This document shows, piece after piece, positions 1 through 32,000 of a DNA stretch of 32,000 nt; positions within the stretch are counted from its first letter, which is position 1; every line of letters begins with the position of its first letter. Location: NCBI RefSeq assembly GCF_033370915.1, contig NZ_CP104096.1, positions 2,700 through 34,699 of the forward strand, given 5' to 3'. The stretch is from Candidatus Saccharimonadota bacterium. GTDB taxonomy: Bacteria > Bacteroidota > Bacteroidia > Flavobacteriales > Blattabacteriaceae. A program made the translations under genes and the position numbers. Below the pieces are notes generated by a model. The model was given only the letters and a program-made list of their open reading frames with translations. It ran no database searches and was not told the origin of the DNA.

Positions 1-1291
1 GATCTAGATATTGAGAAAAAGGACTAGTACAAAAAAAGCTATTAATTAAGGAAGATAATATTTTAGAATTAATTAATTTTTTAGGGGTTAAATTTTTTAA
101 ATTAGAATTTAATTTATCTTTAATTATATTAGCTAGTCTTTTAAATCCTATATTAAATAAAGAATATAAATGATCACCAATAGTTTTAATTTTTCTATTT
201 GATAAACTATCAATATCATCAATATCATTTTTAGAAATAAAAAAATTAATTAAATTTTTAATTATAAATTTAATATCTATATAATTGATAGTCTTTAAAT
301 TAGAATTATTATTAATATTTAATTTATTATTTAATCTATATCTTCCTATTTTACCTAAATTATAATTTTTTTTTGAAAAAAATTTGTTATAAATAAAATT
401 TTTAGCAATATTATAATTAGGTGGTAAATTATTATTAAATAAATAATATATGTAGTTTAAACTTAGTTTATGAGTTTTATATAAATCTTTTTTTATAGTA
501 TTGATATATATATTATATTCTATAAAATTTTTTATTATATAAATTTTATTAATATTATTTTTTAATAGTAATTTAATATTATTAAAATTTATTATATTAT
601 TTTTTTTAATTAATATTTTATTATTTTTAATTATATCAAATGCATTTTTAGTATTTATTGAATTTATAACTTCTATTTTTTTAATTACATTAAATATTTT
701 CATTAATTTTTTTTCACTTTTATACCCAATTGCTTTTAAAAATATAGTTAAAGGAATTTTTTTTTTTTTATCTATTATTAGATATAAAATATTATTTTTA
801 TTTAAATTGAATTCTAACCATGAACCTTTTTTAGGTATAATTTTTGCATAATATGATTTTTCCTTATAAATACCAAAAAATAAACCTGGTGATCTATGAA
901 TTTGAAAGACTATTACTCTTTCATTACCATTTATTATAAATGAACCTTTTGATGTAATTAATGGACATGTACCTAAATATACTTTTTCTATAATTGATTT
1001 ATTTTTATAACTTAATTTTAATTTTAATATTAATGATATATTGTATGTTAATTTATATTTTATACATTCATTAATTGAATATTTAGGTTGTTCAATATAA
1101 TAATTTAATAATTTTAAAGATATATTTTTTTTTTTATTATAAATTGGAAAAATATTATTTAATATTTTATATAAACTATATTTTTTATAATTATTTAAGT
1201 TAATAAAATTGTTAAATGATTTTAATTGTGGTAATAAAAAATCTGGAAAATTAATATTTTCTTTAGTAAAATATATTTTCTTTTTATACAT
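1..1291 (-). CDS. rpoB: DNA-directed RNA polymerase beta subunit, N-terminal part (continues beyond window start)
   Basis: My own translation of the minus strand from ATG at 1291-1289 is open to position 2. It contains GSFIINGNERVIVFQIHRSPGLFF (canonical GxFxINGxERVxVSQxHRSPGVFF) and, at the window edge, FFCTSPFSQYLD (canonical FFGSSQLSQFMDQ). It lies directly downstream of rplL, as in the rplKAJL-rpoBC cluster. Confidence 0.92.
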   Translation of the reverse strand, partial: MYKKKIYFTKENINFPDFLLPQLKSFNNFINLNNYKKYSLYKILNNIFPIYNKKKNISLKLLNYYIEQPKYSINECIKYKLTYNISLILKLKLSYKNKSIIEKVYLGTCPLITSKGSFIINGNERVIVFQIHRSPGLFFGIYKEKSYYAKIIPKKGSWLEFNLNKNNILYLIIDKKKKIPLTIFLKAIGYKSEKKLMKIFNVIKKIEVINSINTKNAFDIIKNNKILIKKNNIINFNNIKLLLKNNINKIYIIKNFIEYNIYINTIKKDLYKTHKLSLNYIYYLFNNNLPPNYNIAKNFIYNKFFSKKNYNLGKIGRYRLNNKLNINNNSNLKTINYIDIKFIIKNLINFFISKNDIDDIDSLSNRKIKTIGDHLYSLFNIGFKRLANIIKDKLNSNLKNLTPKKLINSKILSSLINSFFCTSPFSQYLD

Positions 1292-1295
1292 AATT

Positions 1296-1676
1296 TTATT
1301 TTATTTCTATAATTGCATTAATTGCTTTAAATTGGTCTTGTATTTTTTTTGCTTCTTCTAATTTAATTGATTTTTTAATTAAACTAGGCATATTATCTAT
1401 AAATTTTTTAGATTCAGTTAAACTTAATCCAGTTATTGATTTTAATAATTTAATAACTGGTAATTTTACAGTGCCTATAGATTTTAAATAAATATTTACT
1501 TTAGAATTATTATTAGTTGTATTATTAGTAGTATTATTAGTAGTAGTATTAGTAGTAGTAATAGTATGATTATCATACTTAATTCCATATTTATTATCTA
1601 AAATTTTAGTTAATTCATTAATATCTTTAATATTTAAATTAACTAATATTTCAGCAATTTTTTTTATATTTTTCAT
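1296..1676 (-). CDS. rplL: 50S ribosomal protein L7/L12
   Basis: 126-aa ORF. The N-terminal dimerisation helix (IAEILVNLNIKDINELTKILDNKYGI) and the C-terminal domain (VKLPVIKLLKSITGLSLTESKKFIDNMPSLIKKSIKLEEAKKIQDQFKAINAIIEIK) match the L12 layout. Position is between rplJ and rpoB. Confidence 0.92.
   Translation of the reverse strand: MKNIKKIAEILVNLNIKDINELTKILDNKYGIKYDNHTITTTNTTTNNTTNNTTNNNSKVNIYLKSIGTVKLPVIKLLKSITGLSLTESKKFIDNMPSLIKKSIKLEEAKKIQDQFKAINAIIEIK
1506..1565 (-). repeat. Imperfect ACT/AAT (Thr/Asn) codon repeat forming the L7/L12 hinge
   Basis: The minus strand reads act att act act act aat act act act aat aat act act aat aat aca act aat aat aat. This gives TITTTNTTTNNTTNNTTNNN between the N- and C-terminal domains of rplL. 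Confidence 0.8.
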
Positions 1677-1708
1677 ATATAATATAAATATTAATATAAA
1701 TATAAATA

Positions 1709-2257
1709 TTAATTTATATTATTTTTTAATTTATTTAATAATATTTTATTTATATTTAAAATTTTAATTTTTTTATAATTAATTATAAAATTAATGAAAT
1801 TTTTTATTTTATTAATTAATATAAAAATAATATTATTAATTAATTCATTTTTAGATTTTAAATTACATAATATATTTATAGAATTATCCCCATAATAATA
1901 TTTTTCATCAATATATGCAACTTTTAATATAGGATAATTATTATTTAAAATTTTATTATTTTTAATTATATTAGCTATATTCTTATAATTATTTGAAAAC
2001 ATTATTGAATTATTATATTTTAATATAGGTGATAACTTTTTTAATATATATTTTTTTCTTTTAATTATTAAAAATTTTTTAAATAAAGTATTTTTTATTT
2101 TTAATAATTTTATATTATTATTATTACAATCTTTTTTAAGTATAAATAAATTTTTAGAATTAAATGTAGATATATCAATTATATAATAATAATTAAATTT
2201 TTTAAATAATTTATTAAGATTATTAATAATTTTTTTTTTAATATTTTTATTAATCAT
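1709..2257 (-). CDS. rplJ: 50S ribosomal protein L10
   Basis: 182-aa ORF between rplA and rplL. IIDISTFNSKNLFILKKDC...IKLLKIKNTLFKKF fits the L10 pattern (V.DY.GL.V.....LR......V.KNTL). The sequence is highly diverged. Confidence 0.8.
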   Translation of the reverse strand: MINKNIKKKIINNLNKLFKKFNYYYIIDISTFNSKNLFILKKDCNNNNIKLLKIKNTLFKKFLIIKRKKYILKKLSPILKYNNSIMFSNNYKNIANIIKNNKILNNNYPILKVAYIDEKYYYGDNSINILCNLKSKNELINNIIFILINKIKNFINFIINYKKIKILNINKILLNKLKNNIN

Positions 2258-2258
2258 A

Positions 2259-2903
2259 TTATATTAATAATTTAAAACTTGGCCCCATAGTGCTAGATAA
2301 ATATATGTTTTTTATATTAAATAAATATTTATTTTTTAATATATCCATTTTATTTAAAATATATTTTAAATTTTTAATTAAAATTTTATTATCAAAAGAT
2401 ATTTTACCTATAGTAATATTAATTATTTTGTTATTATTATTTTTAATTTCTATATATTTGCTTGATATAATTTGTTTTATTGCTTTATATGGATCATTTG
2501 TGATATTATTATTAGAAGGTATTAAACCTTTACTACCTAATATTTTTCCTAATTTTAATATTTTATTAATATAACTTTTAGTAGTAACAATAACATTAAA
2601 TTTAGTCCATTTTTTATTTTTAATTTTTTTAATATATTTATTACCTCCTATATAAATAGATTTATAATTTAATTTTTTTATTTTATCTCTTTGTTTTTTA
2701 GGTATAATAGCTAAAATTATATATTTTTTTCCATTTCCATAAGGTAATAATAAATTTTCTTTTATTATATTAATATTATTATTATTTTTTTTTTTATTTA
2801 AAATTAAATTTATATACATATCTATTGAAGAATCAAATTTAGTTTTATTATATTTTTTAATTATTTTAAATATTTTGTCTATATTATAATTATTATTTTT
2901 CAT
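2259..2903 (-). CDS. rplA: 50S ribosomal protein L1
   Basis: 214-aa ORF. FDSSIDMYINL...LLLPYGNGKKYIILAI corresponds to L1 FDETVE..VNL...V.LPHGTGK..RV.VF. Position is between rplK and rplJ. Confidence 0.9.
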   Translation of the reverse strand: MKNNNYNIDKIFKIIKKYNKTKFDSSIDMYINLILNKKKNNNNINIIKENLLLPYGNGKKYIILAIIPKKQRDKIKKLNYKSIYIGGNKYIKKIKNKKWTKFNVIVTTKSYINKILKLGKILGSKGLIPSNNNITNDPYKAIKQIISSKYIEIKNNNNKIINITIGKISFDNKILIKNLKYILNKMDILKNKYLFNIKNIYLSSTMGPSFKLLI

Positions 2904-3330
2904 TTTTTATTACATTTATCCCCATAGATTTTAATGTCCCTATTATCATAGATATTGCTGATGATAATTTAAAACAATTTAAATCTGGTAATTTATATTT
3001 AGCTAATTTTTCTACTTCTTTTATATTAATATTATTTATAATTTTTTTTTTAGGTTCTGATGAACCTTTTTTAATATTTAAAATAGAAAATATTTTTTCT
3101 TTTATTGTTTGTTTTTTTATTATAAAATCATAAGTTTTGTTATTATATACAGTTATTATAATAGGTAAAATTTTTCCTTTATATTTTTCAGTTTTTTTAT
3201 TAAAATTATTACAAAAATCCATAATATTAATACCAACTGATCCTAATGAAGGACCAATAGGTGGTGATGGATTAGCCTTTCCTCCAGGAATACTTAATTT
3301 TATTATTTTTAATATATTATTATTATTCAT
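2893..3330 (-). CDS. rplK: 50S ribosomal protein L11
   Basis: 145-aa ORF with the hallmark motif PGGKANPSPPIGPSLGSVGINIMDFCNNFN. It overlaps the rplA start by 11 bp. Confidence 0.96.
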   Translation of the reverse strand: MNNNNILKIIKLSIPGGKANPSPPIGPSLGSVGINIMDFCNNFNKKTEKYKGKILPIIITVYNNKTYDFIIKKQTIKEKIFSILNIKKGSSEPKKKIINNINIKEVEKLAKYKLPDLNCFKLSSAISMIIGTLKSMGINVIKNEK

Positions 3331-3341
3331 ATAATTTAAAT

Positions 3342-3836
3342 TTAATATTTATTTATATTATTAATATTTAATTCTATTTTAGTATTTCTTCCTAATAATT
3401 TAATAGATAATATAATATTATTTTTTTTAATTTTTTCAATTTTTCCTTTTATATTATTAAAAATTCCTGAATTTATTATTACATTATCACCTATTTTATA
3501 ACTATTATTATATTTATTTTTTATTATATTTTTTAATTCATTTTTATTAATTTTTAATGGTAATTTATTATTTCTTTCATTTAAAAACCCTAATATTCCC
3601 TTTATTTTTTTTAATATTAATAATATATATTTATTTAAATATATTTTAATAAACATATAACCTGGTATAATTTTTTCTTTATATATTTTTTTTTTACCAT
3701 TTTTAACTCTAATATATTTTTTTGTAGGTATAAATATATATTTAATATATTTTAATAATTTTTCTTTTATTTTATTTATAATATATTTTTCTTCTCCATT
3801 TATTATTTTTAATATATACCATTCTTTTTTTTTCAT
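3342..3836 (-). CDS. nusG: Transcription termination/antitermination factor NusG
   Basis: 164-aa ORF with an N-terminal KKEWYILKIINGEEK (NusG WY.....G.E) and a C-terminal KOW-like segment, YKIGDNVIINSGIFNNIKGKIEKI. It sits immediately upstream of rplK. Confidence 0.85.
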   Translation of the reverse strand: MKKKEWYILKIINGEEKYIINKIKEKLLKYIKYIFIPTKKYIRVKNGKKKIYKEKIIPGYMFIKIYLNKYILLILKKIKGILGFLNERNNKLPLKINKNELKNIIKNKYNNSYKIGDNVIINSGIFNNIKGKIEKIKKNNIILSIKLLGRNTKIELNINNINKY

Positions 3837-3845
3837 ATATTAATA

Positions 3846-3918
3846 CACGGATGGTAAGACTCGAACTTACAACCTTCGGTTTTGGAGACCGATGCTCTGC
3901 CAATTAAGCTACATCCGT
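3846..3918 (-). tRNA. trnW: tRNA-Trp (anticodon CCA)
   Basis: Hand-folded cloverleaf on the minus strand: ACGGATG TA GCTT AATTGGCA GAGC A TCGGT CTCCAAA ACCGA AGGTT GTAAG TTCGAGT CTTAC CATCCGT G. It is a GC-rich island in AT-rich DNA. No 3' CCA is encoded. Confidence 0.9.
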
Positions 3919-3941
3919 AGTTTTATTATTAAATTATTATA

Positions 3942-5120
3942 TTAATTTAATAATTCAGTTATTTTTCCTGCTCCTACTGTTTTTCCCCCTTCTCTAATAG
4001 CAAATTTTAATCCTTTATTAATAGCTATAGATTTTTCTAATTTTATAGTTGCATTAATATTGTCACCTGGCATTACCATTTTAATTCCTTTTTCTAGATA
4101 AATAGTACCAGTAATATCAATAGTTCTTAAATAAAATTGAGGTTTATATTTATTATAAAACGGAGTATGTCTACCACCTTCTTCTTTTTTAAGAATATAT
4201 ATTTGTGAATTAAATTTTTTATATGATTTAATAGTATTTGGAGTACATAATACCATACCTCTTTTAATTTGTTTTCTTTCTATACCACGTAATAAAATAC
4301 CAACATTATCCCCTGCTTCTCCTTTATCTAATATTTTTTTAAACATTTCAATTCCTGTAATTGTAGTATCAATAATTTTATTCATTCCTATACATTGTAT
4401 TTGATCACCTATTTTTATAGTTCCAGTTTCAATTTTTCCTGTACAAACAGTACCTCTTCCAGTTATTGTAAATATATCTTCAATAGACATTAAAAAAGGT
4501 TTATTAGTTTCTCTTATTGGATTAGGTATATTTTTATCTATTGTATCCATTAATTTATATATAATATCTATATATTTTTTATCTCCTTTTAATGCTTTTA
4601 ATGCAGAACCTTCTATAATAGGTACATTATTATAATTGTAATAACTTAATAATTCATTAGTTTCAATTTTAACTAACTCTAATAATTCTTTATCTTTTAT
4701 TAAATCTATTTTGTTTATAAATACTATTAAATAAGGTACATTTACTTGTTTAGCTAATAATATATGTTCTCTAGTTTGTGGCATTGGTCCATCAGTAGCA
4801 GCTATTACTAATATAGCACCATCCATTTGAGCTGCTCCAGTAATCATATTTTTTATATAATCTGAATGTCCTGGACAATCAATATGAGCATAATGTTTAT
4901 TTTCTGTTTCATATTCTATATGTGAAGTATTAATTGTAATACCTCTTTCTTTTTCTTCAGGTGCATTATCTATAGCTGAAAATTTTTTTTCTATAGCTAA
5001 TCCTTTTATTGATAATGCTTTTGTAATAGCTGCTGTTAATGTAGTTTTTCCATGATCTACGTGACCTATAGTACCTATATTTATATGAGGTTTTTCACGA
5101 ATAAATTTTTCTTTTGACAT
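3942..5120 (-). CDS. tuf: Elongation factor Tu
   Basis: 392-aa ORF with [18 protein letters not shown] and NKIDL GTPase motifs. The full-length EF-Tu architecture is present. Confidence 0.99.
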
Positions 5121-5139
5121 TTTAAATTTATAATTTATA

Positions 5140-5212
5140 AGCGGAAAACGGGTCTCGAACCCGTAATCTTCAGCTTGGAAGGCTGACGCTCTACCAATTG
5201 AGCTATTTCCGC
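5140..5212 (-). tRNA. trnG: tRNA-Gly (anticodon UCC)
   Basis: Minus-strand fold: GCGGAAA TA GCTC AATTGGTA GAGC G TCAGC CTTCCAA GCTGA AGATT ACGGG TTCGAGA CCCGT TTTCCGC T. Confidence 0.9.
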
Positions 5213-5219
5213 AAAATTA

Positions 5220-5303
5220 TGGGGAGAGTAGGATTTGAACCTACGAAGATAATTAATCAACAGATTTACAGTCTGTCCTCGTTAACCACTTGAGTATCTC
5301 CCC
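5220..5303 (-). tRNA. trnY: tRNA-Tyr (anticodon GUA), long variable arm
   Basis: Minus strand: GGGGAGA...ACAGA CTGTAAA TCTGT + long variable arm (TGATTAATTATCTTC) + GTAGG TTCAAAT CCTAC TCTCCCC A. Confidence 0.9.
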
Positions 5304-5310
5304 AATATTA

Positions 5311-5383
5311 AGCCGATGGTAGGATTTGAACCTACAACAACGAGATTACAAATCACGTGCTCTACCGATTGAGCTACATCGGC
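5311..5383 (-). tRNA. trnT: tRNA-Thr (anticodon UGU)
   Basis: Minus strand: GCCGATG TA GCTC AATCGGTA GAGC A CGTGA TTTGTAA TCTCG TTGTT GTAGG TTCAAAT CCTAC CATCGGC T. There is one T:T mismatch in the anticodon stem. Confidence 0.88.
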
Positions 5384-5430
5384 ATTTATTAATAATTAAT
5401 ATAATATAAATATAATAATAAAACAAAATA

Positions 5431-8049
5431 ATGCAATATAATTTTAAAAAAATAGAAGAAAAATGGAGAAAAATCCATAATAAAATTAATTTTTTAAAAA
5501 TTAATAAAAAAAAGAAAAAAAAATTTTATATACTTAATATGTTTCCTTATCCTTCAGGATATGGATTACATGTAGGACATACAGTAGGATATATATATTC
5601 AGATATAATTGCTAAATATAAATTAGGTAAAAATTATAATATATTAAATCCTATAGGTTTTGATTCTTTTGGTTTACCTGCAGAACAATATGCTATTAAT
5701 AATAATGAACATCCAATAAAAATAATAAAAAAATCAATAAAAAAATTTAAAAAACAAATTAAAAGATTAGGAGTTTTTTTTAATTGGGATAGAGAAATAA
5801 TAACTCATAATAGTAAATATTATAAATGGACACAGTGGATATTTATTAAATTATTTAATTCATGGTATGATAAAAATAATAATAAAGCTAGAAATATAAA
5901 ATATTTAATTAATAAAATTAAGAAAAATAAATTTTTTTTAAATAAAAAGTTAATAAAATTTAATGATGAAAATAAATTATTTAAATTTTTAAATAAATTT
6001 AGATTAATTTATTTAAAAAAAAGTTATGTAAATTGGTGTCCTAAATTATCTACTGTACTTTCTAATGAAGAAATAGATAATGGAAAAAGTATAAGAGGGG
6101 GTTATGATATTATTAAAAAAAAAATGTTACAATGGCATATAAGAATTACTAAATATTGTGATAGATTATTAAATGATTATAAGTATATTAAATGGCCTAA
6201 AAATATTAAAAAATCTCAAAAACAATGGATAGGAAAAAAAAAAGTAAATTATTTTTATTTAAAAAATAAAAAAAATAAATTTAAAATATATTGTTATAAA
6301 AAAAAAGATATTAATAAAATTAATAATATAATATTTGTTGCCCCTTCTTATAATACAGATATATTAATAAAAAATTATATAAAAGATAAAAATAAAATTA
6401 AAAAGATAATTAATTCTATTTATAATAATGAAAAAAAAAAAATTTTAATAAAAACAAATATATATAATAATAATAATAATAAAATAAATATATATATTAG
6501 TAATTATTTTATAAATAAAAGTTTAAATAATGTATATATAAATATAAATAATAAAGGAAATTTTTTTAAATTAAAAAATTATAAAATATTAAGTTTAGAA
6601 AAAGATTTTAATATAAAAGATATTAAAATAGATAATAAAAATATTAAGAAAAAATTTATTTTTAATTTAAAAGATATTGTATTTTCAAGACAAAGATATT
6701 GGGGAGAACCAATTCCAATATATTATAAAAATAATATTCCATATAATATAGATATAAAAAGTTTGCCATTAAAATTACCTTATATAAAAAATATTAATAT
6801 TTTAAAATTAAAAGATTATGATAAATGGGCTTGGAATAATAAAAATAATAAAATTGTAAGTAAAAAATTAATAAATAAAAAAAAAAATATATATAAATTA
6901 GATGTAAATACTATGCCTAGTGTTGCAGCATCAAATTGGTATTATATAAGATTTATAGATCCTTATAATAATAATACTATTGTAAATAGTAATAAAATAA
7001 AATATTGGAAAAATGTAGATTTATATATTGGAGGTTCAGAACATACTAATGGACATTTATTATATTCTAGATTTTGTCATAAATTTTTGAAAGATATAAA
7101 AATATTGAATACTAAAGAACCATTTAAAAATTTTATTAATCAAGGAATTATATTGTATTATTCTAATATTATTTATAAAATAAAAGATAAAAATATATTT
7201 GTTTCTTATGATATAATTAAAAAAAATAAATATATTAATATTCAAAAAATATATGTAATTAAAAAATATATAAATAATAAAAAATATTTAAATATAAATA
7301 AATTTATAAAAAATTATAAAATATATAAAAATTTTAAATTTAAATTAAATAATAATAAAAAATTTATATGTAAAATAAAATTAGAAAAAATGTCTAAATC
7401 AAAATTTAATATAGTAAATCCTGATGAAATTATAAATAAATATGGAATTGATTGTTTTAGATTATATCAAGTTTTTATGGGACCTTTTAATAAAAAAAAA
7501 ATATGGAATGTAAATAATATAATAGGAATTTATAGATTTTTAAATAAAATTTGGAATTATATAATTAATAATAATTTTATTAATATTAAACCTAATTATG
7601 AAGAAAATAATATAATTAATAAATTAATATTAAAAATAAAAAATAATTTTAAAATTTTTAATTTAAATACTTCTATAAGTAATTTTATGATTACTTTAAA
7701 TAAATTAATAAATATTAAGTGTTATAATAAAATTATTATTAAAAAATTTATAATATTATTTTCATCATTTGCTCCTTATATATCAGAAGAAATTTGGTTT
7801 TTATTAGGTAATAAAAAAAGTATATTTTTTGAACAACAACCTGATTTAAATAAAAAATATTTAATAAAAAAAAATATTAAATATATAGTTATGATTAATA
7901 ATAGAAAAAAAATTATTATTTATATAAATAAAATTAATAATAATAAAAATTATTTAATTAATAAAATAATAAATAATAAAAATTTAAATATTAAAAATTA
8001 TAAAAAAATTATTTATATAAAAAATAGAATTATTAATTTTTTAATTTAA
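5431..8049 (+). CDS. leuS: Leucyl-tRNA synthetase
   Basis: 872-aa ORF. Matching motifs: MFPYPSGYGLHVGHTVGY (HIGH), FDSFGLPAEQYA, VNWCP, FSRQRYWGEPIPIYY, YIGGSEHTNGHLLYSRF, and KMSKSKFN (KMSKS). Confidence 0.96.
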   Translation: MQYNFKKIEEKWRKIHNKINFLKINKKKKKKFYILNMFPYPSGYGLHVGHTVGYIYSDIIAKYKLGKNYNILNPIGFDSFGLPAEQYAINNNEHPIKIIKKSIKKFKKQIKRLGVFFNWDREIITHNSKYYKWTQWIFIKLFNSWYDKNNNKARNIKYLINKIKKNKFFLNKKLIKFNDENKLFKFLNKFRLIYLKKSYVNWCPKLSTVLSNEEIDNGKSIRGGYDIIKKKMLQWHIRITKYCDRLLNDYKYIKWPKNIKKSQKQWIGKKKVNYFYLKNKKNKFKIYCYKKKDINKINNIIFVAPSYNTDILIKNYIKDKNKIKKIINSIYNNEKKKILIKTNIYNNNNNKINIYISNYFINKSLNNVYININNKGNFFKLKNYKILSLEKDFNIKDIKIDNKNIKKKFIFNLKDIVFSRQRYWGEPIPIYYKNNIPYNIDIKSLPLKLPYIKNINILKLKDYDKWAWNNKNNKIVSKKLINKKKNIYKLDVNTMPSVAASNWYYIRFIDPYNNNTIVNSNKIKYWKNVDLYIGGSEHTNGHLLYSRFCHKFLKDIKILNTKEPFKNFINQGIILYYSNIIYKIKDKNIFVSYDIIKKNKYINIQKIYVIKKYINNKKYLNINKFIKNYKIYKNFKFKLNNNKKFICKIKLEKMSKSKFNIVNPDEIINKYGIDCFRLYQVFMGPFNKKKIWNVNNIIGIYRFLNKIWNYIINNNFINIKPNYEENNIINKLILKIKNNFKIFNLNTSISNFMITLNKLINIKCYNKIIIKKFIILFSSFAPYISEEIWFLLGNKKSIFFEQQPDLNKKYLIKKNIKYIVMINNRKKIIIYINKINNNKNYLINKIINNKNLNIKNYKKIIYIKNRIINFLI

Positions 8050-8545
8050 GTTTAGTTTTAATTATCATAATGTGACATATTACAATACTTAAACTATCTA
8101 TATAATCATAATTTTTATTATAATTTAATTTTTTATTTAAAATATTTTCTAATATATTTTTTATTTTTTTTTTAGAACAATTTCCATCTCCTGAAATTAT
8201 ATATTTTATAGTTTTTGGTGAATATTCTATAAAAGGAATATTATAATATATAAATAATAATAAAATTGTTGTTTGTAATTGAATTAAATTTCTCATAGTT
8301 TTTACATTTTTTCCTAAAAATATTGATTCTATAACTAAAAAAGTAGGATTATATAATTTTATTATTTTTTTTATTTTTAAATAAATTGTAATTAATTTTA
8401 AATATATATTTTTTATATTAGATAATTTAATATCTTTTAATAATATTATAAATATTTTATTATGATAAAATTCTATTACAGATAAACCTATATTATTTAA
8501 TCCTGGATCTATTCCAATAATAATATTCTTTTTATTGATATTCAT
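8033..8545 (-). CDS. ruvC: Crossover junction endodeoxyribonuclease RuvC
   Basis: 170-aa ORF. IIGIDPGLNNIGLSVIE (catalytic Asp), FLVIESIFLGKN (Glu) and YDYIDSLSIVICH (D..D) reproduce the four RuvC acidic catalytic positions. The 3' end overlaps the leuS 3' end convergently by 17 bp. Confidence 0.8.
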   Translation of the reverse strand: MNINKKNIIIGIDPGLNNIGLSVIEFYHNKIFIILLKDIKLSNIKNIYLKLITIYLKIKKIIKLYNPTFLVIESIFLGKNVKTMRNLIQLQTTILLLFIYYNIPFIEYSPKTIKYIISGDGNCSKKKIKNILENILNKKLNYNKNYDYIDSLSIVICHIMIIKTKLKLKN

Positions 8546-8569
8546 TATAATAATAATTAAATTTAATAT

Positions 8570-10867
8570 ATGAAAATATTTAAGAAATACAAATATTATA
8601 AAAAGAAAATTAAAAAAATTAATAAAAAAATTTGTAATATTATTTCTATTAAATATAATGTATTATTTCCAGGCTTAATATTAATGATTAATTTAAATAA
8701 TAAAAATATTATTAATAAAATAAATAATTTATATAAAAAAAAAAAATTAATAGGAGTAATTACAAAAAATAATAAATTAAAAAATAAAATATATAAAGTA
8801 GGTACTGTAGGAAAAATATTAAAAATTATAAATTTAAATAATAAATTAATAATTATAATAAAAGGTAAATATAGATTTAAAATTAGAAATAATTTATACA
8901 ATTATAATAACAAATATTTTAAAGCTATAATAAAAAAAATAAAATCTTATAAATGTAGTAATAAAAAATATTTAATATTATTTTATATAATTAAAAATTT
9001 AATAATAAAAATAATTAAAATAAATGATATTTTAAATAATAAATTAATTAATACTGTATATGAGATTAAAAATATAATACATTTAACAAATTTTATAAAT
9101 ATAAATTTAAAATTAAATTATAAAAAAAAACAAAAAATATTAGAAGAAAATAATATTATAAAAAGATTATATAAATTATTAATCAATTTAAAAATAGAAT
9201 ATAAAAAAATTTTATTATTTAATAAATTTAAATATAAAATAAATAATAAATTAAAACCTAAAATTAATAATTTTGATTTTTATGAAGATAATATATTAAA
9301 ATCATTATTAAAATTATATAAAAAAAAAAAACATAAATTATCAAAAAAAGTTAAAAAATTTTTTTTAGTTGAATATTATAAACTTAAATTATTAAATTAT
9401 CAATTACCAGAATATTCAATTAATATAAATTATTTAAAGTTTTTTATTTCATTACCTTGGTATAAGTATACTAAAGATAATTATAATTTATTAAGAGCTA
9501 AATTTTTATTAAATAAATTTCATTATGGTTTAAAAGATATAAAAAATAGAATATTAGAATATTTAGCTATTTATAAATTAAAAAAAGGTAATGTAAAATC
9601 TCCAATAATATGTTTATATGGTCCTCCAGGTGTAGGAAAAACATCATTAGGAATATCTATAGCTAAAGTATTAAATAGAAAATATGTAAGAATATCTTTA
9701 GGAGGTTTACATGATGAATCTGAATTAAGAGGCCATAGAAAAACTTATATAGGAGCAAGACCAGGTAGAATATTACAAAATATAAAATTAGCTAATAGTT
9801 CAAATCCAGTTTTTGTATTAGATGAAATAGATAAAATAAGTGTAGGATATAATGGAAATCCCTCATCAGCAATGTTAGAAATTTTAGATCCTGAACAAAA
9901 TAAAAATTTTTATGATAATTATTTAGAAATTGGATATGATCTATCAAAAGTTTTATTTATAGCTACTGCAAATAATATTAATAATATAAATGATGCATTA
10001 TTAGATAGAATGGAAATAATTAATATTAATGGATATGTAGTAGAAGAAAAAATTAAAATAGCAAAAAAATATATAATTCCACAACTAATAAGACAAAATG
10101 GAATAAAAAATAAAATTAAAATTAATGATAAAATATTAAATAATATTATTTTAAATTATACTTATGAATGTGGTATAAGAAAACTTAAAGAATGTATAGA
10201 TAAAATTATACGTTATATAGCTAAATATTTAGTTATGAAAAATATAATAATTTCTAAAATAGATAATAAATTATTAGTTAAAATTTTAGGATATTCAAAA
10301 TTACATAAAACATATGAAAAAATTAATATTCCAGGGGTATGTGTAGGATTAGCTTGGACTAATAATGGAGGTGAAATATTATATATAGAAACCAATTTAA
10401 TTAAAGGTAAAGGATTATTAAGTATTACAGGTAATGTAGGTAAAATAATGAAAGAATCAGTTATTATAGCAATGAAATATATAAAAGCTAATTATAAAAT
10501 ATATAATATAAATTATAAATTATTAACTAATTATGATGTTCATTTACATATTCCTGAAGGTTCAATACCTAAAGATGGACCCTCAGCCGGAATAACAATA
10601 TTTACTGCATTATTTTCATTATATACTAATAAAATAATAAAACATTATACAGCAATGACAGGGGAAATAACTTTAAGTGGAAAAATATTAGAAGTAGGTG
10701 GTATAAAATATAAAGTATTAGGAGCTAAAAGATCATTAATAAAAAATATAATATTACCAAAAAATAATAAAAATGATGTAAAAGAAATAAATAAAAAAAT
10801 ATTAAATAATATTAAAATATTTTATGTAAATAAATTAGAAGATATAATAAAAATAGCATTTAAATAA
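8570..10867 (+). CDS. lon: ATP-dependent Lon protease
   Basis: 765-aa ORF. Walker A GPPGVGKTSLG and RGHRKTYIGARPGRILQ are present, with Walker B VFVLDEIDK. Protease motifs are PKDGPSAGITIFTAL (catalytic Ser) and GGIKYKVLGAKRS (catalytic Lys). Confidence 0.96.
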   Translation: MKIFKKYKYYKKKIKKINKKICNIISIKYNVLFPGLILMINLNNKNIINKINNLYKKKKLIGVITKNNKLKNKIYKVGTVGKILKIINLNNKLIIIIKGKYRFKIRNNLYNYNNKYFKAIIKKIKSYKCSNKKYLILFYIIKNLIIKIIKINDILNNKLINTVYEIKNIIHLTNFININLKLNYKKKQKILEENNIIKRLYKLLINLKIEYKKILLFNKFKYKINNKLKPKINNFDFYEDNILKSLLKLYKKKKHKLSKKVKKFFLVEYYKLKLLNYQLPEYSININYLKFFISLPWYKYTKDNYNLLRAKFLLNKFHYGLKDIKNRILEYLAIYKLKKGNVKSPIICLYGPPGVGKTSLGISIAKVLNRKYVRISLGGLHDESELRGHRKTYIGARPGRILQNIKLANSSNPVFVLDEIDKISVGYNGNPSSAMLEILDPEQNKNFYDNYLEIGYDLSKVLFIATANNINNINDALLDRMEIININGYVVEEKIKIAKKYIIPQLIRQNGIKNKIKINDKILNNIILNYTYECGIRKLKECIDKIIRYIAKYLVMKNIIISKIDNKLLVKILGYSKLHKTYEKINIPGVCVGLAWTNNGGEILYIETNLIKGKGLLSITGNVGKIMKESVIIAMKYIKANYKIYNINYKLLTNYDVHLHIPEGSIPKDGPSAGITIFTALFSLYTNKIIKHYTAMTGEITLSGKILEVGGIKYKVLGAKRSLIKNIILPKNNKNDVKEINKKILNNIKIFYVNKLEDIIKIAFK

Positions 10868-10870
10868 ATT

Positions 10871-12538
10871 ATGAAATATATTATTACTGCAGCTTTTCCT
10901 TATACTAATGGTTATATACATATAGGTCATTTGTCAGGTGTATATATACCTAGTGATATATATTATAGATATTTAAAAATAAATAATAATAATAAAGTAA
11001 TATTTATTTCAGGTTCTGATGAACATGGATCATCAATATTAATAAAATCATTAAAGGAAAAAAAAAATATTAAAAGTATAATAAATAAATATCATAATTA
11101 TAATAAAAAATATTTAAAAAAATTTAATATTAAATTAAATAATTATTATAGAACTACCAATAAAAACCATCATAATTTAGTAAAAATAATATTTAAAAAA
11201 TTATTTTTAAAAAAAATGTTAAAAAAAAAAATAAGTTATGAATATTATGATAATTATTATAAACAATTTTTATCTGATAGATATGTTATAGGTTTATGTC
11301 CTTATTGTAATTATAAATATTCTTATTCAGATCAATGTGAAAAATGTGGAAATATTATAAAAGAAGGAAAATTATTAAATCCAATTTCAATTTTAAGTAA
11401 AAAAAAACCTATTTTAAAAAAAACTATTAATTTTTTTATAAATATTAAAAAAAATAAAAAATTAATAAAAAAATTTTTAAAATTTTTAATAAAAAATAAA
11501 AATAATAAAATTAATGTAATAAATAATATAAAATATTATTTAAATAATTTAAAAAATAGATCAATTACTAGAGATTTAAAATGGGGAGTTAAATTACCAA
11601 TTAATAAATATAAAAATAAAGTAATATATGTATGGTTTGAGGCTTTAATAGGATATTTATCATCAAGTATAGAATATTGTAAAAAAAAAAAAATAAAATG
11701 GTATAAATATTGGAAAAATAAAAATACTAAATTAATTACTTTTATTGGTAAAGATAATATTTATTTTCATTGTATATTATTACCTATAATATATAAAAAT
11801 TATAATAATAAATTAATTATTCCTAATTATATAAACTCAAATAATTTTTTAAAATTAGAAGGAAAAAAAATATCTACTTCTAAAAATTGGACAATTAATT
11901 TACATGAGATATTAAATATTTTACCTAATATGCAAGATTCTATAAGATATGCATTAATAATGGATATGCCAGAAAATAAAGATACAAATTTTACACTTAA
12001 AAAATTTAAATTATATAATAATTCAATATTAATAGGTATATTAGGAAATTTTATTAATAGATCAATAGTTTTATTAAATAAAAAAAATAATGGACTAATA
12101 TTAAAACCATTAAAAATAAATATAAAATATAAAAAAATTATTAACATAATTAATAAATATCCAATTAAAATTTATAAATTAATTAAAAAATTTAAATTTA
12201 GAGATGCAATATGTAAATTTATTAATTTATCTAGAATAGGAAATAAATTATTATCATATAAAAAACCATGGAGTATAAAAGATATAAATAAATTTAATGA
12301 TATAATGTATATAGTATTTAAAATTATTATAATGATAACATATTTATCATATATATTTTTACCTAATACCAATAAAAAATTATTAAATATTTTAAATTTA
12401 AATAGAAAAAATATAAATAAAATAATATTAAATAAAAAAGATATTAATAAACATAAAATTAATAAAAATAAAATTATATTTAATAAAATTTATAATAAAG
12501 ATATTAATAAAATAATTAGTATTATAAAAAATAGATAA
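10871..12538 (+). CDS. metG: Methionyl-tRNA synthetase (short form, no C-terminal tRNA-binding appendix)
   Basis: 555-aa ORF. Motifs: TAAFPYTNGYIHIGHL (HIGH), a zinc knuckle CPYCNYKYSYSDQCEKCGN, VWFEALIGY, and KISTSKNW (KMSKS-like). Confidence 0.93.
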   Translation: MKYIITAAFPYTNGYIHIGHLSGVYIPSDIYYRYLKINNNNKVIFISGSDEHGSSILIKSLKEKKNIKSIINKYHNYNKKYLKKFNIKLNNYYRTTNKNHHNLVKIIFKKLFLKKMLKKKISYEYYDNYYKQFLSDRYVIGLCPYCNYKYSYSDQCEKCGNIIKEGKLLNPISILSKKKPILKKTINFFINIKKNKKLIKKFLKFLIKNKNNKINVINNIKYYLNNLKNRSITRDLKWGVKLPINKYKNKVIYVWFEALIGYLSSSIEYCKKKKIKWYKYWKNKNTKLITFIGKDNIYFHCILLPIIYKNYNNKLIIPNYINSNNFLKLEGKKISTSKNWTINLHEILNILPNMQDSIRYALIMDMPENKDTNFTLKKFKLYNNSILIGILGNFINRSIVLLNKKNNGLILKPLKINIKYKKIINIINKYPIKIYKLIKKFKFRDAICKFINLSRIGNKLLSYKKPWSIKDINKFNDIMYIVFKIIIMITYLSYIFLPNTNKKLLNILNLNRKNINKIILNKKDINKHKINKNKIIFNKIYNKDINKIISIIKNR

Positions 12539-13327
12539 ATGAAAATTAAAAAATATTATAGTCAAAATTTTTTAATTAATAAATATTATATAATAAAAAT
12601 AGTAAATTTTTTAAAAAATAGTAAAAAAAAATATGATTGTATTTTAGAAATTGGTGCAGGAATTGGAAATTTAAGTAAAGAATTAATAAAAAAAAATAAA
12701 AATAATATTATATTTATTGAAATTGATAAAGATTTATTTAAAAAATTAAAAAATAAATTTAAAGGATATAAAATAATTAATATTAATATTTTAAATTGTA
12801 ATTTAAAAAAATTAGGTTATAAAAAATATTATATAATAGGTAATTTTCCATATAATATATCAAGTAAATTAATATTATGGATAATAAAAAATAAAAAATA
12901 TATAGTTGAATGTATTGGTATGTTTCAAAAAGAATTTGTTAATAGTATATTAAGTATTAATAATAAATTTAAAACTAAATTATCAATTTACATAAATTTA
13001 TATTTTAAAGTAATTAAATTATTTAATATTAAAAATAAAAATTTTTTTCCTATTCCAAAAGTTAATTCAACTGTTATAAAGTTAAATAAAATAAAAAATA
13101 ATTTATTAAAAAAAAATAATATAAATGAAAAAAAATTTTTTTTATTTATAAAAGAATGTTTTAAATATAAAAGAAAAATAATAAAAAATTCATTATTTTA
13201 TTTTTTTAATAAAAAAAATAATTATAATCAATTATTTTTTAAAAGAATTGACGAATTAAATATATATGAAATAATAAAATTATATAAAATTATTAATAAA
13301 AATGAAATTAAAAAAAAAAAAATATAA
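12539..13327 (+). CDS. rsmA: 16S rRNA (adenine1518/1519-N6)-dimethyltransferase
   Basis: 262-aa ORF. YSQNFLINKYYIIKIV, the SAM motif ILEIGAGIGNLSKEL, and IIGNFPYNISS match KsgA/RsmA signatures. Confidence 0.85.
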   Translation: MKIKKYYSQNFLINKYYIIKIVNFLKNSKKKYDCILEIGAGIGNLSKELIKKNKNNIIFIEIDKDLFKKLKNKFKGYKIININILNCNLKKLGYKKYYIIGNFPYNISSKLILWIIKNKKYIVECIGMFQKEFVNSILSINNKFKTKLSIYINLYFKVIKLFNIKNKNFFPIPKVNSTVIKLNKIKNNLLKKNNINEKKFFLFIKECFKYKRKIIKNSLFYFFNKKNNYNQLFFKRIDELNIYEIIKLYKIINKNEIKKKKI

Positions 13328-14699
13328 ATATGGATTTTATACTAATATAAAATCTAATACGTTATCAATAGGTATAAATAAAAATATTATTAAAAAAATA
13401 TCTAAATTAAAAAATGAACCAAAATGGATGACAAAATGGAGATTAAAATCATTTAAATATTGGAAAAAATTAAAATATCCTAAATGGTCTAATTTAAATT
13501 ATAAAAAAATAAATTTTAATTTAATTAGTTATTTTTCAGAAATAATAAAAAAAAATAATAAATTAGATAAAAAAATTATAAATACTTTTGAAAAATTAGG
13601 AGTACCTATTAAGAATAATAATAAAAAAATTTCTATTGATTTTATTTTTGATTCTACTAGTATAACAACAACTTATAAAAAAATATTAAATAAATATGGG
13701 ATTATATTTTGTTCAATAAATGAAGCAATTAATAAATATAGTAATTTAATTAAAAAATATATGGGTACTGTTGTATCTTATAAAGATAATTATTATGCAT
13801 CATTAAATTCAGCTGTATTTTCTGATGGTTCATTTTGTTATATTCCTAAAGGAGTAAAATGTCCAATAGAATTATCTACTTATTTTAGAATAAATAATAG
13901 TTTAATTGGTCAATTTGAAAGAACATTAATAATAGTTGATGATGGTGGTTCAGTAAGTTATTTAGAAGGTTGTACAGCACCTATTAGAAAAAATAATCAA
14001 TTACATGGCGCAGTAGTAGAATTAATTGCATTAAATAATGCTAAAATAAAATATTCAACAGTACAAAATTGGTATCAAGGGGATAAAAAAGGTAAAGGAG
14101 GAATATATAATTTTGTAACAAAAAGAGGAATATGTAATAATAATTCAAAAATTACATGGATTCAATTAGAAACTGGTTCATTATTAACTTGGAAATATCC
14201 ATCATGTATTTTAAAAGGTGATAATTCAATTGGTGAATTTAGATCAGTATCATTAACTAATAATTATCAACAAATAGATACAGGTACTAAAATGATACAT
14301 ATAGGAAATAATACAAAAAGTATAATAATATCTAAAAGTATATGTATGGATAATTCAATAAATACATATAGAGGTTTAGTTAAAATAAATAATAATTCAA
14401 AAAATTCAAATAATTATACTCAATGTGATTCTTTATTAATAGGTAATAAATGTAGTACTCATACTTTACCATATATAATATCTACTAATTCGTCAGCTAA
14501 AATAGAACATGAATCTACTATATCAAATATAGAAGAAGAACAAATATATTATTGTAATCAAAGAGGAATTAATAATGAAAATGCAATGTCTATAATAGTT
14601 AATGGTTTTAGTATGGAAATAATAAAAGAATTACCTTTAGAATTTGCATTAGAAGCAAAAGAATTATTAAATATAAAGTTAAATAATACTGTAGGATAA
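13302..14699 (+). CDS. sufB: Fe-S cluster assembly protein SufB
   Basis: 465-aa ORF. YKYGFYTNI, EPKWMTKWRLKSFKYW, FERTLIIVDDGGSVSYLEGCTAP, KYSTVQNWY and HESTISNIEEEQIYYCNQRGI are typical SufB blocks. It overlaps the rsmA end across a 13-A run. Confidence 0.95.
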   Translation: MKLKKKKYKYGFYTNIKSNTLSIGINKNIIKKISKLKNEPKWMTKWRLKSFKYWKKLKYPKWSNLNYKKINFNLISYFSEIIKKNNKLDKKIINTFEKLGVPIKNNNKKISIDFIFDSTSITTTYKKILNKYGIIFCSINEAINKYSNLIKKYMGTVVSYKDNYYASLNSAVFSDGSFCYIPKGVKCPIELSTYFRINNSLIGQFERTLIIVDDGGSVSYLEGCTAPIRKNNQLHGAVVELIALNNAKIKYSTVQNWYQGDKKGKGGIYNFVTKRGICNNNSKITWIQLETGSLLTWKYPSCILKGDNSIGEFRSVSLTNNYQQIDTGTKMIHIGNNTKSIIISKSICMDNSINTYRGLVKINNNSKNSNNYTQCDSLLIGNKCSTHTLPYIISTNSSAKIEHESTISNIEEEQIYYCNQRGINNENAMSIIVNGFSMEIIKELPLEFALEAKELLNIKLNNTVG

Positions 14700-14716
14700 T
14701 AATATAATAATAATAT

Positions 14717-15457
14717 ATGTTAGAAATTAAAAATTTATATGTAAAAATAAAAAATAATTTAATTATTAAAGGATTAAATTTAAAAATTAAAAAAAATGAA
14801 ATACATGTTATTATGGGACCAAATGGATCAGGTAAAAGTACATTATCATATATAATTTCAGGTAAACCTAAATATATAATAGATAAAGGAAAAATATTAT
14901 TTAATAAAAAATTAATTAATAATTTATCACCTTATGAAATATCTAAATTAGGAATATTTTTATCTTTTCAATATCCAATAGAAATTAATGGGATAACAAT
15001 GTATATATTTTTAAAAAATATATTAAAAAATAAATATAAGAATAAAGTATTATTTAAAAAAATATATAAAGTATGTAAAAAATTAAATATTAATAAAAAT
15101 AATTTATATCGTTATTTTAATGTAGGTTTTTCAGGAGGTGAAAAGAAAAAAAATGAAATATTACAAATGTTATTATTAAAACCTAAATTAGTAATATTAG
15201 ATGAAATTGATTCTGGTTTAGATATAGATACATTAAATTTAATATTTAAAAATATTAATAAATATAAAAAAAAATATAAATGTTCATTAATAATAATTAC
15301 ACATAATACAAATATTGTAAAATATATTAATCCAAATTATGTACATATATTGTATAATGGGAAAATAATAAAAAGTAGTAATAAAAATATAATATACAAT
15401 ATTGATAAATATGGATATAAAAAAATAATAAAAAATGAAAATAAAAAAAATAATTAA
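14717..15457 (+). CDS. sufC: Fe-S cluster assembly ATPase SufC
   Basis: 246-aa ORF. Walker A GPNGSGKSTL, ABC signature FSGGEKKKNEILQ, Walker B LVILDEIDSGLDID, and H-loop ITH. Confidence 0.93.
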   Translation: MLEIKNLYVKIKNNLIIKGLNLKIKKNEIHVIMGPNGSGKSTLSYIISGKPKYIIDKGKILFNKKLINNLSPYEISKLGIFLSFQYPIEINGITMYIFLKNILKNKYKNKVLFKKIYKVCKKLNINKNNLYRYFNVGFSGGEKKKNEILQMLLLKPKLVILDEIDSGLDIDTLNLIFKNINKYKKKYKCSLIIITHNTNIVKYINPNYVHILYNGKIIKSSNKNIIYNIDKYGYKKIIKNENKKNN

Positions 15458-16652
15458 TAATATAAATAAAAAAAAAAGAAAAAAAATATTAAAATTATTA
15501 ATTAAAAAAAAAAAAAATATAAAAGATAAATATAAATATTCAAAAATTAAAAATATTATAAAATTTAATAAATTTTATAATAAAAATAATAATAAAAAAA
15601 AATATAAATTTAAAAAAAAATATAAAAATGATATTAATATAATATATATAAATGGAAAATTAAATAATATAATTATTAAAAAAAAAATAAAAAAATTTAT
15701 TAAAATAAAAAAAATATTAATTAAAAAAATATTTAATAAATATTTAAAATATTTTATATTTTATAATTATTATTCTTTTATTAATTTATTATCAAATTAT
15801 AATAATTATATATATATAATAGATATAAATAATATTCATAAAATAAATTTAAAAATATATTTTATATTTTTAAAAAAAAATAAATATAAAAATATAATTA
15901 ATGATAATCTTTTTATAAAAGTAAAAAATAAATTAAATATTATAGATAAATATATATTAAAAAATAAAAATAAAAGAATTATTAATAATTTAATAATAAA
16001 TATATTATTAAAAAAAAATAGTAAAGTAAATTATTATAAATTTTATAATAATAAAAATAATTTATATAATATTAATAATATATATATATATCAAGATTAT
16101 AAAAGTAAATTAATATTATATAATATATATTTAAATAATAAATTTACATTAAATGAAATAAATATTAAATATATTAATAATAATTGTTATACAAGATTAT
16201 ATAATATTATTATATTAAGTAATAATCAAATATTAGAAAATTATATAAATATAATAAATAATTATAATTATTGTAATAATAAATTATATTATATAGGGAT
16301 TTATAATAATAATTCATATTGTGTAATAAATGGTATAATTAATATAAAAAAAAATACTAAAGATAATATAGCATTACAAGATTATAAAAATTTTATTTTA
16401 TCTAATAAAGTATTTTTATTTTCTAAACCTGAATTAAATATTAATTCTAATAAAGTTATATGTTCTCATGGTTTAACATTAGGTAAAATAGATAAAAATA
16501 TAATTTATTATTTATTAACTAGAGGTTTAAAATTAAAAGAATGTAAAATAATATTTTATTTATCTAATATTTATAATTATTTAAAAATAAATAATAAAAT
16601 TTTAAAAAATATAAATAAACAAATTATAAATAAATTATATAGTAATGTTTAA
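15435..16652 (+). CDS. sufD: Fe-S cluster assembly protein SufD (highly diverged)
   Basis: 405-aa ORF between sufC and sufS. The C-terminal SHGLTLGKIDKNIIYYLLTRGLKLKECKIIF matches SufD SHGATVGQLDEE.LFYL.SRGI. The N-terminal half is almost pure Lys/Asn/Ile, so the start is uncertain. Confidence 0.75.
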   Translation: MKIKKIINNINKKKRKKILKLLIKKKKNIKDKYKYSKIKNIIKFNKFYNKNNNKKKYKFKKKYKNDINIIYINGKLNNIIIKKKIKKFIKIKKILIKKIFNKYLKYFIFYNYYSFINLLSNYNNYIYIIDINNIHKINLKIYFIFLKKNKYKNIINDNLFIKVKNKLNIIDKYILKNKNKRIINNLIINILLKKNSKVNYYKFYNNKNNLYNINNIYIYQDYKSKLILYNIYLNNKFTLNEINIKYINNNCYTRLYNIIILSNNQILENYINIINNYNYCNNKLYYIGIYNNNSYCVINGIINIKKNTKDNIALQDYKNFILSNKVFLFSKPELNINSNKVICSHGLTLGKIDKNIIYYLLTRGLKLKECKIIFYLSNIYNYLKINNKILKNINKQIINKLYSNV

Positions 16653-17874
16653 TAAAAAAGAAATTAAATTAATAAGAGAAAAATTTCCAATATTAAAAAA
16701 ATATATAAATGGTTATAAATTAATATATTTTGATAATTCTTCTACAACACAAAAACCAAAGATTTTAATTGATAAAATAAAAGAATATTATTATAATTAT
16801 AATTCTAATATTTATAGATATAATAATTATTTAAGTGTTAAATCTACTATGTATGTAGATGAATGTAGAAAAATAATTAAACAATTAATTAATGCTAATA
16901 GTATTAAAGAAATTATTTTTACTAAAAGTACAACTGAATCAATTAATTTAATATCAGTATGTTTAAATTATTTTAAAAAAAATGAAATTATTATTTCTCA
17001 ATTAGAACATCATTCTAATATAATACCATGGCAAATTTTATGTAAAAGAAAAAAATTAAAATTAAAAATATTAAAAATAAATAAAAAATATAATATATCA
17101 TTAAATAATTTAAAATCAAAATTAACTAAAGAAACTAAAATTGTTTCTCTTACTCATATATCAAATGTATTTGGAACTATTTTACCAATTAAAAAAATAG
17201 TTGAAATAATAAAAAATTATAATAAAGATATATTAATTGTGTTAGATTGTGCTCAATCAATTGCTCATATACCTATAAATGTACAAGAATTAAAGGTAGA
17301 TTTTTTAGTATTTTCAAGTCATAAAGTATATGGGCCAACAGGATTAGGGATATTATATTGTAAAAAAGAAATATTAAATAAATTAATACCATATCAATAT
17401 GGTGGAGGAATGATAAAAAAAGTAAGATATAAAAGAAATATATATGATAAATATAATAAAAAATTAGAAGCAGGAACATTAAATATAGAATCTATATATA
17501 GTTTTATGTATGTAATTAAATATTTAAAAAAAATAAAAATTTATAACATTAATATTTATGAAAATAAATTAATTAATTATTTAAAAAAATTATTATTAAA
17601 GAATAAAAATATTATTTTATATGGAAAAAATAATATTTATTCCTCATCAATATTGTCATTTAATATAAAAAATATAAATAATAATGATATAGGATTATTA
17701 TTAAATAATTATGGTATACAAGTAAGAATAGGTAATCAATGTGCAGAACCATTAATGAAATATTTAAGATTAAATGGAGGAACAATAAGAGTAAGTTTAG
17801 GAATATATAATAATAAAAAAGAAATAAATAAATTTTATTTTTATTTAAATAAAATAATTAATAAATTAAAATAA
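16645..17874 (+). CDS. sufS: Cysteine desulfurase SufS (PLP-dependent)
   Basis: 409-aa ORF. Blocks: FDNSSTTQKP, EHHSNIIPWQ, LTHISNVFGT, DCAQS, FSSHKVYGPTGLGILY (PLP-Lys), and RIGNQCAEPL (catalytic Cys loop). Confidence 0.92.
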   Translation: MFNKKEIKLIREKFPILKKYINGYKLIYFDNSSTTQKPKILIDKIKEYYYNYNSNIYRYNNYLSVKSTMYVDECRKIIKQLINANSIKEIIFTKSTTESINLISVCLNYFKKNEIIISQLEHHSNIIPWQILCKRKKLKLKILKINKKYNISLNNLKSKLTKETKIVSLTHISNVFGTILPIKKIVEIIKNYNKDILIVLDCAQSIAHIPINVQELKVDFLVFSSHKVYGPTGLGILYCKKEILNKLIPYQYGGGMIKKVRYKRNIYDKYNKKLEAGTLNIESIYSFMYVIKYLKKIKIYNINIYENKLINYLKKLLLKNKNIILYGKNNIYSSSILSFNIKNINNNDIGLLLNNYGIQVRIGNQCAEPLMKYLRLNGGTIRVSLGIYNNKKEINKFYFYLNKIINKLK

Positions 17875-18069
17875 TAAATATTTATTTATTTTTTTTTCAT
17901 CTATTAATATTTCAATAAAAGAATAATTATTATTTTTTTTTTTAATCATTTTAATAAATTTAATAATTTTTTTTTTTTTCATGAATAGTATAATTTAATA
18001 TATAAATTATATAAATAAATATTATTATATATATATTTACATAAAATAATATATAAATAAATAATTTAT

Positions 18070-18576
18070 ATGGAATATAATACTAAAACAAATAAAATAG
18101 TATTTAGTCAATATGGAAGAAATATACAAATATTAATAGATGAAACATTAAATATTAGTAAAAAAACAAAAAGAATTAAAATATATATATATATATTAAA
18201 AATTATGAAAGATAATAATCTTATAATAAATAATATTGATATATATAAACGTAAATTATGGGATCAATTATATTTATTAACTAATAATAAATTAAAAGAA
18301 TATCCTTTTAAAAATAAAAAACCTATTTATTTTTTAAATAAAAAAAAAAAATATATAAAATTAAATTATCCTAAACAAATAAAACAATATAAATATTACG
18401 GAAAAATAATACAAAAATTTATTAAAAAGATAATTAAAATAAAAAATAAATATAAATATATATATAATATTGCTAATATAATGAAAAATAATAATATAAA
18501 TAATATTAAATTAAAATATAGTACAATATTAAAAGATATAAAATTAATTTCAAAAGGAAAAATTGATTTAATATAA
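18070..18576 (+). CDS. Conserved Bacteroidota protein of unknown function, DUF4290-like
   Basis: 168-aa ORF. The N-terminal MEYNTKTNKIVFSQYGRNIQILID, the internal KRKLWDQLYLL and a later YKYYGKIIQKFIKKI resemble my recollection of the DUF4290 family pattern (EYNT....L..PEYGRN[IV]Q..., KLWD.L, Y..YG..I..MI). This rests on recall only, with no search run. Confidence 0.6.
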   Translation: MEYNTKTNKIVFSQYGRNIQILIDETLNISKKTKRIKIYIYILKIMKDNNLIINNIDIYKRKLWDQLYLLTNNKLKEYPFKNKKPIYFLNKKKKYIKLNYPKQIKQYKYYGKIIQKFIKKIIKIKNKYKYIYNIANIMKNNNINNIKLKYSTILKDIKLISKGKIDLI

Positions 18577-18605
18577 TAAAATATTTTATTATATTATATT
18601 TTAAA

Positions 18606-18680
18606 AGGTGGTTAGCTCAGTTGGTTTAGAGCGTTTGCCTTACAAGCAAAATGTCACTAGTTCGAATCTAGTACCACCTA
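18606..18680 (+). tRNA. trnV: tRNA-Val (anticodon UAC)
   Basis: Plus-strand fold: AGGTGGT TA GCTC AGTTGGTTTA GAGC G TTTGC CTTACAA GCAAA ATGTC ACTAG TTCGAAT CTAGT ACCACCT A. Confidence 0.9.
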
Positions 18681-18686
18681 TTAAAA

Positions 18687-19451
18687 ATGTTGATAAAAAA
18701 TAAAGAAGAAATAAACTTAATAAAAAAAAGTTCTATATTAACTTCTAAAACATTAGGGATAATATCAGAATATATAAATCCAGGAGAAAATTTATTAAAA
18801 TTAGATAAAATCGCTTATGAATATATAAATGATAATGGTGGTAAACCAGCATTTTTAGGATTATATAATTATCCAAATACTATTTGTACATCTATAAATA
18901 ATGAAGTAGTTCATGGAATTCCAAGAAATATAAATTTAAAAGAAGGAGATATAATATCTATAGATTGTGGAGTATTAATGAATAAATATTATGGAGAACA
19001 TGCTTATACTTTTGGAGTAGGTGAGATATCAAATATAAAAAAAAAATTATTAAAATATACAAAAAAATCATTATATATAGGAATAAAAGAAAGTAAAATA
19101 GGAAAAAAAATAGGGGATATAGGATATAAAATAAATAAATATATCACTAAAAAGGGGTTTAAAGTAGTAAAAGATTTATTTGGCCATGGAATAGGAAGAC
19201 AAATACATGAATATCCAAATATACCTAATTATGGAAAAAAAAATACAGGAATAAAAATAAAAAATGGAATGGTATTATCAATAGAACCTATAGTAAATCA
19301 AGGAACAAGTAAAATAAAATTAAGTAAAGATAAATGGACTTATTTAACAAAAGATAATTTATTATCAGCACATTATGAACATAATATTGCTATTATAGAT
19401 AATAAAACAAAAATATTATCTACTTTTAAATATATAAGAAAAAAAAAATAA
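18687..19451 (+). CDS. map: Methionine aminopeptidase type I
   Basis: 254-aa ORF. Blocks: [37 protein letters not shown], and AHYEHNIAI (metal-ligand positions). Confidence 0.93.
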
Positions 19452-19453
19452 AA

Positions 19454-19834
19454 ATGCCAACAATACAACAATTAATAAGAAAAAAAAGAAAAAAAAATAT
19501 AAAAAAAAGCAAATCACCAGCTTTAAAAAAATCTCCTCAAAAAAGAGGAGTATGTATAAAAGTATATACTACTACTCCTAAAAAACCTAATTCAGCTATT
19601 AGAAAAGTAGCTAAGGTAAAATTAACAAATGGACAAATAGTAAATACTTATATAAGAGGTGAAGGACATAATTTACAAGAACATTCTATTGTATTAATAG
19701 AAGGAGGTAGAGTAAAAGATTTACCAGGGGTAAAATATCATATTATACGTGGAACATTAGATACTGAAGGAGTAAAAGGTAGAAAAAAAAGTAGAAGTAG
19801 ATATGGAACAAAAAAAAATACAAAAAAAAAATAA
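19454..19834 (+). CDS. rpsL: 30S ribosomal protein S12
   Basis: 126-aa ORF: [12 protein letters not shown]...[30 protein letters not shown]...[39 protein letters not shown]. Confidence 0.98.
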
Positions 19835-19839
19835 AATAG

Positions 19840-20304
19840 ATGAGAAAAATTAAATTTAAAAAAAGAACTTATAAAAAAGATTATAAATATAATAGTAAAT
19901 TAGTAACTTATTTTGTAAATAATTTAATGAAAAATGGAAAAAAAAATTTAGCTTATAAAATATTTTATAATGCGTTAAATATAATAGAAAATAAAATGAA
20001 TGATATAAACCCATTAATAATATTTAAAAAATCGTTAAAAAATATTGCCCCTAAAATATTAATTAAAAAAAAAAAAATAGGTGGATCAACTTATAATATA
20101 CCAATAGAAATAAATAAAAGAAAAAAAATATATTTATCAATAAAATGGTTAATTATATATGCAAAAAAAAGAAAAGAAAAAACTATGTATGAGAAATTAG
20201 CTAATGAAATAATAGCTGCATATAATGGTATTGGGGATGCAATAAAAAAAAGAAATAATATATATAAATTAGCAGAATCTAATAAAGCTTTTAAAAATTT
20301 ATGA
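19840..20304 (+). CDS. rpsG: 30S ribosomal protein S7
   Basis: 154-aa ORF with VTYFVNNLMKNGKKNLAYKIFYNAL (S7 signature). It lies between rpsL and fusA. Its TGA stop overlaps the fusA ATG (ATGA). Confidence 0.93.
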   Translation: MRKIKFKKRTYKKDYKYNSKLVTYFVNNLMKNGKKNLAYKIFYNALNIIENKMNDINPLIIFKKSLKNIAPKILIKKKKIGGSTYNIPIEINKRKKIYLSIKWLIIYAKKRKEKTMYEKLANEIIAAYNGIGDAIKKRNNIYKLAESNKAFKNL

Positions 20305-22376
20305 ATAAATTAAAATATACTAGAAATATAGGAATTGTAGCTCATATTGATGCAGGTAAAACAACTACAACAGAAAGAATATTATTTTATACAGGAATAA
20401 GTCATAAAATAGGAGAGGTACATGAAGGAAATACTACAATGGATTGGATGGAACAAGAGCAAGAAAGAGGTATAACAATAACATCAGCAGCAACTAGATG
20501 TATATGGAAATATAATAATAATAATTATTATATAAATATAATAGATACTCCAGGACATGTAGATTTTACAGTAGAAGTAGAAAGATCATTAAGAGTATTA
20601 GATGGTATGGTAGTATTATTTAGTTCAGTAGAAGGGGTAGAACCACAATCAGAAACAGTATGGAAACAAGCAAATAAATATAATATACCAAGAATAGGAT
20701 ATGTAAATAAAATGGATAGAAAAGGATCAAATTTCTTAAATGTTTGTAAAGATGTAAAAAAAAAATTAAAATGTAATACGATTATATTACAATTACCATT
20801 AGAAAAAAAAGAAAAATTTATAGGAATTATAGATATAATATTAGAAAAATATATAATATGGGAGAATAAAAATTATGGTATGAAATATTATATAAAAGAT
20901 ATACCAGATAATGAAAAAGAAAAAATAAAAAAATATAAAATAAAATTATTAGAAATTTTATCTGAATACGATGAAGAAATTATGAATAATTTTTTAGAAG
21001 GAAAAAAAATAAAAAAGAAAAAAATAATATCTATAATAAAAAAAGAAACATGTAAAATGAATTTAGTTCCTATGTTATGTGGTTCTTCATTTAAAAATAA
21101 AGGAGTACAAAAAATGTTAGATGCAATTTGTATGTATTTACCTTCACCTTTAAAATCAAAAAAAATAATAGGAATAGATAAAATAAATAAAAAAAAATGT
21201 ATTGTAAAACCAGATTATAAATATCCTTATTGTTCATTTGTATTTAAAATATCAACTAATAAATTTTTTGGTAAATTAGTATTTATTAGAGTATATTCAG
21301 GTACTTTAAAGGTTGGTGAATATGTATTTAACTCAAGAACTAATAAAAAAGAAAGAATATCAAGAATGTATCAAATGCATGCAAATAAACAAATACCTAT
21401 AAAAAAAATATGTGCAGGTGATATATTTGCAGGAGTAGGATTTAAAGATATAAAAACTGGAGATACATTATGTGAAGAAAATAATCAAATAGTTTTAGAA
21501 AATATATTTTTTCCTAAACCAGTTATGGGAATAGCAATAGAAACAAAACTTAAATATGAGATTGATAAATTAAATTTAGCTTTATCAAAAATGGAAGAAG
21601 AAGATCCTACTTTTAAAGTTAAAATGGATAATAAAACAGGACAAATTATTATTTATGGAATGGGAGAATTACATTTAGATATTATAATAGATAGAATAAA
21701 AAGAGAATTTAATATAGATATTAATAAAGGTAAACCAAAAGTAGAATATAAAGAAAAAATTACTAAAAAAATAACTCATAGAGAAATATATAAAAAACAG
21801 ACAGGTGGAAGAGGTAAATTTGCAGAAATATTATTTACTATAGGACCATATAAAAAAAAAGGTTTAAAATTTATAAATAAAGTAAAAGGAGGTAATATAC
21901 CAAAAGAATATATTTCTTCAATAGAAAAAGGTTTTAAATATTCAATGCAAATAGGCCCTTTATTAGGTTATGAAATAGATTCAATGGAAATTGTATTATT
22001 AGATGGATCTTATCATTCTGTTGATTCAGATTCTTTATCATTTGAAATAGCGGCTAAAAATGGTTTTAGAAATTCATCTAAAAAAACTAATCCAATAATT
22101 ATGGAACCTATAATGAAATTAGTAATAAATTGTCAAAATGAAAATATGGGTAATATAGTGAGTGATATAAATAAAAGAAGAGGAATAATAAAAAATATAA
22201 TAGATAATAAAAATAATGAAAAAATAATAAACGCTTTAGTACCTTTATCAGAAATGTTTGGATATGTAACAATATTAAGATCATTATCATCAGGTAGAGC
22301 AAATTCAAATATGAGTTTTTCACATTATGAAGAAGTACCTAAAAATATTTTCAATAAAATAATAGATAATATATAA
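20301..22376 (+). CDS. fusA: Elongation factor G
   Basis: 691-aa ORF. Blocks: NIGIVAHIDAGKTTTTERILFYTG, MDWMEQEQERGITITSAAT, IIDTPGHVDFTVEVERSLRVLDG, NKMDR, and GELHLDIIIDR. Confidence 0.99.
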   Translation: MNKLKYTRNIGIVAHIDAGKTTTTERILFYTGISHKIGEVHEGNTTMDWMEQEQERGITITSAATRCIWKYNNNNYYINIIDTPGHVDFTVEVERSLRVLDGMVVLFSSVEGVEPQSETVWKQANKYNIPRIGYVNKMDRKGSNFLNVCKDVKKKLKCNTIILQLPLEKKEKFIGIIDIILEKYIIWENKNYGMKYYIKDIPDNEKEKIKKYKIKLLEILSEYDEEIMNNFLEGKKIKKKKIISIIKKETCKMNLVPMLCGSSFKNKGVQKMLDAICMYLPSPLKSKKIIGIDKINKKKCIVKPDYKYPYCSFVFKISTNKFFGKLVFIRVYSGTLKVGEYVFNSRTNKKERISRMYQMHANKQIPIKKICAGDIFAGVGFKDIKTGDTLCEENNQIVLENIFFPKPVMGIAIETKLKYEIDKLNLALSKMEEEDPTFKVKMDNKTGQIIIYGMGELHLDIIIDRIKREFNIDINKGKPKVEYKEKITKKITHREIYKKQTGGRGKFAEILFTIGPYKKKGLKFINKVKGGNIPKEYISSIEKGFKYSMQIGPLLGYEIDSMEIVLLDGSYHSVDSDSLSFEIAAKNGFRNSSKKTNPIIMEPIMKLVINCQNENMGNIVSDINKRRGIIKNIIDNKNNEKIINALVPLSEMFGYVTILRSLSSGRANSNMSFSHYEEVPKNIFNKIIDNI

Positions 22377-22378
22377 TA

Positions 22379-22687
22379 ATGAAAAAAATAATAAAAATAA
22401 AACTTAAATCATACGATTATATATTATTAGATAAAACAATAAAAATAATAATAAAATCAATTGATTATACTGGTGTAAAAATAAAAGGACCAATACATTT
22501 ACCTACTAAAAGAAAAGTATTTACTGTATTAAAGTCTCCACATGTACATAAAAAATCTAGAGAACAATTTGAATTATGTTATCATATAAGATATTTAGAA
22601 ATATTAAAAGCTAATTCAATAACAGTAAATGAATTAATGAAATTAGAAATTGCTAGTGGAGTAGATGTAAAATTTAAAATAATATGA
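22379..22687 (+). CDS. rpsJ: 30S ribosomal protein S10
   Basis: 102-aa [16 protein letters not shown]...[29 protein letters not shown] is the S10 core. Its TGA stop overlaps the rplC ATG. Confidence 0.95.
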
Positions 22688-23304
22688 TAGGTTTAATAGG
22701 AAAAAAAATAAAAATGATAAATATTTTTATAAAAGGTAAATTATATACATGTACAGTAATAAAAACAGAAAAAGGTAATATTATAAATATTAAAAAAAGT
22801 AAATTATTATTAGGGTATATAAAAGTTAAAAAAGTAAATAAACCATTAATGGGATTTTTTAAAAAATATAATAGTAAATATTATAAAAAAATAATAGAAT
22901 TTAATAAATTAACAAAAAATGAAATTAAATATATAAAAAATAAAAAAAATATTGATTTAGATATATTTAATATAGGAGAAAAAATAGATATAACAGGATA
23001 TTCTTTAGGTAAAGGTTTTCAAGGGGTAGTAAAAAGACATAATTTTTCAGGAGTAGGTTCAAAAACACATGGACAACATAATAGATTAAGATCACCAGGT
23101 TCTATAGGAGCTGGAACTTATCCAGCTAAAGTAATAAAAGGATTGAAAATGGCTGGGAGAATGGGGAATAAAAAAGTAACAGTAAAAAAAATAAAAATAT
23201 TATTAATAAAAGATAATATTTTATTAGTAAATGGTTCAGTACCAGGTAAAAATAATAAATATTTAATAATAAAAAAAAAATATGGAGAATTTAATAAAAA
23301 ATAA
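22684..23304 (+). CDS. rplC: 50S ribosomal protein L3
   Basis: 206-aa ORF. Blocks: [24 protein letters not shown]...[34 protein letters not shown]. Confidence 0.94.
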
Positions 23305-23914
23305 TAAAATAAAAAAAAATATAAATATAATAAATAAATATAATAGGTTCAAAAATAAAGAACATATTATTTATTTATATGTTAAAAAATATCTAAATTC
23401 AAAAAGAAAAAATACAAGTAAAACAAAAGAAAGAAGTGAAATAAAAGGTAGTACTAGAAAAATACAAAAGCAAAAAGGAACAGGTAATGCAAGAAAAGGA
23501 GATATAAAAAATCCTATATTTAGAGGTGGGGGAAGAATATTTGGTCCAAAAAATAATAGAAATTATAAAAATAAAATAAATAAAAAAGTTTATAAAATAG
23601 TTAAAAAAATTTTATTATGTAATAAAATAATCAATAAAAAAGTATTTATATTAAAACAAATAAAATTTTACTCACATAAAACAAAATATTTTATTAATTA
23701 TTTTAAAAAATTAAAATTTAAAATAAATAATAAAAAAAAATATTTAATAATAACAGATAAAATATATAAAAAATTACTTATTTCATCAAATAACATTAAA
23801 AATGTAAGAATTAATTATATTAAACAAATAAATATATATAATATATTAATATCAGATTATATAATATTTATAAATAAAAAAATAAATAATATAATAAATA
23901 TAATAAAAAAATGA
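23282..23914 (+). CDS. rplD: 50S ribosomal protein L4
   Basis: 210-aa [44 protein letters not shown] matches the L4 core. The start codon is uncertain (23-bp overlap with rplC). Confidence 0.88.
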
Positions 23915-24156
23915 AGTTATTAATAAGTCCTTTAAAAACTTATAAGTCAATTAATTTATATAAAAAATATAATTTATATAGTTATTATTTAAATAAAAAA
24001 AAAATAAATAAAATACAATTAAAAAAATATTTTAAAATTAATTATTATTTAATAGTAAAAAAAATAAATATTATTAAAATAAAAAAAAAAAATAAAAATA
24101 TTATAAAAATAATAGTAAAATTTTTAAAAAATAAAAAAAATATTAAATTATTATGA
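23911..24156 (+). CDS. rplW: 50S ribosomal protein L23 (very diverged, called mainly by position)
   Basis: 81-aa ORF in the exact rplD-rplB slot, with ATGA overlaps at both ends. Only loose L23 resemblance (ISPLKTYKS...[17 protein letters not shown]). Confidence 0.65.
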
Positions 24157-24923
24157 AAAAAATAAAAATAAAAAGATTAAAATACAATAAATTAATTTAT
24201 GGAAAATTAAAATCAGGAGGTAGAAATAATCAAGGAAGAATAACTGTAAGATATATAGGTGGTGGTCATAAACAAAAATATAGATTAATAGATTTTAAAA
24301 GAAATAAATATGATGTAATAGCTACTGTAAAAAATATTGAATATGATCCTAATAGGTCAGCTTATATATCTTTATTATATTATAAAGATGGAGAAAAAAA
24401 ATATATTTTATCTGTAAAAGGATTAAAAAAAGGAGATAGAATAATATCCTCAAGAACAAAATCATCATTAAATTTAGGTGATTCAGCTCCATTACATTTA
24501 ATACCTTTAGGTACTATAATATGTTGTATAGAAAATATTCCAGGTAATGGAGCAATATATTCAAGAAGTGCCGGAACATATTCAAAAATAATATCAAAGG
24601 ATAAAAAATATGCAATTATAAAATTATCATCTAATGAAAAAAAAATGATATTATTAAATAGTATGGCAACAATAGGAAGTATATCAAATAAAAATCATAA
24701 ATTTAAAAAATTAAAAAAAGCAGGAAATAATAGATGGATAGGAAAAAGACCAAGAACAAGAGGAGTAGCAATGAATCCTATAGATCATCCTATGGGTGGT
24801 GGTGAAGGTAAAGCATCAGGAGGACATCCAAAAAGTAGAAAAGGAATTTACGCAAAAGGTTTTAAAACACGTAAAAAAAATAAAAAATATTCAAAATATA
24901 TTTTAAAAAAGGATAAAAAATAA
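24153..24923 (+). CDS. rplB: 50S ribosomal protein L2
   Basis: 256-aa ORF. Blocks: GGRNNQGRITVRYIGGGHKQKYRLIDFKR, IEYDPNRSAYISLL, and RGVAMNPIDHPMGGGEGKASGGHP. Confidence 0.98.
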   Translation: MKKIKIKRLKYNKLIYGKLKSGGRNNQGRITVRYIGGGHKQKYRLIDFKRNKYDVIATVKNIEYDPNRSAYISLLYYKDGEKKYILSVKGLKKGDRIISSRTKSSLNLGDSAPLHLIPLGTIICCIENIPGNGAIYSRSAGTYSKIISKDKKYAIIKLSSNEKKMILLNSMATIGSISNKNHKFKKLKKAGNNRWIGKRPRTRGVAMNPIDHPMGGGEGKASGGHPKSRKGIYAKGFKTRKKNKKYSKYILKKDKK

Positions 24924-24932
24924 AAAAAAAAA

Positions 24933-25331
24933 ATGGGAAAAAGAAAAAGAAATACAGCGTTAAAAATAAAAAAAAAAAATAAAAATAAAATTTATTCTTA
25001 TATAAAAAATGTAAGAATTTCACCAAGAAAAATAAGAAATTTAATAAATTTAATAAAAGGTAAAAATGTTTTAAATGCTATTGAGATTTTAAAAAATTAT
25101 ATAAGTTATAAAAAATCAAAAATATTAATAAATTTAATATTATCAACAATATCAAATTATAAAATAAAAACAGGTAAAAAGGATATAAAAAATTTATATA
25201 TTTATAGTTTAATAGTAAATAGTTCAGGAATAATTAAAAGAGTAAGATATGCACCACAAGGTAGGATAAATAAAATAATAAAAAGATTAAGTATAATAAA
25301 ATTAGAAATAAAAAATAAAAAAATTAAATAA
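24933..25331 (+). CDS. rplV: 50S ribosomal protein L22
   Basis: 132-aa ORF with a basic N-terminal extension, MGKRKRN..., as in Bacteroidota L22. Also VRISPRKIRNLINLIKGKNVLNAIEIL and IKRVRYAPQGRINKIIKR. Confidence 0.87.
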   Translation: MGKRKRNTALKIKKKNKNKIYSYIKNVRISPRKIRNLINLIKGKNVLNAIEILKNYISYKKSKILINLILSTISNYKIKTGKKDIKNLYIYSLIVNSSGIIKRVRYAPQGRINKIIKRLSIIKLEIKNKKIK

Positions 25332-25332
25332 A

Positions 25333-26106
25333 ATGGGGCAAAAATCAAATCCAATATCTAATAGATTAGGAATAATTTATGGATGGAAATCAATATGGAT
25401 AAAAAATTATTATTTAAATGTTAATGAAGATAATATGATAAGAAATTATATAAATAATAGATATAAATATTGTATATCTACAATAATAATTGAAAAAATT
25501 AAAAATAGAGTAATAATTACTATATGTACGTCTAAACCTGCTATAGTAATAGGGAAAAAAGGAAAAGAAGTAGAAAAGTTAAAAAAAATTATAAATAATA
25601 TTATAATAAATAATAAAAAAGAATATTTATATTATAAAAAAATAGAAAATAATAGTTATGATATTTATATAAATGTAGTAGATGTAAAAAATCCAGAAAT
25701 AGATTCAATATTAGTATCTAAAAATATATGTAGACAATTAGAAAGTAGAATATATTATAAAAAATCTATTAAATATGCTATAAAATCAGCAATGATAAAA
25801 AAAATAAATGGAATAAAAATAAAAATTTCTGGTAGATTAAATGGAGCAGAAATAGCAAGAACTGAAGTATATAAAGAAGGTAGTATAAAATCATCAACAT
25901 TAAGATCAAATATTGATTATTCATTATCAGAAGCAAATACTAAATATGGAAAAATAGGAGTAAAAGTATGGATAATGAAAGGGGAAATATATGAAATGAA
26001 AAAATATTTTACTAATTTTAATAATAGTTTTAATAAAAGTATTAATAAAAAAAAAAGTATTAATAAAAATGGCAAAAAAAAAATATTTAAAACAACAAAA
26101 AGGTAG
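25333..26106 (+). CDS. rpsC: 30S ribosomal protein S3
   Basis: 257-aa ORF. Blocks: [18 protein letters not shown], the KH region [18 protein letters not shown], and [45 protein letters not shown]. Confidence 0.93.
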
Positions 26107-26485
26107 AATTAAAGGTTTTGCTAAAAGAGGATATAAATTACATTTTGGTAAGTATGGTATTCAATCAATTGATAAACAAAAATATATTACTGAAAAACAA
26201 ATAGAAGCAGCTAGAGTAGCAGCTACTAGATATATGAAAAGAGAAGGAAAATTATATATAAATATTTTTACTTATAAACCTATTACAAAAAAACCACAAG
26301 AAGTAAGAATGGGAAAAGGAAAAGGAAATGTAGAATATAATGTAGCAGTAGTAAAACCAGGAAGAATATTATTTGAAATTAATGGAGTATCAGAAAATAT
26401 AGCAAAAGAAGCATTAAGATTATGTGCACAAAAATTACCAGTAAAAACAAAATATATTATTTATGATGATTATTTTAAATATTAA
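26069..26485 (+). CDS. rplP: 50S ribosomal protein L16
   Basis: 138-aa ORF. Blocks: [40 protein letters not shown], and [30 protein letters not shown]. It overlaps the rpsC tail by 38 bp. Confidence 0.95.
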
Positions 26486-26490
26486 TTAAT

Positions 26491-26730
26491 ATGAAAATAA
26501 AAGAAGGTATTATAATAAGTGATAAAATGAATAAAACTAGAATAGTTTTAAATAAAATAATAATAAAACATAAAAAATATAGAAAAACAATATTAAAAAA
26601 AAAAAAATATTATGTACATGATGAAAAAAATATTACTAAAAAAGGAGATCTTGTAAAAATTATTGAAACAAGACCATTAAGTAAAAAAAAACGTTGGATA
26701 ATAAAAAAAATAATAAATAAAAAAAAATAA
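26491..26730 (+). CDS. rpsQ: 30S ribosomal protein S17
   Basis: 79-aa ORF. GIIISDKMNKTRIV...KKYYVHDEKNITKKGDLVKIIETRPLSKKKRW matches the S17 pattern. Confidence 0.9.
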   Translation: MKIKEGIIISDKMNKTRIVLNKIIIKHKKYRKTILKKKKYYVHDEKNITKKGDLVKIIETRPLSKKKRWIIKKIINKKK

Positions 26731-26733
26731 AAT

Positions 26734-27096
26734 ATGTTACAACAAGAATCAAAATTAAAAGTAACTGATAATAGTGGAGCTAAAGAAGCATTAATTATAA
26801 GAATATTAGGAAATAAAAAATATGCTAGTATTGGGGATATTATAGTAGTAACTATAAAAAAAGTATTGTTAAAAAGTACTATAAAAAAAGGAGAAATATA
26901 TAAAGCAATAATAGTAAGAGTAAAAAATAAAATAAAAAGAAAAGATGGAACATATATATTATTTGATGATAATGCATGTATATTATTAAATGAAAATAAA
27001 GAAATAAAAGGGACAAGAATATTTGGTCCAGTATCAAGGGAGTTAAGGGAAAAAGGATATATGAAAATAATATCATTATCAAATTATGTTATTTAA
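26734..27096 (+). CDS. rplN: 50S ribosomal protein L14
   Basis: 120-aa ORF: MLQQESKLKVTDNSGAKEALIIRILG...FDDNACILLN...GTRIFGPVSRELREKGYMKIISLS. Confidence 0.97.
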   Translation: MLQQESKLKVTDNSGAKEALIIRILGNKKYASIGDIIVVTIKKVLLKSTIKKGEIYKAIIVRVKNKIKRKDGTYILFDDNACILLNENKEIKGTRIFGPVSRELREKGYMKIISLSNYVI

Positions 27097-27101
27097 TAAA
27101 A

Positions 27102-27350
27102 ATGAATAAAATTAAAATAGGAGATAAAGTAATAATAATATCAGGTAAAGAAAAAGGAAAAAGAGGGAAAATAATGAGAATAATAAAAAATAAAGTTTAT
27201 GTAAAGGGGATAGTAAAAAAAATTATAGATATATCTAATATATCTATAGAAGATCCTAAATTAAAATGTAGAACAAAAATAAAAATAAAAAAATTAAAAA
27301 ATGGAAAAAAAATTAGAATATGTAAAAAATCTAATACTATATTAGATTAA
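27102..27350 (+). CDS. rplX: 50S ribosomal protein L24 (shortened)
   Basis: 82-aa ORF with the KOW motif KIGDKVIIISGKEKGKRGKI. It occupies the slot between rplN and rplE. Confidence 0.85.
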   Translation: MNKIKIGDKVIIISGKEKGKRGKIMRIIKNKVYVKGIVKKIIDISNISIEDPKLKCRTKIKIKKLKNGKKIRICKKSNTILD

Positions 27351-27363
27351 ATTATAAAATAAA

Positions 27364-27930
27364 ATGTATATACCAAGATTAAAATTATTATATGAAAAAA
27401 AAATTATAAATATTTTAAAAAAAAAATTAAAATATAAAAATATAATGCAAGTACCTAAATTAAATAAAATTGTAATTAATATAGGAGTAGGTATAAAAAA
27501 AAATATATTAGATACTATGGAAGATTTATCATTATTAACAGGTCAAAAAGCGACTTATAGATTATCTAAAAAAGATATATCAGGATTAAATTTAAGAAAA
27601 GGTACAAAAATAGGTTGTATGGTTACATTAAGAAGAAATATAATGTATGAATTTTTAGAAAGATTAATATCAGTAGCATTACCTAGATCAAAAGATTTTA
27701 ATGGAATAAAAGAAAATAGTTTTGATGGAAAAGGAAATTATAATTTAGGTATAAAAGAACATATAATTTTTCCAGAAATTAATTTTGAGAAAGTAAAAAG
27801 AATTTATGGAATGAATATAAGTTTTGTAACAAGTACAAAATTTGATAAAGAAGCTAAATATTTATTAATTTATTTAGGGTTACCTTTTAAAAATAAAAAT
27901 ATATATGGCAAAAGAATCATTAAAATCTAG
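27364..27930 (+). CDS. rplE: 50S ribosomal protein L5
   Basis: 188-aa ORF. Blocks: [11 protein letters not shown]...[49 protein letters not shown], and [20 protein letters not shown]. Confidence 0.96.
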
Positions 27931-28174
27931 ACAAAAAAAAAAAAACAAATTATTTATTAAATATTATAAAAAAAATAAATATTTAAAAAATAATAAAAAA
28001 TTTTTAGAATTACAAAAAATTCCTAGAAATGCTTCAATTGTAAGACAAAAAAATATATGTAAAATAACAGGAAGAACAAGAGGTTATATAAGATTTTTTG
28101 GAATATCACGTATAGAATTTAGAAGATTATCATCAAATGGTTTAATACCAGGAATAAAAAAATCAAGTTGGTAA
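27905..28174 (+). CDS. rpsN: 30S ribosomal protein S14 (long, non-zinc type)
   Basis: 89-aa ORF: [13 protein letters not shown]...[38 protein letters not shown]. Confidence 0.93.
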
Positions 28175-28560
28175 TGGATACTATTGGAAATTATTTAACA
28201 TTAATAAGAAATGCATGTAATGTTAAAAAAAGTTATGTAAAAGTTAATTATTCAAAAATAAATAAAAATATAACTAAAGTATTATATAAAAATAATTATA
28301 TAAAAAAATATAAAATATATAAAATTAATAAAATAAATAAAATAAAAATATATTTAAAATATATAAATAATAATTCAGTAATAATAAAAATAAAAAGAAT
28401 AAGTAAACCAAGTTTAAGAAAATATTTAAAATATAAAAATATTTATAAAGTTTTAAATGGATATGGAATTTCTATTATATCAACTTCTATGGGAGTAATG
28501 ACTGGAAAAGAAGCAAAATTAAAAAAAATAGGTGGAGAAATATTATGTATAATTTATTAA
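28174..28560 (+). CDS. rpsH: 30S ribosomal protein S8
   Basis: The ORF track starts at TTG 28168. I prefer ATG 28174, which overlaps the rpsN TAA by one base (TAATG). [14 protein letters not shown] and the C-terminal GYGISIISTSMGVMTGKEAKLKKIGGEILCIIY are S8 hallmarks. Confidence 0.92.
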   Translation: MDTIGNYLTLIRNACNVKKSYVKVNYSKINKNITKVLYKNNYIKKYKIYKINKINKIKIYLKYINNNSVIIKIKRISKPSLRKYLKYKNIYKVLNGYGISIISTSMGVMTGKEAKLKKIGGEILCIIY

Positions 28561-28567
28561 TAATAAT

Positions 28568-29119
28568 ATGTCAAGAATAGGAAAAAAATATATAATAATT
28601 CCTAAAAATGTAAATATATATAAAAAAGATAAATATATATATGTAAAAGGTAAATTAGGAAATTTAAAACAAAAAATTAATAAAAATATAATTATAAAAA
28701 TATTAGATGATAAAATAAAATTAATAAATAAAAAAAATAATGAAAAAAAATATAAAAGTTTACATGGACTTTATAGAATGTTAATATATAATATGATAAA
28801 AGGTGTAAATGAAGGTTATAATAAAAAATTAGAATTAGTAGGAGTAGGATATAAGGCTATTGGAAAAGGTAAAATTTTAAATTTAAACGTAGGATATTCA
28901 CATAAAATAGTAATGAAATTTTGTAAAGAAATTAATATAACAACAGAAAATGTAAAAGGAGAAAATACAATTATAAATATTTTTTGTATTAATAAACAAT
29001 TATTAGGAATAGTAGCATCAAAAATAAGATCTTTAAAAAAACCTGAACCATATAAAGGAAAAGGTATAAGATATATAAATGAAAAAATAATAATTAAAAA
29101 GTATAGGTTGTTCATGTGA
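28568..29119 (+). CDS. rplF: 50S ribosomal protein L6 (C-terminal few residues replaced at a junction with valS sequence)
   Basis: 183-aa ORF. MSRIGKKYIIIP, LVGVGYKA, LNVGYSH and KPEPYKGKGIRYINEKIIIKK are L6 blocks. The last residues, YRLFM-stop(TGA), are read out of frame from valS-homologous DNA. Confidence 0.92.
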   Translation: MSRIGKKYIIIPKNVNIYKKDKYIYVKGKLGNLKQKINKNIIIKILDDKIKLINKKNNEKKYKSLHGLYRMLIYNMIKGVNEGYNKKLELVGVGYKAIGKGKILNLNVGYSHKIVMKFCKEINITTENVKGENTIINIFCINKQLLGIVASKIRSLKKPEPYKGKGIRYINEKIIIKKYRLFM

Positions 29120-29141
29120 TTGGAATAGAAAACAATTTACT

Positions 29142-31307
29142 ATGGATAAAAATAATTATAAATCTGTAATTAAAGTATTTATAAAATTATATGAAAAAGG
29201 AATAATATATAAAAAAAATAAATTAGTAAATTGGGATACTTATGCAAAAACTACAATTTCTGATGAAGAAATAATATATAAAAAAATAAAAAAAAATTTA
29301 TATTATATTAAATATTTTACTGAAGATAAAAAAAAATATTTAGTAATAGCTACTACAAGACCAGAAACAATATTTGGAGATACAGCAGTATGTATTAATC
29401 CAAAAGATAAAAGATATAAAAATATTATAAATTATAAATTAATAGTACCAATAGTAAATAGAGTAATACCAATAATTACAGATAAATCAGTAGATAAAAA
29501 ATTTGGAACAGGATGTATAAAAATTACTCCTGCCCATAGTAAAGAAGATTATAAAATATATAAAAAACATAAATTAAATATAATAAATATTTTTAATGAC
29601 GATGGTACATTAAATGAAAAAGGTAAGTTTTTAAAAGGTAAAGATAGATTTTATGTAAGAAAAAAAATTTATAAAATTTTAAATAAATTAGGTTATTTAG
29701 TAAAAAAAGAAAAAATAATAAGAAAAATAGCTTATTCAGATAGATCAAATACAATTATAGAAAATAAATTATCTTCACAATGGTTTTTAAAAATGAAATA
29801 TTTAATTAAACCAGTATTAAAAAAAAAAAAAAATATTATTTTTTATCCTAAAAATAAATATAATAATTTATGTAATAAATGGATTAATAATATTAAAGAT
29901 TGGAATATTTCAAGACAATTAAAATGGGGCCATAGAATACCAGTTTATTATTATAAAAATAATTTAGTAGTAGCCAAAAATTTAAATAATGCAATAAAAA
30001 AATTTAAAAAAAAATATAATAAAATTAACATAAATTATATAAAACAAGATAAAGATGTATTAGATACTTGGTTTTCTTCTTGTATATTACCAATTTCAGT
30101 ATTATATGGTATTAATAAACCTAATAATATTGATTTTAATTATTATTTTCCTATTGAAATTTTAGTTACTGGTTATGATATATTATTTTTTTGGGTTTTA
30201 AGAATGATAATGTTAAGTAGTTATTTAATAAATAAAATACCATTTAAAAAAGTATATTTAACAGGTATAGCAAGAGATAATAATAAAAGAAAAATTTCTA
30301 AATCTTTAGGTAATTATAAAAATTTATATGTTTTATTAAATAAATATGGTGCAGATGGAATTAGAACAGGTATATTAAGTACTAATTATGAATATGATTT
30401 TATTTATAATGAGAATTTATGTATAAAAGGTAGAAATTTTATAAATAAAATATGGAATGCATTTAAATTAATAATAAAAATAAAATATAAAGTTAAACAA
30501 AATAATAAAACAAAAAAAATTAATAAAATAATTGTAAAATGGTTTAAAAATATTTTATATTATAAAATATATAAATTAAATTATTATTTAGATAATTATA
30601 AAATATATAAATCATTTATTTTAATTAATAATTTATTTAAAAAAAAATTTTGTTCTATATATTTAGAGTATATTAAAAAACAAAAAACAGATAATTTTTT
30701 AATTAAAAAAACTTTTAAATTTTTTTATATTTTATTAAAAATTTTACATCCATATGCTCCATTTATTACTGAATATATTTGGAAATTATTAAAAAAAAAA
30801 AAAGATATTACTATTTCTAATTGGCCTAAAATAAAAAAATTTAATAAAAAAATAATTAATAAATTTAATTATACCTTAAATTTTATAAAATATTTAAAAC
30901 AAATAAAATTTAAAAATTCAAAAAAAAATTATGTTATTTATATATATAAAAGTTATAAAAATAATTTTAAAATATATATTCAATTAATATATAAATTTAC
31001 TTTAATAAAAAAAATAAAAATAAAAAGTAAATTAAAAAATAAAAAAAAATATTTATTATTTATTTATAAAAATATAAAATTTTTTTTATTAAAAAAAAAT
31101 ATTATTATTAATAAAAATAATGAAAATAAAAAAATATATAAAAAAATAAAATTTTATAAAAAATATTTATTAAATATAAATAATAAATTAAAAAATAAAA
31201 ATTTTTTATTTAAAGCGCCTAAAAAAATTATTAATTTAGAAAATAAAAAAAAAAAAGATATTGAAAAATTAATTATTAATTTAAAAAAAAAAATAATAAT
31301 TAATTAA
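29142..31307 (+). CDS. valS: Valyl-tRNA synthetase, 5'-truncated: lacks about the first 130 residues including the HIGH motif. Could be a split gene, a recent pseudogene or an assembly artefact.
   Basis: 721-aa ORF. In the same frame, ValRS homology continues upstream of the first ATG to about 29094 ([18 protein letters not shown], canonical RLG.S.DW.RERFTMDE), just after a TAA at 29091-29093. Downstream blocks are VNWDT, [92 protein letters not shown] (KMSKS) and the C-terminal [23 protein letters not shown]. No HIGH region exists anywhere upstream. Confidence 0.9.
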   Translation: [721 protein letters not shown]

Positions 31308-31614
31308 ATATTTTTTTATTAGATAAACTAAAATTTAATTCAGGTATTATAAATTTATTTTTTAAAAAAATAGATAATTTTTTTTTATAATAATTTTTTT
31401 TATTTTTAATTTTATTAAAAATTTCATTTTTGTATTTATTTGGATATATAGAAATATATATATTAGAATAACTATAATTTTTATTTATATAAACATATAC
31501 AACAGAAATTAATATATTTTTAAATTTATTATCAACAATAAATAATTTATTAAAAAAATAATTAATTAAATTTGAATATCTTTTTTGTTTTAATGTCTTT
31601 ATTTGTTTGATCAT
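31300..31614 (-). CDS. rbfA: Ribosome-binding factor A (diverged)
   Basis: 104-aa ORF. The layout KQKRYSNLINYFFNKLF....ISVVYVYINKNYSYSNIYISIY....LKNKFIIPELNFSL fits the RbfA pattern (R..R....I...L......VT.V.VS.DL..A.VY......LR......P.L.F). Similarity is loose. It overlaps the valS 3' end convergently by 8 bp. Confidence 0.6.
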   Translation of the reverse strand: MIKQIKTLKQKRYSNLINYFFNKLFIVDNKFKNILISVVYVYINKNYSYSNIYISIYPNKYKNEIFNKIKNKKNYYKKKLSIFLKNKFIIPELNFSLSNKKIFN

Positions 31615-31655
31615 ATATAAAATCTATATTAGATAAATAGATATATTAATAATAT

Positions 31656-32000
31656 ATGACAAATAATAAAAATGTTACTGAAAATATTAATAATATTAAT
31701 GTAACTGAAAATTTAACTAATAAAAATTTAACTAATAAAAATGTTACTGAAAATGTAACTAATAATGTAACTAATAATGTAACTGAAAATGTTACTACTG
31801 AAAATGTTACTACTGAAAATGTTACTAATGAAAATGTTACTAATGAAAATGTTACTAATGAAAATGTTACTACTGAAAATGTTACTAATGAAAATGTTAC
31901 TAATGAAAATGTTACTACTGAAAATGTTACTAATGAAAATGTTACTAATAATAATAATGTTACTGAAAATGTAACTGATAATAAAACTGAAAAAGATTAT
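31656..32000 (+). CDS. Partial ORF (5' end) of unknown identity with an N-terminal N-[VIL]-T-x repeat region; continues beyond the window
   Basis: My own translation from ATG 31656 gives MTNNKNVTENINNINVTENLTNKNLTNKNVTENVTNNVTNNVTENVTTENVTTENVTNENVTNENVTNENVTTENVTNENVTNENVTTENVTNENVTNNNNVTENVTDNKTEKDY. That is 115 codons with no stop, open to the window end. It is not in the supplied ORF track because it is unterminated. Coding status is uncertain because a repeat keeps frames open by itself. Confidence 0.45.
   Translation, partial: MTNNKNVTENINNINVTENLTNKNLTNKNVTENVTNNVTNNVTENVTTENVTTENVTNENVTNENVTNENVTTENVTNENVTNENVTTENVTNENVTNNNNVTENVTDNKTEKDY
31785..31949 (+). repeat. Perfect tandem repeat, 15-bp unit gaaaatgttacta[c/a]t x 11, with a 45-bp higher-order periodicity
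   Basis: Counted directly. The units start at 31785, 31800, 31815, and so on up to 31935. They differ only at position 14 (act vs aat), in the order T,T,N,N,N,T,N,N,T,N,N. Degenerate 12/15-bp relatives (aatgt[ta]act gaaaat / aataat) extend upstream to about 31671. Confidence 0.97.

Follow-up and report, generated by a model that had tools for sequence, protein, structure and literature searches.

The rplF-valS junction

The window, by which we mean the whole 32,000-nt stretch of DNA analyzed here, is part of a chromosome of 160,463 bp from Candidatus Shikimatogenerans bostrichidophilus, a symbiont of bostrichid beetles that belongs to the Bacteroidota and has a GC content of about 15%. On the forward strand, rpsH (28168..28560; NCBIfam S8, E = 2.8e-42), the usual upstream neighbour of rplF, is followed by rplF itself, encoding ribosomal protein L6 (28568..29119), and by a 5′-truncated valS (29094..31307); rbfA (31300..31614; Pfam RBFA, E = 7e-9), the usual downstream neighbour of valS, lies on the reverse strand. 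We compared this arrangement with the published relatives MSCA (L003) and DPOR (L083) and with two sibling chromosomes, CP104094 (L082) and L081, the sibling comparison covering only about 13-22 kb per chromosome. The rpsH block is collinear with all four, so that left-hand synteny is retained. On the right-hand side, MSCA and DPOR have rbfA at this position and on this strand, again in keeping with retained synteny, and both siblings lack it. At the left end of the window, where rpoB was suspected to be missing after rplL, the gene is present and runs past the window edge.

The L6 open reading frame is full length. It scores 185 bits against NCBIfam TIGR03654 (cutoff 168.6), covers profile positions 1-172 of 175, and encodes 183 aa vs. 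182-184 aa in relatives. The protein shares 89-94% identity with L6 of the siblings, and rplF has a dN/dS of 0.10 on the window branch. Only the last five codons and the stop are new: the usual C-terminus, ...IIIKKGKSV, is replaced by ...IIIKKYRLFM. As the first-pass annotation had read it, this tail (29102..29119, forward strand) is out-of-frame valS sequence, with codons at 29102-29116 and TGA at 29117-29119. The truncated rpsD frame of the sibling L081 also ends in KKYRLFM, because it enters the same valS sequence. The further proposal that a single breakpoint cuts two essential genes has to be revised, since L6 is essentially complete and valS alone is truncated.

Homology to valyl-tRNA synthetase (ValRS) begins at 29094, in another frame from L6 and with no spacer, as had been noted at first pass. 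Alignments to two NCBIfam profiles (positions 126-859 of 860 and 128-861 of 863) and to the T. thermophilus ValRS structure 1GAX, where the first residue of the remnant aligns with residue 129, place this start at residue 126-129. The valS 5′ end, reported missing earlier, was not recovered by tblastn either, ValRS matches in the window being confined to residue 125 onwards. Directly upstream of the homology, two TAA stops can be read in the valS frame (29088..29093, forward strand), and the frame therefore cannot extend 5′ of 29094. An L6-ValRS fusion produced by slippage on an A-run was considered and rejected: the run has only 5 A, and the two stops close the valS frame upstream.

The remnant has thus lost about 125-128 N-terminal residues, including the HIGH motif, which leaves the Rossmann-fold catalytic domain incomplete and without its HIGH signature; it retains KMSKS (as KISKS), the editing domain and the anticodon-binding domain. 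Its score of 681.7 bits falls under the NF004349 cutoff of 704, and the sibling protein P0003 carries PPPNITGDLHIGH within the part of ValRS that is missing from the window. No separate frame for the N-terminal part occurs in the window, and no such protein is annotated for the contig. What is left is an intact open reading frame: its first ATG, at 29142, opens a 721-aa product (WOX79427.1) annotated as 'class I tRNA ligase family protein', its dN/dS on the window branch is 0.15, every indel relative to L081 is in frame, and it contains no stop codons vs. 14 expected under neutrality on its branch. The substrate of the enzyme, a tRNA-Val with anticodon TAC (18606..18680, forward strand; ARAGORN), is still encoded on the chromosome.

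Missing genes and a probable deletion scar

In MSCA and DPOR, the gene order is rplF-rplR-rpsE-rplO-infA-rpmJ-rpsM-rpsK-rpsD-rpoA-rplQ-valS-rbfA, with a valS product of 861-866 aa. The order in CP104094, rplF-rplR-rpsE-rpsK-rpsD-rpoA-rplQ-valS, is consistent with this arrangement minus rplO-infA-rpmJ-rpsM. The window lacks everything between the last codons of rplF and valS codon ~126, which amounts to 3,437 nt relative to CP104094 and about 4.5 kb relative to MSCA. The first-pass annotation had listed the genes that normally follow rplF as missing, and tblastn with the relatives' L18, S5, S11, S4, RpoA and L17 proteins indeed gave no match within the 32-kb window. In the same scan, L15, IF-1 and S13 had no match outside MSCA; L36 is too short to serve as a query, its gene, rpmJ, falling under the ORF cutoff of the scan.

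Beyond the window, no RpoA or ValRS N-terminus is present among the proteins annotated on the 160,463-bp record, and the sole sibling-type RpoA or ValRS N-terminus among 5.8 billion proteins is on a 156,922-bp contig. In a composite query made of the ValRS N-terminus, S13, L15 and L17, the ValRS part alone gave matches; the other three lacked even self-matches, making the query uninformative for them. If the record is correct, the 160-kb chromosome, with no RNA polymerase alpha and no catalytically complete ValRS, cannot be autonomous.

On either side of the junction, rpsH-rplF to the left and valS-rbfA-grpE to the right, the genes are ordered and oriented as in relatives. The blastn blocks shared with L003 (24913-29099 and 29059-31740) have the same orientation and skip the intervening ~4.5 kb; the blocks shared with L081 and L082 are likewise collinear and equally oriented. 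These comparisons used filtered blastn and direct reading, because low-complexity AT-rich matches dominated the output of unfiltered blastn and of a global aligner. This collinearity points to a simple internal deletion, so that of the earlier suggestion of a rearrangement or deletion, the second half stands and the first does not.

The nearest sibling, L082, is 92-94% identical to the window at the nucleotide level on both flanks. It carries the 9-nt direct repeat AATTAAAAA twice, at the end of rplF (~6940) and in valS (~10377); the window retains one copy (29092..29100, forward strand) and the intervening 3,437 nt are gone. The A-rich microhomology suspected at first sight can be narrowed to this exact shared repeat, which lies inside the string quoted at the time. 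We found 82 matches of 9-nt repeats between the end of rplF and the next 3.45 kb; such repeats are therefore common in this DNA, and AATTAAAAA is evidence for the mechanism without explaining why this site was hit.

Reduced endosymbiont genomes usually lose genes by deletion between short direct repeats, through slipped-strand or illegitimate recombination. The junction resembles such events in being a collinear internal deletion with the 9-nt repeat at each ancestral site and a single copy at the scar, and in containing no foreign DNA. It differs in that the lost segment held genes that are usually considered untouchable (rpoA, rpsD, rpsK), and in that repeats are so frequent at 15% GC that AATTAAAAA does not single out the site.

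In our view, the junction is probably a scar left by a real, collinear deletion of recent evolutionary date, on a chromosome that cannot sustain itself. Recombination of the slipped-strand or illegitimate type between the two AATTAAAAA copies, in the last rplF codons and at valS codon ~125, would have removed rplR, rpsE, rpsK, rpsD, rpoA, rplQ and the first ~125 codons of valS in one event, which would also have taken rplO-infA-rpmJ-rpsM unless these were lost earlier. Selection on rplF would account for the left end of the deletion falling within the last five codons, leaving L6 full length. The lack of stops, the in-frame indels and the dN/dS of 0.15 in the valS remnant suggest a young event; if the remnant is dead, the deletion would be younger than about 0.018 substitutions per site.

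Largely reciprocal gene retention on the sibling chromosomes

The two siblings have deletions of their own that differ from that of the window and are largely complementary and gene-precise. Together, L081 and L082 show about a dozen further deletions, affecting rpsL, rpsJ, rplV, rplP-rplX, rpsN, rplR, rplO-rpsM and rbfA; rpsS is deleted in the window itself. The flanking frames are intact at nearly all of the sibling deletions, even though intergenic DNA makes up only about 2% of the region, and some deletions retain diverged remnants. This is the pattern left by real deletions that selection has filtered, and errors of assembly do not give rise to it.

The window alone keeps rplP, rpsQ, rplN, rpsN and rbfA, while L082 alone keeps rplR, rpsK, a full rpsD, rpoA, rplQ and the valS N-terminus. 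Most of the S10-spc-alpha cluster thus shows reciprocal retention, but rplO, infA and rpsM gave no tblastn match at the locus in any of the three, indicating that the three chromosomes are not fully complementary here. In L082, only 77 nt separate rpsE from rpsK, leaving no room for rpmJ (not itself queried).

The deletion in L081 runs from rpsD to valS, with its valS end about 5 nt from that of the window. If the two events were independent, such near-identical ends would be an unlikely coincidence. Recent gene conversion between the window and L081 was rejected as the source of the near-identical valS breakpoint: there is no excess similarity beside the junction, and valS substitutions favour a grouping of the window with L082, not with L081.

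Genes shared by the three chromosomes have intact reading frames with dN/dS values of 0.1-0.4 and no random frameshifts, which suggests that the consensus is well polished. Per-branch dN/dS over 1,905 shared codons is 0.18-0.23, which shows purifying selection on the kept copies, and CP104094 likewise keeps the genes missing from the window under purifying selection. The three-way split is star-like, with a dS of about 0.15-0.25 among the chromosomes.

Artefact, rearrangement or divided genome

Closed genomes of Ca. Shikimatogenerans bostrichidophilus have been published (Kiefer et al. 2023, PMC10284843; CP099821-CP099833), and the supplementary tables of that paper contain CP0998xx and CP1003xx records only. 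The window chromosome shares with the published genomes its species name, the order of the genes flanking the junction on either side and a ValRS that is 57-74% identical. In contrast, the published genomes have rpoA and a valS that is full length or C-terminally shortened (728-874 aa), with the N-terminus intact in every copy checked, and the two inspected have a complete S10-spc-alpha cluster; the 160-kb record lacks all of these. At 152-160 kb, the three records studied here are smaller than every published closed genome (164-200 kb).

Literature searches on the accessions, on lineage splitting in Bostrichidae and on Prostephanus symbiont genomes recovered no paper on CP104094, CP104095 or the window genome. 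Exact look-ups of four window proteins, namely L6, the ValRS remnant, EF-Tu and S12, found none of them on record, and no Logan-derived copies of the sibling proteins were found. CP104094, of assembly GCA_033372575.1, and CP104095, of assembly GCA_033371715.1, come from the same submission as the window chromosome, and this one batch (WOX79158, WOX79285 and WOX79427; CP104094 and CP104095) is the only pointer to a shared host.

The main rival to a genuine deletion is an artefact of assembly or curation. The true chromosome would carry the whole block and a full-length valS, lost from the record through a mis-join, a collapsed path among close strains, a chimeric amplified molecule or the manual merging of contigs. 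The joint loss of rpoA, S4, S5, S11, L17 and L18 together with the ValRS active site would be implausible for a stand-alone genome, and the valS remnant looks fully constrained, as if the real gene were intact. That valS is broken in two separate assemblies at points no more than about 5 nt apart, with different left partners, could also mean a systematic cause; extracted contigs were re-assembled in Geneious as part of the published pipeline for the symbiont group, and the three records are both below the published size range and devoid of a describing paper that we could find. As in chimeric or collapsed joins, two non-adjacent genes meet abruptly at an A-rich stretch. However, the two sides of the join share an exact match of only 9-12 nt, well short of the k-mer or overlap length of any assembler, the L6 frame keeps its usual length across it, and no left-over or second copy of the lost segment appears among the proteins annotated on the 160-kb record. 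The breakpoints are not blind to gene boundaries either: rplF is spared, nearly all ends of the sibling deletions behave likewise, and a gene-blind error would not produce this recurrent pattern, with its diverged remnants. The consensus is also well polished, shared genes being free of random frameshifts. We regard an artefact as unlikely, while taking it seriously.

A true rearrangement, as proposed at first pass, would have moved the rplR...rplQ block and the valS 5′ end elsewhere on the chromosome, making valS a two-piece split gene. Naturally split class I aminoacyl-tRNA synthetases exist, such as the two-subunit LeuRS of Aquifex aeolicus, and the window likewise encodes a large C-terminal synthetase fragment as an intact, constrained frame, as expected of the C-terminal subunit of a split enzyme; that constraint may, however, simply reflect the youth of the deletion. 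The break site is also different, ValRS in the window having lost the HIGH half of the Rossmann fold, and there is no partner frame for residues 1-125 in the window. Copies flagged as pseudogenes or left unannotated would escape a search of protein databases, but the 160,463-bp contig has no record of a sibling-type RpoA or ValRS N-terminal protein, the 32-kb window contains none of the missing genes, and synteny is high among the published genomes of the symbiont. A rearrangement is accordingly very improbable. Still harder to credit is a genuine loss made good by proteins from the host or another organism, in an organelle-like manner. The lack of a match for rplO, infA and rpsM at the locus in all three chromosomes, and of room for rpmJ, does suggest that some uncomplemented loss of core genes may already have happened, but no case is known in which a host provides bacterial RNA polymerase alpha or a dozen ribosomal proteins, and in CP104094 the genes are still present and under purifying selection.

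If the junction is a real deletion, the chromosome lacks RNA polymerase alpha, 6-10 ribosomal and translation genes and a working ValRS, with its retained genes under normal purifying selection, a combination possible only with complementation by other genome copies. To our knowledge, a bacterium without rpoA would be unprecedented unless complemented. The chromosome would then persist through the products of other Shikimatogenerans genome copies in the same host, the likeliest suppliers being CP104094 and CP104095, whose gene sets are complementary. A fuller version of this proposal, which we advance tentatively, is that the window belongs to a set of three or more Shikimatogenerans chromosomes or lineages that live together and depend on each other, having split from one ancestral genome with reciprocal, gene-precise loss of core genes, and that the N-terminally truncated ValRS was maybe kept as a functional fragment in two of the three.

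For complementation between genome copies in bacteria, the one well-documented case that we know of is Hodgkinia cicadicola in cicadas, said in the work of Van Leuven in 2014, Campbell in 2015 and Lukasik in 2018 to have split into lineages with complementary, mutually dependent genome circles. The resemblance lies in several closely related tiny chromosomes (dS ~0.15-0.25 here), each lacking different indispensable information-processing genes, in purifying selection on the kept copies, in deletions that respect the boundaries of retained genes and in a star-like split. Hodgkinia differs in being an alphaproteobacterium of cicadas, whereas the present symbiont belongs to the Bacteroidota and lives in beetles; here, moreover, none of the three chromosomes has rplO, infA or rpsM at the locus, nor probably rpmJ, and the sharing of one host is putative, the chromosomes being linked by a single submission batch.

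Should the junction prove an artefact, three RefSeq 'complete genomes' would be seriously incomplete and unfit for comparisons of gene content. If the divided-genome proposal is true, on the other hand, a second case, independent of the first and from another phylum and another insect order, would show genome splitting to be a general end-state of extreme symbiont reduction.

Reading frames at the rplF-valS junction

The + strand of the window (GC content ~15%) carries a Bacteroidota-type str-S10-spc gene string in the order rpsL, rpsG, fusA, rpsJ, rplC, rplD, rplW-position ORF, rplB, rplV, rpsC, rplP, rpsQ, rplN, rplX, rplE, rpsN, rpsH and rplF. The L6 ORF (rplF; 28568-29119, +) covers NCBIfam profile positions 1-172 of 175. 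Valine-tRNA ligase (ValRS) coding starts at 29094, in the +1 frame, and two TAA codons (29088-29093) close the valS frame upstream. The valS remnant, read as an ORF (29094-31307, +; first ATG at 29142), corresponds to NCBIfam positions 126-859 of 860 on one profile and 128-861 of 863 on another (681.7 bits on the 863-position model, slightly below the cutoff of 704), and its first residue pairs with residue 129 of the solved T. thermophilus enzyme. The abrupt junction reported in the first-pass annotation is thus seen in the reading frames, the NCBIfam matches and the T. thermophilus ValRS alignment, and the valS 5′ end is absent, as had been stated. The same annotation held that one breakpoint cuts two essential genes; in fact L6 is uncut and only its end is changed, the usual ...IIIKKGKSV* being replaced by ...IIIKKYRLFM*.

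The 721-aa product of the valS ORF matches WOX79427.1 / WP_318165952.1 at every residue; this Candidatus Shikimatogenerans bostrichidophilus protein carries the annotation 'class I tRNA ligase family protein' and is encoded on a 160,463-bp contig. A tRNA-Val (TAC; 18606-18680) is kept although valS on the same chromosome lacks its catalytic N-terminus. Elsewhere in the window, rplL (L7/L12; 1296-1676) has an internal Thr/Asn-rich low-complexity insert, TITTTNTTTNNTTNNTTNNNS, and the sufD-position ORF (15435-16652), nearly pure Asn/Lys/Ile in sequence and located in a stretch of only 6.8% GC, may be degenerating. The rplW position holds an 81-aa ORF (23911-24156); a preprint reports rplW absent from all Shikimatogenerans genomes.

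Collinearity and the repeat at the junction

S. bostrichidophilus supplies tyrosine precursors to bostrichid beetles, and its published closed genomes (164-200 kb, CP099821-CP099833; PMC10284843) do not include the 160,463-bp record. In two of them, MSCA (CP099831) and DPOR (CP099822), the order is rplF-rplR-rpsE-rplO-infA-rpmJ-rpsM-rpsK-rpsD-rpoA-rplQ-valS (861-866 aa)-rbfA(-)-grpE. The window aligns to the MSCA locus over 24913-29099 and then 29059-31740, in the same orientation and with ~4.5 kb skipped, and its valS is followed by rbfA and grpE as in the relatives. These flanks indicate a simple internal deletion; of the rearrangement or deletion first proposed as one possibility, they support the deletion and not the rearrangement. 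None of the genes of the missing block occurs anywhere in the 32-kb window, as the first-pass annotation had said. A protein search with the RpoA of a sibling chromosome recovered all published Shikimatogenerans RpoA and a single sibling-type match (cluster n = 1), on the 156,922-bp contig, with none on the 160,463-bp or 151,789-bp contigs; the only sibling-type ValRS N-terminus had the same distribution. Both absences cover annotated proteins, and pseudogene-flagged copies could escape. The deposited chromosome therefore lacks an annotated rpoA.

The sibling locus L082 (CP104094) is 92-94% identical to the window in nucleotide sequence on both flanks. The sequence at the L082 rplF end is ...GAAAAAATAATAATTAAAAAAGG and that in its valS is ...AAACAATTAAAAAGTATAGG, while the window junction reads ...GAAAAAATAATAATTAAAAAGTATAGG. 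Both L082 sites contain the 9-mer AATTAAAAA, of which the window has a single copy at the junction (29092-29100), and the 3,437 nt between the two L082 copies are absent. Retention of one repeat copy with loss of the interval is the pattern classically left by slipped-strand or illegitimate recombination, which between the two copies would have removed the intervening 3,437 nt. Such 9-nt repeats abound in this DNA: the rplF end has 82 matches in the 3.45 kb that follow it, and the deleted stretch contains nine further AATTAAAAA copies; the repeat thus favours the mechanism and leaves the choice of site unexplained.

The valS remnant and the sibling chromosomes

The valS remnant lacks the appearance of an old pseudogene. 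Its dN/dS by branch is 0.15 in the window, 0.35 in L081 (the CP104095 locus) and 0.34 in L082, and all four window-L081 indels are multiples of 3. A stop codon could arise in the ORF by 496 different one-step changes. Under neutrality its branch should have acquired ~14 nonsense changes; none was seen (P ~8e-7). A dead remnant would imply a deletion younger than ~0.018 substitutions per site. The L081 valS is likewise 5′-truncated, but its left partner is the middle of rpsD: a 77-codon rpsD fragment (L081 9745-10001) is joined to the same stretch of valS as in the window, at the microhomology AAACAATT, with the same out-of-frame tail KKYRLFM*. The two valS ends lie only ~5 nt apart; valS substitutions give no support for grouping the window with L081, nor is there extra similarity between them beside the junction. 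This near-coincidence may reflect a local deletion hot spot, a systematic artefact, or nested deletions in which selection still acts on the truncated protein. Among the siblings only L082 has an intact valS N-terminus; there a 1-nt deletion at the end of a 12-A run (~12095, codon ~699) breaks the gene into ORFs of 699 aa and 176 aa, and may be a true frameshift, possibly slippage-rescued, or a homopolymer error.

The three records belong to a single submission batch and are equidistant (dS 0.15-0.25) and star-like (informative sites 19:13:14 over the three possible trees), and about a dozen deletions distinguish them over the 13-22 kb shared. L081 lacks rpsL, rplV, rplP-rpsQ-rplN-rplX, rpsN, rplR, rpsK, rpoA, rplQ and rbfA; L082 lacks rpsJ, rplP-rpsQ-rplN-rplX, rpsN, rplO-rpsM and rbfA; and the window lacks rpsS, rplR, rpsK, rpoA and rplQ. 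The deletions of L081 and L082 are largely complementary to the window: among the three, rplP, rpsQ, rplN, rpsN and rbfA are unique to the window, and rplR, rpsK, full rpsD, rpoA, rplQ and the valS N-terminus to L082. At this locus, rplO, infA and rpsM were without a match in all three records; rpmJ is below the size limit of the scan, and the L082 rpsE-rpsK interval is only 77 nt. The loss of rpsS (S19), present in L081, L082, MSCA and DPOR, from the rplB/rplV interval (24908-24933, barely any spacer) is a second clean, gene-precise core ribosomal gene loss on the window's chromosome.

At almost all deletion ends the adjacent ORF is intact, in a region with an intergenic share of only ~2% (DPOR). 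Some deletions have left diverged stubs (an rpsJ remnant in L082; the rplX 3′ end and both rpsN ends in L081), and the shared genes have intact frames (per-branch dN/dS 0.18-0.23). Together these features point to selection on real deletions, not gene-blind assembly error.

In GrpE (window 31656-32000; L081 12244-12924; L082 12691-13272) the N-terminus carries a long tandem repeat, wholly different in each (NVT(E/N)EN, NNMDNKNKIENNNNIK and NIDKKSNIDKNI, respectively), the remaining protein being conserved. The rplW-position ORF is conserved (dN/dS 0.36 and 0.51 vs. the window, 2.06 for L081 vs. L082), with no Pfam match recorded for the siblings' copies. At L081 15165-18146, miaB and ligA are called as a single fused 993-aa ORF; they are two genes in L082 and DPOR.

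Origin of the junction

The junction probably marks a deletion that is genuine and young, on a chromosome that is not autonomous. In support, the window is exactly collinear with its relatives, the scar bears the repeat signature and the L6 ORF is preserved; the siblings' deletions respect genes and are partly aged, and the consensus is clean. The missing genes also have no second annotated copy on the record, and relocation of the block elsewhere on the chromosome is very improbable. An assembly artefact is an unlikely but serious alternative: in biological terms a genome lacking rpoA is implausible, full constraint acts on the valS remnant, whose breakpoint is common to the window and L081, our literature search found no paper describing the record, and manual re-assembly has been applied to contigs of this symbiont group (PMC10284843). 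Such a gene-blind error would not, however, be expected to spare the neighbouring ORFs in nearly every sibling deletion. There is only a slight chance that the host compensates the loss.

With a genuine deletion, the missing products could be provided by the co-deposited sibling chromosomes within the same host. Hodgkinia in cicadas is a comparison case for complementing chromosomes, and complementation among the siblings would parallel it. The type of event is already known; the noteworthy part is the removed gene content and the complementary sibling pattern, which make the junction worth read-level scrutiny.

Follow-up and report, generated by a model that had tools for sequence, protein, structure and literature searches.

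The N-terminal tail of GrpE from Escherichia coli is disordered and transiently occupies the substrate site of DnaK via a hydrophobic IIM motif (PMC12915176). The protein described here belongs to the same family, and its predicted architecture is the canonical one, with a disordered tail followed by a long helix, then a helical bundle and finally a beta domain. Its partners DnaK and DnaJ are encoded in the same genome, and the tandem repeat that is the subject of this study is located where the E. coli protein has its tail. Unlike the E. coli tail of approximately 33 aa, and the tails of 26–42 aa in most congeners, the tail considered here has about 123–166 aa. It is formed by a near-perfect five-residue repeat with no obvious IIM-like DnaK-binding motif.

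Asn-rich low-complexity and tandem-repeat insertions are found in housekeeping proteins of Plasmodium falciparum, the genome of which is very AT-rich. The present locus resembles them in that AT-biased codons (AAT, ACT, GTT, GAA) yield hydrophilic, Asn/Thr-rich repeats in non-globular parts of conserved proteins, and also in the lineage specificity and rapid turnover of the repeats. In contrast to P. falciparum, the host genome is that of a bacterial symbiont, only 160 kb long, and its few arrays are found only at protein termini, with a DNA sequence that is repeated almost perfectly. Slippage-prone tandem repeats within coding regions are also characteristic of the contingency loci known from surface proteins of Mycoplasma, Neisseria and other bacteria associated with hosts. 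However, the units considered here are multiples of three and hence cannot switch the frame, and the product is a cytoplasmic co-chaperone, not a surface antigen. Coding repeats in disordered tails are an already known kind of feature, of which the present array is a new example. The locus is a normal gene whose disordered tail contains a repeat expansion confined to its lineage; this expansion is most likely driven by slippage and tolerated.

Identification of the gene

The window, that is, the whole stretch of DNA analysed here, is 32,000 nt long and covers positions 2700–34699 of a record consisting of a single contig of 160,463 bp with 15.3% GC. The following features of the window are referred to below.

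29142–31307, plus strand: valS without its 5' end; the tRNA-synt_1 match begins at profile position 135 of 414
31300–31614, minus strand: rbfA-like gene (104 aa), divergent upstream neighbour; PF02033, 36.4 bits against a cut-off of 34.7
31656–32000, plus strand: start codon and 5' part of grpE as far as the window reaches; open reading frame from ATG 31656 in frame with the GrpE domain
31671–31784, plus strand: degenerate repeat-like codons (N-V/I/L-T-E/N/K), from the codon listing
31785–31949, plus strand: 15-nt array of eleven head-to-tail units, four encoding ENVTT and seven encoding ENVTN
31950–32000, plus strand: single-copy tail 3' of the array, an Asn run followed by V-T-E-N-V-T-D-N-K-T-E-K-D-Y

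The original prediction, made from the window alone, described a frame opened by ATG 31656 and running beyond the window. This is what the record contains: a TAA at 31650 lies in frame upstream of the ATG, and the open reading frame has 291 codons, with the stop at genome position 35230 (window coordinate 32531, 531 nt beyond the window). The domain following position 32,000, which the original prediction left to be identified, is GrpE and is in the same frame. The match to PF01025 scores 124.9 bits against a cut-off of 25.8 (E = 3.3e-36), covers profile positions 4–164 of 165 and corresponds to the C-terminal 158 residues of the protein. This domain is 88% identical to that of the sister species G002 and 61–70% identical to those of other congeners, and the 22 columns that are invariant across 22 GrpE homologues are common to the present protein. 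The gene dnaJ is located directly downstream of grpE and encodes the J, Cys-rich and C-terminal domains; dnaK is intact elsewhere in the genome (842 bits, an open frame of 647 aa). Judged by its sequence, the open reading frame is GrpE, the co-chaperone of DnaK, and we suggest annotating it as grpE rather than as an unknown protein.

The closest named homologues are GrpE proteins of Candidatus Shikimatogenerans bostrichidophilus, the best matches of the protein search being at most 70% identical; no second assembly of the present species was recovered. This bacterium is a Bacteroidota symbiont that supplies bostrichid beetles with tyrosine precursors (PMC10284843). The source genome is that of a Candidatus Shikimatogenerans-like Flavobacteriales symbiont of beetles. 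The gap between valS and grpE in G002 is only about 90 nt, and no rbfA is found between the two genes there.

Structure of the array

The unit GAAAATGTTACTAAT, which encodes ENVTN, accounts for 7 of the 11 units; the other four encode ENVTT and end in ACT, so that the two variants differ at one base (...ACT vs ...AAT). Along the array the variants (N for ENVTN, T for ENVTT) follow in the order T T N N N T N N T N N. The position and number of units are exactly as originally predicted, whereas the perfect identity claimed for them is not observed. Similarly, the predicted 45-nt super-period (T,N,N) is seen in units 2–4 and 6–11 but not elsewhere in the array. When one mismatch was allowed, GAAAATGTTACTAAT had 12 matches in the window against 0.03 expected from 100 dinucleotide-preserving shuffles, none of which reached this number. 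Among all arrays reported by TRF in the genome, the grpE array has the second-highest score.

The array is preceded by degenerate sequence, in which N-[VIL]-T-[EN] units had been proposed from about position 31671. The codons of this type are indeed there, but they keep no fixed five-codon register. TRF joins this stretch to the array with period 15, 25 copies and 83% match, the repeated sequence beyond the window (see below) being included in the count. A scan of species-representative genomes with the exact two-unit pattern gave no matches in other species. As far as the sequence tells, the array, a plain direct repeat, is an in-frame coding minisatellite, given that its period of 15 nt is divisible by three and no stop interrupts the frame leading into the GrpE domain.

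In the protein, the repeat is located between the start codon and the long GrpE helix, in the N-terminal tail. From codon 1 to the conserved helix there is no in-frame ATG, GTG or TTG other than ATG 31656, the only near-candidates being ATT at codons 11 and 14. Hence, for GrpE to be made from a canonical start, the array must be translated. The first 115 residues comprise 35% Asn (40 of 115), 23% Thr, 17% Val and 14% Glu, and they contain no hydrophobic stretch (the maximum Kyte-Doolittle value over 11 residues is −0.14). From about residue 28 up to the Lys near its end, the repeat segment has neither Lys nor Arg.

A structure was predicted with AF2 for the part encoded downstream of the ambiguous base described in the next section (five units, the tail and the domain), using an alignment of 22 sequences. 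In the model, the repeat has pLDDT of 33–43 and no secondary structure, and the GrpE helices and beta domain have pLDDT of 79–94; the fold consists of helices at 23–59, 62–93 and 101–115, followed by six strands. The repeat segment is therefore predicted to be disordered, as it has pLDDT below 50 beside a confident GrpE fold. Of the two kinds of protein initially envisaged, a housekeeping protein with a disordered N-terminal extension and a surface or host-exposed protein, the former is borne out. The latter, as well as a secreted repeat protein, was rejected: GrpE is cytoplasmic, and the Kyte-Doolittle profile shows no hydrophobic leader.

Assembly junction and number of units

The first base beyond the window (genome position 34700) is a lone N. 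The segment 34573–34699 is identical to 34702–34828, that is, the 127 nt before the N are repeated as the 127 nt after "Na". The final sequence ahead of the N is the single-copy tail, which recurs verbatim beyond it; in total, the re-run adds five units and a second copy of this tail. The genome has only one other lone N, at position 137340, and there, too, a duplicated block, of 134 nt, has its junction at the N; this block is within another array, in the gene for ribosomal protein S2. Each of the two lone Ns aligns with A in one copy of the duplicated sequence and with T in the other, as expected where two conflicting pieces abut. Scattered single Ns also cluster at genome positions 82873–84341 and 146203–146344, the second cluster within a low-complexity tract rich in A; these are signs of ambiguous calls in the consensus.

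The record is also incomplete approximately 5.6 kb upstream. At 29080–29145 of the window, rplF runs straight into the middle of valS. At the corresponding place the sister species G002 has rplR, rpsE, rpsK, rpsD, rpoA, rplQ and the 5' end of valS (L048:970-4440). Searches with the G002 protein and with Pfam PF01000 found no rpoA anywhere in the record. This gap between rplF and valS is taken as a sign of an incomplete or stitched record, not of biology. In G002, a Lys/poly-A run splits valS itself into two open reading frames, one of 699 aa and one of 176 aa (L048:4006-6605), with …KKKKI before the stop and …KKKKNITIS… after it, possibly by a homopolymer frameshift or a sequencing error; the present genome reads through at this run. 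Genomes of this genus in the published study, to which the present record could not be linked, were assembled with SPAdes, and the contigs were then re-assembled in Geneious; the closed genomes are 173–200 kb long, and ten further drafts consist of multiple contigs (PMC10284843).

We consider it quite probable that the block following the N is an unmerged overlap of two sequence pieces, in which case GrpE has about 248 aa with an 11-unit array rather than 291 aa. The alternative is a true higher-order tandem duplication of 129 nt, resulting in a GrpE of 291 aa with 16 perfect units and two tails. The block is exactly 43 codons long and keeps the frame, and the genome clearly makes tandem duplications. 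Nevertheless, a true duplication seems unlikely, given that an ambiguous base and a mismatch are located exactly at the junction and that the second lone N shows a similar pattern in the S2 array. The duplicated stretch is exactly 127 nt long, and 127 is a common de Bruijn k-mer size. Moreover, the record is incomplete 5.6 kb upstream, and the grpE array of a related published assembly, that of G006, is itself interrupted by a gap of 60 N.

Under the unmerged-overlap reading, the two lone Ns of the genome mark stitched repeat junctions. Even the count of 11 units may be collapsed, since the N N T N N pattern recurs inside the array. Taken together, the lone N, the re-run of 127 nt and the missing rpoA and valS 5' end make the copy number unreliable, and neither the array length nor the 43-codon duplication of the public record can be used as biology without read support. 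The first unit after the N is N-type, its counterpart in the first copy being T-type, and the piece after the N matches units 3–8 over 77 nt at a shift of 174. This would fit an allele one 45-nt super-unit shorter, which is only a hint of polymorphism.

GrpE tails of relatives and other arrays of the genome

Thirteen congeners were searched, and grpE matches were found in 12 of them. In ten congeners the GrpE tails are Lys-rich, have 26–42 aa and contain no repeat. In the sister species G002, the same site of grpE is occupied by an 18/36-nt array (NIDKKS/NIDKNI, 97% match). In G006, which belongs to the same genus, grpE starts with a 15-nt array (KENKI) containing the 60-N gap mentioned above (L005:1273-1450), and its GrpE is annotated as "partial" by NCBI. 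The units of G006 and of the present genome share GAAAAT and the 15-nt period. Finally, a 39-nt array (2.8 copies, 98%) is present at the same site of grpE in G018, which belongs to another genus of the family. Thus, four lineages have four different units at one site, with all periods divisible by three. Since the unit is different in each lineage, the arrays arise and are replaced faster than sister species diverge, with the reading frame preserved in all cases. The proposal that the present array expanded recently is thereby supported indirectly: the sister species, with 88% identity in the domain, has a wholly different array at this site. A search of the literature yielded no paper on tandem repeats in Shikimatogenerans.

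Besides the grpE array, TRF identified three more coding arrays in the present genome. One has a 30-nt period (KINEEKNNNE-type) and encodes the C-terminus of ribosomal protein S2 (minus strand, genome 137199–137501; L034:800-1102); it is missing from all five relatives compared. Another 30-nt array encodes the C-terminus of a DUF3276 PUR-like protein (L032:462-1277). The homologues of this protein in G002 (L042:1360-2295) and G003 (L044:1462-2487) have other arrays, and the tails, rich in Lys, Asn and Asp, differ in the three species. The G002 protein also has an N-terminal repeat (FNKPFNKRS-type). The third is a 12-nt array (KINK/NIKK/KINE) in an orphan open reading frame of 203 aa (genome 69701–70312; L033:402-1013), which has no Pfam match. 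The premise that a genome under such reduction purges its repeats is contradicted by at least three further coding arrays. Formation of arrays is a genome-wide phenomenon limited to terminal non-globular segments and is not specific for GrpE.

RecA was not found in the genome, and MutS and MutL are present. Loss of mismatch repair was considered as a cause of the arrays and rejected, as both proteins are retained. Loops of 15 nt exceed the range recognized by MutS. This combination would fit RecA-independent slippage of units that are too long for mismatch repair.

Origin and maintenance of the array

The observations are probably best explained by a coding minisatellite in the disordered tail of GrpE that is driven by slippage and tolerated, its copy number in the record being unreliable. 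The array would have arisen, and would continue to change, by RecA-independent replication slippage or unequal sister-strand exchange, with exchange possibly occurring between 15-nt units and between 45-nt super-units. It may persist because the unit is a multiple of three and the site is upstream of the coiled-coil, where length and sequence would be barely constrained. Probably, the tail acts as a hydrophilic spacer, the specific function of which is slight or absent, and changes in it would be nearly neutral.

Three independent arrays at one site in one genus could also reflect selection for a long tail. According to this explanation, the long repetitive tail tunes the DnaK cycle; it might, for example, engage the substrate-binding domain of DnaK as a weak, multivalent pseudo-substrate, or have a solubilising effect as an entropic bristle. 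The number of repeats would then be an evolvable dial. There is a precedent in E. coli, where binding of the IIM motif of the GrpE tail to the substrate site of DnaK speeds substrate release (PMC12915176). Of the 13 congeners with a grpE match, three have an array at this site, as does one other genus, and the frame is kept in every case. On the other hand, the units are wholly different among lineages (ENVTN, NIDKKS/NIDKNI, KENKI), and no array at all is present in ten congeners. The ENVTN unit has one Val beside an acidic residue and no IIM-like hydrophobic cluster. Similar arrays occur in unrelated proteins of the genome, which argues for a mutational process and not for a need specific to GrpE. 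We therefore regard selection for the tail as distinctly improbable.

Improbable, too, is a broader scenario in which the GrpE tail is a recurrent, fast-evolving repeat hotspot of Shikimatogenerans-type beetle symbionts and the record contains two co-existing alleles differing by one 45-nt (T,N,N) super-unit. If this were true, the symbionts within one host would be length-polymorphic, and the repeat number would tune the DnaK cycle of a misfolding-prone proteome.

It is very improbable that the leader of grpE contains the array as a non-coding minisatellite or that grpE is a decaying pseudogene, with translation starting downstream or not taking place. Bacteroidota often lack Shine-Dalgarno signals, and the start is accordingly hard to confirm from sequence. 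Against both possibilities, no canonical start follows ATG 31656 before the conserved helix, and 291 codons are open in a genome of 15% GC. The domain has retained its invariant residues and its 88% identity to the sister species, and the periods are multiples of three in all four lineages (4/4). A downstream in-frame stop or frameshift with no conserved domain and no expression had been named as the outcome that would make the array non-coding; what was found is a frame open into the conserved GrpE domain.

Each unit contains N-V-T, the tripeptide for which a link to N-glycosylation had been raised in the original prediction as speculation. The extended sequon of PglB is D/E-x-N-x-S/T, with an acidic residue at position −2 relative to Asn; the units read T/N-E-N-V-T, with Glu at −1 and Thr or Asn at −2. 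The reading of the repeat as a domain exposed at the surface or to the host and N-glycosylated at these sequons can practically be dismissed: the protein is GrpE and lacks a signal-peptide-like hydrophobic segment, neither STT3/PglB (PF02516) nor a GT41-type N-glycosyltransferase (PF13844) has a match in the genome as assembled, which is incomplete, and sequons follow from composition when 40 of 115 residues are Asn.

If the array is, as we consider probable, a tolerated product of slippage, then even symbiont genomes of 160 kb keep making near-perfect coding repeats, and such repeats survive only in disordered termini, with unit lengths divisible by three and with full turnover between sister species. 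The arrays could serve as cheap and highly variable markers for following symbiont lineages, and they provide a small natural experiment on the importance of the GrpE tail. TRF also reports a 12/15-nt array (TAGTATTATTAGTAG) at positions 1502–1572 of the window, with 93% match at period 12.
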